Origin: an uncultured Clostridia bacterium
GTDB taxonomy: Bacteria; Bacillota; Clostridia; UMGS1883
Assembly: GCA_947626145.1 (NCBI GenBank)
Contig: CANQRB010000004.1
Location: forward strand, 29,250 to 93,249
Reading direction: 5' to 3'
Length of the DNA stretch: 64,000 nt
The translations under genes and the position numbers were made by a program. Below the pieces are notes generated by a model that saw only the letters and a list, made by a program, of their open reading frames with translations, had not been told where the DNA came from and did no database searches. Positions 1 through 64,000 of the stretch are shown in pieces (the stretch's first letter is position 1; the number at the start of each line of letters is the position of its first letter).

Positions 1-1929
1 GCCCGTGGTGTTAAGAAGGCCGAGGCCGCCTTTAATATAGAGAACCTTTCCGACCCCGAGAACATGAAGCTCAGCCACCACATCAATCAGGCCATCCGTG
101 CCCACGGCATCATGAAGCGGGACGTTGACTACGTTGTGAAGGACGGCGAAGTACTCATCGTTGACGAGTTCACCGGCCGTATCATGGTGGGACGGCGTTA
201 CAGCGACGGCCTCCATCAGGCCATTGAGGCCAAGGAGGGCGTGGAGGTCGCCCGTGAGAACAAGACCCTTGCCTCCATCACTTTCCAGAATTATTTCCGT
301 CTGTACGAAAAGCTCAGCGGCATGACCGGTACGGCCAAGACCGAGGAAGAGGAATTCCGTGGCATTTACGGCCTTGACGTTGTGGAAATTCCCACAAACA
401 AGCCCATCGCCCGCATAGACCAAAACGATCAGGTGTACAAAAACGTCACCGCCAAGTACAACGCCGTTGTCCGTGAGATCGAGGCGGCTCACTCTACTGG
501 CCAGCCTGTGCTGGTTGGCACCGTGTCCATTGACAAGTCTGAAATACTCAGCCGCATGCTGAAGGCCAAGGGCATAAAGCATCAGGTTCTGAACGCCAAG
601 CAGCACGAAAAAGAGGCTCAGATAATCGCTCAGGCCGGCAAGCTTGGGGCAGTTACCATTGCCACTAACATGGCGGGCCGCGGTACCGATATTTCTCTGG
701 GCGGCAACGCCGAGTATCTTGCCAAGAACGAGATGCTCCGCCGTGGCTATACCGACGAGATAATCGCCGAGGCCACAGGCTACGCCGAAACGGACAATCA
801 GGAAATACTTGACGCCCGCAAGGTCTATAACGATTTGTATAAGGAATATAGGGTGGAGGTCGAAAAGGAAGCCGAGCAGGTTCGGGCTCTCGGCGGCCTG
901 TATATCATAGGCACCGAGCGCCACGAGGCCCGGCGTATCGACAACCAGCTCCGGGGCCGAAGCGGCCGTCAGGGCGACCCGGGCAAGAGCACCTTCTTCA
1001 TCGGTCTGGACGACGACCTGATGAGGCTTTTCGGCGGCGAACGCATTGAAAAAATGGTCAGCTCCATGGGCCTGCCCGACGACGAGCCCATCGAGCAGAA
1101 GATACTCACCTCCGCCATTGAAAACGCCCAGAAAAAGGTGGAGGGCCGCAACTACAGCACCCGTAAATACGTGCTCCAATACGACGACGTTATGAACCAG
1201 CAGCGTGAGATAATCTACGGTCAGCGCCAGAAGGTGCTGGACGGCGAGGATCTGCGCGACACCATTCAGGGCATGATAGACGAGATAATCAAGTCCGCCG
1301 TGGACACCTACTGCAACGCCCCGTACCCGGACGACTGGGATCTCAACGGCTTCTACGACTATGTGGAAAAGCTCTTTGTGCCCCAGGGCGCCCTGCGCTA
1401 TACAAAGGATCAGTTCAACGACCTGACAAAGGAAAAGGTGCTTGAGGACCTTCACGACTTTGCCGACCGGCGGTACGCCGAACAGGAGGCCCTCTTCGGC
1501 CCCAATATGCGGGAGGTGGAGCGTGTCATCGTTCTCCGCGCCGTCGACACCCACTGGATGGATCACATAGATGAGATGGATCAGCTCAAGAACGGTATCA
1601 ATCTTCGGGCCTACGGCCAACACAATCCCGTGGACGAGTATAAGTTCCTTGGCTTCGATATGTTTGAGGAAATGGTGGCCGGCATCCGTGAGGACACCGT
1701 TAGATATGTAATGAACGTAAAGCCCAGAATACAGCAGATCCAGCGGGTACAGGTGGCCAAGCCCACCATGGCCGTCCACGGCGACGGCAGCCAGAGCGTT
1801 AAGCCCCGTCCTGCCCAGCGCAAGGCCGTCAAGGTGGGCCGCAACGACCCCTGTCCCTGCGGCAGCGGCAAAAAGTACAAGAATTGTTGTATGGCGAAGG
1901 ACGAGCAACAGGAGGCGGCAAATAAATGA
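1..1929 (+). CDS. secA: Preprotein translocase SecA, C-terminal portion (5' end lies outside the window; reading frame is open from base 1)
   Basis: Translation shows the SecA IRA/helical scaffold region and the C-terminal zinc-binding motif [13 protein letters not shown]. The frame is open from position 1 ([24 protein letters not shown]...). Confidence 0.9.
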
Positions 1930-3050
1930 TAGTTGAATACGAACAGTTCAAGCAGGAGCTTGCCGGTCAGGAGGGGCCGATAAAAGAGCTGGGTTCGGCC
2001 CTGAACATCGACGGCGCCCGTGAGGAGGCCGCCGCGCTGGAAAAAAAGACCCTCGAGCCCGATTTCTATTCCGATCCGGACAAGAGCCAGAAGGTGCTTC
2101 AAAAAATAAAGCAGCTTGGCGCGAAGATAAAGCGCTACGACGACATGGTTTCCCTCTGGGAGGACACCACAACCCTTCTGGAGCTGGCTATTGCCGAGGA
2201 GGACGCCAGCGTCATGGAGGAAATTTCCTCCGGCTGTCAGCGTCTTCGGGAGACCGTGGAGGCCACCCGTCTTGAAACCCTGCTCTCCGGCCCCTACGAC
2301 AGGAGCAACGCCATCATCACCCTTCACGCCGGAGCGGGCGGCACCGAGGCTCAGGACTGGTGCAGTATGCTTTACCGTATGTACCAGATGTGGGCCGAGC
2401 GCCGTGGCTATGCCGTGTCCACCCTTGACTTCCTTGACGGGGACGAGGCCGGAATAAAAAGCATAACCATTCTTGTGGAGGGGCTCAACGCCTACGGCTA
2501 CGCCAAGTGCGAGAAGGGCGTCCACCGTCTGGTGCGCATTTCTCCCTTCGACGCGGCGGGCCGCCGGCATACCTCCTTCGCCTCGGTCGAGGTCATGCCC
2601 GACATTGAGGACGACATAGAGATAAACATCAACCCCGACGACCTTAAGATAGACACCTACCGCTCCAGCGGAGCCGGCGGCCAGCACGTCAACAAGACCA
2701 GCTCCGCCATCCGCATAACCCACATTCCCACCGGCGTTGTGGTCGCCTGTCAGAACGAGCGCAGCCAGTTCCAGAACAAGGACACCGCCATGAAGATGCT
2801 TAAGGCCAAGCTCATGGAGATTGCCGAGGCCGAGCACAAAGAAAAAATCGAGGACATCAAGGGCGTGCAAAAGGAAATAGCCTGGGGCAGCCAGATACGC
2901 TCCTATGTTTTCCACCCCTACACCATGGTCAAGGATCACCGCACCGGCTACGAGGTGGGCAACATAAGCGCCGTCATGGACGGAGATCTGGACGGCTTCA
3001 TCAACGAGTACCTGCGCAAGGCCAGTCTGGGCCAGCTGGAGCTGAAATAA
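1926..3050 (+). CDS. prfB: Peptide chain release factor 2; contiguous ORF with no programmed +1 frameshift
   Basis: GGQ motif ([23 protein letters not shown]), SPF-like region ([18 protein letters not shown]) and RF2-like N-terminus. ATGA overlap with the secA stop. No CTT TGA C shift site in the N-terminal region. Confidence 0.9.
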
Positions 3051-3069
3051 AACCTTTGCCGACTGTTTT

Positions 3070-3609
3070 ATGAGTGAACTTAAGCGAAAAATCAAAGCAT
3101 GGCTTGACGACTTCCAATTCCGCCACAATTTCAATCTGGCATGGTTCATACGCTACGCCCTCGGCGGCACCGCCACGGTGATTTTGGAGTACACGGTAAT
3201 GTACCTGCTGCTGTGGTGGACCCTGCCATGGGACGTGATAGTGGCCCTCCTGCCGGAAAGGCTGCAGGCCGCCGCCGCAGGCGAGCTCAGCACCTGGGCG
3301 CTGGTTGTCAGCAACGTCATGAGCTATGTTTTCAACTATTTTGTCTCAAAATACTGGGTGTTCCGCAGCCCCGACACCAAACACAGCCGTGACGCGGCGC
3401 TGTTTTTCCTGTCCTGCGTGGTGAATTTGATCCTCGTTTCGGTCACCGGCAGGCTCGCCCTTGCGGGGCTGGAGCTTCTGCCCCTCGCCGGAAAGACGTG
3501 GGAGATGCTGAAGCCCGCCGTGGCCAAGACCGTGTCCAACATAGTAGCCTATATCTCGGTGCTGCTGTTCAAGCGGTTCATAATCTGGAACGATACCAGC
3601 AAATATTGA
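3070..3609 (+). CDS. GtrA-family small membrane protein (polysaccharide synthesis-associated)
   Basis: Four hydrophobic segments and the GtrA-like motif YFVSKYWVFR; about 180 aa. Confidence 0.55.
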   Translation: MSELKRKIKAWLDDFQFRHNFNLAWFIRYALGGTATVILEYTVMYLLLWWTLPWDVIVALLPERLQAAAAGELSTWALVVSNVMSYVFNYFVSKYWVFRSPDTKHSRDAALFFLSCVVNLILVSVTGRLALAGLELLPLAGKTWEMLKPAVAKTVSNIVAYISVLLFKRFIIWNDTSKY

Positions 3610-3613
3610 TATT

Positions 3614-4198
3614 ATGTTAATAGACGAAGCCGCGAATTTGATAATGGAAAAGGCCGCCTCTCTCCGGCGCGGGGAGGGGCCGCTTGTTATTGCTCTGGAC
3701 GGCCGCTGCGCCTCGGGCAAGACCACGCTGGCCGGTAGGCTCGGGGAGCTGATGGGCTGCGCGGTTTTTCACATGGACGACTATTTCCCCCGGCCCGAAC
3801 AGCGGACGGAGCGCCGCCTTTCGGCCCCCGGCGGCAACGTGGATCACGAGCGCTTCCTGTCGGAGGTGCTTATTCCCCTGCGCTCTGGAGCGGAGGAGAT
3901 ATGCTTTCGTCCCTTTGACTGCCATAAAATGGAGCTGGCCCCGCCCGTTAAGGCGCGGGTCACGCCCACCGTGGTGGTGGAGGGCTCATATAGCTGTCAT
4001 CCGGCCCTGTGGGATTGCTATGACTTGCGGGTGTTCCTCACGGTAACTCCGGAGGAACAGCTCCGGCGCATAGCCCTGCGCAACGGCCCCGACGGGCTGA
4101 AAAGCTTCCGTGAGCGGTGGATACCCATGGAGGAGCGGTATTTTTCCGCCTTTCGGATAATGGAGCGATGTGATATTGTGGTCGGAGATCGGGAGTAA
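3614..4198 (+). CDS. P-loop nucleoside/uridine kinase-like protein
   Basis: Walker A LDGRCASGKTTLA followed by a DDYF motif; size and layout resemble the uridine kinase/PRK family. Confidence 0.5.
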   Translation: MLIDEAANLIMEKAASLRRGEGPLVIALDGRCASGKTTLAGRLGELMGCAVFHMDDYFPRPEQRTERRLSAPGGNVDHERFLSEVLIPLRSGAEEICFRPFDCHKMELAPPVKARVTPTVVVEGSYSCHPALWDCYDLRVFLTVTPEEQLRRIALRNGPDGLKSFRERWIPMEERYFSAFRIMERCDIVVGDRE

Positions 4199-4232
4199 TA
4201 GAAAATCGGCAGTAATAACTTTTCACACGACA

Positions 4233-4262
4233 AAAACGGAACCTTTCGGTTCCGTTTTTGTT
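4233..4262. terminator. Intrinsic terminator hairpin (aaaacggaacc-tttc-ggttccgtttt) followed by a T run; A run upstream allows bidirectional use
   Basis: Perfect 11-bp stem with 4-nt loop, then TTTTTG; about 35 nt downstream of the kinase stop. Confidence 0.6.
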
Positions 4263-4532
4263 TGGCTCGGGCCGCCCTGTGGTCGAGGCAGGGCGGCCTT
4301 GTGCCTGTAATTTAAGGAAGAATTATAACCACGCTTTCTTTCAGCTCGGTTTTCCGGGCGGCAGCTTCCTCGCGCGCGCCGCCTTTTTTCTGTCCGGCTC
4401 CGCTGCAGACGGGCGGATCAGGGATGGCCTCGCCTTTGGAAAGCGGCGGTTAACTTGGGTCGGGGTGGCCGGTCTGTTGCGGCCACGGTGTGAGTGGAAT
4501 CAGTTTGCAAAAATCTGTTAACACAAAATAGT

Positions 4533-4706
4533 TTATTGTTTCTGCTTCCAAACCTTATAATCGTCAACAACAGATTTTGTATCTGTGATAACTTTTGCCC
4601 CGGTTATGCCTAAACTGGTCGCTTGGAACAGAACCCCGTCCATAACGGCCTTATCGGGAGACAGGTCTTTAATATCTATTGCGGGATTTTCAAATGCTTT
4701 TCTCAT
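4533..4706 (-). CDS. Small hypothetical protein (57 aa) translationally coupled downstream of the 1034-aa surface protein gene; below the ORF-track size cutoff
   Basis: GGAGG, 9-nt spacer, ATG at 4706, starting 14 nt after the upstream stop. Translation MRKAFENPAIDIKDLSPDKAVMDGVLFQATSLGITGAKVITDTKSVVDDYKVWKQKQ. Confidence 0.4.
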   Translation of the reverse strand: MRKAFENPAIDIKDLSPDKAVMDGVLFQATSLGITGAKVITDTKSVVDDYKVWKQKQ

Positions 4707-4720
4707 TTTAATCTACCTCC

Positions 4721-7700
4721 TTACAGCTCGGGAATGAAGTCGACTTCCGCACCAGCGGAATCAGCTTCGGTCTCGGCGATTTCGGTACTTACAAACTCAA
4801 TCTCAACACTGTCTAGGCTGAAGATCATAGCACCATCAACGCCTTCACAAGTAACATCATTGCCATTGATAGTTATCTTATAGAACAAGCCCTCAGTTTG
4901 AGTTGCTGTTTTATCTGTGCCGTTTACATCAACAATGGTAGATACCTTGAAGCCTATACCATTATCGTAAAGGGCTTTATCCAGTTCTATCGTTGTTCCT
5001 GCTTCACTGCTTGTAACTTTAATGAATTCTTTACGAACATCGTTAATAGCGTTCTTGTCATCAAGAACAACACCGCCGGTGCTGAGAATAGCAATGGCCT
5101 GTTCAAGCTTTTTTGCATCAAATTTTTCACGATTCAAAGTATCTTTGTAGTCGCTAAGGTTGGTTTTGATATCGTTAGCAAGCAACTCATAAAGAGATGC
5201 TTCAGCTTGAGCGATGAGATAACCGCTATTTGTGTCAACAAGCCTTGCCATATAGTAAATATTGCTTCCATTGTCTTTTTTCGGAATAACAAGTACAGAC
5301 GGAGCCCCGTTACTGAGGACAGAAGTGTCTATAGTCGTATTGTCTACTCCTTTACCGCCTTTTTCATTTGTTGTTTCGTGAAGATCAATAGCTGTAACCT
5401 TTAGCGTCTGTCCATCATAAGCACCATCGGCAGTAAAAGTTATGCCCAAAGTATCCGCACTGTCTCCATCAGCAGCAAAGCCAAGTCCAGCGGTGAGTGT
5501 AGCCGTCGCAGGAACGTCCACGCCACCTGCATATACGGCAAACTTGCTGATCTCAAGGTCTCCTTCACTTGAGGGATTGTTTCCAAAGAAGGAAACACCG
5601 TCAATTCCTCCATTGTTACGGAATGGTATGCCCATCAACATTTTACCTTCACCGGATGATTCATTCCGCACGGAAAGATTATATGTGTTATTTGTAACAT
5701 CAACATCTACGATAAAAGCATATGACTGATTAAGCTCCATTGTCATAAATTCTTTCTTGGCGGCGTTGTCTCTGTAGTAAATTTTGTCGCCACCGATAGG
5801 CAAATGAATACGAAGATTTGTGCCATACGCATCTGTCCCTTTTGCGTCGTACTTAAAAAATCCGATAGCGTTGTCGCCGTTTTGTTTGGCAACAAGAGTA
5901 AATGCGACGGTAAATTTGTCTGATATTTCTTTAGGGAAACGATACATTTCACTAAATGTCCTACCCTGATTGTTGATTACTGAGTTAGAACCAACGGTCA
6001 TGCCGGCTGTAGGATCAAATGTCTTTTCATGAGTCACAACATTTGCCGTCAAGGTAAGGCCTGTATCGGCGATAGTGCCGGTAGTATCCTCCCATGTTAC
6101 GGGCAATTCCTCGGCTGTCACTGCATCACTGTCAACAGTGGTCTTAATTGCGGTGGGAAGAACATAGTTATATCCTTCGAGAGTATTAATGTCAATGCTG
6201 TCGGGGCCGGTGATGGTGGCAGTTAACTCGGCCTCAACCTCAATTTCCTTAGTAGTGGTTGCGATAATAGTATCCTGATCAGACGCCTTATTGGTATAAT
6301 ATTTATCTGCTATGCGACGATTAGTAATAATCTTGCCATCACTGGCGGCACGGCCTTGATCAACGACCTGGTTTTCTGCAACTTTTACCGTTTCGCCTAC
6401 CTTGCCGGTCTGTTTCTCGATAGTGGCTACAGTTTGACCCTTGTATTTGGCATTTATGACGTAATCCACATCGTCGTTTTCAAGATTGCTAAGTTTGGTT
6501 ATTTTGAAGTTGTCGATGATGGGCTGAGTATCGTTACCGACCCAAGCGGTCTTAAAGCCCAGTTTTGTCTGCTTGGAACCGGTCCATACAATAAACTGCT
6601 TCGTCTCAAATTGATTGAGAGTGTGCAGGGTCATCTGCTGAAGCTTTTGGCTGGTATTGTCATTTTTGTCGGCATACCAATCAGCGCAGGGGTCGTCGGC
6701 CTCGCCGGTGCCATTGGCATCGGTTACGTAAAGCCACATATACTGATCCTTTGCCTGCTTGGTTGGCATGACGTCAAAGCTCACGAGATAACGGGTATTG
6801 GGGTCAACATTCCAAGTGCCGCCGAAAACAGTTCCGGCCGCACCGGCAACGCCCTTGAGCCAAAGAGCCTGGCTTCCTTCGGTCTTTTGGTTCTCACCCT
6901 TGACTATCTCATATTCTTCATTGGGTATATTAGTCCAACCATTAATACCATTTTCAAAGCCGTCGTTGGTGCCGGTAACAGTTCCCTCGACATTTTTTAC
7001 ATGTTTGGCGGTAATGTCGTAGTTGTTATTACCTTCACTCAAAGTGATCTCTTTGATTTCGGGGAGAGCAAGTTCATAAAGCTTTTCATTTTTAACAAGG
7101 TACTTGTTGCAACTGTTGAGAGAAAACTTATCTCCGGCAAAGTATTCCTTTTTATTTCCGTTTGGATTAGACTCCTCCAAAACATTTCCGCCGTCCATTA
7201 TGCGAACATTGACAGCAGCGTCGGGAGACAAAACCTTAACATCAGCAAGGTAAGCATCCTTAAGAGAAGCTACACCCCCAGTGGCATCTCCGCCGTGGAT
7301 ATTGGAGAGCAGAAAAGCGACCTTACCACCAACTATCTTATCGGCAGGAATACGGAGCTGAGACGTCACCTCAGTCCATGAATTAGATACATTTGATGTA
7401 CTCAGTGTTCCGACAAGAACTCTGCCCTCAACAGCAGTATCGAGCAGAGCGTTGTTCTCAGCTTCAACAGCTGCAGGGTCAACAGCAAAAATGGCAGCTT
7501 TAGATATACGGTCGTTAGCACCATTGTTAGACCATGCCTGAACCTTAAAGGTAGCCCGAAGAATTTGACCGGCAGCAACATTAGTGTCTTCTGGCAGTGT
7601 GAATTCAGCAAAACCCGCACGGTTATTTGAGAAAGACACTATGGCAGACTGAGCGTCTTGAACTTTGTATTCGTCAAATGTTTGCGGACGCTTAGCATCG

Positions 7701-7825
7701 GAATTAAAATTCCAACCATAAAGCTTATCTGCGGCGATATCTCCATCAGCCGCAAAAGCTACGGGCACTACTGTCAATACCATGGCCAAAACCACAGCCA
7801 ATGACAGAACTTTTTTGATTCTCAT
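4721..7825 (-). CDS. Large secreted multidomain surface protein (signal peptide; CBM4/9-like carbohydrate-binding and bacterial Ig-like regions); no SLH or LPXTG anchor seen
   Basis: N-terminal signal peptide MRIKKVLSLAVVLAMVLTVVPVAFA|AD. GFENGINGW...W segment typical of CBM_4_9. Ig-like beta-rich segments. Strong RBS GGAGGTAACAAAAATG. Confidence 0.7.
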   Translation of the reverse strand: MRIKKVLSLAVVLAMVLTVVPVAFAADGDIAADKLYGWNFNSDAKRPQTFDEYKVQDAQSAIVSFSNNRAGFAEFTLPEDTNVAAGQILRATFKVQAWSNNGANDRISKAAIFAVDPAAVEAENNALLDTAVEGRVLVGTLSTSNVSNSWTEVTSQLRIPADKIVGGKVAFLLSNIHGGDATGGVASLKDAYLADVKVLSPDAAVNVRIMDGGNVLEESNPNGNKKEYFAGDKFSLNSCNKYLVKNEKLYELALPEIKEITLSEGNNNYDITAKHVKNVEGTVTGTNDGFENGINGWTNIPNEEYEIVKGENQKTEGSQALWLKGVAGAAGTVFGGTWNVDPNTRYLVSFDVMPTKQAKDQYMWLYVTDANGTGEADDPCADWYADKNDNTSQKLQQMTLHTLNQFETKQFIVWTGSKQTKLGFKTAWVGNDTQPIIDNFKITKLSNLENDDVDYVINAKYKGQTVATIEKQTGKVGETVKVAENQVVDQGRAASDGKIITNRRIADKYYTNKASDQDTIIATTTKEIEVEAELTATITGPDSIDINTLEGYNYVLPTAIKTTVDSDAVTAEELPVTWEDTTGTIADTGLTLTANVVTHEKTFDPTAGMTVGSNSVINNQGRTFSEMYRFPKEISDKFTVAFTLVAKQNGDNAIGFFKYDAKGTDAYGTNLRIHLPIGGDKIYYRDNAAKKEFMTMELNQSYAFIVDVDVTNNTYNLSVRNESSGEGKMLMGIPFRNNGGIDGVSFFGNNPSSEGDLEISKFAVYAGGVDVPATATLTAGLGFAADGDSADTLGITFTADGAYDGQTLKVTAIDLHETTNEKGGKGVDNTTIDTSVLSNGAPSVLVIPKKDNGSNIYYMARLVDTNSGYLIAQAEASLYELLANDIKTNLSDYKDTLNREKFDAKKLEQAIAILSTGGVVLDDKNAINDVRKEFIKVTSSEAGTTIELDKALYDNGIGFKVSTIVDVNGTDKTATQTEGLFYKITINGNDVTCEGVDGAMIFSLDSVEIEFVSTEIAETEADSAGAEVDFIPEL

Positions 7826-7878
7826 TTTTGTTACCTCCTTAAAATTTTGCTAAAAAATAAATCCTCGATTTCATGCGC

Positions 7879-7906
7879 ACTTCCTATAAGAAATGCTATC
7901 GGAAGT
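7879..7906. repeat. Left recombinase-site-like inverted repeat: 10-bp arms around an 8-bp asymmetric core (ACTTCCTATA-AGAAATGC-TATCGGAAGT)
   Basis: 27/28 identical to the reverse complement of the site at 8187-8214. The asymmetric 8-bp core is exactly reverse-complementary between the two sites. Confidence 0.6.
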
Positions 7907-8023
7907 AAATTTATGCCGTTTTACGGCAATATTTACAACATAAAAATGAAAATTAGAAATTATTTGTTGAAATTGCACAATTACTCACAACAATTTTGTA
8001 CATTATGGATAAGGGAAAGATAT

Positions 8024-8052
8024 TGACTTTTTTATGGCAAAAGTAGTATAAT
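8024..8052 (+). promoter_or_regulatory. Consensus sigma-A type promoter TTGACT-17-TATAAT on the plus strand, inside the IR-flanked segment
   Basis: -35 TTGACT at 8024-8029, exact 17-nt spacer, -10 TATAAT at 8047-8052. Confidence 0.6.
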
Positions 8053-8186
8053 TAGATTATAAAATTTCATGTGCCGATCATAGGAAAGCCTCGGAAAAAG
8101 GCCGTGTTAAGCCGGATTTGCCCGGTTGACGGCGCAGAGGTCGACTGCAAAGCCAGCCTTGGAGCGATGAATGGCCGCTCGGTTTT

Positions 8187-8214
8187 ACTTCCGATAGCAT
8201 TTCTTATCGGAAGT
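8187..8214. repeat. Right recombinase-site-like inverted repeat (ACTTCCGATA-GCATTTCT-TATCGGAAGT)
   Basis: Perfect 10-bp inverted arms; core GCATTTCT is the reverse complement of the left-site core AGAAATGC. Confidence 0.6.
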
Positions 8215-8235
8215 TCGATGAAATCATACAAAAAA

Positions 8236-8283
8236 GCACCTGTGACAAGCTCTTTATCGTGAGCTTGCCGCAGGTGTTTTTTT
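8236..8283 (+). terminator. Intrinsic terminator: about 16-bp imperfect stem (gcacctgtgacaagctc...gagcttgccgcaggtg) then T7
   Basis: Hairpin 8236-8276 followed by TTTTTTT at 8277-8283; sits just downstream of the right IR and before the ECF sigma gene. Confidence 0.55.
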
Positions 8284-8318
8284 AATGTGATGCCGTTATT
8301 TTCGATATAACGCAAAAA

Positions 8319-8344
8319 GCAGCCGATTTCGGCCGCTTTTTTTA
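8319..8344 (+). terminator. Second intrinsic terminator (gcagccga-ttt-cggccgc then T8)
   Basis: GC-rich hairpin followed by TTTTTTTT; A run upstream. Confidence 0.45.
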
Positions 8345-8425
8345 TTATACGCCTACGTCGCAATCCGTTCTTTGGTATCATAGTTGTATAGGCTTGTATT
8401 TCGCATAAAAAATTTAAAATTTTCC

Positions 8426-8453
8426 TGCAACTTTTCGATCCTTTGCAACGAAT
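8426..8453 (+). promoter_or_regulatory. Candidate ECF-type autoregulated promoter (-35 TGCAAC, 17 nt, -10 CGAAT) just upstream of the ECF sigma gene
   Basis: The TGCAAC -35 resembles the SigM/SigX/SigW class; a second TGCAAC copy lies nearby; about 15 nt from the RBS. Confidence 0.3.
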
Positions 8454-8471
8454 ATATTAAGTGGAAGGAGG

Positions 8472-9041
8472 TTGAGCGGATTGGCGGCGGAGCACGAGGA
8501 ACTTAAATGGATAAGGAAAATCAAGCTGTTCGGTTCAAAAAAAGACGCCGACAGTCTGGTTCGGTCTTATTACGATGAGATTTACAGATATGTATCCCGA
8601 CAGCTTCCCGACAGCGGGGACGCCTGGGATCTTACTCAGGAAATCTTTATATCCATGCTGCGCTCCATAAAGTCGTACAAAAAAGAACGGTCGTCCTTCC
8701 GCACATGGCTGTACCGCATCGCCACAAACAAAATTATAGACTGCCGCCGGAAAAAGGTTCCGACGACTGCCGCGCCCGACGAAGTCAATACAGCCGACGA
8801 TGCCGATTTTATAAGTCAAATCGCCCAGGCCGAGCTGCTGAAAAAAATCGAGGGCTATGTCAACCGCTTTTCGCCCGCCGTGCAGCAGATATACAGACTG
8901 CACATTTACGGGGATTTTACCTTCGCAAGCATCGCTTCAGCCCTGGACATCCCTGAGGCCACCGTAAAATCCCACTATTACAGATTGCAGAAAAAAATAA
9001 GAGAGGAGTTTGGCGATGAGTACAGAGACGTTGTCGAATGA
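8472..9041 (+). CDS. ECF (sigma-70 region 2/4) RNA polymerase sigma factor; TTG start at 8472 or 8481
   Basis: Sigma-70 region 2 (YYDEIYRYVSRQLPDSGDAWDLTQEIFISM) and region 4 HTH (FASIASALDIPEATVKSHYYRLQKKI). AGGAGG lies 9 nt before the TTG at 8481. Confidence 0.85.
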   Translation: MSGLAAEHEELKWIRKIKLFGSKKDADSLVRSYYDEIYRYVSRQLPDSGDAWDLTQEIFISMLRSIKSYKKERSSFRTWLYRIATNKIIDCRRKKVPTTAAPDEVNTADDADFISQIAQAELLKKIEGYVNRFSPAVQQIYRLHIYGDFTFASIASALDIPEATVKSHYYRLQKKIREEFGDEYRDVVE

Positions 9042-9759
9042 CGAAAAGGATATTGCCATAAAAAAAATTTTGGACGCGGGCGTCGTTACCCCTTGGGACA
9101 GGGTGAAAAAAAACTTGCTGGCGCTCCGTTTCTGCGCGCCGAAGCACATATTTTTCGACATGGGCGACTGCCTGTTTTTGGGACTGCTGGCGGCAGCGGC
9201 AGGTTGGATATTGCTTTTGAATATAAACGGCGGCTTTGTCTGCTGTTCCCTGCTGCTCGCCTCCCCTTTTGCATATATGATAACCTGCCTTCTGACGGCG
9301 TGGAAGGAGCGTCAACGGCGGATGTATGAAATAAAAATGACCTGCTATTTTAATCTGCATCAGGTGACGGCCCTCCGGATGCTGTATTTCAGCGGCCTTA
9401 ATTTAATTGTAAATTTTGTCATGATTCTGCTCGAACGCCGAATTTCTATTTTGGGAGCTTTGTTCTGGCGGCTTTTGGGCATTTCCTTTTCCGGCATATT
9501 TATTTACGGAGTTTTGCTAATAGCTTTCCAAATAAAAGTCCATGGCAGAATGTCCGTTATCTTACCGCCTGTTTTTTGGCTGATGATAAACAGCGTGATA
9601 TTCATTGTATGGAACGAAAGAATAGAATTTATAATATTAAATTTATCCGTTTATATAGTATATCTTGTGACGGCGGGACTGCTCATGCTGTATATTGCGA
9701 TGCTATACACCTATATGACGAATTGGAGAGGAGAAACAGACTATGCTTTCAGTGAATAA
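9016..9759 (+). CDS. Polytopic membrane protein, candidate anti-sigma factor (YxlC-like position), translationally coupled to the sigma gene
   Basis: Overlaps the sigma stop by 26 nt; AGGAG 7 nt before ATG 9016; multiple TM helices after a short cytoplasmic N-terminus. Confidence 0.5.
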   Translation: MSTETLSNDEKDIAIKKILDAGVVTPWDRVKKNLLALRFCAPKHIFFDMGDCLFLGLLAAAAGWILLLNINGGFVCCSLLLASPFAYMITCLLTAWKERQRRMYEIKMTCYFNLHQVTALRMLYFSGLNLIVNFVMILLERRISILGALFWRLLGISFSGIFIYGVLLIAFQIKVHGRMSVILPPVFWLMINSVIFIVWNERIEFIILNLSVYIVYLVTAGLLMLYIAMLYTYMTNWRGETDYAFSE

Positions 9760-10600
9760 CGTCACAAAAAAATACGGTGATTTCACTGCGCTTCAAGACA
9801 TAAACATTGAGTTTGACCGAGGAGTTTACGGACTGCTGGCGCCCAACGGAGCCGGAAAAACCACTCTGATGAAAATGCTGGCCACCCTTTCCTTCCCAAC
9901 AAAGGGGGAGATTTTGTGGAACGGCACGGATATATTTCAACTGGACGAGGAATACCGTGATATTCTGGGCTTTTTGCCGCAGAAGTTCGGCTATTACAGG
10001 AATTATTCCCCGCGCAGGTTCTTGGGCTACATGGCGGCGTTAAAAGGCATAGAAAAAAACGGGGCGGAGGAAAAAATCGACTCACTTCTTAAAAAGGTCT
10101 TTCTCGAAGAATTTGCGGATAAAAAAATGAAGCAGTTTTCAGGGGGTATGCTCCAACGGGTAGGCATCGCTCAGGCTCTGCTCAACGACCCCGAGCTGCT
10201 TATTCTGGACGAGCCCACCGCCGGACTTGACCCAAAGGAGCGGGTTCGCTTTCGCTCCATGCTCCACTCTTTGGCCGGTGAACGCATAGTTATTCTGTCA
10301 ACTCATATCGTTTCCGACATTGAAACAATAGCTGATAAAATAATTTTGCTTAAGGATCATAAACTGCTTTGCTGTGCCGCGCCCACAAGGCTGTGCTCCG
10401 CGTTGCAGGGCAAAATTTTTGAGATACCCGCCGACAGGCATATTGACGCGCCCTGTGAAATTCTGTATGAGCGCCAGACCGGAACAGGGACCGTCCTGCG
10501 TATTTACAGCGAGTCACGCCCTGACGGAGCAACGGAAACGGCCGCGAACCTTGAGGACGTGTTCCTGACGGTTTACCGTGACGAAAGGAGACAAAAATGA
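9743..10600 (+). CDS. ABC transporter ATP-binding protein
   Basis: Walker A GLLAPNGAGKTTL, ABC signature LSGGMLQRVGIAQAL, Walker B LLILDEPTAGLD. Confidence 0.9.
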   Translation: MLSVNNVTKKYGDFTALQDINIEFDRGVYGLLAPNGAGKTTLMKMLATLSFPTKGEILWNGTDIFQLDEEYRDILGFLPQKFGYYRNYSPRRFLGYMAALKGIEKNGAEEKIDSLLKKVFLEEFADKKMKQFSGGMLQRVGIAQALLNDPELLILDEPTAGLDPKERVRFRSMLHSLAGERIVILSTHIVSDIETIADKIILLKDHKLLCCAAPTRLCSALQGKIFEIPADRHIDAPCEILYERQTGTGTVLRIYSESRPDGATETAANLEDVFLTVYRDERRQK

Positions 10601-11751
10601 AACTGATAAAATCGGAAATTAAGAAGCTTGTATTTAACAAAAGCCTGTATTTTTTTCTGGCCATTTGCCTGACGTTAAATCTTGCGCTGATCGCTGTGAC
10701 GGGCGGCGAACGTTCTTATATAAAATATATTGGAGAAATCACGGCGAACGCCGGAGACAGGATCAACCGTTCTTTTCTTAATTATGTCAGCGCTTTGCCG
10801 GACAGCGAGTTCATCGACCGCCTCACAGCCGCCTGTGCCGGTGCGGGAAAAATCTTCGACAGCTTTGACGCGGCGGCATTGGGCAGAAACTGGTATTATG
10901 ATGAATACTATATAAAGTCCTCTTTCCTTCATAGAATGTTATATGAGAAATACGAAAAATTAAACAATTCAGTGAAATTGCTGAATTCCGAAAACGCCGA
11001 TCTGTCCGTTTACGGGGCCGACGCCACGGGGAATTTCCATGAGGCTCTGTTTACATATACACTCAAAGCGCTGATGATAGAGGGATTTATACTTATTTCT
11101 CTCCTTACGATCCACATAATGGGCATTGAACGTCAAAGCCTTACCGAGTCCATAATATATTCCAGCCGAAGAGGTCGGGCCCTTGTCAAAGACAAAATGT
11201 GCGCCGCCTGGATAGTGAATACCGGCTGCATCTTGCTGCTGTACGGGTCAACGCTGGCGTTTTTCTTTTCGGTATGGGATATCGGCGGCCTTTGGGAAGC
11301 CAACGTGTCAAGCTGCTTCCACCTTGTGACGGACGTTGATCTGCCGTTTCTGAAGCCTTTCCTCACTTGGACAAGCTTCACGGTAAGAGAGTATTTCACC
11401 GCGACTCTGCTTTTGGAAGCCGCATTGCTGTTGGTGTGGCAGCTCATATCCTCCTGCATCGGAATTTTGTGCGGCAGTTCCGCCAAAGGATTTCTGACGG
11501 CGGCGGCCTGCCTTACGGGTCCGTATTTTCTGCCGTTTGTTTTTAAATCGCTGAGCTGTGGGTGGTCATTTTATATTAACACCTTTTCCATCTCAATGTT
11601 AACGCTTAATCAGCATTTGTGGTTTACGGACATGGGTGTTTACGAGCTGCTGCCGTGGCAGGAAACCTTGTCGGCCGGAATACATTTATCCGTGTGTGTT
11701 CCGCTCTTTTTTACGGCAATTAAAATATTCAAAAGAAGGGAGCTGATGTAA
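10597..11751 (+). CDS. ABC-2-like permease / membrane protein
   Basis: N-terminal TM helix, large extracytoplasmic loop, then about five TM helices; 4-nt overlap with the ATPase stop. Confidence 0.6.
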   Translation: MKLIKSEIKKLVFNKSLYFFLAICLTLNLALIAVTGGERSYIKYIGEITANAGDRINRSFLNYVSALPDSEFIDRLTAACAGAGKIFDSFDAAALGRNWYYDEYYIKSSFLHRMLYEKYEKLNNSVKLLNSENADLSVYGADATGNFHEALFTYTLKALMIEGFILISLLTIHIMGIERQSLTESIIYSSRRGRALVKDKMCAAWIVNTGCILLLYGSTLAFFFSVWDIGGLWEANVSSCFHLVTDVDLPFLKPFLTWTSFTVREYFTATLLLEAALLLVWQLISSCIGILCGSSAKGFLTAAACLTGPYFLPFVFKSLSCGWSFYINTFSISMLTLNQHLWFTDMGVYELLPWQETLSAGIHLSVCVPLFFTAIKIFKRRELM

Positions 11752-12933
11752 ATGTTTGTCTGGGAGCTCAGAAAAGTTTGGACAAAGGAGCATATCTTAC
11801 TCATCGCCGCGGTCACGCTTCTTTTTTCTCTGACCTTTCTTGTACCGCCAATAAGGTCGGTGACTGTGACAGAAGAGGGCGAGGAAATCTTCTCCGCGAG
11901 GATGGGGATAATCAAGGAGTGGCTCAATAAATATGACACACAAATTACGCCTCAGGAATTTGAAGAGATAAAAAGGATCTATGATGAACGCCTTTCCGAC
12001 GGACAGGCTGTCATTTCAACGCAGCCCTATTTCGCGGAGAATAATGTGTTTACTTATGACGACTATCTTTCTTACGGTAATAACGCCCTGAACGGCGCGG
12101 AAGGCTACTCCTACGACAGCTTCCGCAAAATGCGTGAGTTCATATCCGAAGGCACCGATTATTCCGCCATGTATTATCAGGAGTATGAAGATCTCATACA
12201 TAAATATGTTGACGGCAGCTCGCGAAAAGCTCGTTATATTGAAACGCTCCTGTCCGGCAAAGCCGAAAAGGCCGCAATATCCGAGCTCGACACGCTTCGC
12301 CGAACCAAAGGCGTCGGCAGTCTGCTGCCCGGCGAACTTGTGTACGCCGCAAACCGTTACTATGTCAACCTCTCAATTTTGCTCATTATATTGGCGATGT
12401 TCATTTCCGGGCCTGTCATGGTCAACGATAATGCCAATAACATTCGGCCGGGGCAATACAGCAGCAAAATCGGTCTCAAAATATATCAGCGTCAGTATGC
12501 GGCCATGGCGGTTTCTCTTTCCGCACTTACGGCACTCATGCTCATCGGCAGCTTGACGCTTTGGCTTGCAGTCGGGGCCGGCCGCTTTTTCCAATGCGGC
12601 ATCTTTGCTTTTCAAATGATGGAAACGCCGGTGACGGGCGATCTATCGTTTGGCGTGTATTTGGTTTTGATTTCGGCGCTGATTTTTATTCTTGTAAACG
12701 GTGTTGGCGGGCTTATGTTTTATCTTTCCGGCACGAGCCGCAATTTTATCGAGATGCTGATGAAATCGATACCCGCCGCGGTTTTTGGGATAATGCTGTC
12801 GCTTTCTTTAAATGACCTGTTTCTCAATACAAACTTTCTTTTCCGTATGACAGGGATAAGAGGTGTGGAGATTTTTCCGGTTATTTTGATTTTCATATTT
12901 GGATTATTGATAAATTTAAAAGGGATACGTTAG
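11752..12933 (+). CDS. Second ABC-2-like permease / membrane protein
   Basis: Same architecture as the preceding gene; starts immediately after its stop; RBS AAGGGAG. Confidence 0.55.
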   Translation: MFVWELRKVWTKEHILLIAAVTLLFSLTFLVPPIRSVTVTEEGEEIFSARMGIIKEWLNKYDTQITPQEFEEIKRIYDERLSDGQAVISTQPYFAENNVFTYDDYLSYGNNALNGAEGYSYDSFRKMREFISEGTDYSAMYYQEYEDLIHKYVDGSSRKARYIETLLSGKAEKAAISELDTLRRTKGVGSLLPGELVYAANRYYVNLSILLIILAMFISGPVMVNDNANNIRPGQYSSKIGLKIYQRQYAAMAVSLSALTALMLIGSLTLWLAVGAGRFFQCGIFAFQMMETPVTGDLSFGVYLVLISALIFILVNGVGGLMFYLSGTSRNFIEMLMKSIPAAVFGIMLSLSLNDLFLNTNFLFRMTGIRGVEIFPVILIFIFGLLINLKGIR

Positions 12934-12997
12934 TAATGCGGTATGGAGAAGCTGTCTGTTGGGCTTGGCGAAGTTAGCATGGTATCACCTCAAAACG

Positions 12998-13040
12998 AAA
13001 CGGACGCTCCGCTTGGAACGTCCGTTTGATTATCTTTTTA
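12998..13040. terminator. Hairpin (aaacggacg...cgtccgttt) with a weak T-rich tail between convergent operons
   Basis: 9-bp stem and 12-nt loop, then gattatcttttt. Confidence 0.4.
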
Positions 13041-13092
13041 CTCTACCATTTTAACACATATATAACTCTCATTCAATCACATTTACTCTCAT

Positions 13093-13404
13093 CTATTCTA
13101 ACTTTTTTTGATAATCGCTTTTAGCATAAACGACTCTCGTAACAGTTATCAGCTTCTCGCGCTCATCCACACGATAAAACATAATATAATTCTTAATCAG
13201 CAGTTTACGGTACTCATATTTTAAAGTTTGGAGTGGGCGATAAACAGGCATGGAATACGGAAAAACTCTGATTTTTTCCGCTTCGGTTATAAACTCCTCA
13301 GCTAACCGTCCGGCCGCAATGGGATTTGATAATGTTTTGCCGATATATGTCACAATGTTAATCATATCCTGTTGGGCGATAGGCTGAAACTCCAAATCAT
13401 ACAT
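13093..13404 (-). CDS. RelE/ParE-family type II toxin
   Basis: About 100-aa protein matching the ParE/RelE plasmid-stabilisation toxin pattern; ATG shares an 8-nt overlap (ATGTATGA) with the antitoxin stop. Confidence 0.75.
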   Translation of the reverse strand: MYDLEFQPIAQQDMINIVTYIGKTLSNPIAAGRLAEEFITEAEKIRVFPYSMPVYRPLQTLKYEYRKLLIKNYIMFYRVDEREKLITVTRVVYAKSDYQKKLE

Positions 13405-13675
13405 TTTCGGTTTCTCCAATCGCCTCGCGCATATTTTTCAAGACTTCTTTTGGTGAAAACCGCTTGTTTGTCATTTCCGCCTCATACTCCGCCTCCTTAA
13501 GCTTAAAGTACACTTCGCTTTCAAACTGAAGATTTTCATAAGCTTCCATACTCATAACAACCATGTCGCCAAAACCGTTTTTTGTTAAGAAAACGGGCTG
13601 CTTTGTTTCGTGGACTGTCTTGGAAATATCCGCAAATTTATTTCTTAAGTCCGAAACGGGTCTTATTAAATTCAT
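13397..13675 (-). CDS. Phd/YefM-family antitoxin
   Basis: MNLIRPVSDLRNKFADISKTVHETKQPVFLTKNGFGDMVVMSMEAYENL is a classic Phd/YefM N-terminus; RBS AGGAGG 7 nt before ATG. Confidence 0.75.
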   Translation of the reverse strand: MNLIRPVSDLRNKFADISKTVHETKQPVFLTKNGFGDMVVMSMEAYENLQFESEVYFKLKEAEYEAEMTNKRFSPKEVLKNMREAIGETENV

Positions 13676-13704
13676 AAAAATTCCTCCTATCATATTATGA
13701 TTGT

Positions 13705-13728
13705 ATTTTAGCACAATTATGCTAAAAT
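13705..13728 (-). promoter_or_regulatory. 24-bp near-perfect palindrome (ATTTTAGCACAATTATGCTAAAAT) overlapping the putative TA promoter (TTGCAA-17-TAAAAT); likely antitoxin operator
   Basis: 22/24 palindromic. The -10 TAAAAT and -35 TTGCAA, read on the minus strand, overlap it. Confidence 0.45.
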
Positions 13729-13777
13729 TGCAAGAGGAAATTTTTATTTTTATAAAGTGATTTCCTTGCTAAAGCTA

Positions 13778-13813
13778 CAAAAAATGAGCTATGGAGGGTT
13801 GGCTCCATAGCTC
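13778..13813 (-). terminator. Intrinsic terminator for the SLH-protease gene (11-bp perfect stem gagctatggag/ctccatagctc then ATTTTTTG on the minus strand)
   Basis: Perfect hairpin followed by a T run in the minus-strand reading direction, about 115 nt past the stop. Confidence 0.6.
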
Positions 13814-13927
13814 GATAACTTACGTAGTGCCTATATTGTACAGTCTTGCGCCTGACGCACCGCGGTCGCAAAGCTTCCTATTCGAGGGCAAATGACCTGA
13901 TAAGTGATAGCCTATTGCAAATCTAAA

Positions 13928-16900
13928 TTATAAGGCTATCATACCATCAGTTTCATCATTACCATTAAGTTCTTCGTCCTTTTTGCCTGTGTTTTTATTC
14001 TCAGATATATCTCCTTCGAAAGCTGTTTCGACGGACTCTTCATTTTTAAGTTCTTTGCCTCCAAACTCATTACTGATATCCTTTATTGGCACTTTGTCTG
14101 GCAAGGATTCAATAGAAACTAGTGACTCTTCATCATGATAATTTATTAATATGCCATTAGATATTTTGAATACAGGCCAAGAGTTTCCTGATTGGTTAGA
14201 AGAAACTTTGTACACCTCAACTAAGTTATTTCCATTATATAACTCTACCTGTGCACCCGAAGTCGCCCAAGTACCTTCACCGTAGAACCAGTATACATAA
14301 TATTCATATGTGCTATTTATGTCCACTTCAAATGTAACGGTTTCCGGCCCTTCTCCATCGGTATCATCCACATCCAAATTGGCCACCAAATCTCCTGATG
14401 CATTATATCCGTTTCTGTTAGAAAAATATACATGAAAGTTTCTATGGTCTGAAAGGCTTCCAACCAAATGAGAGTCTAAGTCGCTGGGATTCATGTTCCA
14501 ACGAAGAACTGCCCTATATTGATTGCTAGTCATCGAAGGAGAAATGCTTCCATTTTGATTGGCAACTTCTCTTCCCCCAATTATTGTGACGTTGAAATAT
14601 CCGGTGGTGTATCCGTACTTTTCCATTTCTATTGTATAATACCCAGAGGATGCAGTTAGTGAATATTCACCACTACCGTTAGTTATTGTTGAAGATATTT
14701 CCTCACCTTTACTACTATTCCACCCGTTTCTCAACCTGACTATTACGCCATCAATAGGATATCCGGTTGTTGCGCTTGTAATAACGCCGCTTATTTTTCC
14801 TTCACCAGACTTTACAAGTTTAACAAGTTCTTCTGTTTGGTTGTCTTTTGTTACTGTCGCAAGCCCGTAGAAAGGCATATAACCGTCTTTTTCAATAACA
14901 ACAGAATATGTTCCCACATCAAGAGACAGTTCTTTTGCTCCCTCTGCGCCTATTTGAACTTTCCCAATCAAGAAATCATCATCAAGTATAGATATAGTTG
15001 CATCTTTTATAAATGTTTCATCTTCCGCATCAACAATTTGTATATAAAGAGTACCTCTATCCCCATATATACCAACATCATCAAATGCACGTTTTATAGT
15101 CATTTTTTCCGCTTTAGACAATCCCTGAGTATCAGCTTGAAGCAGTACATTTCTCCTTACGGTTTTAAAGTTAGAATTTGCACTGAAGCCCTTGCCCAAC
15201 GAACCATACCATAGGTCTATAAGCTTAGACATTGAAATGGCCGGAAGACTATAAGAGGGATAGCCTTGTGACATTAAATATGCAGCATGAGAAATTACTG
15301 ATGAATTCGTGTGAGCAAATACTGATTTATTACCAGTATTAGTGCACCAATTAGTTCCACCAACTTTACTGGGCTTATGGCAGGAAGATGGATCCTTAAC
15401 ATTTCTTAATGGTCGCCAGTCCTCCCCTATGGTATAGTTATTATCATCAACGAACCATCCAAAGATATCTGCGTATGCTTCGTTGATTGCATAAGATATA
15501 TGACCATTACTGTGATCGTGACTAAGTCCATTCCCTGTCTTAAACTGAACTACTCCATGAGTGTACTCATGAGCAATAATATCAAGTCCGCTGGCCGTAG
15601 TAGTTTGGAGATTACTGTCGTTATTACTATTATCATAAAAATAGAATTCTTTGTTGCCGCCTGTCCAACACGCATTACTACTGCCTCCAAATTTATGAAC
15701 AGTTACTTTAATAGGATATCCATTCCCGTCCACAGAGCGTCTGCCCAAAGTGTCCGCATACCAATTATATACATCTATCATATTGGTGTATGCAGAAATA
15801 GCCGTTTTATCTCGCCATACATTAAATTCACTGCCAACTCTACTATTAACAAGTCCCCCATCATACATTTTAATGTTTCTCTCTGAATCTTCCATATAGT
15901 AGAATAACCAATCCCATTGTTTAAATTGTACGGGGAATGACACTTCGGTATTTTTTTCATTTTCACCGCTACCAGTTACTCTTTTGTCGCCCCAGTCTAA
16001 AATATTGCTTCCAGAATAAATTACGGAACCAGTATATCCATTTATGATTACAGTTTCGTCAATATTGTCGCCAGACAAACAAATTACATATGCTACAACA
16101 GGACTTTGCTCATATTCATCAAGAGAATATATAACTACCTCTGTTGATACAACATCTACTGATTCTTGCGGGTACTGACTTTTAGCAATATTTATTGCTT
16201 CACTTTCTGATATCACGGGGTCGGTATTTACATCAACTAAGTTTGCAGATGCAACTACATCGGATGTTAATGAAGTAGATGTTCCATTATTATCTACAGA
16301 CACGGTTAAATTTCTATCATAAACGTCAAGCCCATTATATTGTTGACTAAAAGTATAATCAGTTCCGTATTTGCCAGAATTTGTCACAGATATATTTAAT
16401 TCTTTTATTGGATCGTTCATGCCAAGAATTGTTCGAACTCCGTATATTGCATAAAGAGCATCGTCTGGGGAGTTTATATCAATATCACTTATTTTACCAC
16501 TTATCGCTGTTACTTGGGATCCCTCTTCATTGTATTCTATATAAGTATCAAAATCTGCATCCTTATTCATTTGCTCTATATCGACAACTGAATTATTAGG
16601 AGACTCATTAATATTAAAGTTACTTTCTTTTATAACCGTAACTTCAAAAGATTTTGTTAAATTATAGTCTCCTTTCGATATGCTAGCGTTGAGTCTAACA
16701 TTTTTATTCTCATTTATCGGACGTGAGACGGAACCGCTTTCTGAAACTACATTAATATTGTTACTTTCCCATGATATATCTACTGTTTCAATCATTGTTG
16801 GTAAAATCAAATCATGAGTAACAGATTCTTTACAGTCACCTTTACTATATGTAATTTCAAGAGTATCATATGCATATTGAACTATCGCTTTATTAAATTC

Positions 16901-18259
16901 ATTCTCATCATATTCTACCCACCTTGCATACAAAGTTAATTTATTGTTAACGGCCAATTTAAAATCATAGATATTTTCGCAATCCCTATCAGTATACCAG
17001 CCACCAAACAAATAATCTTTACGTTCAGGGTCTTTGGGAATTGTAACATTATTTCCAGCTAAAATCTCTTGACTTTCAGGCGCATCCTCTGCCCCTTCAT
17101 AATTCAAATCAAAGGTGACAGTGTAAACGCCGTCCTCCTCAATTTCTTCTTCCCAACCAGCATACAGAGTCAAGCGCTCGGTAATTTCCGTGTTCTCAAA
17201 ATCAAACTCATAAACGCATTCCTCATCTGTGTACCAGCCCGTGAAGATATAGCCCTCTCTTTCGGGATCATCGGGACGCTCTGCATAATCGTTCTTCTTT
17301 ACTTTCTGGGTAGCCGGAGGATTTTTCGCTCCTGAATAATTCAGGTCAAATTTTACATTGTATCTCGTGGTGCCGCCGGAGCTTCCGCCACCACCGCCAC
17401 CACCGGTGGAACGACTTATCGTATATTCAACGCTCATCACATCGCTGACAAGAACATCATCTTTTACCGCGATTGCCTTCAGTGTCGCGGTAGACAGTAT
17501 ATTTATATTGCCACCTGTGTATTCCTCGCTGTCAACTGTGGGCTCTGTTCCATCGGTCGTATAGTAAATCTTAACGCCCTCGGTGTCGCTCTTAAGCGTT
17601 ACAAGCTGATTTACATAATATGTGCCCGCCTCAACGGACGCGACAGGGGCGGCTACCGTTGTGCGGAGACCGTTATAAACCATTACGGCAATGTCCCCAC
17701 GGGTAGAGGCTGATCCCTTTCTGCCCTTGAGGTTATCCGTTATACCGTTATCCTCAGCCGCTTTAATATAGCCGGCAGACCAATCATCAGGGTCGGATTC
17801 AACATCGTCGCCAAGACCGACGCCGCAAACCACCATCTTTATGGCCTCTTCATATTTGACGTCGTCATCCGGCATAAATCCGCCGCTACCGTTGCCGTTT
17901 ATTATCTCCTCTTTCGCGGCGACATTGATGTAGCCGCTGGCCCAGTGGTCGGCGGGAACATCGTCAAACTTTGTGGCGCCCTTGGAATTGCGGGCATCGT
18001 TCTCCTTGCCTATCATGCGGCATACTACCGCCGCCATTTCGGACCTTGTGATAGATTTATCCGCCCCAAATGTACCGTCGGCGTAGCCGGTGAAAATGTC
18101 GAGCTTTTCCAGAGCGAGAGCCGCCTCGGCGTAATACTCATTCCCCGTAACATCGGAAAAGACCGTGCCTGCGGCAAAAGCACCGATCGGCGCAAGCGAC
18201 AGTGTCATTGCCAAAACTAAAATGATGCTTAAAAATTTTTTCACGATTGTAACCTCCAA
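13928..18259 (-). CDS. SLH-domain-anchored thermolysin-like (M4) zinc metalloprotease. Order: signal peptide, 3 SLH, Ig-like, Listeria-Bacteroides-type repeats, PepSY/FTP propeptide, M4 catalytic domain, C-terminal beta-sandwich domains. Likely GTG start at 18244
   Basis: SLH repeats (FSDVTGNEYYAEAALALEKLDIFTGYADGTFGADKSITRSEMAAV...). GWYTD repeats. HEXXH as IIAHEYTHGVVQ plus downstream NEAYADIFG (thermolysin-type zinc ligands). Poly-Gly linker. GGAGGT lies 7 nt before the GTG. Confidence 0.85.
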   Translation of the reverse strand: MEVTIVKKFLSIILVLAMTLSLAPIGAFAAGTVFSDVTGNEYYAEAALALEKLDIFTGYADGTFGADKSITRSEMAAVVCRMIGKENDARNSKGATKFDDVPADHWASGYINVAAKEEIINGNGSGGFMPDDDVKYEEAIKMVVCGVGLGDDVESDPDDWSAGYIKAAEDNGITDNLKGRKGSASTRGDIAVMVYNGLRTTVAAPVASVEAGTYYVNQLVTLKSDTEGVKIYYTTDGTEPTVDSEEYTGGNINILSTATLKAIAVKDDVLVSDVMSVEYTISRSTGGGGGGGSSGGTTRYNVKFDLNYSGAKNPPATQKVKKNDYAERPDDPEREGYIFTGWYTDEECVYEFDFENTEITERLTLYAGWEEEIEEDGVYTVTFDLNYEGAEDAPESQEILAGNNVTIPKDPERKDYLFGGWYTDRDCENIYDFKLAVNNKLTLYARWVEYDENEFNKAIVQYAYDTLEITYSKGDCKESVTHDLILPTMIETVDISWESNNINVVSESGSVSRPINENKNVRLNASISKGDYNLTKSFEVTVIKESNFNINESPNNSVVDIEQMNKDADFDTYIEYNEEGSQVTAISGKISDIDINSPDDALYAIYGVRTILGMNDPIKELNISVTNSGKYGTDYTFSQQYNGLDVYDRNLTVSVDNNGTSTSLTSDVVASANLVDVNTDPVISESEAINIAKSQYPQESVDVVSTEVVIYSLDEYEQSPVVAYVICLSGDNIDETVIINGYTGSVIYSGSNILDWGDKRVTGSGENEKNTEVSFPVQFKQWDWLFYYMEDSERNIKMYDGGLVNSRVGSEFNVWRDKTAISAYTNMIDVYNWYADTLGRRSVDGNGYPIKVTVHKFGGSSNACWTGGNKEFYFYDNSNNDSNLQTTTASGLDIIAHEYTHGVVQFKTGNGLSHDHSNGHISYAINEAYADIFGWFVDDNNYTIGEDWRPLRNVKDPSSCHKPSKVGGTNWCTNTGNKSVFAHTNSSVISHAAYLMSQGYPSYSLPAISMSKLIDLWYGSLGKGFSANSNFKTVRRNVLLQADTQGLSKAEKMTIKRAFDDVGIYGDRGTLYIQIVDAEDETFIKDATISILDDDFLIGKVQIGAEGAKELSLDVGTYSVVIEKDGYMPFYGLATVTKDNQTEELVKLVKSGEGKISGVITSATTGYPIDGVIVRLRNGWNSSKGEEISSTITNGSGEYSLTASSGYYTIEMEKYGYTTGYFNVTIIGGREVANQNGSISPSMTSNQYRAVLRWNMNPSDLDSHLVGSLSDHRNFHVYFSNRNGYNASGDLVANLDVDDTDGEGPETVTFEVDINSTYEYYVYWFYGEGTWATSGAQVELYNGNNLVEVYKVSSNQSGNSWPVFKISNGILINYHDEESLVSIESLPDKVPIKDISNEFGGKELKNEESVETAFEGDISENKNTGKKDEELNGNDETDGMIAL

Positions 18260-19069
18260 TTTTATTTATTCACTTTCTAATTGCAGGAAAACACCGCCAC
18301 TGTATGTCACGCCCCCTTTTGGGCGAATTTGTCCTCCGTACAATAAAAAATGCGCAGCTCATCGGAGCCGCGCACGAAAAATGCTTAGCTCCGAATTTAC
18401 TGCGACATAAATTAATATAACACAAAAGAAACGCATTTTTGGCACTCGCTCATTAAAAATGCAACCAGAGCGTTACAGGAGCAGCATTTTTACCAATGCT
18501 AATGTTGCTCCGGTTAGCACTTTTATACGTTAGAATGTTAAAACAATGATAGAAAATATAGGTACTCAAAAAAGAGCGCAAAAAGCGAACTTAATAAGCG
18601 TTTCTATATTAATCTATGTCGCAAATAAAGTATACCACACATTTTTCCGGTTGTAAAGTGTTTTTTTTTCGTAAATGAATAATTTTTTATAACATATTCG
18701 CCGCGAAACCCATCTAGGCGCTTATCTTGCTGCTGAACGGCTCCCCGACTGTTTTACAAAAGAGTCGAACATTGCACAAATTCGTTCTTCGTAGGAAGGA
18801 GCTGCCACAACATTTCCCTCCTTTTGCTAAAAATTGTTCTTGGTCGGTTTTCCCCCCCTTTGTAATACCGGAACAATTTAAGTTATACAAAATCGGAAAT
18901 TTTTTTAAATTATCTGAAAAAGTCAAAATAAAAAGGACAGATTAATATCTATCATTCTCAGTATTCAATTACATCGCCTTTAAAAATCCCCTCCGGCGCA
19001 TGAGGGGGTTTACGCCGGAGAAAATTTTATATATCAAAGAGGCCCGTGCCTCTTAATTTTTGCGGCCGG

Positions 19070-19744
19070 TTATGCCTGAGTCGCGGCGTCCGTCTTGACT
19101 CTGCGGAAGCGCACCAGACCCGTACGGTGAAGGGCAACCATTATTGCCGGGATAAGCACAAGTTGAAGTATTATTCCGGGGATGGCGTTAAGCACCGCAG
19201 TCTGCGCAGGACAAAAAACCTGAAAAGATGTCGATTTCGCCTGACTTTGTTGGTCTATGTTGCATGGCGATCCGCTTCTGTGCAAGCTCAAAGATTTCTT
19301 CGTCAATTAACGGCTCATGCGTATTAGGTAAGAAATAGCGTTGTTCTGCCTCTTTTTCGACTTATACGAAACCTTGTGTGTTTTCTCAGTGATGATATGC
19401 CCTAAATACTTTTACCGTGTCAGGATGTCAAACAGCGTTTTCTCCGGCCATGTGTAAGGAGCGATCAAGGCTTTCTGATGTCGCGCATTCCTCGTCCGCT
19501 CATAACGTAATGCACCGATTGTCAAAACCTTGTTGTCGTCAAGCCATCGCTGAATATCGCACATCTGAGTATCCTTCACATACATGACGAAAATCTGCTT
19601 GACTATGAGATGTATCCGTATGGATATTCCCCGTTGACGTGCTCGCCCTTTTGAGTCCGCGCCTGCTTTGCGGCTCGGTGGTTGTCGCTCGGCATATTCT
19701 CTCGGATATGTGTCATGGCACACCCGCCGTATGGCTCGGCGCAA
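19070..19744 (-). pseudogene. Low-confidence gene fragments: a C-terminal membrane-protein remnant at 19070-19306 and an unidentified remnant at 19412-19744, inside a 2.4-kb region with no intact long ORF
   Basis: Only short, mutually overlapping ORFs on both strands; mixed GC; no RBS-supported starts. Confidence 0.2.
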
Positions 19745-20366
19745 AAGGGATGTGTCCTTTGTTGCTGTTATGATGCCTCGCTGTTATCTTGCGGGCAAAT
19801 TTGTCGAGGTTCGTACAGATGGGGAGTATCGGAAAGGGGGATTTATGCGCCGCTCCAGGTCGTCGGGTCAGTTCACCTGAAAAGTCAGAATTTTTGTAAT
19901 GAGCTTCGTTTCCAGTCTGCTGATCTTCGTCTACGCACAAATGAGGATTGCCATACTCGTCGTTTTCGATGTACACTGTATGATCCAGAATACCGAAAGC
20001 CCTGTCCTCTTTGAAATAACTGTCTCAGACTGAAAGCTGATTCATTACTTCAACAGGAAATTCGACAAAGAAAATCGCCTGCCTGCACATGGCAGGCGGG
20101 CGAAACGGAACTAACAGAAGTATTTACGTGATTTATGTGTTCATCTTCCTCGGCAGGGTATCCCGCTTGCTGGGTCAGACTTCTTTTGAGCGAAGAACCA
20201 TTGCCGGAATTTGTCGATATGGAATAGGCTTCATGGCGGCTACCTCCTGTTAGCCGCCATACCTGTTAGCCTGCAGTTTCTTCCCTTGTATCAAGAGAAA
20301 TGGCAGCCTATGAAAAACAAGCATATAACCAAGAGCAGCAGTATATAGGCTCTGCGTCTATGCGTC

Positions 20367-20513
20367 TTACTCTTTTACAACCTCGATCCGTAGGTGTTCC
20401 TCGTTAATCAGCGTTTTGCGTTTGCATTTGGGACAATACAACGGAAAGTTCTCCAGAATGGTATCTTCCAGTATTTTAATTCGTGTTTTGCTTTTACAAA
20501 CAGGACACAACAC
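20367..20513 (-). CDS. Cys-rich KTR-type small zinc-ribbon protein (about 48 aa, non-ATG start GTG/TTG)
   Basis: Translation (M)LCPVCKSKTRIKILEDTILENFPLYCPKCKRKTLINEEHLRIEVVKE: two CPxCK motifs with the typical KTRxK spacing. Confidence 0.5.
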   Translation of the reverse strand: MLCPVCKSKTRIKILEDTILENFPLYCPKCKRKTLINEEHLRIEVVKE

Positions 20514-20716
20514 CAAAACGCTTTTATTTACTCCGATTCGAACTACTCCCTGCGAATTGCAATAAGTGTTTTAAACTATTACCCTCAACAAAGCACAACA
20601 ACCAGATATTTCCTGACGGCAATTTTTTGCGAAATGATTCCCGTAATTATCGTCGATGCATTGCTGTGAGCAGGTATTTATTTTGTAAAAAGTCGTTGCT
20701 GCCCGTATTTTAATTT

Positions 20717-21340
20717 TTACGATTTTTTGAACTTCGTTTTAAGCGCCTCAAAGTTTGCTTTCAGCTTGGCACGCTCAGCTTCCATTTTCTGCTTGCGTTC
20801 TGCGCTACGCTCAGCGTGCATCTTACGGCGAGCTTCGTCGGCAAGTTCTTTTTCTACGCGCATTGCTTCTTCTACCTCGTCCTGTACCAATGTAGCATCG
20901 CGTCGAAGAATCGTCGTTTGAAACTTATCGAACCGAAAATCCAGTGCATGATCTGTTTCCTCCTGCGCAAGGAGAAGAATCGCGACCTCACCGTCCTCCA
21001 GCTTTGATCCAACCGTTTCCAGCATTGTGTTGTTCCGATCCACATCATCAATGTCTTTGGCGCTTCCAATCAGATGACCTGTCATACCACCCAAAAGGAT
21101 GCCGAGAGGACCACCGAGAATTCCGATCAGACCGCCAATCAGACCGCCCGCGAGGGCGTCATCGCTGCTGTCCATGCCGCTTGTGAATGAGTCTATGGTG
21201 GAAATTATATTACCGTTTTTCTTTACAAGCGCCCCTTGCAATACGGTATATTGCGGCATAATTGGCTGCTTTTTGATTCCCATGTAGGCTTGATAGCCCT
21301 CGCTTTCCACATTGAACAAAATAGTTAAGACATTTTCCAT
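20717..21340 (-). CDS. Hypothetical protein with a glycine-zipper segment and a C-terminal charged coiled coil
   Basis: GGLIGGLIGILGGPLGILLGGMTGHLIG, then ERSAERKQKMEAERAKLKANFEALK. Confidence 0.5.
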   Translation of the reverse strand: MENVLTILFNVESEGYQAYMGIKKQPIMPQYTVLQGALVKKNGNIISTIDSFTSGMDSSDDALAGGLIGGLIGILGGPLGILLGGMTGHLIGSAKDIDDVDRNNTMLETVGSKLEDGEVAILLLAQEETDHALDFRFDKFQTTILRRDATLVQDEVEEAMRVEKELADEARRKMHAERSAERKQKMEAERAKLKANFEALKTKFKKS

Positions 21341-21538
21341 TCGTGAAACTTCCTTTCTTTTGTTGTTATTTTAATCACTAAATTGCTTTTGCCAATCTAT
21401 ACACGAAATCAATTATATTGCGCCTAAAAACTTTGTATATCGGTGTTTCGGGCAATAGGGGTAACCATTAACGGACGCCGCGTCATCTCGTATTTAATCG
21501 CAAGTTTTCCTCGATCAAAGAGAAACGTAATTGCCTTT

Positions 21539-21988
21539 TTATCTCCTGTTTGCTTTTTTCAGTTCCTTTTGGGCGGCTTTGATTTCCCGTTGCAGTTCGT
21601 CAAGTTCCTGTTCCAGTGCGTCGGCAATATAATCTCCGGTAATCACAGCGGCACGAATCATACAGGCGGTGCTTACAATGGCATCCTCCACCTCTTTTCC
21701 GAGTCCGAGGAGTTCCAGAGAACCTGTGCCGTTTTCATCGTACAGCACCACGTCCGGAATCCCGTTTTTATCCGTGTCTCCGAAGTACAGATTGAATTCT
21801 CCGTCGCCGGTGAGATCCACCGCCAGCGTGTCAATATCTCCGTCGCCGGTGGTATCAAGCAAAGCCAAATCCGCTTCTTTATCTCCGTCAATATCGATCA
21901 AAATCTCGTCTTTTCCACTGCGAAGCAGTGTCTTGTGCCAGTCGCGGTCAAATTTCATTTTAGTTTTCAATTTTCTGAGGGTTCCCAT
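21539..21988 (-). CDS. Hypothetical protein with Asp/Gly-rich calcium-binding-like repeats (DxDGD) and a C-terminal coiled coil
   Basis: DIDGDKEADLALLDTTGDGDIDTLAVDLTGDGEF...DTDKNGIPD resembles EF-hand/dockerin-like loops. Confidence 0.45.
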   Translation of the reverse strand: MGTLRKLKTKMKFDRDWHKTLLRSGKDEILIDIDGDKEADLALLDTTGDGDIDTLAVDLTGDGEFNLYFGDTDKNGIPDVVLYDENGTGSLELLGLGKEVEDAIVSTACMIRAAVITGDYIADALEQELDELQREIKAAQKELKKANRR

Positions 21989-22089
21989 AGGTCATTGCTC
22001 CTTTTCTTTTATTTTGGGCTTTTTCAGCCTTTTTTATAGGGTTATTCTGTCCGCAACACAAACAGGGGCTCTCTTTGCGGCATTTCTGG

Positions 22090-22401
22090 AGGGGATGATG
22101 CCGGCAATTTCTGACGCAACAAGCACCCCACCCCTGTGGTGGCCGGGTAGTGTTTAACTTCGAAATAAATCAATGAAATCATTAGTAATCTTATAACTTC
22201 TCCCTTGATTTATTCCGTTTCATCCGATCCCATTTTTGCAGCAGCCTCTTTATAGAAACATCCAAATATCCAATATAATTTTGCCACCGTAAAATCCGCT
22301 TATGATAGGGGCCTTCCTTTCCAAAAAACTTGTTGGATTGATACCGTCTCTGCCGCTTCTCACAAATCATGATAGCAGAGAAATCTAAACTGAAACGAAA
22401 C
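22090..22401 (-). pseudogene. Degenerate partial duplication scar: copies of the relQ-operon promoter motif, the GT8 3' end and the pgsA-like 5' end, fused and decayed
   Basis: 22300-22401 aligns to 24640-24725 (promoter/leader of the SAS gene). 22105-22290 aligns to 22830-23100 with indels. No intact ORF. Confidence 0.55.
22369..22401 (-). promoter_or_regulatory. Copy (a) of the shared promoter motif, in the degenerate duplicate: GTTTCGTTTCAGTTTAGATTTCTCTGC-TATCAT on the minus strand
   Basis: Matches the motif at 24693-24725, 28689-28721 and 31643-31676. Confidence 0.4.
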
Positions 22402-22414
22402 TGTCTTTTTTCTT

Positions 22415-22987
22415 TTATTTGTGCGGAACAGGATTGTTTTTACTCAAAATATGCTTATAGTATCGGATATAAAGGATGAGAGACATAATCATCAAACATC
22501 CGCTTATTAGAATTAGACCATTTGCTATTTTCAATGGGATATCGGGGAAAAGGATAAGCACAGATATAACAATATACAAAAAAACTGTGTTCAACTTTCC
22601 ATACCATTTTGCGCTGTTGACAGTATCTTTTCGTTTCAAAGCAAGATATCCAAGCGTGGCCATGCAGATTTCTTTTCCGATAAACAATACGATCAGAACA
22701 GACATCCACTTATACCGACTCGAAAGGCAGACAATAAGTACACATTGCGTCAATTTATCCGCTATGGGGTCTAATATCTTGCCAAGATCGGATACCATAT
22801 GGAACTTCCGTGCAATGATACCATCAGCAATGTCCGTAATTGCTGACGCGACAAGCACTCCTGTGGCTGCTTGGTAGTGTTTGACCCCGATATAAAGCCA
22901 TACGATCAGCGGGATCATCAGTAATCTTATAACGCTAAGCAAATTCGGTATGGTCAGGATTTGGTCTTTTTTGAATATCCTGTGCAT
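22415..22987 (-). CDS. CDP-alcohol phosphatidyltransferase family protein (PgsA-like)
   Basis: DIADGIIARK...GKILDPIADKL motif (D-G-x2-A-R...G-x3-D-x3-D) and multiple TM helices; RBS AGGGAGG. Confidence 0.8.
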   Translation of the reverse strand: MHRIFKKDQILTIPNLLSVIRLLMIPLIVWLYIGVKHYQAATGVLVASAITDIADGIIARKFHMVSDLGKILDPIADKLTQCVLIVCLSSRYKWMSVLIVLFIGKEICMATLGYLALKRKDTVNSAKWYGKLNTVFLYIVISVLILFPDIPLKIANGLILISGCLMIMSLILYIRYYKHILSKNNPVPHK

Positions 22988-23005
22988 TGAATATCCTCCC
23001 TTAAT

Positions 23006-23851
23006 CTATTCCGTTTCATCTGATCTCATTTTTGCAACAGCCTCTTTATAGAACACATCCAAATCTCCGATATAATTTTCTTTCCACGGTTTATTCCTTC
23101 CGCAGTAGTGAATTATAATGGAGTGCTTTCGTACCCAATTCAAATCAAGACTTTTTTCAAATGGACTGTGCACCCGATAAAGCCACTCTGTCATGTTATA
23201 TCGAAATGGGTCCAGCGTATAGATTTTGCTGCCATACAGGCTGCTGATAATGTCCTGATCCGGAAAGACAAGATGAGATTTTCTCTTTTCGATGAAGTGA
23301 AACACATCCGCATAGTCCTGCTCTTTCCGTAAAAGCGAGAGGTTCATGAGCAACACGCCGGAATTAATATATGGGCTGTTGTCATCCATATCCAGACGCA
23401 GTTCATTGAACTTATGGAGAAACCCAAGACTGTCAATGTGTGACGCTGCCGCATAATAGTATTCTTCCATCGAGGTCTGATACAGTGGAAGAATCGAACC
23501 ATTGAGAACAAGATCGGGGTCAAGATAGAGCACGCGGTCGAGAGTCTCCGGCAGATAGCGTGCAGCAAAAATACGGTAATAAATCTCTTGTGGATAGCGC
23601 GAAGTTGTTGGGGCCTCGTCAAGCGCCAAATAATCAGCCTTTATTGGGATCAGACATCCTCCTGCCTTAAAAAGCATTTTTTCGGTTGCTTTAAGCGCCT
23701 GCTTTGAAATTGAGGAATGAAGAAGATACACATGGAATACGCAGCCTGGGTTGGAGCGAATCAAGGTTGAAAGCATCACATTCAAATAGGGGATGTAGTT
23801 TTCATCCAAAGTAACAAGAATATTAATCGGATTTATCAATCCAGGATTCAT
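23006..23851 (-). CDS. Glycosyltransferase family 8 (GspA / LPS-galactosyltransferase-like)
   Basis: GT8 pattern NILVTLDENYIPYLNVMLSTL, DxD-like LDPDLV, YINSGVLLMNL. Strong RBS AGGGAGG before the internal ATG at 23851; the ORF-track start at 23899 lacks an SD. Confidence 0.8.
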   Translation of the reverse strand: MNPGLINPINILVTLDENYIPYLNVMLSTLIRSNPGCVFHVYLLHSSISKQALKATEKMLFKAGGCLIPIKADYLALDEAPTTSRYPQEIYYRIFAARYLPETLDRVLYLDPDLVLNGSILPLYQTSMEEYYYAAASHIDSLGFLHKFNELRLDMDDNSPYINSGVLLMNLSLLRKEQDYADVFHFIEKRKSHLVFPDQDIISSLYGSKIYTLDPFRYNMTEWLYRVHSPFEKSLDLNWVRKHSIIIHYCGRNKPWKENYIGDLDVFYKEAVAKMRSDETE

Positions 23852-23917
23852 TTTAATCCCTCCCTGTTTCTTATGTTGTATATAGTCTTCTTCACCCATT
23901 CACAAATCCTACCATTT

Positions 23918-24625
23918 CTATCGTGGTTTCAGAGTATTTTTATTTTGTTGGGTCTTTTTTAAGAGGTTATCCATTCTCCGATCAAGTTCCGCGCTGAGGT
24001 TTGCGCACTGATAAAGTTCCTCAGCCATTTCCGGGGTAAATGCAGAATCCTTTTTATAACGAAGCTGATGTTCAAGGCTGGCCCAGAAATCCATCGCTAT
24101 CGTGCGCAGCTGAATTTCTACTTTCATCATCCGTTTTTCATGTGCCAAAAAGATCGGAATTGCTACAATCAGATGCAGACTTCTATATCCGTTGGGTTTC
24201 GGGTTTTTTATGTAGTCCTTTTTTTCAATCAGGGTAATGTCATCCTGTATGAGCAATGCCTCTGACAGCGCATAAACATCGTCCGGAAATGAGCAGATTA
24301 CTCGAACACCGGCAATATCGTTTAGATTTTCTTCTATAGAGGAAAGTGTGGGCGGGATGCCCCGCCGCTCCAATTTTTCTTTTATGCTGCGGGGATTTTT
24401 CAGTCTGGTTTTGATACTGCTTATCGGATTACGGTCGAATTCCAAAGAATATTCTTCATTCAACACATTGAATTTTGTTTCAATCTCCATCATGGCACAT
24501 TTGTAATAGGACATCAGGCGGATAAAAGGTACAGATTTTCTCTGCATCCAGTCGATTGTCTGATCGTCCACAATAGAGAGCATTCGTGTTTTTATATTTT
24601 CATCCTCTTGATTCCATTCAGACAT
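23918..24625 (-). CDS. Small alarmone synthetase (RelA/SpoT-domain GTP pyrophosphokinase, RelQ/RelP/YwaC-like)
   Basis: Single-domain RelA_SpoT synthetase motifs (GVRVICSFPDDVY...YRSLHLIV...EIQLRT). The track start is TTG; the likely start is ATG 24625 with AAGGAAG RBS. Confidence 0.8.
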   Translation of the reverse strand: MSEWNQEDENIKTRMLSIVDDQTIDWMQRKSVPFIRLMSYYKCAMMEIETKFNVLNEEYSLEFDRNPISSIKTRLKNPRSIKEKLERRGIPPTLSSIEENLNDIAGVRVICSFPDDVYALSEALLIQDDITLIEKKDYIKNPKPNGYRSLHLIVAIPIFLAHEKRMMKVEIQLRTIAMDFWASLEHQLRYKKDSAFTPEMAEELYQCANLSAELDRRMDNLLKKTQQNKNTLKPR

Positions 24626-24692
24626 TCTGATCTTCCTTTCCAAAAAACAAAGCTTGTTGGATCAATACCGGCTCTGCCGCTTTTCGCAGGTA

Positions 24693-24725
24693 ATGATAGC
24701 AGAGAAAACTAAACTGAAACAAAAC
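24693..24725 (-). promoter_or_regulatory. Copy (b) of the shared promoter motif upstream of the SAS-GT8-PgsA operon: GTTTTGTTTCAGTTTAGTTTTCTCTGC-TATCAT on the minus strand
   Basis: Conserved TTTCnTTTCAGTTTAG block, then 8 nt, then a -10-like hexamer, at fixed spacing; 65-100 nt upstream of the start codon. Confidence 0.55.
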
Positions 24726-24726
24726 A

Positions 24727-24758
24727 ACGACGGACCCTTCGAAAAAGAAGAATCCGTC
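24727..24758 (-). terminator. Candidate terminator of the Hsp70 operon (gacggattcttctttttcgaagggtccgtc then TTGTTTTGTTT on the minus strand), abutting promoter motif (b)
   Basis: Nested hairpin followed by a T-rich tract in the minus-strand direction. Confidence 0.35.
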
Positions 24759-24818
24759 TGACCGCTTTACGGCGGAAGTAATAAACTAATTTTATAACCA
24801 TTTCGCAAGTTGACTGTA

Positions 24819-26588
24819 TCAAGCTGCAAGGCAGCGAGCGTTGGCGCTGGATTGCTCCAGCCGGTCAGATGCTGCTTTGATTGCAGCCATCTCACTTTCA
24901 GTTACGGTTTCCGGTTTATATTTGCCAAGCAACTTTCGTAATGCAGAACAGTCTTCTTTAATCTGCTTTTTTTCTTCTTTTTCAAGCTGCTTCCCAACTT
25001 TGTGCAATGCCTGTTCAGCTTCTGATAATACCTTCCCTGCGCGATTAACCATTTCTAAAGAGTTACGGCGAACACCATCCTGTGCCGCATACTGTTCCGC
25101 ATCGCGAATCGCCTGTTCAATCTCCGCATCGGACATTTTATCATTGTTCGAAATGGTAATAGACTGTGCTTTCCCCGTATCCAAATCTCTTGCGGACACT
25201 TTTAAAATTCCATTGGCATCAATGTCGAAAGTAACTTCAATCTGCGGCACTCCTGCGGGGGCTTTCTTAATTCCGTTAAGTTTGAATTTGCCGATGGTCT
25301 TATTATCGCGTGCCATTGGCCGTTCTCCTTGTAGAACATGAATTTCCACACTGCTTTGAAACGGTGCCGCGGTTGAAAAAATCTGTGAATAGTGAATGGG
25401 CAAAGTGGAATTTCTCTCCACAAGACGTGTTGCGACACCGCCTACTGTTTCAATAGAAAGGCTGAGAGGGGTAACATCCAAAAGAAGGATACCGTTTTCC
25501 GAACCGGCAATCTGCAGCGAACCGCCAGAAAGCGTGTCTCCCTGAATGGCGGCGCCCTGAGCAACACACTCATCCGGATTGATATTCTTTGACGGTATAA
25601 TACCGGTCAATTGACGCACTTTTTCCTGAACAGCGGGAATACGGGTTGCGCCTCCGACAAGGATGACCTTGCCAAGTTCGGATGGCGCAATACCAGCATC
25701 ATTCAAGGCGTTCTGTACCGGAATTGCTGTTCGATCCACAAGATCGCGGGTCAGCTCGTTGAATTTGGCACGGGTGAGGATAGTATCAAAGTGTATTATG
25801 CCGTCCTTTTCCTGGGCCAGGTACGGCAGGCTTATCATAGCGTTCTCTGAGCCGGACAGTTCCTTTTTTGCCTGTTCAGCCGCTTCACGCACACGCTGCA
25901 ATGCTACATAATCTTTTTTTACATCTGTATGATACTGCCTCTGAATTTCCGAAATCAAATACTCAGTGATACGCTCATCAAAGTCATCGCCGCCCAAATG
26001 GTTATCACCATTTGTTGCCAGAACTTCTATAACGCCGTCTCCAATCTCAATGATGGAAACATCAAAAGTACCGCCGCCAAGGTCATATACCATGACCTTT
26101 TGCTGTGTTCCGTTATCCAGCCCGTAAGCAAGCGCGGCGCTGGTTGGCTCATTAATAATCCGTTTTACATTTAAGCCTGCAATTCGCCCGGCATCTTTTG
26201 TGGCCTGTCGCTGAATATCGTTAAAATAAGCGGGTACAGTGATGACCGCGTCCGTCACTTCCTCTCCAAGAAAGGCTTCTGCATCCTTGCGCAGTTTTCG
26301 TAGAATCATTGCACTGATCTCCTGCGGCGTAAATCTTTTACCGTCAATATTGATAGTCCAATCCGTCCCCATGTGACGTTTCACAGACGAAACGGTTCGG
26401 GACGCATTAGTAACCGCCTGTCGTCTTGCCGTTTCACCCACTAACCGTTCACCGGATGCGGTAAAAGCAACAATGCTGGGAGTGGTTCTTCCGCCTTGTT
26501 CGCTTGGAATGATAACGGGTTTGCCGCCCTCTACAAAAGCGACGCAGCTATTCGTTGTTCCAAGATCAATACCGATTGTTTTTCCCAC
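24819..26588 (-). CDS. Hsp70-family chaperone, atypical (not in an hrcA-grpE-dnaK-dnaJ context); probable GTG start giving [12 protein letters not shown]
   Basis: Actin-like NBD motifs [13 protein letters not shown] and [12 protein letters not shown], an SBD and a C-terminal lid; RBS AAAGGATGG before GTG 26588. Confidence 0.85.
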
Positions 26589-26605
26589 AGTAATTCCATC
26601 CTTTC

Positions 26606-27406
26606 CTACATACATCTAAGGCAGCCAAATGGGCCGCATAGGAATTGCATGGCTAAAAAGCCAAAACATATTTTTTGTATATTAGTGGCTTCCATATCGA
26701 AGCCTTTTGCATTTTGTTCATAGGTTTGCTCTGAACGGCGAAATTTTTGCAAAAGCAGATGATAGGTGCGATTATTCGGCTCCATTTGTGATGCTCTCTG
26801 CATATGGTCGATTGCCTGAACGGTGTTACCAAGACCATGATTGGCAAGAGCGCTTAAATAATACCACCTTGCACCTCGTCCTACGCTCGGTATACGGGTC
26901 AAAATCCAAATTGCCTCTTGATAGCGATGGTTATTGATTTCAGTAATGGCCTGCCTGATTTCCATATTGTCGCCCGGCTCAGGCTGCGGATTCATAAAAA
27001 CGGCATCATCATTGCCGTTCCGTTCAAATCCAAATCCAAAAATATTCCCAAAGTCAAAGCCGCCAAAATCGCTCGACCAGCCACCCGGACCTCGATAACC
27101 GCCAGAGCCGCCCTGCCTTTCATATCCGGTTCCACTATAACCGCCGTTTTGATTTTCCGTATATCCCCCATATTGCCTACTCTGTCCGTAAGATTGGCGC
27201 TGCTGTGCTCGCCTTGCCTCATACTTCTGCGGATTCATCAACATATCGTAGGCTTCATTCACCGCATTCATTTTTTGGCTCGCGGTCGGATCATCGGGAT
27301 GCAAGTCAGGATGATATTGCTTTGCCTTTTGACGATATGCTTTTTTTATTTCTTCTTTAGTCGCTCCTTTAGGAACGCCCAGAGTTTGATAAGGGTCATT
27401 GACCAT
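26606..27406 (-). CDS. J-domain protein (DnaJ-like N-terminus, Gly/Tyr-rich linker, TPR-like C-terminus)
   Basis: J-domain with HPD ([34 protein letters not shown]); lacks the DnaJ zinc-finger/CTD architecture. Confidence 0.8.
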
Positions 27407-27409
27407 GGC

Positions 27410-28228
27410 TCACTTTTTCCTTTCCGTCTGCATTTGCCGGTTATATTTGATCCAAACGCCAGAATAAAGAATGTTCCTTAAAATGTGGGCGTCCTGGACA
27501 AGCGGCAGCGATTCAAAGGCTTCAGCAGCTTCTCCGAGAATGGTCTTCAGCATGGAGCGGATTTCTTCCTGACTCAGAGTGACAGAAGAAAAAGGATTAT
27601 AACTTCCTTTTTTCTGGTCATGCCTTAAATCAATCGCGGCATCGGCAAGATAGATATACTTTCCGATATGATAACCAAACTTCTGCAAACGCGGCATCCA
27701 GTGATCCGGCTCAACCACAAAAATCGTTGACATCAATCTGCCAAAGCTGTTGGCTGCCGCATCTGGAGAGGCGAAGCAGGATTTCTCAATTTCAGAGATT
27801 TCATTTATTTCCTTTTCGATGATCGAACACTGATCTTTTCTTGCTGCTCTGACTTCTTCATAAGCCTTTTTAAGCAGAGTGGCATAGCACTTGTGGGAGA
27901 TATTTCGATCATCGTTCCAGTCGTCAAGACATTTGAAGTATGTCAAGGCTATTGTCATATCGGCGGCATAGTCTATATATTTACCGGACAGATAATTATG
28001 TTTCTTGCATGGATGCACGGCACATCGCACCGCTTTGCTGGTTTCCTCCGGTTCATACAAGGATGATAAAAACATAGCCAAGAATGTCAGATCGTATGTC
28101 AGTCCCAATCGCGACCTAAATCCATACCTTTCCCCCAACGCATGACACAATCCGCAATAAAAGGCACGATACCGTTCTTTTTCTTCATCAGTAAGACCGG
28201 ATAAATTGGCCTGTATGATTCCAAACAT
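27410..28228 (-). CDS. Conserved hypothetical protein (Cys-containing; in my recollection the kind of DUF found next to non-canonical dnaJ/hsp70 genes in Clostridia)
   Basis: No recognisable catalytic motifs; tightly packed between the J-protein and Zn-ribbon genes (3-nt and 9-nt gaps). Confidence 0.55.
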   Translation of the reverse strand: MFGIIQANLSGLTDEEKERYRAFYCGLCHALGERYGFRSRLGLTYDLTFLAMFLSSLYEPEETSKAVRCAVHPCKKHNYLSGKYIDYAADMTIALTYFKCLDDWNDDRNISHKCYATLLKKAYEEVRAARKDQCSIIEKEINEISEIEKSCFASPDAAANSFGRLMSTIFVVEPDHWMPRLQKFGYHIGKYIYLADAAIDLRHDQKKGSYNPFSSVTLSQEEIRSMLKTILGEAAEAFESLPLVQDAHILRNILYSGVWIKYNRQMQTERKK

Positions 28229-28237
28229 AGTGCCACC

Positions 28238-28648
28238 TCATGTTTTGCGGGTTATTTTGCCTTTACATACCGGACAAGTGATTTCAATTTGCCCTTTTCC
28301 TTTCGGAACTCGTAGCCAACTTTTGCAGTTCGGACATTTATAATACCGATGCGTCTTTCGATCTCGCCACATATTTTTCCGACGTTTGAAACTCTGCTTC
28401 ACTTTGTCTGTATATTTCAAGAAAGTTTCCCGCTCCTTCTGTCGTTTTTCAAGATTGCGGGAAAAGCTGCGAAACATCGACCAAATCAACAGAATCATCG
28501 CAATCGGATATAGCAGAGGGACGAGCGGGGAAATGAGTACGAAAACCAGCACCGCAATCAATAGAAATTTGGAAAGCTCGTCATAGCCGTATCTTCCGTA
28601 CATCCATGCCTGCATTTTTTCTCCGAGCCTTTGCAACCATCGTTTCAT
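28238..28648 (-). CDS. Membrane-anchored zinc-ribbon protein
   Basis: One TM helix followed by CPNCKSW...CPVCKGK (two CxxC pairs). Confidence 0.6.
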   Translation of the reverse strand: MKRWLQRLGEKMQAWMYGRYGYDELSKFLLIAVLVFVLISPLVPLLYPIAMILLIWSMFRSFSRNLEKRQKERETFLKYTDKVKQSFKRRKNMWRDRKTHRYYKCPNCKSWLRVPKGKGQIEITCPVCKGKITRKT

Positions 28649-28688
28649 TTTCCGTTTCTCCTTTATCGGCTTACTCTTTTTACACCAA

Positions 28689-28721
28689 ATTTTACAGCAA
28701 GAATCTAAACTGAAACGAAAC
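28689..28721 (-). promoter_or_regulatory. Copy (c) of the shared promoter motif upstream of the ZnR-DUF-DnaJ-Hsp70 operon: GTTTCGTTTCAGTTTAGATTCTTGCTG-TAAAAT on the minus strand
   Basis: Same block and spacing as copies (b) and (d); the extended -10 TGTAAAAT lies about 40 nt upstream of the ATG. Confidence 0.55.
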
Positions 28722-28928
28722 TAAGGAAGAGCTTTCTTCCAGACTATTTTTTCGGTAAGTTCAGTTCTGATAGATTTACTGAATAGCCGCAGAAGTCATA
28801 GACCTACATAAAAAAGAACCTCCACAACGAAGGCTCTCACGGTAAATCTCATATTGGAAGCGGCAGTATGCCTCACAGCACACTGCCACTTTACGCTTCT
28901 CATGCTTAATTAAATGTCCCGCACTATT

Positions 28929-29714
28929 TTATCCAATGCCTCTGAAAGCATTAACGGAAAGAATCGCCACGCCTAAAACCGTCAGCACCACACCAACAGC
29001 CCTGTTGAGCGTTTTGGCGCTGGCCTTGTTTGCGAACAATGCGGCGATCCTTGCCCACAACAGAGTAAACGCCACGCAGAGAGCGAGACACCATAGGTCG
29101 GGCATATCGCCAATGGCAAAATGACTGACGGCGCCGGTCAGCGCGGTAAAGGTCATAATAAAGACACTGGTACCCACAGCGGTTTTTAATTCATATCCCA
29201 AAATGCTGGTCAACAGAAGCAGCATCATCATTCCACCGCCTGCGCCCACAAAACCACAAATGAAGCCGACGACCATTCCGCAGACAATCGACTGAATCGT
29301 CCGCTTTTTTGCGCTTACGACAGCCATCGCCTCCTTTGTGGTCATGACAGGTTTTACAATAAATTTGATGCCCAAAAGCATCGTCATGAAGACGGAGAAG
29401 CTGCCCATAGTGGCGTTGGAGACCAGACTGGCTACCCAACTGCCTACTAAGGTGAAAAGCAAGACGGCCACCATCATAACAAGCCCGTTGCGAATGTCGA
29501 TGTTTTTGTTTTTTCCATAGGTATAGGCGCTGACCGCACTTGCCAGCACGTCACTTGCCAGAGCGATGCCTACCGCTTCATAAGCCGGCATACCCATAAA
29601 TGTGATCAGCATTGGGCTGATGACTGCGGCGGCGCTCATTCCGGCAAAACCGGTTCCCAAACCCGCTCCGATACCTGCTATAAAACAAACTAAAACTTTT
29701 ACCCACAGATTCAT
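28929..29714 (-). CDS. TSUP/TauE-SafE family membrane transporter (likely start MNLWVK at 29714)
   Basis: Gly-rich TM helices (GIGAGLGTGFAGMSAAAV...GGGMMMLLLL) typical of TauE/SafE; the internal ATG gives the typical about 260-aa length. Confidence 0.7.
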   Translation of the reverse strand: MNLWVKVLVCFIAGIGAGLGTGFAGMSAAAVISPMLITFMGMPAYEAVGIALASDVLASAVSAYTYGKNKNIDIRNGLVMMVAVLLFTLVGSWVASLVSNATMGSFSVFMTMLLGIKFIVKPVMTTKEAMAVVSAKKRTIQSIVCGMVVGFICGFVGAGGGMMMLLLLTSILGYELKTAVGTSVFIMTFTALTGAVSHFAIGDMPDLWCLALCVAFTLLWARIAALFANKASAKTLNRAVGVVLTVLGVAILSVNAFRGIG

Positions 29715-29845
29715 TTTGCGTTTTTCTCCATATATTTTTTTATATTCTTTTCCACCCGCGTTATGTAGGACTGAAACTGCCGCTGACCTCTTTGTCAAGA
29801 TCGTCTGCGATGATATCCGCAAAATCGAAGCACTCTGATAAAAAA

Positions 29846-30940
29846 TCAGTTTTTCTGGCTTTCTTCTTCTGCATTTAGCTTTGATTTCGGCAATGTAACC
29901 GTAAACATGGTAAGATTGTTTTCGCTTTGAACCGAAACCGTTCCGTTGTGCAATTCCACCACTTTTTTGACAATTGCAAGCCCGATTCCGTTTCCCTCAC
30001 CGGAGTGTGAACTGTCAGCCTGATAAAATTTCTGAAAGATTCGTGATATACTTTCCGCAGGAATTTCCTCTCCCGAATTGATGATATCCACGGACAGGGA
30101 AGACGGTTGATTTTTAATATTGACTTCAATGACTCCTCCAGCGGGAGAAAATTTGATCGCGTTATCCAGCAGATTGATCCACACCTGTTTCAAAAGCTCC
30201 TCATTGGCAGAAATCCTGTATTCACCGAAATCCACTTTAAAGTCCAGTTGCTTTTTTTCCCACTTGTCGGCAAGCAACAGGATGGAAGACCGGATTTGTT
30301 CTGAAAGGTTAAACTTTACAACATCCGTTAAAATCGTTTGATTTTCTACCCGCGTCAGATTCAACACGTTTGTCGCCATATCAGAAAGCCGCAGAGATTC
30401 TTCTTCGATAACCGCCAAATATTCCCCTTTTTGTTCTTCTGTCAGGTTGCCTCGGCGAAGCAGCTTTGCAAAGCCGGCAATAGATACGATGGGCGTTTTG
30501 AATTCATGCGAAAAATTATTTACAAAATCCCCACGAAGCATCTCTGTATTTTTGAGTTCAGAAGCCATTCGATTGAAGCTGTGCGAAAGCTGCGAAAAAG
30601 TAGGATGTTTGGATATGGGCCATCCGAAATCCAATCGGGCACTGAAATCACCGGATGCCAGCCGATCGATTTGATAAATTACATTCCGCAGGGGGCGGGC
30701 GGATATTTTACTGGATAAATAGGCAACAATGACACCGACAATATTACTGATGACGATCATGTAGAGGATGATAATACCGATGTTTGATCGGATATCGGTA
30801 TCAAGCGTGACAACTTGAAAATGTACCAGCATATAAATAATAGAAGCGGTTATTGAAGTAATAATAAATTGAATGAAAAAAATAAGTGTCGATATTAAAA
30901 ACGTGAGCGCAAAATAATGTTTTCGATTTTGTTTGTTCAT
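29846..30940 (-). CDS. Intramembrane-sensing sensor histidine kinase (two N-terminal TM helices with a short loop, HisKA, HATPase_c)
   Basis: H-box SHEFKTPIVSIAGFAKLL; N/G1/G2 boxes (LLDNAIKF, GEGNGIGLAIVKK); the extracellular loop is only about 14 aa. Confidence 0.85.
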   Translation of the reverse strand: MNKQNRKHYFALTFLISTLIFFIQFIITSITASIIYMLVHFQVVTLDTDIRSNIGIIILYMIVISNIVGVIVAYLSSKISARPLRNVIYQIDRLASGDFSARLDFGWPISKHPTFSQLSHSFNRMASELKNTEMLRGDFVNNFSHEFKTPIVSIAGFAKLLRRGNLTEEQKGEYLAVIEEESLRLSDMATNVLNLTRVENQTILTDVVKFNLSEQIRSSILLLADKWEKKQLDFKVDFGEYRISANEELLKQVWINLLDNAIKFSPAGGVIEVNIKNQPSSLSVDIINSGEEIPAESISRIFQKFYQADSSHSGEGNGIGLAIVKKVVELHNGTVSVQSENNLTMFTVTLPKSKLNAEEESQKN

Positions 30941-31611
30941 ACTTTTTTCACCGCCTTATATCCGAGCCCGCGCACGGATTCGATATCAAATTCTTCCCAA
31001 CCCTCGAACCGTTTGCGGAGCCTGCCGATGTGAACCGTCACAGTTTCCCACCCGGTATCGCTCTCAGCGCCCCAGATTTCATCCATCAGTTGAATCCGTG
31101 TAAAAATCTTTCCGGGGTATGACAGCAATTTATAAAGTAACAAAAATTCCTTTTGCGGGAGTTCTTGTGTCTCGCCGTTTTTGGTCACGGTAAAGGAATC
31201 GTAATCCAAAATTACATTTCCAATCGTCATTTTACGTTCGTTGGCAATTTGAGCGCGGCGTAGAAGTGCTTTGATTCGCCAGAGCATTTCTTCCTCATCA
31301 ATCGGTTTTGTCATGTAGTCGTCAATCCCTAATGAAAAACCTTTATGTTTATCTTCGGGGAGCTGTTTTGCCGAAACCATAAGAATGGGAAGATTGTTCT
31401 TGCTTTCGCGGAGGATTTTTGTAAATTCATATCCGTCCATTTTCGGCATCATTATGTCGAGAATCACAAGGTCAATATACTCTTTATCCATTACATCGAG
31501 GGCGTCTTCACCGTTTTCCGCAGTAAATACAGAATAGTGCTCCGTTTCAAGCACGGCTTTGAGCAGCCGGCGTGTATTTTTATCGTCGTCTACAACAAGA
31601 ATTTGGAACAT
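30937..31611 (-). CDS. OmpR-family response regulator (REC plus winged-helix), 4-nt overlap with the kinase gene
   Basis: Receiver motifs DDD/D55-like (LVILDIMMPKMDG) and T/K; C-terminal trans_reg_C (TVHIGRLRKRF...LGYKAV). Confidence 0.9.
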   Translation of the reverse strand: MFQILVVDDDKNTRRLLKAVLETEHYSVFTAENGEDALDVMDKEYIDLVILDIMMPKMDGYEFTKILRESKNNLPILMVSAKQLPEDKHKGFSLGIDDYMTKPIDEEEMLWRIKALLRRAQIANERKMTIGNVILDYDSFTVTKNGETQELPQKEFLLLYKLLSYPGKIFTRIQLMDEIWGAESDTGWETVTVHIGRLRKRFEGWEEFDIESVRGLGYKAVKKV

Positions 31612-31642
31612 TGTTTACACCTCCTAATAATCAATATAAGAT

Positions 31643-31676
31643 AAGATAACATACAAATCTAAACTGAAAAGAAAGT
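31643..31676 (-). promoter_or_regulatory. Copy (d) of the shared promoter motif upstream of the RR-HK-TauE operon: ACTTTCTTTTCAGTTTAGATTTGTATGT-TATCTT on the minus strand
   Basis: Same block and spacing; sits 32-65 nt upstream of the RR start codon. Confidence 0.55.
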
Positions 31677-32096
31677 GTGCGAGTTTAATCCCCAAAATTT
31701 ATTATTTCGTTCAGCAGGCTTTTTCGCGTCTTTGAGCAACAGCCACATCTTTCCCATTTTATCGACTCCTGCAATACGTCCGGCAAAACAGTAATAATTT
31801 AATCATGCGGGGAGAGATACCCCATTTTTCGCTGCCTATTTGAACGTCATGTAATTAAAATATCGCACCTCCACATATAAAATTATATTTCGTTATCTTG
31901 AAGAAAGCAAGTGCATTTGATGAACATTAGATGAATTATTTACCCTCGCTACTGAAACTGTAAAGACATATCCAAATAAAGAAAGGGACTGTAAAATGGA
32001 TCAATTTCAATAAAGCGGACAGAAAAACATAAGATGGCAGGAAATTATGTAAAATATTCAATATCCATATTTCTCATAAAGTATATCACATAAAAA

Positions 32097-32318
32097 TCAT
32101 AAAAGATATTTGTCTTGATTTTCGATTACATATTGAAGCCATTCCTCTGGAGTAGGAATGTCGTTTGAAGATGGTATTTTTTTCCACTGTGCTCTAATTT
32201 CAGGATTTGAACTGGTCATTCCAAATTTTATTCGCTCTGAAATTATAACTTTAATTTCGTCAACCGTCATATTCCTTTTCTCAGCTATTTCGGCTAATGT
32301 TATTTTTATCTGTTTCAT
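32097..32318 (-). CDS. Small hypothetical protein (73 aa) divergent from the XRE regulator, in AT-rich DNA
   Basis: Strong RBS AGGAGG 6 nt before ATG; no recognisable motif. Confidence 0.5.
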   Translation of the reverse strand: MKQIKITLAEIAEKRNMTVDEIKVIISERIKFGMTSSNPEIRAQWKKIPSSNDIPTPEEWLQYVIENQDKYLL

Positions 32319-32472
32319 GGACCGCCTCCTATTAATTTATTGTTTGTATTATTCCATAATATAACCGTATGCCCTTTGCGGGGCGTATATAATCTACTGA
32401 TTATGACTATTATATCACATTTTTGTGATTTAGAATAGTATTAATAGAAATTATTTTTAGAAGGTTATCTTT

Positions 32473-32787
32473 ATGGATGTACAAAAGCGCATCAGGTAGT
32501 TGATGGCGGAAAGAGGCTGGTCAGACTATAGGCTTGCAAAGGAGTCCAACCTCTCTCACTCAACTATAACGAATATATTCAACAGAAATAACGCCCCAAC
32601 GCTGCCAACATTGGAGTCCGTATGTTCCGCTTTGGGGGTAACCATGTCACAGTTTTTCACTGAAGGCGACGAACCCGTTGTGTTGAGCAGCGAACAAAAA
32701 ATAATACTTGATAGGTTCAACACGTTATCACCGACTCAGAGAAAAGTCATTATTGAACTGCCTGGCAATATGAACAAAGGCACATGA
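32473..32787 (+). pseudogene. XRE-family (Cro/C1 HTH) transcriptional regulator interrupted by an in-frame TAG at codon 9 (32497-32499); an N-truncated product could initiate at ATG 32503
   Basis: ATG 32473 with GAAGG RBS encodes MDVQKRIR-TAG-LMAERGWSDYRLAKESNLSHSTITNIF. The canonical HTH N-terminus spans the stop. Confidence 0.55.
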
Positions 32788-32841
32788 TGTCATAACAAGA
32801 CAGAGACCGGTCGATGAGCTTTTTTCGACATTGCTAAAAAA

Positions 32842-32870
32842 CCTGCATACATTTCTGTGTGCAGGTTTTT
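32842..32870 (+). terminator. Intrinsic terminator after the XRE gene (cctgca-12 nt-tgcagg then TTTTT)
   Basis: 6-bp stem plus T5; A run upstream. Confidence 0.5.
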
Positions 32871-32880
32871 CAAATATAAA

Positions 32881-32994
32881 AATCTAACGATTACTCAATA
32901 ATCCAACGATTACCCCAAAAAACTAACGATTTCCCATAAAACCAACGATTTCCCATAAATCCAACGATTTCCCATAAATCCAACGATTACACGG
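32881..32994. repeat. Iteron-like array: about six contiguous direct repeats of a 19-20-bp unit (consensus CCAACGATTTCCCATAAAT)
   Basis: Units at 32881, 32900, 32922, 32941, 32961 and 32980; the core AACGATT recurs every 19-21 bp. Confidence 0.7.
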
Positions 32995-33079
32995 CGGCGA
33001 GTTAGGATGGATAATTTCCGAAAAGCAAAAACTGCATTTATTGCCTCCGTAAGGTGCGGAAAAATTATGCCGACCATAC

Positions 33080-33107
33080 AAAAAAGCCGATAATATCGGC
33101 TTTTTTG
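33080..33107. terminator. Bidirectional intrinsic terminator (aaaaaagccgat-AAT-atcggcttttttg)
   Basis: Perfect 7-bp GC-containing stem flanked by A6 and T6. Confidence 0.5.
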
Positions 33108-33153
33108 CACAAAGAAAGAACCTTGACTTTGTATCAAAATCAAGGTTCTTATT

Positions 33154-33246
33154 TGGCGGAGAGAAAGGGATTCGAACCCTTGATCGGGGTTAACCGATAC
33201 ACGATTTCCAGTCGTGCGCCTTAGACCAGCTCAGCCATCTCTCCGC
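33154..33246 (-). tRNA. tRNA-Ser (anticodon GGA), class II with long variable arm, CCA encoded
   Basis: Minus-strand read GCGGAGAGATGGCTGAGCTGGTCTAAGGCGCACGACTGGAAATCGTG...GGTTCGAATCCCTTTCTCTCCGCCA: acceptor, D, anticodon (CU-GGA-AA), long extra arm, TΨC GGTTCGAATCC. Confidence 0.85.
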
Positions 33247-33259
33247 GCTGACAAACGGT

Positions 33260-33288
33260 ATTATAGCACATATTTTGCCGTTTGTCAA
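33260..33288 (-). promoter_or_regulatory. Consensus promoter for tRNA-Ser (TTGACA-17-TATAAT on the minus strand), with 8-bp inverted repeats (acaaacgg/ccgtttgt) flanking the -10
   Basis: -35 tgtcaa at 33283-33288 and -10 attata at 33260-33265 in plus-strand coordinates; TSS a few nt before the tRNA 5' end. Confidence 0.55.
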
Positions 33289-33302
33289 GGACTTTTTTCA
33301 AT

Positions 33303-33339
33303 TCTTATATCAAAAATTTATATCTTATATCAAAAATTT
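33303..33339. repeat. 17-bp direct repeat x2 (CTTATATCAAAAATTTA) upstream of the tRNA promoter
   Basis: Two exact copies separated by 3 bp. Confidence 0.6.
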
Positions 33340-33368
33340 AAACAAAATTTAGAAAAGAATTAGGAAAA

Positions 33369-34067
33369 TCATTTACAGGCCTCAACGAAGCTGAGAAGGA
33401 TCTTAAACTGATCCTCATCACCGCGCCAGGAAAATTCCGGGTGCCACTGTACCGCCTGAACAAAGCGTTTCTCCGGACAGTATACGGCTTCGATCAGGCC
33501 GTCGGGAGCGGCGGCCATCGCCTTCAGCCCCGGCGCAAGAGCCTTTATGCCCTGATGATGATAGCTGTTCACACTCAGGATATCCTTCTGCAAAAGATGC
33601 CGCAGCGGTGAACCGGGCACGAGACAGACCTCGTGCCAGCCGCGGTCATAGGGCGGCACCATTTTATGACAGACGGCATCCTCCTTTTGAGACGGGATAT
33701 CCTGATACAGCGTACCGCCCAAGACCGCGTTGATAAACTGTATTCCACGGCATATGCCGAAAACAGGCCTGTCCAGCTCAAAGGCCTGACGGAACAGCTC
33801 CGTTTCCAACCGGTCACGGGGCGGATAGGGAGCGCCGCAGGAGCGCAGCCTTTTCTCACCGTAAAGCGCCGGATCCACGTCCTGACCTCCGGTAAACAGG
33901 AAGCCGGAGCACAGCTCCGCCATCTCCCCCACGCTGTCGGGGTCAAAGGGCAGGATCACGGGCAGCGCTCCGCAGGCCGTCAAGGCGTCCACATACCCCG
34001 GCAGCATCCAGATACTGTCTTTTTCCGTATCAAAAAGGGGCACAACGCCGATAACAGGTTTTTTCAC
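33369..34067 (-). CDS. Class I glutamine amidotransferase-like / gamma-glutamyl hydrolase (peptidase C26, PuuD-like)
   Basis: GICRGIQ catalytic Cys motif and HH near the C-terminus (WHPEF). Confidence 0.8.
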   Translation of the reverse strand: MKKPVIGVVPLFDTEKDSIWMLPGYVDALTACGALPVILPFDPDSVGEMAELCSGFLFTGGQDVDPALYGEKRLRSCGAPYPPRDRLETELFRQAFELDRPVFGICRGIQFINAVLGGTLYQDIPSQKEDAVCHKMVPPYDRGWHEVCLVPGSPLRHLLQKDILSVNSYHHQGIKALAPGLKAMAAAPDGLIEAVYCPEKRFVQAVQWHPEFSWRGDEDQFKILLSFVEACK

Positions 34068-34146
34068 ATAAATTACCTCGTTTCGTCGCCGCCCCTTTGC
34101 GGTCGGTATTCAGAAATTTGTATTAAATATCCATAGCGCCGGCAGG

Positions 34147-35244
34147 TCAGCCCAGCTTCTTATAGTTGCCCAGGAACCGATAGCTGGGGGCGTAGGCCTT
34201 GAGCTTGTCCAGCGTGGCGCTGACATCCATCTTGCCCACGTTGCCCTCAAGGTCCACAAAGAACAGGTACTCGCCCAGCTTGTCGGGAATGGGGCGGCTC
34301 TCTATCTTAGCCAGATTCAGGCCGGACTCCTTGAAAAAGCCCAGAGCCTCGAAAAGGGCTCCGCTGACGTGCGGCGTGGAAAACATGATGGAAATTTTGT
34401 TGTTTTGCTCATCTGTGATTGGATTTTTACTTATTATGATGAAGCGGGTGCGGTTGTTGTCGGCAAAATTGATATTTGTCTGAAGTATCTTCAGGCCGTA
34501 TATCTCGGCGGCCCGGGCGGAGCATATCGCCGCCTTGGAGGGGTCGTTCATCTCGGCCACCATGTTGGCGGCCACGGCGGTGTTCACCACCTTGGTCTGT
34601 ATCCACTCCTTGTCGGAGAGGTATTCCTTGCTCTGATAAAAGCCCTGCTCGTGGGAGTAAACCTGCTCAATGCCGTCTATTTCCGCGTCCTGAGTGCCCG
34701 CCAGACAGTGGCGCACCTCCACGTAGGTCTCGCCGGCGATATAGACCTCGTACTTTTTCAGCAGGTCAAAGACCTCCATAATGGAGCCGGTGGAGTAATT
34801 TTCCACCGGAAGCACGCCGTAGTCGGCCCGGCCGCTCTCCACCTCGCGGAACACATCTTCAAATGTAAGGACGTTGTAAATGCTGTCGCCGAACACCGCC
34901 GCCGCAGCCTCGCTGCCATAGCTGCCGTTAAGGCCCTGATAAGCCGCCGTGCCGCTGAGACGGCCCTTTTCGTAGGTGCGCATTATGCTCCGCTGGAGCT
35001 TGCGGCTCTGGGATAATATGCACTTGAATATTTCCTCAATGTGCCTGTGGTAAGCGGGGTTTTCGGCACGGGAAACACGGTCGGCCAGGATGAGCCGCTC
35101 CCGCTCGGGGTCAAGGATTTTCATGCCGTTGAGCATTTTAATGTTGCCGACCTCCTCGCTGGCGGCCATACGCTTCTCAAAAAGAGCCACCAGCTGGGTG
35201 TCCACCTCGTCGATTATTTTGCGCTGTTGTTCCAGTTCAGTCAT
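34147..35244 (-). CDS. pheA: Bifunctional chorismate mutase / prephenate dehydratase
   Basis: N-terminal CM domain (LRKIIDEVDTQLVALFEKRMAASEEVGNIK), PDT domain and C-terminal ACT domain. Confidence 0.85.
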   Translation of the reverse strand: MTELEQQRKIIDEVDTQLVALFEKRMAASEEVGNIKMLNGMKILDPERERLILADRVSRAENPAYHRHIEEIFKCILSQSRKLQRSIMRTYEKGRLSGTAAYQGLNGSYGSEAAAAVFGDSIYNVLTFEDVFREVESGRADYGVLPVENYSTGSIMEVFDLLKKYEVYIAGETYVEVRHCLAGTQDAEIDGIEQVYSHEQGFYQSKEYLSDKEWIQTKVVNTAVAANMVAEMNDPSKAAICSARAAEIYGLKILQTNINFADNNRTRFIIISKNPITDEQNNKISIMFSTPHVSGALFEALGFFKESGLNLAKIESRPIPDKLGEYLFFVDLEGNVGKMDVSATLDKLKAYAPSYRFLGNYKKLG

Positions 35245-36331
35245 TTATCTTCTTTCCTCCCAGTAAAAAATCCATGGCGCACAGAGCGGCGCAGCTCTCG
35301 ATGACCGGCACGGCCCGGGGCACGATGCAGGCGTCGTGACGGCCCTTTATCACCAATTCGGTATCTGTGGCGGTTTTAAAATTGACGGTGCTCTGGGGCC
35401 TTGAAATGGACGGAGTGGGCTTGACGGCCACACGGAAAACAACGGGCATGCCGTTGGTTATGCCGCCGTTTATACCGCCGTTATTGTTGGTTTTGGTTCT
35501 CACTCTGCCGCCGTCCATGTAAAACTCATCGTTGGCGGCGCTGCCGGTCATTTTCGTTATGCCGAAGCCCGCGCCGAACTCCACGCCCTTTACCGCCGGA
35601 ACGGCGTACAAAAGCTCCGCGAGGCGGCTTTCAAAGGCGCCGAAGATCGGATCACCCAGACCGGCTGGCAGACCGGCAATACTGCATTCGATCACTCCGC
35701 CAACGCTGTCGAGGCTGTTTTTTGCCTCCATGGCACGGTCGTACATCAGCCTGCCTTTTTCGTCGCTGAAGGTGGGAAAGAGCTTGTCCTTGACGGCCTT
35801 CGCCTGTTCATAGGTCAGGGTTTCGATGTCCGGCCCCTCGTCCTCTATATCCATTATGCTTTTGATGTGTACGGCACAGTAAATGCCCCGCCCCTCCAAA
35901 AAGCCCGTGGCAAGCCCGCCGGCGAACACAATCGGAGCCGTGAGCCGTCCGGAGAAGTGGCCGCCGCCCCGATAATCGTTATTGCCGCCGTAGCGCACAA
36001 AGCCCGAATAGTCGGCGTGACCGGGACGGGCGTTCTCGGCAAGATTGGAATAGTCGGCGCTGTGCTGATCGCTGTTGTATATGACAAAGGCCAGCGGCGT
36101 ACCGGTGGTTTTGCCGTTAAAAACTCCGCTGAGTATCTCGGGCCTGTCCGGCTCCTTCCGGGCGGTGGTGATGGCGCTCATACCGGTGGCGCGGCGGGCC
36201 AGCATACGTTCTATCCCTTCCGTATCCACGGGGATGCCGGCGGGCAGGTCGTCAATGACGCCGCCGATGCCGCGGCTGTGGGACTCGCCGAAAACCGTCA
36301 GCTTAAAGTTCTTTCCCCAATACGAGCTCAT
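35237..36331 (-). CDS. aroC: Chorismate synthase
   Basis: FGESHSRGIGGVIDDLPAGI...GRHDACIVPRAV signature. Confidence 0.9.
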   Translation of the reverse strand: MSSYWGKNFKLTVFGESHSRGIGGVIDDLPAGIPVDTEGIERMLARRATGMSAITTARKEPDRPEILSGVFNGKTTGTPLAFVIYNSDQHSADYSNLAENARPGHADYSGFVRYGGNNDYRGGGHFSGRLTAPIVFAGGLATGFLEGRGIYCAVHIKSIMDIEDEGPDIETLTYEQAKAVKDKLFPTFSDEKGRLMYDRAMEAKNSLDSVGGVIECSIAGLPAGLGDPIFGAFESRLAELLYAVPAVKGVEFGAGFGITKMTGSAANDEFYMDGGRVRTKTNNNGGINGGITNGMPVVFRVAVKPTPSISRPQSTVNFKTATDTELVIKGRHDACIVPRAVPVIESCAALCAMDFLLGGKKIND

Positions 36332-37500
36332 CTTATTTTACCTCCAAGCCTTTCAAATCTTTCCCAGAAATCGGGCATACTCTTGTTCACGCACTCGGCC
36401 CCGTCTATGACCAATTCGCCCTCCACATGGGGCGAAAGCGCGGCCAGAGCCATGGCGATGCGGTGGTCGTTGTGGGAGCCGCACACCGCTCCGCGCAGAG
36501 GTCTGCCGCCGCGAATGACAAGGCAGTCCTCCCCCTCTTCCACGTCCGCCCCAAGGCGGCGCAGCTCCTGAGTTATGGCGGCGAGGCGGTCGCTTTCCTT
36601 GATGCGCAGGCGGCCGGCGTTGACTATTCGGCTTTCGCCGGGGACGGTCGCCATTACGCAGGCCAGAACCGGCACAAAGTCGGGTATCTGGCCCACATCG
36701 ACCACGGCGGGAACAGCGGCGGTACCGTTTGTTGAATATCCGCCGTCAATCTCGTTTATCTCCATGCCCATCCGGCGGTATACCTCCACCGTGGCTCTGT
36801 CCCCCTGAATTGAGGCGGAGTTCAGGCCAAGGCAGTTTATCCGGCCCATAGCCATAAAAAAGCCCGCCTGAGAAAAGTCGCCCTCAACAGTGTATTCGGC
36901 GGGGCGATATTTTTGCCCCCCGCTTACGTAATATCCGTATTCCGTATTTTCTATTTTTATCCCGAATTTCTCAAGGACCTCTATCGTCATATCCACATAG
37001 CCTTTGGACTGGAGTCCGGTGGTAAGGATTATGCGGCTGTCCCCCTCAAGCAGCGGCAGGGCCAGCAACAGGCCGGTGATAAACTGGCTGCTTACGTCCC
37101 CCCGAAGCCTGTAATCCCCGGGCCTGAGCCTACCCTCGGCCCTGAGGACGGAATTTTCCGTTTTGTATTTTATGTTCTGTTCCTCAAAAATGCGGAAATA
37201 GTCGTCCAGCGGCCGCTCCATGAGCCGCCGGGAGCCCTTTATCTCCAGCCTGCCGTTGAGGGCCAGAGCGAGAGGTATCATAAAGCGCAGGGTGGAGCCG
37301 GACTCGTTCGCGTCCATGACGGCCCCTGTTTTTAGGGCTTCCATGCACTGCTTTGTTGCCCTGATGTCATCGCTGTCGCCAAGGTTCAGAGCCTGTCCGC
37401 CGCCCAGCCCGGCGCAGATAAGCGCCCGATGACTGTAGCTCTTCGACGGAGGCATGACCATCGTGCCGGACAGGGGCGAGGGGGTTATTGTGACCTTCAT
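36328..37500 (-). CDS. aroA: 3-phosphoshikimate 1-carboxyvinyltransferase (EPSP synthase)
   Basis: PPSKSYSHRALICAGL N-terminus and two-domain EPSPS fold motifs; 4-nt overlaps with aroB and aroC. Confidence 0.85.
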   Translation of the reverse strand: MKVTITPSPLSGTMVMPPSKSYSHRALICAGLGGGQALNLGDSDDIRATKQCMEALKTGAVMDANESGSTLRFMIPLALALNGRLEIKGSRRLMERPLDDYFRIFEEQNIKYKTENSVLRAEGRLRPGDYRLRGDVSSQFITGLLLALPLLEGDSRIILTTGLQSKGYVDMTIEVLEKFGIKIENTEYGYYVSGGQKYRPAEYTVEGDFSQAGFFMAMGRINCLGLNSASIQGDRATVEVYRRMGMEINEIDGGYSTNGTAAVPAVVDVGQIPDFVPVLACVMATVPGESRIVNAGRLRIKESDRLAAITQELRRLGADVEEGEDCLVIRGGRPLRGAVCGSHNDHRIAMALAALSPHVEGELVIDGAECVNKSMPDFWERFERLGGKIR

Positions 37501-38549
37501 GCCCCATCCCCCCTGACTATGTCATTAAGAACGGATTTGTGTACCTTCATGTAATAGCCCTCTCCCATCTCGTGAACCAGCACGATGCTCAGACTGTCGC
37601 CCTTGCGCTTTTTGTCGTGAACGGCAGCGGAGGCCAGCTCGGCCCGGTGTTCGCAGTCGGTGGGAAGGCCGTATTTTTTGTTAAGGGCTTTTATGATGTC
37701 GAGGGTTCCGGCCTTGGTGTACCCCATCTTTTCGGCGTACTCGGTCATGATGCACATACCGATGGCCACGGCGGCCCCGTGGCTAAGGGTTCCGTAACCG
37801 TAGTAATTTTCCACGGCGTGGCCTATCGTGTGTCCGAAATTGAGGAGCATACGTTCGCCGGTGTCCCGCTCGTCATTCATCACTATTTCGGCCTTTATCT
37901 CGCAGCACCGGGCCACGACATCGGCCAGATCATAATCGCCGGAAAGGAGGGCCTCGCCCATCTTCTTATCCCTGATGGCGGCGTATTTGATTATTTCCGC
38001 CATGCCGCAGGCCACCTCGCGTTCGGGCAGGGTTTTGAGGGTGTCCATATCAATTATGACCGCGGAGGGCTGATAAAACGTGCCCACAAGGTTCTTGCCT
38101 ACAGGGAGATTGACGGCGGTCTTGCCGCCGACGGAGCTGTCCACCTGACTCAGCAGCGTTGTAGGCACCTGCACAAGGGTCACGCCCCGGAGCACCGTGG
38201 AAGCCACGAAGCCCGCCAAGTCCCCCACAACTCCGCCGCCAAGGGCGATAACGCAGTCCGTGCGGGAAAAGTCGTTTTCCAGTATCTCGCCGCAGACCCG
38301 CTCAAAGACGGAGATGCTCTTGCTGTTCTCCCCAGCCTCCACCACTACCTTAAACGGATTTGCTCCGGCGGCGGTGAGCTGGGCCTCCAGCGCGGAATAA
38401 TAAAGGGGCTCCACATTGGTGTCGGTTATCACGGCGGCTTTTCTGCCCTTTACTATCGGCTCGAGGATTGAGGCGCAGCCCTTCAGCAGCCCGCTCTCAA
38501 TATAGATTTTATATTCCCTGCCGGGAATGTTAACGTCAATGGTACGCAT
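37497..38549 (-). CDS. aroB: 3-dehydroquinate synthase
   Basis: NAD-binding GGGVVGDLAGFVAS and metal-binding HGHAVAIGM motifs. Confidence 0.9.
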   Translation of the reverse strand: MRTIDVNIPGREYKIYIESGLLKGCASILEPIVKGRKAAVITDTNVEPLYYSALEAQLTAAGANPFKVVVEAGENSKSISVFERVCGEILENDFSRTDCVIALGGGVVGDLAGFVASTVLRGVTLVQVPTTLLSQVDSSVGGKTAVNLPVGKNLVGTFYQPSAVIIDMDTLKTLPEREVACGMAEIIKYAAIRDKKMGEALLSGDYDLADVVARCCEIKAEIVMNDERDTGERMLLNFGHTIGHAVENYYGYGTLSHGAAVAIGMCIMTEYAEKMGYTKAGTLDIIKALNKKYGLPTDCEHRAELASAAVHDKKRKGDSLSIVLVHEMGEGYYMKVHKSVLNDIVRGDGA

Positions 38550-38650
38550 TACATCAGATCCTTACAGTATGATATACTATTTTACTATAATTTTGGTTTT
38601 TTGTCAATAGAAAAAGGGGCCGCAATTCTGCGACAAAAAAATCTATTGCA

Positions 38651-38679
38651 TTTTTCGGAAATATGTGATAGAATGTTAA
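38651..38679 (+). promoter_or_regulatory. Candidate promoter TTGCAT-17-TAGAAT for the yihY-like gene
   Basis: Hexamers with 17-nt spacing about 30 nt upstream of the GTG start. Confidence 0.4.
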
Positions 38680-38709
38680 TGTACTGATTTTTCCAAAGGT
38701 GGCGGATGC

Positions 38710-39612
38710 GTGAAAACTCTGAGAGCTTTAAGAGATATAATACTCAGCGGGGCCAACAAGCTGGCCCACGACAGCATAGGGGCCTACTCGGCGCAGGCGG
38801 CCTTCTTTCTGCTTACCTCTCTTTTCCCGTTCATAATGCTGCTGCTGTCCCTTTTGCAGTTCTTCCCCTTCGAAATGGAGGATCTGATAAGCGCCGCCAC
38901 CGGCGTCATGCCCGACGCCATAAAGGGCTTTCTTGTGCCGGTAATAACCGAAATATACGAAAAGGGCACTCCCGCCCTCATTTCAGTGGCCGCCATTACC
39001 ACCCTGTGGTCCGCGTCCACGGGGGTAAACGCTGTCGTCCGCGGCCTGAGCCGTATCTTCGACACCGACAAAACCGAAACATGGATAAGGCTGAGGCTGG
39101 AATCCATAGTCTATATGCTCTGCCTCATCATAGTTATCATTCTGTCCCTGGGCCTGTCGGTGTTCGGCAGCTCCTTCATGGGGAAAATACTGGAGTTTTT
39201 CCCCGCCCTGAACAAGCTCGGCTTTCTCTCCCAGGGGGTGCGGCTGGTGTGCAGCTTTTCACTGCTTACGCTGATTTTTGACCTTGTGTACATCTTCGCC
39301 CCGCTGCGCAAGAGCCGGTTCACGGCCCAGCTCCCCGGAGCCATCGTGGCCGCCGTGGGCTGGATGGGATTTTCCTTTCTTTACTCCTTCTATGTTGACA
39401 ATCTGGCCAACTTCAGCGTTTACGGCAGCCTTGCGGCGGTAGTTTTCTTTATGCTGTGGATGTACGTATGCTTCTACATACTCTTTATCGGGGCGGAGAT
39501 CAACGTGTTCATCAACGTCCTGCTAAACCGGCTCAAAGCCCTGCGCCGCCCCGAATCCGAAAGCAAAAATTCCGTCAAAAAGAAAGCAGAAGAGTCTGAA
39601 GCTCGTCCATAG
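38710..39612 (+). CDS. YihY/BrkB family inner-membrane protein
   Basis: Six TM helices; YihY-like N-terminal motif (AYSAQAAFFLLTSLFPFIMLL); GTG start with AAGGTGG RBS. Confidence 0.75.
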   Translation: MKTLRALRDIILSGANKLAHDSIGAYSAQAAFFLLTSLFPFIMLLLSLLQFFPFEMEDLISAATGVMPDAIKGFLVPVITEIYEKGTPALISVAAITTLWSASTGVNAVVRGLSRIFDTDKTETWIRLRLESIVYMLCLIIVIILSLGLSVFGSSFMGKILEFFPALNKLGFLSQGVRLVCSFSLLTLIFDLVYIFAPLRKSRFTAQLPGAIVAAVGWMGFSFLYSFYVDNLANFSVYGSLAAVVFFMLWMYVCFYILFIGAEINVFINVLLNRLKALRRPESESKNSVKKKAEESEARP

Positions 39613-40219
39613 TGCCGACCGTCCACCGGGCGCCGGCGGCCTCCAGCTCGCCCTCGGCGGCGTAGCCGAAGCCCACGCCCACGGCGCTCACTCCGTTGGC
39701 GGCCGCGCCCAGCACGTCGTGCTCCCGATCTCCTATCATGACGGCCTGCTCCGGAGCGGCCCCCAGCCTTTTCAGAACCTCGGCCACCACCTGAGCCTTG
39801 TCGGTCAGCCGGCCGTCCAGCTCGCTGCCCACTATCAAATCAAGGTACGGCGCAAGGCCGTACTTTTTTACTATCCGCTCGGCGAAGACCTGGGGCTTGC
39901 TGGTGGCGAGGGCAAGGGTTTTTCCGACGGCCTTCAGCTCCCTCAGCAGCTCAACGGCCCCGTCGTAGACCCGATTTTCGAATATGCCGACAGGCGCGAA
40001 GCGCTCCCGGTAGACCGTCACCGCCTCCTCCGCCTGCTCAGGGGTGAAGCCGCAGTAACGCATGAACTGCTCCTTGAGCGGCGGGCCGATAAAGCACACC
40101 AGCTCACCGCAGTCCCGTTCGATGCCGAAGCGGCGCAGGGCGTACTGAACGCATTTGGTTATGCCTTCTTTCGGGTCGGTGAGGGTGCCGTCAAGGTCGA
40201 AAAGAAAATATTTTATCAT
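39575..40219 (-). CDS. HAD-superfamily hydrolase (phosphoglycolate phosphatase-like)
   Basis: Motif I FDLDGTLTD, motif II TSK, motif IV GDREHDV. Confidence 0.75.
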   Translation of the reverse strand: MIKYFLFDLDGTLTDPKEGITKCVQYALRRFGIERDCGELVCFIGPPLKEQFMRYCGFTPEQAEEAVTVYRERFAPVGIFENRVYDGAVELLRELKAVGKTLALATSKPQVFAERIVKKYGLAPYLDLIVGSELDGRLTDKAQVVAEVLKRLGAAPEQAVMIGDREHDVLGAAANGVSAVGVGFGYAAEGELEAAGARWTVGTMDELQTLLLSF

Positions 40220-40554
40220 TTGCAGCCACCGCAGGGCTTAAAAAACTCTTTAATGTTGACCGCAAGCCCGTTTTCTCCGTCCTTAAAGCCCAGCAGATAA
40301 AGGGCGGGGAACATGGTCTCATTTTTGCAGAAGCCGGTCTCAACGCCATTCAGATCAAGATGGTTCAGAGCCGCGCGGATCAAAAGCTCAAAAACGCCGT
40401 CCCTGTCCACAACGTACAGCAGCTCGCCGGTCTCCTTAAAGGCGCACCAACCCTTACAGTCCGGCCCCTCCTGAGCCCAGGCCACGCGCATATCCTCATC
40501 CGGATCGGGGTGAATGGACGCTATTACCTGTTTATTGTCAAAAATTACTACCTT
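40216..40554 (-). CDS. Hypothetical Cys-containing protein (probable GTG start; the ORF-track N-terminus overlaps rluB)
   Basis: ORF continues past the rluB stop; no recognisable motif. Confidence 0.35.
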   Translation of the reverse strand, partial: KVVIFDNKQVIASIHPDPDEDMRVAWAQEGPDCKGWCAFKETGELLYVVDRDGVFELLIRAALNHLDLNGVETGFCKNETMFPALYLLGFKDGENGLAVNIKEFFKPCGGCK

Positions 40555-40556
40555 TA

Positions 40557-41264
40557 TCACTTTTTCCGCCGTCCCTTCAGCTTGTTTATCTCGGCGTCGT
40601 TGAGGTGCCGCCACTTGCCCTCGGGCAGATTGCCGAGGGTCACGCCGCCCACGGCTATGCGCTTAAGGCTCAGAACCTCAGCGCCCACGGCCTCCAGCAT
40701 CTTGCGAACCTGACGGTTGCGGCCCTCGTGAATGGTTATTTTTACCTCGGGGAGCCTGCCGTGGAGCTGTTCCACTCCGGCCGGCGCGGTAAGGCGGCCG
40801 TCGATTTCCACTCCCTTGCGGAGCGCGGCCTCCTCGCTCTTGTCCAAAGGACGGTTGACACGGGCGATATAGACCTTGTCCACCGAATGGCTGGGGTGTG
40901 TGACCTGATTGGCAAAGGCCCCGTCGTTTGTCATGATCAGCAGACCCGAGGTGTCGAAGTCCAGCCGTCCCACCGGGTAAATGCGGGCGTCAATGTCCCC
41001 GACCAGCTCCATCACGGTGGGGCGGCCAAGGTCGTCGCTGACCGTGGTGACGTAATTTTTTGGCTTATTCAGGGCTATATAGTACAGCTTTTTCTCGGGG
41101 GTTATGACCTTGCCGTCAACGCTGACCTCGTCTCCCTCCCCCACCTCGCAGCCCATATAGTCCACCAGACTGCCGTTGACCTGCACCCGTCCGCTTTCGA
41201 TGAGCCGTTCCGCCGCTCTGCGGGAGGCCACGCCGCACATGGCGATATATTTTTGCAAACGCAT
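40557..41264 (-). CDS. rluB: Pseudouridine synthase (RsuA/RluB family) with S4 domain
   Basis: S4 motif (RLQKYIAMCGVASRRAAERLIESGRVQVNG) and catalytic GRLDFDTSGLLIMTNDG. Confidence 0.85.
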   Translation of the reverse strand: MRLQKYIAMCGVASRRAAERLIESGRVQVNGSLVDYMGCEVGEGDEVSVDGKVITPEKKLYYIALNKPKNYVTTVSDDLGRPTVMELVGDIDARIYPVGRLDFDTSGLLIMTNDGAFANQVTHPSHSVDKVYIARVNRPLDKSEEAALRKGVEIDGRLTAPAGVEQLHGRLPEVKITIHEGRNRQVRKMLEAVGAEVLSLKRIAVGGVTLGNLPEGKWRHLNDAEINKLKGRRKK

Positions 41265-42365
41265 TTACATCAGTTCCTTCGCTATTTTTATCAGATTGTC
41301 CAGGAAGCCCTCTTCCTCCTCAATGTCACGGTCGGCCAGCAGATCCACCCCGCCCAGGAACTCTCCCTCGCAGAACATATAGAGCCGGGCCAGCTTTTGG
41401 CCTTTTTTTATGGGCAGTGTCATGTCGCCGGCCTCGGTGCGGTACTCCACGGCCCAAAGCTCGGCTCCGGTCAGTGAGGTGACAAAATCCCCGGCGCATA
41501 CCAGCCCCAGCTCGGAGCTGTCGAGGGTCACCGTCTCCCAAAGCTGGCCCGCCTTGGTGAGGGCGGCCGTTTCATAGTCGCCGAAGCCGTAATCCAGCAG
41601 CCGGGCATGATCCTGCCAGTCGTCGGGGGCGTTGAGAGTCACGGCCACAAGCTCGCGTCCGTCCCGAAGGGCCGAGGAAACAAGGCATCGGCCCGCCTTT
41701 TTGGTGAAGCCGGTCTTGACGCCGGTGCAGCCCTCGTACTGCCAAAGCAGCTTGTTATGATTTTTCAGGCTCCTGTCCCACTCGTGGCCGCTCCAAGGTA
41801 TATTTTTCTGCTTTGTGCCCGCTATTTCTCTGAATTTCGGCAACGTCATGGCATGGCGGGCCAGAACCGCCATATCATAGGCGGTGGTGTAATGGCCGTC
41901 GCCGTCCAGACCGTTCGGCGTCTCGAAGCCGGTGTTATACATTCCCAGCTCCTTCGCCTGGGCGTTCATCAAAGCGACAAAGGCGTCGACGCTTCCGGCG
42001 GTGTGCTCGGCAAGGGCAACGGCGGCGTCGTTGCCGCTGTTCAGCATAAGGCCGTACAGCAGCTGCTCCACCGTGAGCTGCTCACCGGCGGCAAGCCATA
42101 TCGACGAGCCCTCAACTCCCGAGGCCACGGGACTGACCGTGACAACGTCGGCCATGGAGCAGTTTTCTATGGCGAGGACGGCCGTCATGATTTTTGTGGT
42201 GCTGGCCATAGGCAGACGCTCGAAGCCGTTTTTCTCGTACAACAGCCGGCCCGAGGCGGCGTCCATGAGCACGGCACTGCGGGCGGAAAGGCCCTCCGGC
42301 GCCTGAGCGTGAGCCGCGGCCGTAAGAAATATTACCGTAAAGATAATTGCCGTCAGTTTTTTCAT
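41265..42365 (-). CDS. dacB: D-alanyl-D-alanine carboxypeptidase (S11, PBP5-like) with signal peptide
   Basis: SxxK (ASTTKIMT), SxN (SGND) and KTG motifs; signal peptide MKKLTAIIFTVIFLTAAAHA. Confidence 0.85.
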   Translation of the reverse strand: MKKLTAIIFTVIFLTAAAHAQAPEGLSARSAVLMDAASGRLLYEKNGFERLPMASTTKIMTAVLAIENCSMADVVTVSPVASGVEGSSIWLAAGEQLTVEQLLYGLMLNSGNDAAVALAEHTAGSVDAFVALMNAQAKELGMYNTGFETPNGLDGDGHYTTAYDMAVLARHAMTLPKFREIAGTKQKNIPWSGHEWDRSLKNHNKLLWQYEGCTGVKTGFTKKAGRCLVSSALRDGRELVAVTLNAPDDWQDHARLLDYGFGDYETAALTKAGQLWETVTLDSSELGLVCAGDFVTSLTGAELWAVEYRTEAGDMTLPIKKGQKLARLYMFCEGEFLGGVDLLADRDIEEEEGFLDNLIKIAKELM

Positions 42366-42419
42366 ACCCTTATCCCCTTCACAAAATGCTACTATCATTT
42401 TATGAGGGCTTGTTCGGTT

Positions 42420-43799
42420 TTATTTAAGATTTTCCAGAGTCTCCTTCGCCGCCGCGATGGATTTTGCCACAGCCGACGGAGCCGGCCCGCCGGTGACGGT
42501 GCGGCCGTTCACACAGGTCTCAAGGCTTATTTCCCCGTAAATGTCCTCGCCGATGAGGGGGCTGCACTCCCTCAGCTCCTCAAGGCTCAGCTCATCGATG
42601 CCGACGCCCTTCTTTTCGGCGACAAGCACCATATGTCCCACCACGGCGTGGGCCTCACGGAAGGGCAGGCCGTGCTTCACAAGGTAGTCGGCCACATCGG
42701 TGGCGTTGGTAAAGCCGCCGTTGGCGCCCCTGTACATATTTTCGCCGTTTATCTTCATTGTCGCCACCATGCGGGTGAACACCGGCAGGCAGAGCTTAAC
42801 CGTGTCTATGGCGTCGAACAGAGCTTCCTTGTCCTCCTGCATATCCTTGTTATAAGCCAGAGGCAGACCCTTCATCACCGTGAGCAGGGCCGTCAGATCC
42901 CCGTAGACCCGTCCGGTCTTGCCACGTATCAGCTCGGCAAAATCCGGATTTTTCTTCTGGGGCATGATGGAGCTGCCGGTGCTGTAGGCGTCGTCCATGG
43001 TGACGAAGCGGAACTCGTTGCTGCTCCAAAGTATAAGCTCCTCGCAGAACCGTGAAAGGTGCATCATTATCACCGAGCAGTCAAACATGGTCTCCAGAGC
43101 AAAGTCCCTGTCGGACACTCCGTCCAGAGAGTTCATGGTTATCGCCGAAAAGCCCAGCTTCTCCGCCACAAATTCCCTGTCAAGGGGGTAAGTAGTGCCG
43201 GCCAGAGCCCCGCTGCCAAGAGGCATAACGTCGGTGCGTTCATAGCAGTCGCCCAGCCTGTCCATATCCCGCAGGAACATATTCACATAGGCCATGAGGT
43301 GGTGGGCCAGGGTGATGGGCTGAGCCTTTTGAAGGTGGGTATAGCCGGGCATAATAGTGCTGAGGTTTTCCCCGGCCAACTTGATAAGCGTTTCGACAAG
43401 CTCCGCCAGCATGGCTTTGATTTCGTTTATAGCGTCCTTGGTGTACATTCTCACGTCCAGCGCCACCTGATCGTTACGGCTGCGGCCGGTGTGGAGGCGT
43501 TTGCCCGCCTCGCCTATACGGTCGGTGAGGATTTTCTCTATATTCATATGGATGTCCTCGGCGTCAACGAGGAACTCCACCTTTCCGGCCTCGATGTCCT
43601 CAAGTATACCGCCGAGGGCCTCGACTATCCGGCGGCTGTCCTCCCCGGGGATTATACCCTGACGGCCCAGCATCTCGGCGTGGGCCATGGAACCCATTAT
43701 ATCCTGACGGTACATCCTTTGGTCAAAGCGTATTGACGACTGAAAGTCGTTGGCCTGAGCGTCGGTGGCCTTTTCAAAGCGTCCGCCCCAAAGCTTCAT
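42420..43799 (-). CDS. argH: Argininosuccinate lyase
   Basis: MKLWGGRF N-terminus; fumarate lyase signature [12 protein letters not shown]. Confidence 0.9.
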
Positions 43800-43864
43800 A
43801 AAAATTTCCCCTTTGCTGCAACTCCCCGGCACGTGTGCGCCGGGGAGTGATGATATTTATTTGT

Positions 43865-45082
43865 TTATTTGTTTTCCTGATTTTGCTTCATGAGCGCGCG
43901 AACCTTGAGGGGCAGGCCGAACAGGTTGATGAAGCCCTCGGAATCCTTATGGCTGTAAAGCTCGTGGCTGTCGCCGAAGCTGGCGATGGTCTCGTTATAA
44001 AGAGAATAGGGGCTCCTGGCGCCGGCGGAGGAAATGCCGCCCTTATAAAGCTTGAGGCGCACCTCGCCGGTGACGGTCTCCTGAGTGCTGTCCACAAAGG
44101 CGGAAATAGCCTCACGGAGAGGGGTGTACCATTTGCCGTCGTAAACCAGCTCGGCAAGCTTGATGGCCACATGACGCTTGAAGGCCTGAGTGTCACGGTC
44201 AAGGCAGAGGTACTCCAGCTCGTTGTGAGCGTAGTAAAGTATCGTGCCGCCGGGGGTCTCGTAGACGCCGCGGCTCTTCATGCCCACAAGACGGTCCTCA
44301 ACTATGTCGGCTATGCCGATGCCGTAGGCGCCGCCTATCTCGTTGAGCTTTTCCACAAGAGCTCTGGGGGCCATTTTTTCACCGTCAAGGGAAACGGCCT
44401 CGCCCTTTTCAAAGCCTATGGTGATATACTTGGGCTCGTCAGGGGTCTTCTCCGGCGGAACGGTGAGCTTGAGCAGATTGTCAAGCTGAGGCTCGTTGGC
44501 GGGATCCTCAAGATCCATGCCCTCGTGGCTGATGTGCCAGATGTTGCGGTCGCGGGAGTAGAGATCCTTCTTGGTAACGGGAACCTGAATGTGATGGGCC
44601 TCGGCGTAGTCCACCGCGTCCTCACGGGACTTGATGTCCCAAATTCTCCAGGGAGCGATTATCTTCAGCTGAGGAGCGAGGGCCTTGATGGTCAGCTCAA
44701 AGCGAACCTGATCGTTGCCCTTTCCGGTGGCGCCATGGCAGATAGCCGTGGCTCCCTCCGCCAGAGCTATCTCAACAAGTCTCTTGGCGATGATGGGGCG
44801 GGCGTGGCTGGTGCCAAGCAGGTACTTGCCCTCATAAACGGCCCCGGCCTTGACCACGGGATAAATGAAGTCCTCAACGTATTCGTCTCTCAGATCCTCA
44901 AGGTAGAGCTTGGAAGCGCCGGCCGCCTTGGCCCGCTGTTCAAGGCCCTCGGTCTCCTTGCCCTGTCCCACGTCGCCGCAGACGGCAATAACCTCGCAGC
45001 CCTCATAGTTCTCCTTGAGCCAGCTTATAATGATGGAGGTGTCAAGACCGCCGGAATAAGCCAGTACGATTTTTTCTGCCAT
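43865..45082 (-). CDS. argG: Argininosuccinate synthase
   Basis: [11 protein letters not shown]-loop and argG signatures. Confidence 0.9.
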
Positions 45083-45169
45083 TGAAATTCCTCCTAAACA
45101 GTTTTTACGATGTAGTAATTATACATCAAAATGCAAAATTATGCAATACCTTTTTATAAAATTTTTCGG

Positions 45170-45766
45170 CTATTTTAACAGCCCTTTTTGTATACCCTGA
45201 CATATTATCCAGTCGGCAAGGGCAGCGGTCTCGTCGTCCATGGCCGCCTTTACGGGTTCCATGCGCCTGTACACCTGCTCGGCACGGACGTTTCCCTTCT
45301 TCCATGTGTGGTAGTTGGTGAGGTGGTTGTTTATCAGGGGCTGGAGCCGGTCGATGGCGGCGGCGTAGGCCGCGTCGGGAGTGGCTTTTTCGTCAAATTC
45401 CTCCCACAGCAGGCGGTACTCCCGTCCCTGCTCCTCGGGCAAAAGGCCAAAGAGCCGGTCGGCGGCGGCCTTTTCACGGGCGACCTTGTCCCTGCCGGCC
45501 TCCTCGTCGTAGCAGAAGGTATCGCCGGCGTAGACCTCCACAAGGTCGTGTACAAGGGCCATTCTTATCACCATGTCAAGATCGATCTTATCCTTGTCCC
45601 GGGCGTGGTCAAAGAGGGTCAGGGCCATGAGGGCGAAATGCCAGGAATGCTCGGCGTCGGTCTCCTGACGGGAACCGTCGGCAATCAGGGTCTGACGCAG
45701 GACGTTTTTCATTTTGTCCGCCTCGACGAGGAAGCGGAGCTGCTTTTCATAATCCCCGCTTATCAC
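45170..45766 (-). CDS. HD-domain phosphohydrolase (YfbR-like); GTG start overlapping the pepP stop (GTGA)
   Basis: H...HD...D motif (EHSWHFALM...LVHDLVEVYAGD); GGGAGG 6 nt before GTG 45766. Confidence 0.7.
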   Translation of the reverse strand: MISGDYEKQLRFLVEADKMKNVLRQTLIADGSRQETDAEHSWHFALMALTLFDHARDKDKIDLDMVIRMALVHDLVEVYAGDTFCYDEEAGRDKVAREKAAADRLFGLLPEEQGREYRLLWEEFDEKATPDAAYAAAIDRLQPLINNHLTNYHTWKKGNVRAEQVYRRMEPVKAAMDDETAALADWIICQGIQKGLLK

Positions 45767-47544
45767 CGGCACACCTCCCGGGTATACCGTGTCAGCCAGT
45801 CCTGCTCCTCCTGAGAGAGCCGGGGCATGAGGCGCTTGCGGCACTCAAGGTGATAGCGGTTTATCCATTCTATCTCCTCGTCGGTGAGCAGAGAGGGATC
45901 AATGCCGTTTACGTCAATAGGCACGAAGGACAGCAGTCCGAAGCCGTAAAACTCGCCGTGCCCGGTGGTCTTCCACGGCACGACGACAACGTCGTTCTCG
46001 GTGCGGATGCCGTATTTGCCCTCTATGTAAACGCCTGGCTCGATAGTGATGTTCATGCCCGGCTCAAAGGGGATGGAGCGCAGGTTCTGGCTCATGTTCT
46101 GGGGACCTTCGTGTACGTTGAGATAGAAGCCCACACCGTGACCGGTGCCGCACTTGTAGTCGATGCCCTCCCTCCACAGGGGCTCACGGGCCAGAATATC
46201 CAGATTTGCGCCCGCGGCGCCCTTAAGGAAGCGGGCGGAGATAAGGGCTATGCTGGACTTGAGCACAAGGGTGAAATTGCGGCGCTCCTCCTCGGTTATG
46301 GGGCCAAGAACCAAAGTTCTTGTTATATCGGTGCTTCCGTTCAGGTAGTGGCCGCCGGAGTCGATGAGGAGCATACCCTCGGCCTTAAGAACGGCGTTGT
46401 TTTCGGGAGTGGGACTGTAGTGCATCATGGCCGCGTTGCCCCTGTAAGCGGCAATGGTCTCAAAGCTGGGCCCCATGTTGTAGGGCTGCTGAGCCCGAAG
46501 CTCCAGCAGCTTTTCGCACACGTCAAGCTCGGTAATTGGACGGCCGCCGCTGAGGCAGTCATAAATATAGTAAAAGCCCTTGACCAGCGCCACGGCGTCG
46601 TTTTCGTAGCACTCCACAAGATTTTGATTTTCGGTCTTGTTTTTCACGGCCTTGAAGGGCGTCACTATGTCCCAGATGTACTTAAGGCTGCACTTTTGGG
46701 CGGCGGCCGCGAGAGCGCTGTTGTTTATGTCGAAATCCATGCCAAGGGTGCAGTCCTCGCCCAGGGCGGCAATATCGCCGTAAATACCGCCGTATTCATA
46801 CAGGCTGATGCCCTGCTGCTCAAGAGCGTAGCGCTCGTTCTCGCCCACCTTGGCGGGGTCGATATAGAGACGGACGCCGCCGGGGCCGACGAGCAGATAG
46901 CTGAGAGCGAAGGGGCAGCAGTGGATGTCGGAGCCGCGTATATTGCAGAGCCACATGATGCAGTCCAGCTTGCCAACGGCGTAATGGGTGAGGCCGAGCT
47001 TGCTCATCTCCTCGCGGACACGGGCGATCTTGCTCGAGGCGCTCTCCCCGCACCACTTTTCGTCGTGGAGGATTATTTTTCCGTCGGGAATGGGAGGCCG
47101 GTCCTGCCAGATGACTGACAAATCCACGGAGCTGTCCAAAACCAGCTTTTTCTCCCCGAATTTTTTCTTCATATCATTTATCGACGACTGGGAAAACAGC
47201 TTTCCGTTTACGCCTATTTTCGCGCCCTCGGGCAGCTCGTCGCAAAGGAACTGAACGTAGCTCTTCACGCCGGGGTCATAGGCCCGGAACAGCGCTATCT
47301 CGCTGCCGGAGAGCTGGTTTTCCGCCTGAATGTAGTAGCGTCCGTCTGTCCAAAGGCCGCTCCTGTCCTTTGTGACGGCCACGGTTCCGGCGCTGCCGGT
47401 GAAGCCCGAAAGCCAGCGGCGGAACTGATAGTGCTCCGGCACATACTCGCTCAGGTGCGGATCCGCCGAGGGCACAATGCAGGCGTCAAGGCCGTTTTTC
47501 TCCATTTCCTGCCGCAGGAGGGCAAGCTTTTCGTTAACTGTCAT
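45763..47544 (-). CDS. pepP: Xaa-Pro aminopeptidase (M24B, aminopeptidase P family)
   Basis: Creatinase N-terminal domains plus the M24 catalytic domain (HGVGFYLNVHE...IEPGVYIEGKYGIRTEN). Confidence 0.85.
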   Translation of the reverse strand: MTVNEKLALLRQEMEKNGLDACIVPSADPHLSEYVPEHYQFRRWLSGFTGSAGTVAVTKDRSGLWTDGRYYIQAENQLSGSEIALFRAYDPGVKSYVQFLCDELPEGAKIGVNGKLFSQSSINDMKKKFGEKKLVLDSSVDLSVIWQDRPPIPDGKIILHDEKWCGESASSKIARVREEMSKLGLTHYAVGKLDCIMWLCNIRGSDIHCCPFALSYLLVGPGGVRLYIDPAKVGENERYALEQQGISLYEYGGIYGDIAALGEDCTLGMDFDINNSALAAAAQKCSLKYIWDIVTPFKAVKNKTENQNLVECYENDAVALVKGFYYIYDCLSGGRPITELDVCEKLLELRAQQPYNMGPSFETIAAYRGNAAMMHYSPTPENNAVLKAEGMLLIDSGGHYLNGSTDITRTLVLGPITEEERRNFTLVLKSSIALISARFLKGAAGANLDILAREPLWREGIDYKCGTGHGVGFYLNVHEGPQNMSQNLRSIPFEPGMNITIEPGVYIEGKYGIRTENDVVVVPWKTTGHGEFYGFGLLSFVPIDVNGIDPSLLTDEEIEWINRYHLECRKRLMPRLSQEEQDWLTRYTREVCR

Positions 47545-47578
47545 ATTAAATTACCCCTTTCCTCTGTCTAATCTTTAT

Positions 47579-48577
47579 TTATTCCAGTCTCAGCTGAGGC
47601 TCGGCGTTCAGTGTCAGGTCGGCCCGCATACCGGCGGCGTAGTTCAGGTACCCGGCGCAGGAGATCATGGCTCCGTTGTCGGTACACAGGTCTATGGGCG
47701 GGCAGTACATTTTCATGCCCGCGGCCCTGGCGGCGGCTTCAAGGGCCGAGCGCAGGGCGGTGTTGGCGGCCACTCCGCCGGCAAGGCAAACGGTTTTGCA
47801 GCCCGCCTGCTTTGCGGCGCCTACGGTGTTCTCCACCAGCACGTCCACGACCGCCTGCTGGAAGGAGGCGGCAATATCCGCCCGATTGAATTCCTCCCCC
47901 TTCTGTTCGGCGGTGTGAACATAGTTTATCACCGCCGTCTTCAGGCCGCTGAAGCTGAAGTCAAAGCCGTGATGGGGCCGGGGGAAGGCTATGGCGTTGG
48001 GGTCACCCTCCTTCGCCAGAGCGTTGACCTTCGGCCCGCCGGGATAGCCAAGTCCCAGCACACGGGCCACCTTGTCAAAAGCCTCGCCGGCGGCGTCGTC
48101 GGTGGTGGCGCCCAGCACCTCAAACTCGTGATAGTCCTTCACATGGAGGATGTGGCTGTGCCCGCCGGAGGCCACAAGGCAGACAAAGGGCGGTTCAAGC
48201 TCCGGATGGGCGATGTAGTTGGCGGCGATATGGCCCTGAATGTGGTTCACGGGCACGAGGGGCCTGTTTATGCCGTAGGCGAAGGCCTTTGCCACGCTTA
48301 CCCCAACCAGCAGGGCCCCCACAAGGCCGGGATTGTAGGTCACGGCCACGGCGTCCAGCTCTTTTTTGTCTATGCCGGCCTCCTTCAGAGCGGCGTCAAT
48401 TACGTATATAATCTTGTCGATATGCCTGCGGGAGGCTATCTCCGGCACAACGCCGCCGTAGACCTCGTGCAGGGCTATCTGAGTATATATAACGTTGGAG
48501 AGGACCTCCCGCCCGTCACGGGTGACGGAGGCCGCGGTCTCGTCGCAGGAAGTTTCGATGCCTAAAACCAATGCCAT
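47579..48577 (-). CDS. tsaD: tRNA N6-adenosine threonylcarbamoyltransferase
   Basis: [18 protein letters not shown] and HxxGH metal motif ([10 protein letters not shown]). Confidence 0.9.
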
Positions 48578-48578
48578 A

Positions 48579-48989
48579 CTATCTTCTCCATTTCATAACT
48601 ACCGCGTCCTCGCCGCCGCCATAGTAGTTTTTTCTTATGCCGATCTTTTCAAAGCCCAGCTCCGTATAAAGGGCCATGGCGGGCAGATTGCTGACGCGCA
48701 CGTCCAGAAAGGCCTCGTCGGCGTCCTTTAACGCCTCGCAAACGAGGGCGCGGCCGATCCCCCTGCGGCGCCCGTCGGGAGCGACGGCGATGTTGTATAT
48801 CTCCGCCTCGCCGCAGATACAGGAAAAAATCACGTAGCCGCCGACCTTTCCCCCGTCCCACACAAGAAAGCTCACCCCCGGATGCTCCAGAAAGCTCCGG
48901 AAATCCTCCTCGATCCATGGGTCGTCAAAGGATGCGGCTTCAATACGTACTATTTCGTCCAAGTCGCTGTCATTTGCGGCACGTATCAT
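48579..48989 (-). CDS. rimI: Ribosomal-protein-alanine N-acetyltransferase (GNAT)
   Basis: GNAT motif A ([10 protein letters not shown]), small size, located between tsaC and tsaD. Confidence 0.8.
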
Positions 48990-49960
48990 ATAACCTTACC
49001 TCCGGCGGATTTCAAAAGCCTGTTGCGCACCGCGACTCCGATGCCCTTATTTTCCGGCAGACGTGCATAAAGGGTATCTATCCCGTCCTCGTCGGCCTTG
49101 CGGAGGAAGTAAAAGAGCTTGGCGGCATAGTCCTCCACCGTCCCGCCGGCGTCGTACACCGGACGGTCGAAGCTGCCCCCGCCGTAAGTGAGTATGGCGG
49201 AATTTTCCGCAAAGGGTATCTTTGTCATGTCGCTGACGGCCCAGACCTTGGCTTTTGGACTGTAATGGGTGTACTTCATGCCGGGGCACTTGGGGGCGTT
49301 GGCGTAATCCCCGCCGTAAACGCAGTCCCCGGCCACGGCGGCAATATCCTCGGCGGTTATTGCGCCGGGCCGCAGCACCGTTGGCACGTCAAGGGTCATA
49401 TCCACCACAGTGGACTCCACCCCTATGAAGCTGTCGCCCCCGTCGATTATCATATCCACCCTGCCGTCCATGTCGTCTATGGCGTGGCGGGCGGCGGTGG
49501 GACTGGGACTGCCGCTGAGGTTGGCGCTGGGGGCGGCGATGGGCACGCCGGCGCGCCGTATCAGCTCATAGGCCACGGCGTGGCTGGGGAAACGTATGCT
49601 CACCGTGTCCAGTCCGGCGGAAACTATGTCCGGCACCTCGGGCCGGCGCTTAAGTATCACCGTCAGCGGCCCGCCCCAGAAGTGCTCCATGAGCCTCCGT
49701 GCCCGGTCGGGTATCTCCGAGGCCAGTTCCTCCGCCTGCTCAAGAGAGCAGATGTGGGAAATCAGGGGGTTGTCGGCGGGGCGGCCCTTGGCGGCGTAAA
49801 TTTTCGCCACAGCCGCCGGGTCAAAGGTGTTTGCCCCAAGCCCGTAAACCGTCTCGGTGGGGAAAACCACCAGTCCGCCCCGCAAAATAACCTCCGCCGC
49901 CCTGTCCATGAGCGCCGCGTCAATATTTTTCGGGTCTGTTTTTATGATCTCGGTGTTCAA
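48986..49960 (-). CDS. tsaC: L-threonylcarbamoyladenylate synthase (YrdC plus Sua5 domains)
   Basis: YrdC motif VVFPTETVYGLGANTFDP; the C-terminal Sua5 extension gives 324 aa. Confidence 0.85.
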   Translation of the reverse strand: MNTEIIKTDPKNIDAALMDRAAEVILRGGLVVFPTETVYGLGANTFDPAAVAKIYAAKGRPADNPLISHICSLEQAEELASEIPDRARRLMEHFWGGPLTVILKRRPEVPDIVSAGLDTVSIRFPSHAVAYELIRRAGVPIAAPSANLSGSPSPTAARHAIDDMDGRVDMIIDGGDSFIGVESTVVDMTLDVPTVLRPGAITAEDIAAVAGDCVYGGDYANAPKCPGMKYTHYSPKAKVWAVSDMTKIPFAENSAILTYGGGSFDRPVYDAGGTVEDYAAKLFYFLRKADEDGIDTLYARLPENKGIGVAVRNRLLKSAGGKVI

Positions 49961-49972
49961 GCTATCACTCTC

Positions 49973-51571
49973 TCAGATGACAAAATAAAATTCCACTCCG
50001 CCGTCCCGGTTCTCGAAGCCGCAGCTGCCCCCGTGGAGCTCCACGCACTTCTTCACTATAGTGAGGCCCAGACCGCTGCCGCCGTAGGCCCTTGTCCGGG
50101 CCTTGTCCAGCTTGCCGAAGCTCTCCCAGATCTGATCCGCCCCGCTGTCCGGTATGGGCGCGCCGCTGTTGTACACACCAAAACGCGCCCTCTCCCCTTC
50201 ACGGCGAAGGCTGACCCTGATAAGGCCCCTTTCGTCCACGTGATGGAGGGCGTTGGTTATGTAATTGTCTATCGCCTGGGTCACGGCGTTCTCATCGGCG
50301 GTTATTTCGATTTTTTCCGGGCAGTCCAGCTCAACGGAAGCACCCTGGCGCCTGGCAAGAATGTCAAAGCCCCGAACCTCTCTTTCCACCAGAGCGGAAA
50401 GGTCGAGAGCCGTCCTCTCGGGCTCGCCGCCCTCGGCGGCCTCCAGCTCGGCGACTGTCAGCATCTGCCGTATTATCTTATCCATACGCCCGGCCTCGTC
50501 GATGATAACGTCGCAGTAATAGTTTCTGTCCTCGGCGCTGGCGGCTATATTTTCCTTCAGGCCCTCGGCGTAACCGCCGATTAGGGCTACCGGCGTCTTA
50601 AGCTCGTGGGAGGCGGCGGCGATGAACTCCTTGCGCATACGGTCGATGGAGTTCTTGAGCTCGATGTCCTTTTCCAGACGGGCGTTTTTCTCCCGCAGCT
50701 CGTTGATGTTTTCCTCAAGGCGGGCGCTCATTATGTTGACGCTGCGGCCAAGATCGCCCACCTCGTCACCGGACTTGCCCTCGTATTTTCGGCTGAAATC
50801 CAGAGCGGACACGGCACCGGCTATTTCCGTAAGCTGACGGATGGGACGGGTGGCGGCGCCGGAGGCCGCAAAAACAATGGCGATGCCAAGCACAAGGGCC
50901 ACAACGCCGATAAACATCAGCAGTTCGTTGGCGGTACGCGCCGCCTCGTCCACCGGAGCCATGGCTGTCTGTAAAAACAGATAGTTTCCGTTGTCAAGAC
51001 GTGCGGTAAGACTGAGTACGGCGCCGCCCAGCCGCTCGTCATGGCGGGGGCTGAGGACGTATTTTTCATCGCCGAGGATCCTTCCGGCAATTTCGGCAAC
51101 GGGGATTTTTTTCTCCCAGCCGTGCCGGTCGCCCTCGGGAGGCGGGCCGCCGCCGCTTTCGTCCTCTCCGTCAGCCGGAGCCGGAGGCTCCGGAGGGCGG
51201 CGCCAGTCTTCGCCGCCCTCCTCCCAGGGATTTATGCCCTCACGGTCAAAAAGGCCCTCACGCAGCATGAAGAAAATATTCTGGGCGTTACGGACGGAGG
51301 CGAAGATCTCCTCGCCGTTCCCGTCACAGATAAATATGTCTATCCCCTCAACGGAGGAAATTTTGTCCAGCTCCAGCTCGTTCTCGACGGAGGACAGGGA
51401 GTTGACGGTGTTGTAGGCGTCCGTCAGGGCCACGCGCTTGTCCCGCTCGTAAAGCCGGGACAGCAGGATACGGTTGGCCACCGCTATCCCGCCGATGGTG
51501 ATAAGCAGTATCGCCGCAAAAATCAGCACAAATTTGGCCCTGAGGGTAACGCGGAATTTTTTATTTTTCAA
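49973..51571 (-). CDS. Sensor histidine kinase (2 TM helices, extracytoplasmic domain with a Pro/Gly/Glu-rich segment, HAMP, HisKA, HATPase_c)
   Basis: H-box ASHELKTPVALIGGYAEGL; G-boxes (GGSGLGLTIVKK). Confidence 0.85.
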   Translation of the reverse strand: MKNKKFRVTLRAKFVLIFAAILLITIGGIAVANRILLSRLYERDKRVALTDAYNTVNSLSSVENELELDKISSVEGIDIFICDGNGEEIFASVRNAQNIFFMLREGLFDREGINPWEEGGEDWRRPPEPPAPADGEDESGGGPPPEGDRHGWEKKIPVAEIAGRILGDEKYVLSPRHDERLGGAVLSLTARLDNGNYLFLQTAMAPVDEAARTANELLMFIGVVALVLGIAIVFAASGAATRPIRQLTEIAGAVSALDFSRKYEGKSGDEVGDLGRSVNIMSARLEENINELREKNARLEKDIELKNSIDRMRKEFIAAASHELKTPVALIGGYAEGLKENIAASAEDRNYYCDVIIDEAGRMDKIIRQMLTVAELEAAEGGEPERTALDLSALVEREVRGFDILARRQGASVELDCPEKIEITADENAVTQAIDNYITNALHHVDERGLIRVSLRREGERARFGVYNSGAPIPDSGADQIWESFGKLDKARTRAYGGSGLGLTIVKKCVELHGGSCGFENRDGGVEFYFVI

Positions 51572-52241
51572 ACCTGTATCCCACTCCCCTCACCGTTTGC
51601 AGCATATCCCCCCACTGACCCAGCTTTTTCCTCAGCTTGGTCACATGGGTGTCAATGGTGCGGGCGTCGCCGAAGTAGTCATAGTTCCAAACGTTGTCAA
51701 GAATTTTCTCACGGGTCAGGGTGGAGCCCCGATTCTCCATGAGGTACAGGAGCAGGTCATACTCCTTCAGGCTCATATATATCTCCTCGCCGTCCACATA
51801 GACGGTGTGGGCCTCCCTGTCCACCCTTATCCCGCCGACGGTAAGCTCGCTGCCCCCGTCGGAAGAGGCCGTGCGCCGGAGCATGGCCTCGACCCGGGCC
51901 ACAAAGACCTTGGGCGAAAAGGGCTTGGTCACATAATCGTCCGCCCCGGCCTCGAAGCCCTCCACCTCGTCGCTCTCCTGCGAAAGGGCGGTGAGCATGA
52001 TAACGGGTACGTCCGAGGTTTTGCGCACCTCGCGGCAGACCTCCCAGCCGCTCAGCCCGGGCATCATCACGTCAAGGATCAGCAGCTTTATTTCCTTTGG
52101 CTGGGCGTTGTACAGCTCCAGCGCCCGGCTGCCGTTCTCCGCCTCGACAACGCTGTAGCCCGCCGCCTCAAGGAAGTCCCTGATAAGCCGCCGCATCCTG
52201 TCCTCGTCGTCGGCGACGAGAATTTTGATTTTAGAGCTCAT
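51561..52241 (-). CDS. OmpR-family response regulator
   Basis: REC (ILVADDE...LILDVMMPGLSG) and winged-helix (TIDTHVTKLRKKL...VRGVGYRF). Confidence 0.9.
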   Translation of the reverse strand: MSSKIKILVADDEDRMRRLIRDFLEAAGYSVVEAENGSRALELYNAQPKEIKLLILDVMMPGLSGWEVCREVRKTSDVPVIMLTALSQESDEVEGFEAGADDYVTKPFSPKVFVARVEAMLRRTASSDGGSELTVGGIRVDREAHTVYVDGEEIYMSLKEYDLLLYLMENRGSTLTREKILDNVWNYDYFGDARTIDTHVTKLRKKLGQWGDMLQTVRGVGYRFEK

Positions 52242-52253
52242 GCTTTACCTCCC

Positions 52254-53000
52254 TCAGTCCAGATCACCCGAAGCCTTGGCGGCGTTGTAGCTGTTGGCGG
52301 TCTCGTTGACCGTTTCGTTTATTTCATTGGCGGCGTTCTGAATATCGCCCAGCATGGCGTTGAGCAGCTCGGGAGTCAGGGCCGGACGAAGGACGCCGTC
52401 GCTGCCGGTATCCAGCCGAATATACACGTCCGTGGAAGTGTTGTTTATCTCGCCCGACTCCAGCACCTCCACAAGAGCCCGGTCGTTGAACTCGGCGGCC
52501 TCCTCGCTGGTGGCAACCTCTCCGTTCATCATGGCGTCGTTCATGCGTATGAACACCTGACCGTAGACCTCGCGCATGGAAGGGGCCGATATTTTGGCGC
52601 TGATATAATTGACGCCGTTTTCGGTAAGGCTCTCGCCCAGCTCGTAGCTCATACGGGGCAGCAGAGCGGCATAGGCCACATTGTTACGCGCGCTTTCCAC
52701 GTCCATCAACTGACGGTCCTCCTCACGGGCGTTGGCAAGAGCGCCCTCATAGTCCAGCTTTTGGAAGCAGTCCAGCATAGCCGAGGCGGCGGCGCGGTTG
52801 GCGGCGATAACCTCCTCGTCCGTCACCGGCTGAAATTCGTGTTCCTCCTCTTCCGGCAGGGCGTCCTCAGTCCCGGTCTGCTGTGCCGCACTGCCGTTAT
52901 AGCTGTTGCTGATTTGTTCGTCGGGCTTGTCGGCCTGCTTCCTCCCGCATCCGGCGAGGGCAAGGACGAGCACAAGGGCGATGATCACATTCTTTTTCAT
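52254..53000 (-). CDS. Lipoprotein of unknown function (lipobox LAGC), first gene of a lipoprotein-RR-HK operon
   Basis: MKKNVIIALVLVLALAGC signal/lipobox. Confidence 0.6.
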   Translation of the reverse strand: MKKNVIIALVLVLALAGCGRKQADKPDEQISNSYNGSAAQQTGTEDALPEEEEHEFQPVTDEEVIAANRAAASAMLDCFQKLDYEGALANAREEDRQLMDVESARNNVAYAALLPRMSYELGESLTENGVNYISAKISAPSMREVYGQVFIRMNDAMMNGEVATSEEAAEFNDRALVEVLESGEINNTSTDVYIRLDTGSDGVLRPALTPELLNAMLGDIQNAANEINETVNETANSYNAAKASGDLD

Positions 53001-53153
53001 AAAAATCCTTCCTTTTACTGTTCAACATTACACACAAAAAGCCCTGAATGGGCTTTTCGGAGCGGGGCCGCGCTCCCGTAACAGACGGCCGGCCCCGCCT
53101 CACATTATCCCCGCAGGAGCCTTGTAATTTTCAAATACTGACATATGACAAAT

Positions 53154-53423
53154 TTAACCCTTATTTTCTCCGTGTACATCCTCAAACGGTTTGGGGCAGT
53201 CAGGGTCAAGGTCACAACAGAACAGAAGAAATTCCGAAGAACTGGGTGAGTTTTCTTTTATAAACTCTATCATTTTTTGTGCCGTGCCAAGCCTTTTTGC
53301 GTCTATGCACGCACCTATTTCAAGGCCCTCATAACATCTCGGTATTGTCCTGACCCATTTTAACAGCTCCTGAAATTCTTCCCGCTCAAGCAGCGGGACT
53401 TTTTTCGTTTCTTTATTTTTCAT
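53154..53423 (-). CDS. Small hypothetical protein, paralog B (89 aa, start MKNKETKKVPLLERE at 53423)
   Basis: About 70% identical to paralog A; its ATG overlaps the stop of A (ATGAAAAATAA). Confidence 0.45.
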   Translation of the reverse strand: MKNKETKKVPLLEREEFQELLKWVRTIPRCYEGLEIGACIDAKRLGTAQKMIEFIKENSPSSSEFLLFCCDLDPDCPKPFEDVHGENKG

Positions 53424-53676
53424 TTTGTATATCCTCGAACGGTTTGGGGCGTTTGGGGTCAAGGCCATAACAGAACAAAACGAGTTCTGAAGAGCTGGGG
53501 GAGTTTTCCTTGATGTAGTCAACGATTTCCTTCGTCTTGCCAAATTTTTTTGCTTCTATGCAAGTACCTATTTCAAGATCCACGTAACAGTCCGGTATCG
53601 TTCTGACCCACTTTAACAGCTCCTGAAATTCTTCCTGCTCAAGCAGCGGTATTTTTTTCGTTTCTTTATTTTTCAT
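53413..53676 (-). CDS. Small hypothetical protein, paralog A (87 aa)
   Basis: MKNKETKKIPLLEQEEFQELLKWVRTIPDCY...; sits 55 nt downstream of the S8 peptidase stop. Confidence 0.5.
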   Translation of the reverse strand: MKNKETKKIPLLEQEEFQELLKWVRTIPDCYVDLEIGTCIEAKKFGKTKEIVDYIKENSPSSSELVLFCYGLDPKRPKPFEDIQNEK

Positions 53677-53730
53677 TATTTATCATCCATTCTTAAACAT
53701 TTTCAATGCGGCAAATCGGGCCTTACCGGC

Positions 53731-55209
53731 CTATTCCGTAACGGGCTCATACCTGTCCGCCGGGCAAAGAGGTTCGAGTTTGTCCATCATCCAGACCATG
53801 TGAGTCACCGGATCAAGGGACATATAATCCTTCGTGGTGACCGAGCTGCGCGGGGCAAGGGTTACGGCGGAGGTTTTCTGATTATACTGAACGCCGTTAT
53901 TGCTCGCCGCCCATATATCCGTCACGGTATAGCTGTCAAAGCCGCTGTTGGTTATGGTCGCGGATGCGGTGAAGCTGTCGCTGTCAAAGCTTATGCCGCT
54001 GACGGTTATTTTCCTGCCCAGAAGGGTATCCATCATCCTGCCGACGTCCACGATGCCGAAGCCGTAAAAGGTGTCCCAGCCGGGAGCCCCCATATCACGG
54101 GACGTGGCCTGAATAAGGGAGCGGAACCGGTTCACGTCCGCCTCGGGCTCGATCTGCTTGACAAGAGCCGCCACGGAGGCTATGTATGGCGAGGAAAACG
54201 ACGTGCCGCTGTTTTGCCCGAAGCCCATATTCGACAGGTCTTTGAAATTGAGGACGGAGACGCTTCCGCCGCAGGCGGCCACATCCACCTGACTGTTATG
54301 GTACGAAAAGCTGGAATAGTTGCCGTTGCTGTCCACCGAGGCCACGCTTATCACGTTGTTAAAAGCGCCGGGGTACATAAAGGGGCTGTCCTTATTCAGA
54401 TCGTTTTTGTTGTTGGTCGTACTGTCGTGATTGCCCGCGGCGGCCACCACTATGATGCCCCTGTTGGCGGCGTTGTCAATAATTTCCTTCATGGACTTTA
54501 TGGCGGCGGCATTGTTGGCGTCTTCCTTCGCGCCAACACTCATATTTATAACGTCGCAGCCCTGCCTTACGGCGTAGTCCAAGCCGAGGATGAGGTTGCT
54601 GACGGCGGTGGTGTTTGAGTTGCCGGGGAAGGCCTTTATCACCACGAGATCAACGCCGTCGGCCAGGCTGGAAAGTCCCCTGCTGTTGTTGGTCGCGGCG
54701 CATATCATCCCGGCCACAGAGGTGCCGTGGCCCTGATAATCGGTGACATCCTCCGCCTTGGGGTCAGTCTCCTTGACGGTCACATCCCGCCGTCCGACGA
54801 CCTTGGCGTAGTTGATATCCGGATGGCCGTTGGCGATGCCCGTATCAATGATACCCACCTTGACGCCGGAGCCGTTATACGTTCCGTTGTTAACCACGCC
54901 GATAGCGTTTGTGAGCCGGAACTCATAGCTCCGCTGGCGCTCGTAGCCCGTGTCGTCGGCGGCATCCATGAGCTCCACCGAGGCGTCGGGGCCGTAATAT
55001 TCAATTATGCCCGCCTCATACAGGCGCTGAAGCTCCTCAAGGTCGTCGCTGAGATAGATGGCCCCGCTTAGGTGGTTCTGCTCCATCTCAAGGCTCATTG
55101 GCATAACAAGGCCGTCCCTGTACCGGAATATGTAGTCCTGGGCATACGCGGCAGAGCAGAACAGCAGCGCCATCAGCCCGGTCAGAAAAAAACTTTTGAC
55201 AAATTTCAT
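53731..55209 (-). CDS. Subtilisin-like serine peptidase (S8) with signal peptide
   Basis: D/H/S triad motifs VGIIDTGI, HGTSVAGM, GTSFSSPYIASVAAL; signal peptide MKFVKSFFLTGLMALLFCSAAYA. Confidence 0.85.
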   Translation of the reverse strand: MKFVKSFFLTGLMALLFCSAAYAQDYIFRYRDGLVMPMSLEMEQNHLSGAIYLSDDLEELQRLYEAGIIEYYGPDASVELMDAADDTGYERQRSYEFRLTNAIGVVNNGTYNGSGVKVGIIDTGIANGHPDINYAKVVGRRDVTVKETDPKAEDVTDYQGHGTSVAGMICAATNNSRGLSSLADGVDLVVIKAFPGNSNTTAVSNLILGLDYAVRQGCDVINMSVGAKEDANNAAAIKSMKEIIDNAANRGIIVVAAAGNHDSTTNNKNDLNKDSPFMYPGAFNNVISVASVDSNGNYSSFSYHNSQVDVAACGGSVSVLNFKDLSNMGFGQNSGTSFSSPYIASVAALVKQIEPEADVNRFRSLIQATSRDMGAPGWDTFYGFGIVDVGRMMDTLLGRKITVSGISFDSDSFTASATITNSGFDSYTVTDIWAASNNGVQYNQKTSAVTLAPRSSVTTKDYMSLDPVTHMVWMMDKLEPLCPADRYEPVTE

Positions 55210-55369
55210 AGCTTTATCCCCTGAAATCAACAATCAATAATATTACATTTTCTATTGTACAATAAAAAAGGAAATTTGTCAAATGAATTTTTTGTTATTT
55301 TTATTTTAAACTAATCCCAAATTAAAATCATAAATATGTGAGTTCATTATGGTAACAATGACAGATTAA

Positions 55370-55525
55370 AAAGGCTTCCCCTCGAGGGGAAGCTGTCAGC
55401 GACAGCTGACTGATGAGGTGTAGCCGCTGTGCGGCGTTAGCATAGCCGTAAACGTATAACGGATGCTTCGCATCCTACACCTCATCCGGCACTTCGTGCC
55501 ACCTTCCCCTCAAAGGGGAAGGCTT
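55370..55525. repeat. About 155-bp highly structured palindromic element (terminal hairpins gcttcccctcgaggggaagc and ccttcccctcaaaggggaagg; internal 12-bp long-range stem gatgaggtgtag/ctacacctcatc plus three small hairpins); MITE-like or a structured 3'UTR/ncRNA
   Basis: Perfect 20-bp palindrome at 55374-55393; 12-bp stem 55412-55423 with 55475-55486; hairpins ggatgcttcgcatcc and ggcacttcgtgcc; AT-rich flanks. Confidence 0.4.
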
Positions 55526-55708
55526 TATTATCTGCTATATTTAATACTACTTTCTAATTAAAATCATCAATTCACGGCAGTCTTTTTGGTCTCTTCCTTG
55601 TCTGACACGAAAAATCCTCGCCACTCGGTGTCTGCTTTTAATAGATTAGTATTAAATAAATAAGGGGACAGGCTTTCAGATCAAACCGAAAACCCGTCCC
55701 CGCTCCGC

Positions 55709-56059
55709 TCACCTTCCGCTCAGCCCGAAGCTGACGGATATGGCGTCGTTGACCTTTACCATCTGCAATTCATCCAAACGGCCTATCTTTTCACGAAGGC
55801 GCTTTTTATCTATGGTCCGTATCTGCTCCAGAAGGACGACGCTGTCCTTTTGGAGGCCGTACTGGGCCGCCTCTATCTCAATGTGCGTGGGGAGCTTGGC
55901 CTTGTTGATGCGGCTGGTTATGGCGGCGGCTATGACCGTGGGGCTGTACTTGTTGCCCACGTCGTTCTGCACCACCAGCACCGGCCTGACGCCGCCCTGC
56001 TCTGAACCCACCACCGGACTAAGATCCGCGTAAAAAATGTCGCCTCGCTTGACAATCAC
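55709..56059 (-). CDS. ndoA: MazF/PemK-family endoribonuclease toxin (EndoA-like)
   Basis: [33 protein letters not shown]...ITSR matches the MazF/EndoA pattern. Confidence 0.85.
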
Positions 56060-56065
56060 TAAACT

Positions 56066-56341
56066 TCACTCTCCGATAAAATTTTCGTAGGCGTACAACG
56101 CGATTTCATCAGTTGGAAGGGCTTCATTAGCGATTTTCAGATTTATCTCGGCCATCTCGAGATACCCCGACCGCATAAGGGACTTAAGCTCCAGCCGCCG
56201 CTTTTCCCTCAGGTAAGAGCGGACGATCTGGACGATAAAGTCGCTGCGGCTGTTGCGTCCGGGACCGGCGAGAAGGTCTATCTCGGACAGCATGGAATCG
56301 GGTATACTCAGTGAGATCTCCTTTTCACAGCGCTGTGGCAT
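56066..56341 (-). CDS. ndoAI: EndoAI/MazE-type antitoxin
   Basis: ISLSIPDSMLSEID...RSGYLEMAEINLKIANEA resembles B. subtilis EndoAI (YdcD); located between alr and mazF as in Bacillus. Confidence 0.8.
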   Translation of the reverse strand: MPQRCEKEISLSIPDSMLSEIDLLAGPGRNSRSDFIVQIVRSYLREKRRLELKSLMRSGYLEMAEINLKIANEALPTDEIALYAYENFIGE

Positions 56342-56443
56342 ATCTGTTCCTCCTTCACATACGGGAGCTGACCCCTATTATATATGAATATTATACAACA
56401 AATATGCCCGGGCGTCAAACCACAAACTCCGGAAAACGTGCCG

Positions 56444-57580
56444 CTATATGTAAATTCGGGGAACGCGCTTTCCGACGGTACAGATGACCTCATAGTTTAT
56501 TGTGCCCATAATTTCCGCAAGCTCTTCCACCGGCACGGTCTGTCCTCCGTCGCTGCCGAACAGAACCACACTGTCGCCTACAGAAATATTTTGGACATTT
56601 CTCAGGTCAATCATACATTGATCCATACAAATTCTGCCCAGGACGGCCTTTTTTTCTCCGCCGACAATGACCCGGGCTCTGCCGCTGAGGGCGCGGGAGT
56701 AGCCGTCGGCGTAGCCGGCGCTGACCGTGCCGATTTTCATATCCTCGGGAGTGGTGTAAGCTCCGCCGTAGCTGACGAGGCTGCCCTCTGGCACGGTCTT
56801 TATTTCGGAAATGCGGGCCCTCATGCTCATGACGGGCCTCAGCGGCAGGCGGCTCCTGTCCACCTCATCCGAGGGATACAGGCCGTAAAGCACTATCCCC
56901 GCCCGCACCATGTCAAGGTGCATCTCCGGAGCGTTCATTATGGCCGCGCTGTTGCAGCAGTGCCGAACCTTTATATGCACTCCGGCGGCCTCTATCCTGT
57001 CCAGACAGTCCATGAAGCGCCGGAACTGCAGCTTTTGATACGTGTTGTCCCGCTCGTCCGCCTTGGAAAAATGGGTGAAGGCTCCCTCCACCTCTATGCC
57101 GGGCAGATCGGCTATTTCCCTGACCCTGGCGGCAAGCTCCGGATCGGAATAGTACAGGCCCAGCCGGTTCATGCCGGTGTCCAGCTTGATATGCACCTTC
57201 ACGCTCTTATCCTGTGCGGCGGCCTCACGGCTCAGCACCCGGGCAAGGGCGAGGTCAAATACCGCCGGTATCACATCCAGCCGCACAATGTCGGCGGCGT
57301 TTTCCTCGTCGGCCCCGCTGAGCATGTGTATCGGGGTCTCGGGGAAGCGCGCCCGCAGCTGAGCGGCCTCGTCCACGGTGGCCACCGCAAGCCGGTCGGC
57401 CCCGTTTTTAAGCAGCACCTTTGACACCTCAACCGCGCCGTGGCCGTAGCCGTCGGCCTTGACCACGCCCATGACCATGGCCCGGGGGTCGGTTATGCTC
57501 CGCACGTTCCTCATATTTTCGGCAAGGGCGCCCAAATCTATCTCAGTCCAGACTCTTCCGTGACCGCTCACTGTTATCAA
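56444..57580 (-). CDS. alr: Alanine racemase
   Basis: PLP-binding VVKADGYGHG and the C-terminal beta domain. Confidence 0.9.
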   Translation of the reverse strand: MITVSGHGRVWTEIDLGALAENMRNVRSITDPRAMVMGVVKADGYGHGAVEVSKVLLKNGADRLAVATVDEAAQLRARFPETPIHMLSGADEENAADIVRLDVIPAVFDLALARVLSREAAAQDKSVKVHIKLDTGMNRLGLYYSDPELAARVREIADLPGIEVEGAFTHFSKADERDNTYQKLQFRRFMDCLDRIEAAGVHIKVRHCCNSAAIMNAPEMHLDMVRAGIVLYGLYPSDEVDRSRLPLRPVMSMRARISEIKTVPEGSLVSYGGAYTTPEDMKIGTVSAGYADGYSRALSGRARVIVGGEKKAVLGRICMDQCMIDLRNVQNISVGDSVVLFGSDGGQTVPVEELAEIMGTINYEVICTVGKRVPRIYI

Positions 57581-59054
57581 CCTCCATAAATGCGTATTTA
57601 AGATTATCTATGATGTCGTCGGCGGTGACGGAATACGCACCGATGCTTTTCTCGCAGAACATTCCGCTCCGTCCGTGGAGCCAGACCGCGAGAACAGCCG
57701 CCCGGTCAGCCGGTATGCCCTGGGCGCAGAGGGAGCCTACAAGCCCCGCCAGAATGTCGCCGCTGCCGCCCCGTGCCAGAGCCGAGGTGGCCGACAGCGA
57801 GACCCAGGCCTCCCCATCGGGCCGGGCGACAACCGTCCTCGCCCCCTTCAGCAGCACCGTGACGCCGTATTCGGAGGCAAAGCTCCGGGCGGCGCCCAGC
57901 CGGTCGGCCTCTATATCCTCAACACTATGCCCCGTAAGGCGGGAAAATTCCATTGGGTGGGGCGTTATCAGCACTTTCCCTCCGCGCAGAAGCTCCGGAC
58001 GCCCCTTCAGTGCGTTGAGGGCGTCGGCGTCCAGTATCACCGGCCCGCCGGCGGCCTTTATCACACCGGAAATAAAGCCCGGCGCCAGGGTACCGCCGCT
58101 GCCGCAGCCCATTACCGCGGCGGAGGCCGACCTCACGGCCTTTTCCAGCCTTTCGTCGCTAAAATCGTATTTTTTCACCGGCAGCGCCACGGCCTGGGGG
58201 GCCATGAGGTTCATAAAATTCTCCGTTCCGTCGGGGCAGGCCGCCGTCACCAGTCCGCAGCCGCCGCGGAGCGCGGCCCGTGCCGCCATGGACGCGGCTC
58301 CCATCATGCCGTGACTGCCTGTGACCAGCAGCAGACGCCCGAAGGTTCCCTTGTGGGAAAACCGGGGACGCCGCGGGAGTATCTCCGCAGCAAGGCCGGG
58401 AGTTATGGGTATGGGCTGCTCCGCCGGAACCTCGCCCCAGTCCACCGGTATGCCGGCGTCACGGACAACCGTTTCGCCGCAGGGCTCCACGCTTTCACTG
58501 TTTAAAAATCCGGTCTTCGGCGCCGTAAAGGTGACGGTCTTATCCGCCATGACGCAGACCCCGCAGGGCCGTCCGCCGTCGGCGTCCAGTCCGCTGGGTA
58601 TATCCGCCGACAGGACGTAAGCGTCCATGGAATTTATGTAGTCGATGGCCTCCCGTGCCGGGCCGACCACCCCTCCCCTGATGCCGATGCCGAAAATGGC
58701 GTCAACGACAGCGTCACAGATGGGCTTTTCCATATTTTTGTCAAATGACTTTATGGCAATGCCGGCTCTGCGGCACTCCTCCGCCAGCGTCCTGCACTCC
58801 GGAGTGAAGGGCTCGGCCACGCTGACGACGCCCACTCTTTTTCCCATGTCCGCCAACAGCTTCGCCGTCCTGTAGCCGTCGGCGCCGTTGTTGCCCTTGC
58901 CGCAAAAAACGCAAACCGCGTCAAAGAGCCTCAGCTCCCTGACGCAGGCGCGGGCGGCGTTGTCTATGAGCTCAAGGGAGGCCTCGGGGCCGGTTATGAC
59001 CCGGCTCTCGAAATCCCTTATCTGACCTGAAGTCAAAAAACGCATAACAAACAC
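57543..59054 (-). CDS. nnr: Bifunctional NAD(P)H-hydrate epimerase / ADP-dependent dehydratase (YjeF N- and C-terminal domains)
   Basis: YjeF-N (VFCGKGNNGADG) and YjeF-C carbohydrate-kinase-like (GSGGTLAPG...GGSGD) motifs. Confidence 0.85.
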   Translation of the reverse strand: MFVMRFLTSGQIRDFESRVITGPEASLELIDNAARACVRELRLFDAVCVFCGKGNNGADGYRTAKLLADMGKRVGVVSVAEPFTPECRTLAEECRRAGIAIKSFDKNMEKPICDAVVDAIFGIGIRGGVVGPAREAIDYINSMDAYVLSADIPSGLDADGGRPCGVCVMADKTVTFTAPKTGFLNSESVEPCGETVVRDAGIPVDWGEVPAEQPIPITPGLAAEILPRRPRFSHKGTFGRLLLVTGSHGMMGAASMAARAALRGGCGLVTAACPDGTENFMNLMAPQAVALPVKKYDFSDERLEKAVRSASAAVMGCGSGGTLAPGFISGVIKAAGGPVILDADALNALKGRPELLRGGKVLITPHPMEFSRLTGHSVEDIEADRLGAARSFASEYGVTVLLKGARTVVARPDGEAWVSLSATSALARGGSGDILAGLVGSLCAQGIPADRAAVLAVWLHGRSGMFCEKSIGAYSVTADDIIDNLKYAFMEVDNSERSRKSLD

Positions 59055-59059
59055 CTTAT

Positions 59060-59566
59060 TTATCTGAAAATTCTGCTCCTCACATAAACCGACATTCCGT
59101 CCAGTATTTTGTCGTTGGGCTCGAACACCAGCATACAGCTGCCGCCCTCGCCGGCAAACACGGCGAACATAGCGCCGGAAGCATCGGGAGCGGACGCCGC
59201 CTGTATCACCTTGGCGAAGCTCCGCTTCATCTCCCCCTTTTTGTCCGGATCGTCAACCCGGGCGCAGAGCTCCATGGCCTCCATATCGAAGCCGCAGAGC
59301 CGCCGGCGGTTCCTGCCGCCGATTATCACGTCCACGTCCAGATGGTCGTTGGTGAGGATATATTCAAATTCTCTTTTTATGCCGGAGGCCAGCCACCAGG
59401 CCCCATAGCCTCCCAGCACCAGAAGCACCAAAGCGCTGGCAAAGCCCAGCCACAGTCCGGCTCCGCCGCATATCACGAACAGAGCCAGGATTATGAGACA
59501 GTATTTGAGCATATCGCTTCGGTCGAATTTTTTCTTTACAAGATATTCAGTATAGTTTTCCATCAA
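59060..59566 (-). CDS. Hypothetical membrane protein (two TM helices)
   Basis: Hydrophobic segments IILALFVICGGAGLWLGFASALVLLVLGGYGAWWL; 4-nt overlap with the PBP stop. Confidence 0.5.
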   Translation of the reverse strand: MMENYTEYLVKKKFDRSDMLKYCLIILALFVICGGAGLWLGFASALVLLVLGGYGAWWLASGIKREFEYILTNDHLDVDVIIGGRNRRRLCGFDMEAMELCARVDDPDKKGEMKRSFAKVIQAASAPDASGAMFAVFAGEGGSCMLVFEPNDKILDGMSVYVRSRIFR

Positions 59567-62235
59567 AAGCCTCCGTCGCTTACGACCTCGCCGCCGGAAG
59601 GAGCGGTTCCGCCGCCGTCACCGCCGCCGGAGGGAGCCACGCTGCCGCCGCCACCGCCGGAGGGCGTTACACTGCCGCCGCCCGAAGGCGTTACGCTGCC
59701 GCCACCGCCGCCGGAAGGTGTTACGCTGCCGCTGTCGCCGCCGCCGGAAGGCGTTACGCTGCCGCTGTCACCACCGCCGGAAGGCGTTACGCTGCCGCTG
59801 TCGCCGCCGCCCGAAGGCGTTACGCTGCCGCCACCGCCGGAGGGTGTTGTGCTGCCGCTGTCGCTGCCGCCGGAGGGCGTTGTGCTGCCGCTGCCGTCGC
59901 CGCCGCCGGAGCCATCACCGCCCGCGGGCTCGGCGGAAACCGTTTCGCCGCCTTCGCCCGAGGTCGTTTCGCCTGAGCCGGAGCCGGAGCTTCCGGAATC
60001 GTCATCATCGTCGGAGCTGCTGCCGGAACTCGTATTACGCCTTGACGACGAGCCGCTGCTGCTTGTCGCCTTGCCCTCGCTGAGGACATTCTTGCTGCCG
60101 GTCACAAGGGGATGGAGCTTGCAGCGCGTAGTGGGGATGCTGCCGCTCTTGAAAATCTGACTCTCCACACGGTCACAGCCCGGATTGGCCCGCTGTCCGC
60201 TGTCGGAGCAGATCATCACCGAGACCTCCTTGCCGGGTCTCTCGAAATCCTTATATTTCAGATCCTCGTGAATGGGCATCATCACCTTGCGCCAGGTGAG
60301 GGCCGCCGGGTTGGAAGAAAATCCGCTGAGGTTCCGGGGCTGGTCATAGCCGAACCACACCGCGCCCACATAATAGGGTGTCATACCCACGAACCAGCGG
60401 TCATTGCTGGTGGTGGTGCCGGTGGTGCCGGTCTTGCCGGCTATTTCCATTCCGCTGAAGTTGGCCATCTTGCCGCTGCCGTAGCTGACAACGTCCTTAA
60501 GCATCGAGATCATGTCGGCGGCGGTCTTTTCGCTCATGGCTATCTCATGGGTGGGCTCGCCGCTGAGGATAACGCCGCCGTTGGCGTCCAGCACCCTGGT
60601 GTAAAGGGTGGGCTTGTTGTAAAAGCCGTCGTTGACAAAGGAGCAGTAGGCCGCCGTGAGCTCAAGCACGCTGACGCCGTCGGTAAGGCCGCCGAGGGCC
60701 AGAGGCGCCAGATCCTTATCGGAGAAGGTCTTGCCGTTGCGCTCCTCAAAATCCACAAGGGTGGAAATGTGCATACGCTCGGTCATATAGTCGAAGGAAT
60801 TGTCCACGCCGAGGTAACGGCACACCTTGACGGCGGGCACGTTACGGGAATTGGCAAGGGCGCTGCGAACCGAAACGTTGCCCACAAAGCGGTTGTCCAC
60901 GTTTTTCGGGGACCAGCCGTTATAGGTGACGGGGGCGTCCTTTACCGTGGAGGTGGGCGTTATGAGGCCGTATTCCATGGCCGGACCGTAAACGCCGATG
61001 GGCTTGATCGTGGAACCCGGCTGGCGCAGGGACTGAGTGGCACGGTTAAGTGTGAGGTTGCCCTCCTTATCTCCGCGTCCGCCCACAAGGGCCTTTACCT
61101 GGCCGGTATAGGGATCCATTATGACCATGGCGGACTCGGGCTGTACCTCGCCCCTGCCCTTGGGGAACGCCGACTCGTCGGCGTACACGTCGTCCATGAT
61201 CTGCTGGAGGTTCATATCCTGAGCCAGATATATCTTGAGGCCGCCGTTAAATAGAACGCGCTGGGCTATATCCTTTGTATAGTTATACTGGGTCATAAGA
61301 TCGTCAATGATCTGGTTTATGGCCGCGTCAACATAGTAGCTCTGATAAACTATCTCATCCTGAGTCTTAAGGGGCACAAAATGGAGCTCCTGCGCCACGG
61401 CATCCTCATACTGAGCCTGAGTGATGTGGCCCAGCTCAAGCATTTTTCCAAGGACTACCTCCTGCCGCTCCTTATTGTTTTGGGGATTTGCGTAGGGGTC
61501 GTACTTGGAAGGGGACTGGGTTATGCCGGCTATGCAGGCGCACTCGGCCAGAGACAGCTCCGATACGGGCTTGCCGAAATATACGTTGGCCGCCGAGGAA
61601 ACGCCGTTGCACTGCTGACTCAGGAAAATGGTATTAAGGTAATATTCGAGGATTTCTTCCTTGGACAGCTCATCCTCCAGCTTGAAGGCCCGGTATATCT
61701 CCTGAATTTTTCTTTCAACGCTGTAGCCCTTTTCGCCGGTAATGTTCTTTATGAGCTGCTGTGTCAAGGTGCTTCCGCCGAAGGTACGGTCGCTGGTGCC
61801 CCTGATCTTGCCGTAGACATAGGTTACCGTCGCGCCTATGGTACGCTTGATGTCAACGCCCTTATGGCTCCAGAAGCGCTCGTCCTCAATGTCAATGAAG
61901 GCGTTCTGAAGGTCCTTGGGTATATCGTCAAGGTCCACCCAGATGCGGTTTTCGTTGTCATAGAGCCGCTGCACCTCAACGGTGTTGCCGTCGGGGTCGG
62001 TGCCGTAAACAAAGGACGTCATGTTCAGCTTTATGTTGTTCACGTCGATGGTGTCCACGGTCTCAACATAGCCGAACAGGGCTCCCGCCACTATACCGGC
62101 GCCGATAATGCCGATGAGCAGCACAATGAGCAGCAGCGCCAGAAAGACGTTCCTGAACGACAGGAGAATCGCCATTCCGACGCTTCTCTTCTTTTTGCCG
62201 GAAGAGGTTCCCCTCCGAGTTCTGTCATTTGCCAT
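59563..62235 (-). CDS. Class A penicillin-binding protein (PBP1A: glycosyltransferase GT51 plus transpeptidase) with a low-complexity Gly/Ser/Thr/Pro C-terminal tail; start MANDRT at 62235
   Basis: GT51 motifs (EDERFWSHKGVD, GGSTLTQQLIKN) and TP motifs (STIKP, SRN, KTGT); GGAGGTG RBS 9 nt before ATG 62235. Confidence 0.9.
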   Translation of the reverse strand: MANDRTRRGTSSGKKKRSVGMAILLSFRNVFLALLLIVLLIGIIGAGIVAGALFGYVETVDTIDVNNIKLNMTSFVYGTDPDGNTVEVQRLYDNENRIWVDLDDIPKDLQNAFIDIEDERFWSHKGVDIKRTIGATVTYVYGKIRGTSDRTFGGSTLTQQLIKNITGEKGYSVERKIQEIYRAFKLEDELSKEEILEYYLNTIFLSQQCNGVSSAANVYFGKPVSELSLAECACIAGITQSPSKYDPYANPQNNKERQEVVLGKMLELGHITQAQYEDAVAQELHFVPLKTQDEIVYQSYYVDAAINQIIDDLMTQYNYTKDIAQRVLFNGGLKIYLAQDMNLQQIMDDVYADESAFPKGRGEVQPESAMVIMDPYTGQVKALVGGRGDKEGNLTLNRATQSLRQPGSTIKPIGVYGPAMEYGLITPTSTVKDAPVTYNGWSPKNVDNRFVGNVSVRSALANSRNVPAVKVCRYLGVDNSFDYMTERMHISTLVDFEERNGKTFSDKDLAPLALGGLTDGVSVLELTAAYCSFVNDGFYNKPTLYTRVLDANGGVILSGEPTHEIAMSEKTAADMISMLKDVVSYGSGKMANFSGMEIAGKTGTTGTTTSNDRWFVGMTPYYVGAVWFGYDQPRNLSGFSSNPAALTWRKVMMPIHEDLKYKDFERPGKEVSVMICSDSGQRANPGCDRVESQIFKSGSIPTTRCKLHPLVTGSKNVLSEGKATSSSGSSSRRNTSSGSSSDDDDDSGSSGSGSGETTSGEGGETVSAEPAGGDGSGGGDGSGSTTPSGGSDSGSTTPSGGGGSVTPSGGGDSGSVTPSGGGDSGSVTPSGGGDSGSVTPSGGGGGSVTPSGGGSVTPSGGGGGSVAPSGGGDGGGTAPSGGEVVSDGGF
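59600..59900 (-). repeat. In-frame 33-bp tandem repeat (about 9 units, encodes DSGSVTPSGGG) within the PBP1A 3' end
   Basis: Repeated unit ccgccgccggaaggcgttacgctgccgctgtcg with minor variants, visible directly in the DNA. Confidence 0.7.
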
Positions 62236-62443
62236 AAAAAGCGCACCTCCGAAGTTATTTGAGGAGTAGTAATTATAGAAAGACATAATTAACTTATTAT
62301 ATTTTACATCAAAACCGTTAAAAAAGTATTACAAAATCCCCTTTTTCCACTTTTATTTTGCGGGAAATTGCATTTTGAATTTTTACTGCGCATATTGCAC
62401 AAAAACATTGTAAAATTATTGTATAATTCTGACAAAATGCTTC

Positions 62444-62472
62444 TTGCAAAACCTGAAACCCTGTGGTAAGAT
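62444..62472 (+). promoter_or_regulatory. Promoter P1 (TTGCAA-17-TAAGAT) driving leader copy 1
   Basis: Hexamers with 17-nt spacing about 15 nt upstream of the conserved leader. Confidence 0.4.
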
Positions 62473-62488
62473 ATATACGTACTCGATG

Positions 62489-62560
62489 AGAGTGCAAAAA
62501 CTTTTTTCATTTTCCCTCCTTTTTTAGTGGCAGATACACAGTGTCTGTCATTTTTTTTGC
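62489..62560 (+). promoter_or_regulatory. Leader/attenuator copy 1: conserved about 72-nt element ending in a hairpin (ggcagatacACAgtgtctgtc) plus T8 intrinsic terminator
   Basis: Near-identical to 62679-62749; 9-bp stem with one G-U pair followed by TTTTTTTT. Confidence 0.5.
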
Positions 62561-62632
62561 GCTCTGCCGCCGTTATTATAAGTTTTGCACAAAACCTCGC
62601 CGCTTTCTTTATAAAAATTGAATAAAATTACC

Positions 62633-62663
62633 GTTGATATGGCGCTTTAAAAGCTGATATAAT
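62633..62663 (+). promoter_or_regulatory. Promoter P2 (TTGATA-17-TATAAT) driving leader copy 2 and the DUF815 ATPase gene
   Basis: -35 at 62635-62640 and -10 at 62658-62663, exact 17-nt spacer. Confidence 0.5.
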
Positions 62664-62678
62664 AACAGTGCGCCAGTA

Positions 62679-62749
62679 GAGTGCATAAGTTTTTTTCATT
62701 TTCCCTCCTTTTTTAGTGGCAGATACAACGTGTCTGTCATTTTTTTTGC
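62679..62749 (+). promoter_or_regulatory. Leader/attenuator copy 2: same conserved element plus terminator hairpin/T7, 30 nt upstream of the ATPase start codon
   Basis: GAGTGCAtAAgTTTTTTTCATTTTCCCTCCTTTTTTAGTGGCAGATACAACGTGTCTGTCATTTTTTTTGC. Confidence 0.5.
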
Positions 62750-62778
62750 AATAATACTACCTTAAAAGAGGTGCCGTC

Positions 62779-63975
62779 ATGAACAGATACGCTTATTTAA
62801 ACTCCCGTCTGGGTACGCTGACCGTATTCCGCAATATCCTCGGCGAGCCCGTGATAGCAAGGCTAAGGGAGCTTCTCTCCTGCGAGGACTGGGACAAGCT
62901 CCGTCTGGCCGAGCTGTACTGCGGCTTTGTACACGAGCTGTACCTCACCGGAGACAGCCTTACCGACTGGGTGCTGCGGTACATATCCGGCGACGAAAAC
63001 CCATACGTGGGCCGCATTATTTCCGGCGGGGTTCCGGGTAAGTTAATGGAAGAGAGCCTGACAAACGAGCTGAAAATTCTTGAAGAGCTGGCCGCGCTGG
63101 ACTGCGGAGAGGTTGCGGAGGCCATTAACTGCGGGCTTGAGCTGCCCCGCTGGGAGAGCCGCCGCGAGGATCTGACCGCCGCCTGCCGCCGGAGAATTGC
63201 CGAGATACCCACCAGGGGCTACGGTATATTTGCCAAATATCATATGTTCACCCTGGACGGCGACGGAAATCTCGTGCCCGTCCGCCATCCCGACCCACAG
63301 ACTCTTGACAGCCTCTACGGCTATCAGCGGGAGAGGGAGACCGTAATGCGCAACACCCTCGCCCTTATCGAGGGCCGGGGCGCCAACAACGTCCTCCTCT
63401 ACGGGGACGCCGGCACCGGTAAGAGCTCCACGGTCAAGGCCATCGCCAACGCCCTTAAGGACAGGGGTCTGCGCCTTATCGAGGTCAGGAAAAACCAGCT
63501 CTACCTGCTGCCGGGGCTGATGGACAGCCTTGAGGGCAGCCCGCTGAAATACATCATATTTATTGACGATCTGAGCTTCGGCGGCGGGGACGCCGACTTT
63601 GCCGCCCTGAAGGCCATACTGGAGGGCAGCGTCAGCAGCCGCGGCACAAACGTGGCCGTTTACGCCACCAGCAACCGCCGCCATCTGCTTAAGGAGAGCA
63701 TGAGCGACCGTGACGGGGACGACATTCACGCCTCCGACACCCGTCAGGAGCAGCTGAGCCTTTCCGCCCGCTTCGGCCTGACGGTGACCTTCCTCCGGCC
63801 GGAGCATGAGCTTTACTGCGAAATAGTGGAAAAGCTGGCCCGTGAGCACGGCATAACCATGGACAGGGATCGGCTTCTGGTCAAGGCTGAGGCCCACGCC
63901 ATCAGGAACGGCGGCCGCAGCCCCCGCACCGCCAAGCAGTTTGTGGAAATGCTCAGTCAGGGAGTTATAGAATAA
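62779..63975 (+). CDS. AAA-type ATPase of the DUF815/COG2607 family
   Basis: Walker A GDAGTGKSSTVKA, Walker B YIIFIDDLSF; RBS AAAGAGGTG. Confidence 0.75.
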   Translation: MNRYAYLNSRLGTLTVFRNILGEPVIARLRELLSCEDWDKLRLAELYCGFVHELYLTGDSLTDWVLRYISGDENPYVGRIISGGVPGKLMEESLTNELKILEELAALDCGEVAEAINCGLELPRWESRREDLTAACRRRIAEIPTRGYGIFAKYHMFTLDGDGNLVPVRHPDPQTLDSLYGYQRERETVMRNTLALIEGRGANNVLLYGDAGTGKSSTVKAIANALKDRGLRLIEVRKNQLYLLPGLMDSLEGSPLKYIIFIDDLSFGGGDADFAALKAILEGSVSSRGTNVAVYATSNRRHLLKESMSDRDGDDIHASDTRQEQLSLSARFGLTVTFLRPEHELYCEIVEKLAREHGITMDRDRLLVKAEAHAIRNGGRSPRTAKQFVEMLSQGVIE

Positions 63976-64000
63976 AAAAAGAATAATTTGCGAAAAAGCG

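Follow-up and report, generated by a model that had tools for sequence, protein, structure and literature searches.

On the evidence of sequence comparison, the GC-rich hairpin cluster found between a mazF gene and a subtilase gene of an uncultured Clostridia bacterium is most probably a non-coding palindromic DNA repeat, selfish and dispersed, which is carried as cargo by a 341-bp MITE of the IS630 type. The cluster (referred to below as the core) and the 341-bp insertion around it (the block) lie in a stretch of 64,000 nucleotides which was analyzed as a whole and is called the window; unless stated otherwise, positions are those of the window.

The hairpin cluster and its polymorphic insertion

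The core is a GC-rich island (0.54-0.56 GC) occupying 55370-55526, within a spacer of otherwise 0.18-0.39 GC. The spacer is bounded by the subtilase gene (53731-55209/55233, minus strand) and mazF (55709-56059, minus strand), and no ORF of 40 aa or more was found between 55234 and 55708. The island folds into five consecutive hairpins, A to E (Table 1), with a stability far beyond chance on both strands, whether as RNA or as DNA. The folding energy is -95 kcal/mol for the plus strand as RNA (z of -9.2 against shuffles) and -94.4 kcal/mol for the minus strand (z of -9.4), while DNA parameters give a z of -10.1, and no shuffled sequence was as stable in any of the three folds.

The preliminary description, which had been made from the letters alone, listed a 155-bp multi-hairpin palindromic element in which two similar terminal hairpins bracket a 12-bp long-range stem and three short perfect hairpins. 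The element itself is confirmed at these coordinates with a folding z of about -9 to -10, and both terminal hairpins (A and E, at 55374-55393 and 55502-55522) are present, the pattern CTTCCCCT-N-AGGGGAAG occurring at only these 2 places in the 64 kb with 0 expected. The 12-bp stem is likewise present and is formed by GATGAGGTGTAG (55412-55423) and CTACACCTCATC (55475-55486). The short perfect hairpins exist, although their number is four (55395-55410, 55423-55435, 55461-55475, and 55488-55500), the second and third of these being the small hairpins held within the interior of stem C.

A long-range stem joining hairpins A and E was predicted by both RNAfold and RNAalifold and was rejected in favor of the local hairpins on the basis of compensatory changes. 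Among 73 relatives, the local pairs (11-23 and 196-208) have 17 cells compensated and 1 broken, compared with 6 compensated and 12 broken for the long-range alternative. Compensatory changes to CTTCTCC/GGAGAAG arise independently in hairpin A and in hairpin E, and for this reason the local hairpins are preferred over the long stem.

Table 1. Features of the mazF-subtilase spacer in the window, in order of position.
Feature	Position	Strand	Remarks
Promoter-like site of the subtilase gene, TTGACA-17-TACAAT	55254..55282	-	
Left direct repeat, TTAAA	55306..55310		Present once in the empty allele
Composite insertion, 341 bp, IS630-type MITE with cargo	55311..55651		Absent from conspecific and sister-species contigs
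Left terminal inverted repeat, CTAATCCCAAATTAAAATC	55311..55329	+	Preceded by AA; other copies have TA
Palindromic core, 157 bp, hairpins A-E closed by AAAG/CTTT	55370..55526	+	Strand by polarity of the family model
Hairpin A, GCTTCCCCTCGAGGGGAAGC = GCTTCCCC-TCGA-GGGGAAGC	55374..55393		Local pairing backed by compensatory changes
Hairpin B, GTCAGC-GACA-GCTGAC	55395..55410		Stem covaries; 32 double changes at pair 33-71, 31 at pair 34-70
Stem C	55412..55486		Invariant GATGAGG/CCTCATC base, 12 bp long here, encloses variable interior
Hairpin D, GGCAC-TTC-GTGCC	55488..55500		Pair 167-182 has 38 double changes; loop type C-TNC-G
Hairpin E, CCTTCCCCTCAAAGGGGAAGG = CCTTCCCC-TCAAA-GGGGAAGG	55502..55522		Followed by CTTTATTATC on the plus strand
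MITE-like palindrome without core, 103 bp	55547..55649		TA brackets at 55545-55546 and 55650-55651
Right terminal inverted repeat, GCTTTTAATAGATTAG, plus TA	55634..55651	-	Repeat itself 55634-55649
Right direct repeat, TTAAA	55652..55656		
Intrinsic terminator of mazF, 16 pairs then TTATTTATTT	55664..55701	-	Kept in empty alleles

Alleles of the spacer were compared among ten contigs encoding an identical 116-aa MazF. Three to four of the ten match the window (98.9-100% identical), those which span the spacer having a 500-nt gap between mazF and the subtilase gene, and six to seven have a short gap of 154-163 nt. Contig L142 is 98.4-98.5% identical to the window in both flanks and is without exactly 55311-55651, its alignment to the window breaking at 55314/55652. 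The empty allele of this contig reads TTATTTTTATTTTAAATAAATAAGG and the filled allele of the window reads ...TTTTAAA/CTAATCCC (starting with CTAATC)...GATTAGTA/TTAAATAAATAAGG (also given as TTAAATAAAT). The sequence TTAAA stands once in the empty L142 and twice around the insertion, so that a target-site duplication is present with respect to the empty site. Contigs of a sister species (L135-L140, 85-92% identity) are also empty here, and the sister-species MAG CANRJP01, which is empty at its mazF locus (L135), carries the element at other loci (L103, L060, and L032). As judged from the contigs compared, the alignments show the whole 341-bp block to be an insertion polymorphism within the species. 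L103 was considered as an orthologous locus and rejected, since only the element and the left arm match the window.

The carrier of the core

The block is a composite, made up of the left end, a 45-nt arm and the core, followed by a 103-bp palindrome which is bracketed by TA and lacks a core. The size and ends of this palindrome resemble those of 100-116-bp MITEs, and its right end doubles as the right end of the whole insertion. It starts with a third end-like copy (CTACTTTCTAATTAAAATC at 55547), which pairs with 55634-55649 when the whole insertion is folded; the arms 55300-55316 and 55644-55660 are 88% complementary.

The inverted ends of the block, CTAATCCCAAATTAAAA and TTTTAATAGATTAG-TA, match the ends of a 1135-bp insertion sequence (IS) of the IS630 family and of many metagenome MITEs of 100-116 bp. 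The same ends are found, each time bracketed by TA, at L103 and L060, which are independent loci in the sister-species MAG CANRJP01, where they occupy two further contigs, and which share the ends and the core with the window but have unrelated flanks; the element is thus present at multiple sites. The left-end sequence is found on L103, L060, the IS of L229, and many small MITEs. Scanning of metagenomes for this end gave many elements of 100-116 bp with the form TA-CTAATCTCAA...TTGAGATTAG-TA, along with some of 161-346 bp and two of about 1.13 kb, and the 155-bp core was found inside none of these end-matched metagenome elements. Eleven MITEs of 97-170 bp have the same ends and TA...TA brackets without a core; the brackets were recorded for the IS of L229 and 11 small MITEs, among which L103 is counted.

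The IS of L229 (96-1231) measures 1135 bp between TA-CTAATCCCAATTTAAAAGC and GGATTAG-TA and contains an HTH ORF and a DDE_3 ORF. Its C-terminal ORF matches the NCBIfam model NF033545 (transpos_IS630) with 137.4 bits (cut-off 100) and Pfam DDE_3 with 1.4e-21. The two ORFs appear to be joined by a frameshift. An element on L233 (128-1258) has matching ends with the same spacing. Both L229 and L233 come from metagenome contigs and not from the source genome; within the 64-kb window no IS630 copy was found, and the block is the only copy of a CTAATC-ended element.

Duplication of a TA dinucleotide at the ends is a property of the IS630 family. In the window, TA stands at the right end and AA at the left, and from the empty allele TTAAA or TTA would be predicted in place of a clean TA. 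The block may have arrived by recombination, or its AT-rich flank may have changed since. A 3-bp TWA duplication, as for an IS5-like carrier, fitted four copies and was rejected, since the small MITEs show only TA to be general.

Prokaryotic MITEs have been defined as non-coding elements of 50-800 bp without a transposase, with terminal inverted repeats of at least 10-15 bp and target-site duplications of 2-10 bp (PMC11602168). The 341-bp block agrees with this definition in its size, its lack of coding sequence, its terminal inverted repeats, and its target-site duplication relative to the empty site. It also occurs in several copies at unrelated sites and has a cognate IS of the IS630 family with the same ends. 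A MITE had been offered as one reading in the preliminary description, and it stands on the IS630-type inverted ends, the direct repeat, and the strains without the block; its boundaries required correction, being 55311-55651 (341 bp) and not those of the 155-bp cluster. The carrier is an ordinary MITE of the IS630 type, and the 155-bp core can be described as GC-rich cargo inside it. An IS630-family transposase supplied in trans and working on the outer inverted ends would have moved the block. Its landing place is AT-rich spacer DNA, with the mazF terminator on one side and the subtilase promoter on the other. The insertion point is ~25 nt upstream of the promoter-like site, and the gene downstream of this site is a Peptidase_S8.

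Other cargoes and other carriers were also observed. L199 (1284-1633) is a 346-bp MITE with the same IS630-type ends and a different GC-rich hairpin cargo (with motifs such as TGAGCGAAGCG), so that members of this MITE family seem commonly to differ in their cargo. In L081 (three copies) and L067, the core lies between different AT-rich inverted arms, TAAATTATYGTTTACAAGA...TATTAAGCTAAACGATAATTTA, which are mostly bracketed by TA and look like a second, independent MITE-like carrier. Two lineages accordingly have the core centered in AT-rich inverted arms of differing sequence, of the CTAATC type here and of the TAAATTATYGTTTAC type in L081/L067. It is suggested that the core was repeatedly captured by, or inserted into, MITEs of the TA type.

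Distribution, architecture and spread of the core

Comparison of the core with phage records by blastn identified matches of ~150 nt in unannotated faecal virome contigs, and similarity searches of plasmid and phage collections returned nothing beyond these contigs. The alignment of the virome matches contains invariant GACTGATGAGG and CCTCATCCGG, and these 21 exact bases, with a gap of 35-65 nt, were used as the search pattern for the family. The pattern is found in 11 IMG/VR contigs, and genomes representing species contain at least 117 matching stretches. Nearly all of these matches come from Oscillospiraceae and other gut or rumen Clostridia (e.g., Faecalibacterium, Anaerofilum, and Faecousia), and 114 complete two-half elements are present in the 1.02 Mb of fetched loci. 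Gemmiger formicilis has at least 13 pattern matches in one genome (MCC627), and ATCC 27749 also carries the core. A covariance model (R1), built from 73 non-redundant copies, detects copies without the exact pattern, such as three in one 4.9-kb Gemmiger locus.

Within the 64-kb window, R1 gives a single match (122.2 bits on the plus strand, 84.4 bits on the minus strand) and no second core was found. The preliminary description had proposed that a single copy in the genome, with neither a transcript nor an Rfam match, would mark the cluster as fortuitous; within the window there is indeed one copy and no Rfam match, but this no longer holds once related genomes are examined. No description of the repeat family was found in Rfam 15 or in the searchable literature, from which only general papers on MITEs and REPs surfaced. 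The core is a new family of dispersed palindromic repeats, which as a kind of element is already known.

Bona fide cores (60-96 bits with R1) are also located on contigs binned as Beijerinckia, Rhizobiales, Dehalococcoidales, and Brevefilum (L038, L089, L034, and L050), as a result of either horizontal spread beyond the Clostridia (Chloroflexota and Alphaproteobacteria bins) or mis-binning. Contigs labeled as viral (L006, L007, and L012-L015 from IMG/VR, as well as MT83xxxx records) have up to three cores each; two of their ORFs were tested and had no Pfam match, and these contigs are either phage or bacterial fragments.

The repeat has a length of about 145-160 bp in the family, and the model comprises about 146 positions and five hairpins. 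On the left, the consensus consists of AAAG, hairpin A (GCTTCCCC-loop-GGGGAAGC), TG, hairpin B, CT, and GATGAGG. A variable interior of 35-65 nt separates GATGAGG from CCTCATC, and the right side continues from CCTCATC with CG, hairpin D, CCA, hairpin E (CCTTCCCC-loop-GGGGAAGG), and CTTT. Each half has a CTTCCCC/GGGGAAG hairpin, TG, a hairpin with a GNA loop, and GATGAGG, the two halves mirroring each other. The sequences of hairpins A and E and the junction bases are more than 90% conserved, even though they lie outside the search pattern. The structure is paired in 93.9% of its cells, and 226 are doubly changed compared with 75 ± 9 in shuffles, a covariation signal which collapses when the pairing partners are slid.

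Except at a few polar positions, the right half repeats the left in reverse complement. In 112 of the 114 elements, one GAAG-C...CT-GATGAGG half is combined with one GAAG-G...CG-GATGAGG half. The loops are mirrored as well, with 60% of hairpin B loops being C-GNA-G and 56% of hairpin D loops being C-TNC-G, so that each half has the same loop when read outside-inwards on its own strand. G-T vs. A-C mismatches total 46:36, being 26:10 in hairpin A and, in mirror image, 11:22 in hairpin E. Selection on a single strand (as RNA) was considered from these mismatches and rejected, as the totals are similar and the asymmetries of A and E mirror each other. A direct duplication of a target hairpin to give A and E was also rejected, the loop of E often being the reverse complement of the loop of A. 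When orientation is judged against the polar outer frame, the stem C interior is clearly inverted in 23 pairs and has the same orientation in 54; the interiors of the window and L103 are inverted relative to those of L060 and L032 of one MAG. The junction bases are unpaired, and their strong conservation across genera could reflect function and not recognition by a mobilizing enzyme. The mirrored polarity, the flipping interior, and the repeated association with MITEs are the unusual points of the core.

Smaller modules are nested in, or combined with, some copies. A 60-nt GC-rich module, AGTCTACGCGCTAAGAGCCGCCTACGGCGGTTGCGCTCCGACACGCGCCTGCGGGCGCAG (L033, 4558-4617), interrupts hairpin E between CTTC and CCCC, or hairpin A at the mirrored position, and is also present in L008, L042, L057, L069, L109, L115, L116, and L133. 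It represents a nested, position-specific mini-insertion with no obvious duplication. Among loci of the MAG CAKUHB01 (L064, L101, L128, L131, and L053), a repeat of ~260 nt is located directly left of the core in four loci and once occurs without a core, and in several copies hairpin E has given way to another hairpin module, CCACCTGTCCCTACCCC...GGGACATTTCCCCCTGACAGGGGGAATCGGCC, resulting in mosaics of small repeats. Half-units are tandemly duplicated or rearranged in L095 (2125-2260) and L127 (5023-5271), for example as two left halves in succession.

Gemmiger, Faecalibacterium, and their relatives are dominant gut commensals of humans and animals, and the core is abundant in their genomes. 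Longest-ORF calls, which are crude, cross cores in L066 (1038-2771) and L104 (1373-3073) with spurious N-terminal extensions (...PSPLRGKVAEGRMRG...), and ORF calls through cores are a likely source of mis-annotation in these genomes. A defined model of the core would prevent copies from being mistaken for sRNAs or for N-terminal ORF extensions, and would explain contig breaks and strain-level indels while providing markers for strain typing. It would also flag where putative terminators or insulators have been dropped between genes. The core is of moderate interest for the genomics of mobile elements and of the gut microbiome.

At orthologous Gemmiger sites, a full core in one genome corresponds to a solo hairpin in the other, and at another orthologous site an unrelated spacer stands in place of the core. 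No target-site duplication of the naked core was detected at offsets of 0 to 7 and lengths of 3-8, nor was an autonomous long version with the core halves far apart found among the orphan halves of the 1.02 Mb of loci. The naked core, as seen in Gemmiger, would spread by a route at the DNA level which leaves no target duplication, and the candidate routes are a hairpin-recognizing enzyme or recombination and template switching at extruded hairpins.

It is conceivable, though rather unlikely, that the naked core is of the REP/BIME type, in which case its two inverted hairpin units would be recognized as single-stranded DNA by a RAYT or an IS200/IS605-like HUH tyrosine transposase whose gene would lie elsewhere in the genome. 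This reading concerns the spread of the core and is compatible with a MITE carrier at the present locus. It is consistent with the absence of a target duplication, with the occurrence of solo hairpins, and with the insertion of other small modules at one fixed position of the hairpin arm, between CTTC and CCCC. C-GNA-G triloops are found on the outward-to-inward strand of each half, and triloops of this type are unusually stable in DNA. Each element also pairs two unit types in inverted orientation, which resembles the REPs of alternating orientation that BIMEs are composed of (PMC2817692). However, transposases of any kind were not recurrent near the copies in 1 Mb of loci, and there was no orientation bias with gene direction, which served as a proxy for replication direction. 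The unit, at about 50 nt and two hairpins, is longer than classical REPs, and the conserved GTAG-like tetranucleotide is absent.

A bolder proposal, to which a still lower probability is assigned, is that the core is a distinct self-propagating palindromic module which travels in the form of a folded single strand, duplicates no target sequence, and inverts its interior via hairpin intermediates. Such a module would lodge repeatedly in the center of unrelated TA-duplicating MITEs (CTAATC-ended here, AATTATYGTTTAC-ended in L081/L067) and would be kept across genera, perhaps phyla, as a portable bidirectional terminator or insulator.

Transcript-based readings and comparison with known repeats

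The core was also considered as a gene for a multi-copy structured small RNA, with a promoter in the AT-rich left arm and an end at hairpin E and its U-run, and this reading is improbable. The very stable folding, the covarying stems, and the strong conservation of the junction nucleotides across genera speak for such a gene. On the plus strand, CTTTATTATC comes after hairpin E, and ~60 nt upstream of the core in L103, within the left arm of this sister copy, there is TGGTATAAT, an extended -10-like sequence. However, no Rfam 15 family was matched at gathering or permissive thresholds by the window, by 18 copy-bearing loci, or by the best family member, the scans returning only chance hairpin-type matches far below threshold. 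Gemmiger copies have nothing in common upstream of AAAG, and the repeat therefore carries no promoter there. Copies are distributed over the four orientation contexts of their neighboring genes with counts of 24, 23, 22, and 15, indicating no orientation bias. Neither strand is favored by the wobble pairs or the loop types, in which one half mirrors the other; close relatives have the interior in opposite orientations, and strains with identical neighbors differ in having or lacking the element. The independent ncRNA which had initially been suggested as an alternative is contradicted by the lack of an Rfam match, the copies in either orientation, the mirror-symmetric wobbles, and the inverted interiors, and the reading of the core as a DNA repeat is retained.

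Copies often lie close to genes, with a stop codon no more than 15 nt away or a start codon at a distance of 10-40 nt, and no recurrent protein family was found beside them in the 8-kb loci (1 Mb in total). A riboswitch or leader was considered for the several copies located 10-40 nt upstream of an RBS and ATG, and was rejected with the four contexts being about equal and no gene family recurring. A hammerhead ribozyme, to which the invariant CUGAUGA had pointed, was rejected because GAUGAGG pairs with CCUCAUC, no GAAA follows the stem, and no Rfam hammerhead match was obtained.

It is more doubtful still that the element provides the alr-mazE-mazF operon with a structured 3' UTR and a distal terminator. 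The preliminary description had proposed that hairpin A terminates the alr-ndoAI-ndoA transcript and leaves a long structured 3' UTR, and the T-run on which it relied is real. On the minus strand, hairpin A (55393-55374) is followed by CCTTTTTAAT in a terminator-like arrangement, a terminator scan flags this hairpin, and the element is downstream of mazF on the same strand. However, mazF has a strong intrinsic terminator of its own, with 16 pairs and TTATTTATTT, which starts 8 nt past the stop codon (55701-55664, minus strand). This terminator is conserved in strains and in the sister species where the whole 341-bp block is absent, and the same core adjoins unrelated genes at more than 100 other loci. 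Since the mazF terminator is retained in relatives which lack the cluster, the operon does not need the cluster, and neither the proposed termination at hairpin A nor the long 3' UTR was upheld. Transcription of mazEF probably does not reach the hairpin cluster; the operon ends at its own predicted terminator and the cluster is an insertion.

The pattern of an intrinsic terminator (a GC-rich hairpin and a T-run) is found on both strands of the core, with hairpin A on the minus strand and hairpin E on the plus strand. As a by-product of its structure, the core would give a predicted hairpin and T-run at the exit on either strand and would in this way be a weak-to-good bidirectional terminator, which here would supply a predicted second terminator behind mazF. 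Family-wide, the T-run behind the last hairpin has only about 3 T. With an A-run before and a T-run after, the ends of the core look like a bidirectional terminator, for which termination as a side effect is plausible.

Two adjacent paralogous small ORFs of 87 and 129 aa (53154-53676, minus strand) were observed downstream of the subtilase gene; they have in common the motif KNKETKK.PLLE.EEFQELLKWVRTIP, and no Pfam match was obtained for the 87-aa ORF.

A chance grouping of palindromes within AT-rich spacer DNA, which would fit a single copy within the 64-kb window, is refuted for practical purposes by a folding z of about -9 to -10 and by more than 100 homologous copies with covarying stems elsewhere.

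Among known systems, the carrier may be compared with RUP of Streptococcus pneumoniae, an IS630-derived MITE thought to be mobilized by IS630-Spn1. Like IS630-derived MITEs of this kind, the window MITE is small and non-coding with AT-rich inverted ends, is located in an intergenic spacer, and varies in presence among strains, and its family has TA-bracketed copies and a full-length IS with the same ends which encodes a DDE transposase. It differs from the RUP type in being a composite of 341 bp which carries a GC-rich palindromic repeat with a much wider distribution of its own, and in having AA and not TA as its left bracket, with TTAAA as the repeat relative to the empty allele.

With regard to the core, BIMEs are described as REPs in alternating orientations (PMC2817692). 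The core resembles the REP/BIME elements of Proteobacteria in being intergenic, hairpin-forming, and present in many copies per genome, in being composed of inverted units of two types without target duplication, and in being a hot spot for the insertion of small elements with possible roles as a terminator or at mRNA ends (PMC2817692). The core falls outside the definition of REPs as imperfect palindromes of 20-40 nt with a conserved 5' tetranucleotide and alternating orientation. Its units of ~50 nt have two hairpins and surround a variable interior of 35-65 nt, there is no GTAG-type motif, and no protein is recurrent beside the copies in the 8-kb loci (no RAYT being linked). In contrast to the elements of Proteobacteria, it is found in Clostridia and is conserved across genera.

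The Correia (Neisseria), ERIC (Enterobacteria), BOX (pneumococcus), and bcr1 (Bacillus cereus) elements are imperfect intergenic palindromes of 100-160 bp, which are co-transcribed with their neighbors and can act as terminators or processing sites. The core is likewise an imperfect palindrome of such size, intergenic and dispersed. It has no sequence similarity to these elements, the naked core is without a TA or TTTAT duplication, and its five-hairpin layout, its fixed left and right half types, and its interior in both orientations set it apart.

The inverted terminal repeats of parvoviruses exist as flip/flop isomers, and by analogy only, the core is similar to them in having a stem around small palindromes which takes two orientations relative to the outer frame. 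Unlike these repeats, the core is a chromosomal interspersed repeat and not the end of a replicon; hairpin-primed replication is without support, and the inversion of the interior is explained equally well by recombination or template switching between the stem arms of 7-17 bp. The core would work most like REP/BIME, ERIC, Correia, or BOX elements.

What the first reader, a model, noticed from the sequence alone, without database searches (positions are those of the whole stretch)
62444..62778. Duplicated promoter-leader-terminator module (attenuator-like) upstream of a DUF815 ATPase
Two about 72-nt elements (62489-62560 and 62679-62749), roughly 90% identical, each follow a good sigma-A promoter (P1 TTGCAA-17-TAAGAT; P2 TTGATA-17-TATAAT) and end in the same hairpin plus U7-8 intrinsic terminator. 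The second terminator lies only 30 nt upstream of the ATPase RBS. This is the layout of a transcription-attenuation (riboswitch or leader-peptide) control region. Copy 1 would make a free-standing about 80-nt RNA, and copy 2 gates the ATPase gene. The conserved leader (GAGTGCA...TTTTCCCTCCTTTTTTAGTGGCAGATAC...) matches no riboswitch class I recognise. The pyrimidine tract TTTTCCCTCC could pair with the RBS GGAGG of the opposite-strand micro-ORFs, or act as an anti-anti-terminator.
Basis: seen in the sequence. Interest (0 to 1): 0.6.

Follow-up and report, generated by a model that had tools for sequence, protein, structure and literature searches.

The report
Tandem genes for a conserved small RNA
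The duplicated promoter-to-terminator module is most likely not a riboswitch for the ATPase gene but two tandem copies of a previously undescribed ~80-nt small RNA gene, found in about 42 species of uncultured gut Clostridia, whose invariant pyrimidine-rich stretch is the exact complement of a ribosome-binding site plus start codon.

Summary
Two 72-nt repeats (62489-62560 and 62678-62749, 93% identical) each sit behind their own sigma-70-type promoter. Each ends in a 12-bp hairpin plus U8, and the structure forms only on the + strand.

The attenuator or riboswitch reading is not supported:
- The same unit occurs in about 42 species-level genomes of Oscillospiraceae/Clostridia MAGs, in at least five unrelated gene contexts.
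- Some of those sites have a convergent downstream gene, so the unit cannot be a 5' leader there.
- DUF815 orthologues at 56-58% identity lack it.
- No Rfam family matches.
- Copy 1 has no antiterminator. The linker has no G in copy 1 and one in copy 2.

Each unit looks like a complete small-RNA gene. It has a 17-bp palindrome (TTGTGCAAnTTGCACAA) centred exactly at -85, an extended -10 promoter, a covarying 5'-terminal hairpin, an invariant single-stranded tract AAACUUUUUUCAUUUUCCCUCCUUUU, and a terminator. Metagenomic variants keep the tract and the palindrome but swap the 5' end and the terminator.

Best reading: two paralogous trans-acting sRNA genes that block SD/AUG regions. In this genome the DUF815 gene has no promoter of its own, so it can only be transcribed by read-through of copy 2's terminator. 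Targets and expression are untested.

The parts
62386..62402 (.). Degenerate copy (CTGCGCATATTGCACAA, 3 mismatches) of the family's 17-bp palindrome TTGTGCAAnTTGCACAA, centred 85 nt upstream of sRNA copy 1. Presumed transcription-factor site.
   Evidence: The palindrome is centred at exactly -85 in 45 of 54 distinct promoters of the family. Shuffled upstream regions never come closer than 4 mismatches.
62444..62472 (+). Promoter P1: -35 TTGCAA, 17-nt spacer, TGn-extended -10 TAAGAT.
   Evidence: Read from the sequence. It lies at the same position as TTGCAA-17-TAAAAT in L003. It falls below the scan threshold (8 of 12).
62479..62558 (+). sRNA copy 1 (~80 nt). 5'-terminal hairpin 62479-62495; single-stranded seed 62496-62526 (AAAAACUUUUUUCAUUUUCCCUCCUUUUUUA); terminator stem-loop 62527-62551; U8 at 62551-62558.
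   Evidence: (90.4 bits). The transcription start is inferred from the position of the -10 box.
62576..62592 (.). Half-conserved palindrome box (TTATAAGTTTTGCACAA; right half perfect), centred 84 nt upstream of copy 2.
62634..62663 (+). Promoter P2: TTGATA, 18-nt spacer, TGaTATAAT.
   Evidence: 11 of 12, TG present.
62668..62747 (+). sRNA copy 2 (~78-80 nt). 5' hairpin 62668-62686 (GUGCGC/GUGCAU); seed 62687-62715; terminator 62716-62740; U8 at 62740-62747.
   Evidence: (83.7 bits).
62766..63975 (+). SD (AAGAGGTG, 62766-62773) and DUF815 AAA+ ATPase gene (ATG at 62779). There is no promoter between copy 2's terminator and the SD, so transcription has to come from read-through.
   Evidence: Read-through itself is inferred.
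59563..62286 (-). Divergent class-A penicillin-binding protein gene (transglycosylase plus transpeptidase; likely true start near 62235, MANDRT...). It is the syntenic left neighbour of the sRNA genes in this lineage.

Best explanation
The region holds two tandem, independently transcribed paralogous genes for a conserved ~80-nt trans-acting small RNA.

Each gene has the following parts, in order:
- a probable transcription-factor operator, a 17-bp palindrome centred at -85;
- an AT-rich upstream region;
- a sigma-A-type promoter with an extended -10;
- a transcription start at the first G of a 5'-terminal stem-loop, which would act as a stabiliser;
- a ~28-nt unstructured tract, AAACUUUUUUCAUUUUCCCUCCUUUU(U)AG, made of pyrimidines and A with almost no G;
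- a strong intrinsic terminator.

The tract is the perfect complement of a Shine-Dalgarno sequence, spacer, AUG and AAAAAAG. The most likely mechanism is therefore base-pairing across the translation-initiation regions of target mRNAs, which would block ribosome binding. This is how the C-rich sRNAs of Firmicutes work.

In this genome the second gene lies 18 nt upstream of the DUF815 ribosome-binding site with no promoter in between. The ATPase can therefore only be made from transcripts that read through the sRNA terminator(s). That is a passive, lineage-specific arrangement, not a sensing attenuator.

Shown here: the repeat, the strand-specific structure, the conservation, independence from gene context, covariation, and the promoter and operator motifs.
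Inferred: transcription, trans-action, SD/AUG occlusion, and read-through.
For: 1. Anatomy and strand specificity.

2. Family. An exact-pattern scan of one genome per species gave 51 stretches, of which 49 are true, from about 42 species, all Clostridia/Oscillospiraceae MAGs. The 51 distinct variants all fold as a 5' hairpin, an unpaired tract and a terminator.

3. Covariation.
- The first pair inside the GUAC/GUAC stem is U-A in 24 variants and C-G in 22 (47 of 51 paired).
- The first inner pair of the terminator is C-G in 36, U-G in 6 and U-A in 2.
- Overall, 98.9% of cells are paired, against 23-58% when the 3' partners are slid by 1-3 columns.
- A G-to-A change in L002 turns a G-U pair into A-U.

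4. Independence of context.
- Between PBP1A and DUF815.
- About 60 nt upstream of sipL, which has its own promoter-like box.
- Downstream of an Fe-hydrogenase gene, with a convergent next gene (ThiT, AraC, HsdS).
- Upstream of nrdD.
- Other contexts.
- Several genomes carry copies at 2-3 separate loci.
- In one genome PBP and DUF815 are unlinked, and each keeps one copy (L064, L012).

5. Every copy has its own promoter and the -85 palindrome.

6. Metagenomic variants keep the tract and the palindrome. They replace the 5' hairpin with an unstructured CA-rich end and use unrelated terminators. The R1 model still detects them at 26-51 bits. The tract is therefore the constrained, functional part.

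7. No coding potential. The + strand 13-codon ORF exists only in copy 1. T-run length (4-7) shifts the frame. The opposite-strand ORFs are not conserved.

8. No Rfam family matches. The pattern is absent from viral contigs.
Against: - There is no expression data, so promoters, the 5' end and termination are all consensus-based predictions.
- No specific target was found. In the window and the fetched loci the best TIR duplexes are about -20 to -23 kcal/mol (population mean -10 +/- 5.6). They look like generic SD matches.
- A 28-nt invariant tract is longer than typical sRNA seeds. That could instead indicate a protein-binding site.
- In the window's own clade (ATPase at least 61% identical) the element is always next to DUF815. 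In four lineages it sits within ~35 nt of the RBS, so a cis contribution cannot be excluded.
- Copy 2 has a weak possible antiterminator (-8.9 kcal/mol).
- Formal covariation is modest, because most stem positions are invariant.
Confidence: 0.65

Rival explanations
1. Cis-acting transcription attenuator or leader of the DUF815 gene. A factor or ligand would modulate termination at copy 2, and perhaps copy 1, to gate ATPase expression.
For: - In the window there is no promoter between the copy 2 terminator and the ATPase SD.
- The same tight arrangement occurs in L003, L008 and L025.
- The element is present upstream of all DUF815 orthologues at 61% identity or more that have enough upstream sequence.
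- In copy 2 the 5' end GUGCGCCA can pair with the terminator 5' arm at -8.9 kcal/mol.
- The read-through transcript is predicted to pair the tract with the ATPase SD.
Against: - Most family members are not next to DUF815, and some cannot be leaders at all because the downstream gene is convergent.
- Relatives have a separate ATPase promoter after the terminator (L026+L007, L010, L059).
- DUF815 genes at 56-58% identity lack the element.
- Copy 1 and the other family members have no antiterminator. There is no aptamer-like structure, and the linker is essentially free of G.
- The terminator plus 5' hairpin (-18.9 kcal/mol) far outcompete the copy 2 alternative.
- No Rfam hit.
Confidence: 0.1
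2. A protein-binding (decoy or sponge) small RNA. The invariant U/C-rich tract would be a high-affinity site for an RNA-binding protein (Hfq, a KH-domain protein such as KhpB, a cold-shock protein or S1) and not an antisense seed.
For: - The invariant stretch, about 28 nt, is longer than needed for seed pairing.
- No specific mRNA target was found.
- A U-rich stretch before the terminator plus a poly-U tail resembles Hfq-binding modules (general knowledge).
- CsfG, a CU-rich Bacillus sRNA, co-purifies with Hfq (PMC3574147).
Against: - The tract is an exact complement of SD-spacer-AUG-AAAAAA with correct spacing. That would be an odd coincidence for a pure protein site.
- Only about 0.5 Mb of carrier genomes could be searched for targets, so failing to find one carries little weight.
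Confidence: 0.15
3. An antisense or coding element: a type I toxin-antitoxin pair or micro-ORF on the opposite strand (SD + ATG + Lys-Lys), or a 13-aa peptide (MRVQKLFSFSLLF) on the + strand.
For: - The opposite strand reads AAAAGGAGGGAAAATGAAAAAA, a textbook translation start.
- Copy 1 has an ATG-initiated 13-codon frame ending at the conserved TAG.
Against: - The opposite-strand ORFs are MKKV-stop in about 20 species and unrelated 23-68-aa strings elsewhere, with frames broken by indels.
- The - strand has no structure or terminator.
- The + strand ORF lacks an ATG in copy 2 and in most family members, and T-run length shifts the frame.
Confidence: 0.03

Closest known systems
C-rich / anti-SD trans-acting sRNAs of Firmicutes (RsaE/RoxS, FsrA, LhrC1-5, CsfG)
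   Same: Short RNAs with their own promoter and an intrinsic terminator. They expose C/U-rich single-stranded motifs (UCCC, CCUCC) that pair with Shine-Dalgarno regions. LhrC genes are also tandemly repeated. CsfG has conserved CU-rich stretches and was first mistaken for a leader (the ylbH motif) (PMC3574147; the rest from general knowledge).
   Different: - No sequence or structure match to their Rfam models at E up to 10.
- There is one long linear tract instead of C-rich loops.
- The tract also covers the start codon and two Lys codons.
- The family is restricted to uncultured Oscillospiraceae-like Clostridia.
- It has its own palindromic operator at -85.
Bacillus sRNA ncr1241 (Rfam RF02451)
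   Same: It is the best Rfam hit and has the same outline: a small hairpin, a UUCCC-containing stretch, and a terminator with U6. It is an intergenic (yugI-alaT) sRNA candidate seen by Northern blot (PMC2965217).
   Different: The scores are 27 and 22 bits against a gathering score of 60. The 5' hairpin pairs are flagged as non-canonical in the alignment. The similarity is mostly a generic terminator plus a pyrimidine run, so this is not a member.
Tandem duplicated sRNA genes such as PrrF1/PrrF2 or OmrA/OmrB (general knowledge)
   Same: Two near-identical sRNA genes sit head to tail, each with its own regulated promoter and terminator. Read-through of the first can give longer transcripts.
   Different: The phylum and sequence are unrelated. 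Here read-through of the second copy would also carry a protein-coding gene (DUF815).
Riboswitch- or attenuator-derived terminated leaders (for example SreA/SreB)
   Same: A short terminated RNA is made directly upstream of an ORF that depends on read-through. This is the layout in this window.
   Different: There is no aptamer, no conserved antiterminator, no link to one gene family, and the unit is often free-standing.

Membership tests
Riboswitch / transcription attenuator | Always located in the 5' UTR of a co-oriented regulated gene or gene family | tested here: not met
   There are at least five unrelated contexts. The downstream gene is convergent in L016 (ThiT), L039 (AraC) and L054 (HsdS).
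Riboswitch / transcription attenuator | Mutually exclusive terminator and antiterminator structures | tested here: not met
   Copy 1 has no alternative pairing of the terminator 5' arm. Copy 2 has only a weak, non-conserved one (-8.9 against -18.9 kcal/mol). The linker has 0-1 G.
Riboswitch / transcription attenuator | A conserved structured aptamer, or a leader peptide ORF with regulatory codons | tested here: not met
   The only structure is a 5-8-bp 5' hairpin and the terminator. No conserved ORF exists on either strand. There is no Rfam hit.
Trans-acting base-pairing sRNA (generic class) | An autonomous transcription unit: its own promoter and an intrinsic terminator, independent of neighbouring genes | tested here: met
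   A promoter-like -35 and extended -10 and the -85 palindrome occur in front of every copy. A terminator follows every copy. Neighbours vary. This is a sequence-level test only.
Trans-acting base-pairing sRNA (generic class) | A conserved, accessible (single-stranded) seed region | tested here: met
   AAACUUUUUUCAUUUUCCCUCCUUUU is invariant in 51 variants and unpaired in every fold. It is retained when the scaffold is swapped.
Trans-acting base-pairing sRNA (generic class) | Identified mRNA targets with conserved complementarity | tested here: inconclusive
   Only generic SD-type matches were found in about 0.5 Mb of carrier DNA.
Trans-acting base-pairing sRNA (generic class) | The RNA is actually expressed at the predicted size | not testable with these tools
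   No transcriptome data are available.
RsaE/RoxS, CsfG (ylbH), ncr1241 Rfam families | Score at or above the family's gathering threshold | tested here: not met
   ncr1241 scores 27 bits against 60. There is no hit to RsaE or ylbH at E up to 10 on either strand.
Type I toxin-antitoxin | A conserved small hydrophobic toxin ORF overlapped by the antisense RNA | tested here: not met
   The opposite-strand ORF is MKKV-stop in many species and not conserved elsewhere.

The most novel reading that the evidence does not exclude
The sRNA could be a clade-wide master regulator. Its unusually long invariant tract would recognise the generic signature 'SD - AUG - AAA AAA G' (Met-Lys-Lys-Val...) that marks mRNAs of exported and membrane proteins. 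It would therefore throttle translation of much of the secretome in one step, under the control of a dedicated transcription factor that binds the -85 palindrome. Pressure from many targets at once would explain why 26-28 nt are frozen while the scaffolds are exchanged. Chance exact complements of the tract in metagenomes are mostly signal-peptide gene starts.
Probability: 0.15. Interest if true: 0.75.

Novelty: new member of a known kind. Interest (0 to 1): 0.5.

Why it matters
Almost nothing is known about RNA regulators in the uncultured Oscillospiraceae-like Clostridia that populate animal and human guts. This unit defines a new, sharply conserved sRNA family with three features that can be followed up:
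- It is present in about 42 species and absent from Rfam and from the searchable literature.
- It has a clear candidate mechanism, occlusion of the SD and start codon.
- It has an associated operator motif that points to an unidentified transcription factor and regulon.

It is also a practical warning for annotation: a promoter-leader-terminator module directly upstream of an ORF can be an independent sRNA gene and not a riboswitch. In this genome the tandem copies additionally make expression of the DUF815 ATPase depend on terminator read-through.

Tried and rejected
- Rfam at E up to 10 on the locus, and at gathering thresholds on nine related loci. Only a sub-threshold ncr1241 hit and a tRNA were found.
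- Leader-peptide or micro-ORF reading on both strands. Rejected, because the ORFs are not conserved.
- Target search by ungapped complementarity and by RNAduplex over the window and over all predicted TIRs in the fetched loci. Only the elements themselves and generic SD matches came up.
- Hypothesis that the extended antisense of the variant scaffolds (MKKVLCIGYGT-like) points to an hbd-type Rossmann gene. No Hbd homologue was found in any held sequence by tblastn, using a query recalled from memory. Indels between variants are not in frame. Left open, not supported.
- Pairing of the sRNA 3' arm with the PBP start region (AAAUGACAGA). It is not conserved in L003 or L006, so it is treated as chance.
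- Literature searches for the tract, its complement and the palindrome found nothing relevant. The CsfG paper itself was not held.
- Viral contig scan: no hits. No sign of a mobile element, such as terminal repeats or multiple dispersed copies in the window.
- My first idea that the sipL promoter overlaps the sRNA terminator was dropped. A separate CATATATT box lies closer to sipL.

Full report

Yes. The repeat finder reports one 72-nt direct repeat, 62489-62560 and 62678-62749, 93% identical and 189 nt apart.
- A 28-nt core occurs exactly twice in the window, against 0 expected in shuffles.
- Each copy ends in a 12-pair, 3-nt-loop hairpin followed by T8 (62526-62552 and 62715-62741).
- P2 is a near-consensus extended -10 promoter, TTGATA-18-TGaTATAAT.
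- P1 (TTGCAA-17-TGgTAAGAT) is weaker and below the scanner's cut-off. It sits where relatives have TTGCAA-17-TAAAAT.
- Folding is strand-specific. The + strand RNAs fold at -22.4 and -16.9 kcal/mol (z = -4.3 and -2.6). The reverse strands are no better than shuffles, because two stem positions are G-U pairs.
- The downstream ORF (62779-63975) is a DUF815 AAA+ ATPase (E = 3.7e-82). The divergent upstream gene is a class-A PBP.

**2. What is it?**

*Close relatives.* Near-identical contigs and ATPase orthologues at 96%, 80%, 70%, 69% and 66% identity all carry the element, in one or two copies. Each copy has its own promoter. Loop and wobble positions change while pairing is kept. In L002, for example, a G-to-A change converts a G-U pair into A-U.

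*Genome-wide distribution.* I scanned one genome per species (185,579 species) with TCATTTTCCCTCCTTTTN{0,4}AGTGG.
- The scan returned 51 stretches, and 49 are genuine. Two (Desulfocapsaceae, Neobacillus) are ordinary gene starts.
- The genuine hits come from about 42 species, all uncultured Clostridia/Oscillospiraceae MAGs from rabbit, ruminant and human guts.
- Only about a third of these stretches contain DUF815 or the PBP.

*Other gene contexts*:
- about 60 nt upstream of the spore-coat morphogenesis gene sipL (about 20 loci), where a separate CATATATT-type promoter box precedes sipL;
- about 95-130 nt downstream of an Fe-only hydrogenase gene, followed by a convergent gene (ThiT in L016, an AraC regulator in L039, HsdS in L054);
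- 260-300 nt upstream of nrdD;
- several others.

Several genomes have copies at two or three separate loci. In one genome (CAZICW) PBP and DUF815 are unlinked, and each keeps one copy (L064 and L012/L021). A unit with a convergent downstream neighbour cannot be a 5' leader.

*Limits of the DUF815 link.*
- DUF815 orthologues at 58% and 56% identity have their own promoter and no element.
- Within the carrier clade, L026+L007 (adjacent contigs of one genome), L010/L033 and L059 have a promoter-like site between the sRNA terminator and the ATPase gene.

**3. Anatomy of the family**

All 51 distinct variants fold the same way.
- *5' hairpin.* It starts at the predicted +1. It has an almost invariant GUAC/GUAC base and covarying inner pairs. 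The first inner pair is U-A in 24 variants and C-G in 22, with 47 of 51 paired. The second is C-G in 21 and U-A in 6.
- *Unpaired tract.* AAACUUUUUUCAUUUUCCCUCCUUUU(U0-3)AG is invariant.
- *Terminator.* It reads UGGCAGAC...GUCUGUCA plus U7-10, with some compensatory changes. One example is GGCAAAC/GUUUGUC in L064. The first inner pair is C-G in 36 variants, U-G in 6 and U-A in 2.
- *Formal pair counts.* On the MAFFT alignment 98.9% of cells are paired, against 23-58% when the 3' partners are slid by 1-3 columns. The covariation score exceeds all 500 shuffles. Most stem positions never vary, however, so this evidence is modest.
- *Other copies.* A covariance model built from the alignment finds only the two copies in the window, at 90 and 84 bits.

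*Upstream operator.* Every copy also carries a 17-bp palindrome, TTGTGCAAnTTGCACAA.
- It is centred at exactly -85 from the hairpin start in 45 of 54 distinct promoters, and 11 of those are perfect.
- Shuffled upstream regions never come closer than 4 mismatches.
- The window's copies are degenerate: 62386-62402 has 3 mismatches, and 62576-62592 has a perfect right half only.
- This is most simply a transcription-factor site belonging to the sRNA gene. The factor is unknown. The spacing (TGTG-N7-CACA) differs by one base pair from Rex/CRP-type sites (my recollection of those consensus sequences).

*Scaffold variants.* A metagenome scan with only the 5' part of the tract (AACTTTTTTCATTTTCCCTCC) returned 45 stretches.
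- Five are standard family members.
- About 11 are new scaffold variants. They have the same tract and the same upstream palindrome. The 5' end is unstructured and CA-rich, and the terminators are unrelated. The model still detects them at 26-51 bits.
- The remainder are reverse complements of ordinary gene starts (SD + MKKV...), mostly signal peptides or Rossmann N-termini.

So the tract is the constrained part and the flanking hairpins are interchangeable. This is the signature of a functional single-stranded seed.

**4. Mechanism**

The tract is the exact complement of 5'-CUAAAAGGAGGGAAAAUGAAAAAAGUUU-3', that is, SD, spacer, start codon and two Lys codons. The most economical mechanism is antisense occlusion of translation-initiation regions in trans, as for the C-rich sRNAs of Firmicutes (RsaE/RoxS, LhrC, CsfG; general knowledge and PMC3574147). 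In that model the 5' hairpin and the terminator provide stability, and the U-rich stretches are a possible Hfq site.

This step is inferred.
- RNAduplex scans of the window and of about 1,200 predicted TIRs in the fetched loci gave only generic SD-type matches (-20 to -23 kcal/mol, against a mean of -10).
- A protein-decoy role for the long pyrimidine tract is the main rival.

*Is there regulated attenuation in this window?*
- Copy 1 has no alternative structure. With the 3' arm withheld, only the 5' hairpin forms.
- The linker has no G in copy 1 and one in copy 2.
- Copy 2 alone can pair its atypical 5' end (GUGCGCCA) with the terminator 5' arm. The energy is only -8.9 kcal/mol, against -18.9 for the hairpin-plus-terminator fold. 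The pairing is absent from other family members.
- No promoter fits between 62747 and the SD at 62766. DUF815 here must therefore be transcribed by read-through from P2 and/or P1. The predicted read-through RNA pairs the tract with the ATPase SD.
- I regard this as passive, lineage-specific coupling.

**5. Comparison with known systems**

- *Rfam.* There is no match. The best hit is ncr1241 at 27 bits against a gathering score of 60. Nothing matches RsaE or ylbH/CsfG.
- *ncr1241.* It is an intergenic B. subtilis sRNA candidate (PMC2965217). The similarity is a terminator plus a pyrimidine run.
- *Literature.* The tract, its complement and the palindrome are absent from the searchable literature.
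- *Mobile origin.* The pattern is absent from viral contigs.
- *Functional class.* The unit belongs with CU-rich anti-SD sRNAs. Its tandem arrangement resembles LhrC1-4, PrrF1/2 or OmrA/B (general knowledge). It is not a member of any described family.

**6. Verdict**

The free-standing short RNA and the terminator in front of the ATPase gene are right. The attenuator or riboswitch reading is not supported.
- This is a new sRNA family of a known kind, of moderate interest.
- The unusually long invariant tract, the scaffold swapping and the dedicated operator make it a good candidate for experimental follow-up.

Noticed in passing
window 62386-62402 and 62576-62592; every family promoter in L014-L064: A 17-bp palindrome, TTGTGCAAnTTGCACAA, sits at a fixed position (centre -85) upstream of nearly every copy of the sRNA gene, including the scaffold variants. 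It is probably an operator for an unidentified transcription factor.
   Followed up: partly
window 7964-7980 and 4721-7825 (minus strand): A second near-match to the palindrome (TTGTTGAAATTGCACAA, 2 mismatches) lies about 147 nt upstream of a 1034-aa secreted-protein gene (MRIKKVLSLAVV...). That gene's TIR is partly complementary to the sRNA tract. It is not significant on its own (0.34 matches expected by chance).
   Followed up: partly
window copies 1 and 2; L003, L008, L010, L058, L059: Tandem copies within one genome share the same terminator stem and loop type, while genomes differ from each other. This suggests concerted evolution (gene conversion) or repeated duplication.
   Followed up: no
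L056:6981-7094: A third, unlinked copy occurs in the closest sequenced relative (ATPase 96% identical). It carries an extra 12-bp hairpin inserted between the tract and the terminator. The window's genome probably has further copies outside the window.
   Followed up: partly
L068, L073, L078, L107, L084, L094, L097, L090, L095, L070: These scaffold variants of the sRNA have a conserved unstructured CA-rich 5' end (ACCAYAACCRAUACAC...) in place of the 5' hairpin. It may be a second pairing region.
   Followed up: partly
L015, L019, L022, L046-L050 and others, between the sRNA terminator and sipL: A conserved GCATAA/GGAATA ... CATATATT box about 30 nt upstream of sipL looks like a mother-cell sporulation sigma (E/K-type) promoter. 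The consensus is recalled from memory.
   Followed up: no
window 62316-62337 (also L006, L008, L010): A conserved motif, TTAAAAAAGTATTACAAAA, lies between the PBP start and the sRNA promoter region in PBP-linked loci. It is possibly part of the PBP promoter or 5' UTR.
   Followed up: no
window 59563-60100 (minus strand): The C-terminus of the class-A PBP is a long low-complexity Gly/Ser/Thr/Pro repeat (GGGDSGSVTPSGGG...).
   Followed up: no
L009:1 and L013:1 (Logan assemblies): Both short-read contigs break at the same place inside the invariant tract. This is consistent with an assembly-graph break at a multi-copy repeat and is not a transcript end.
   Followed up: no
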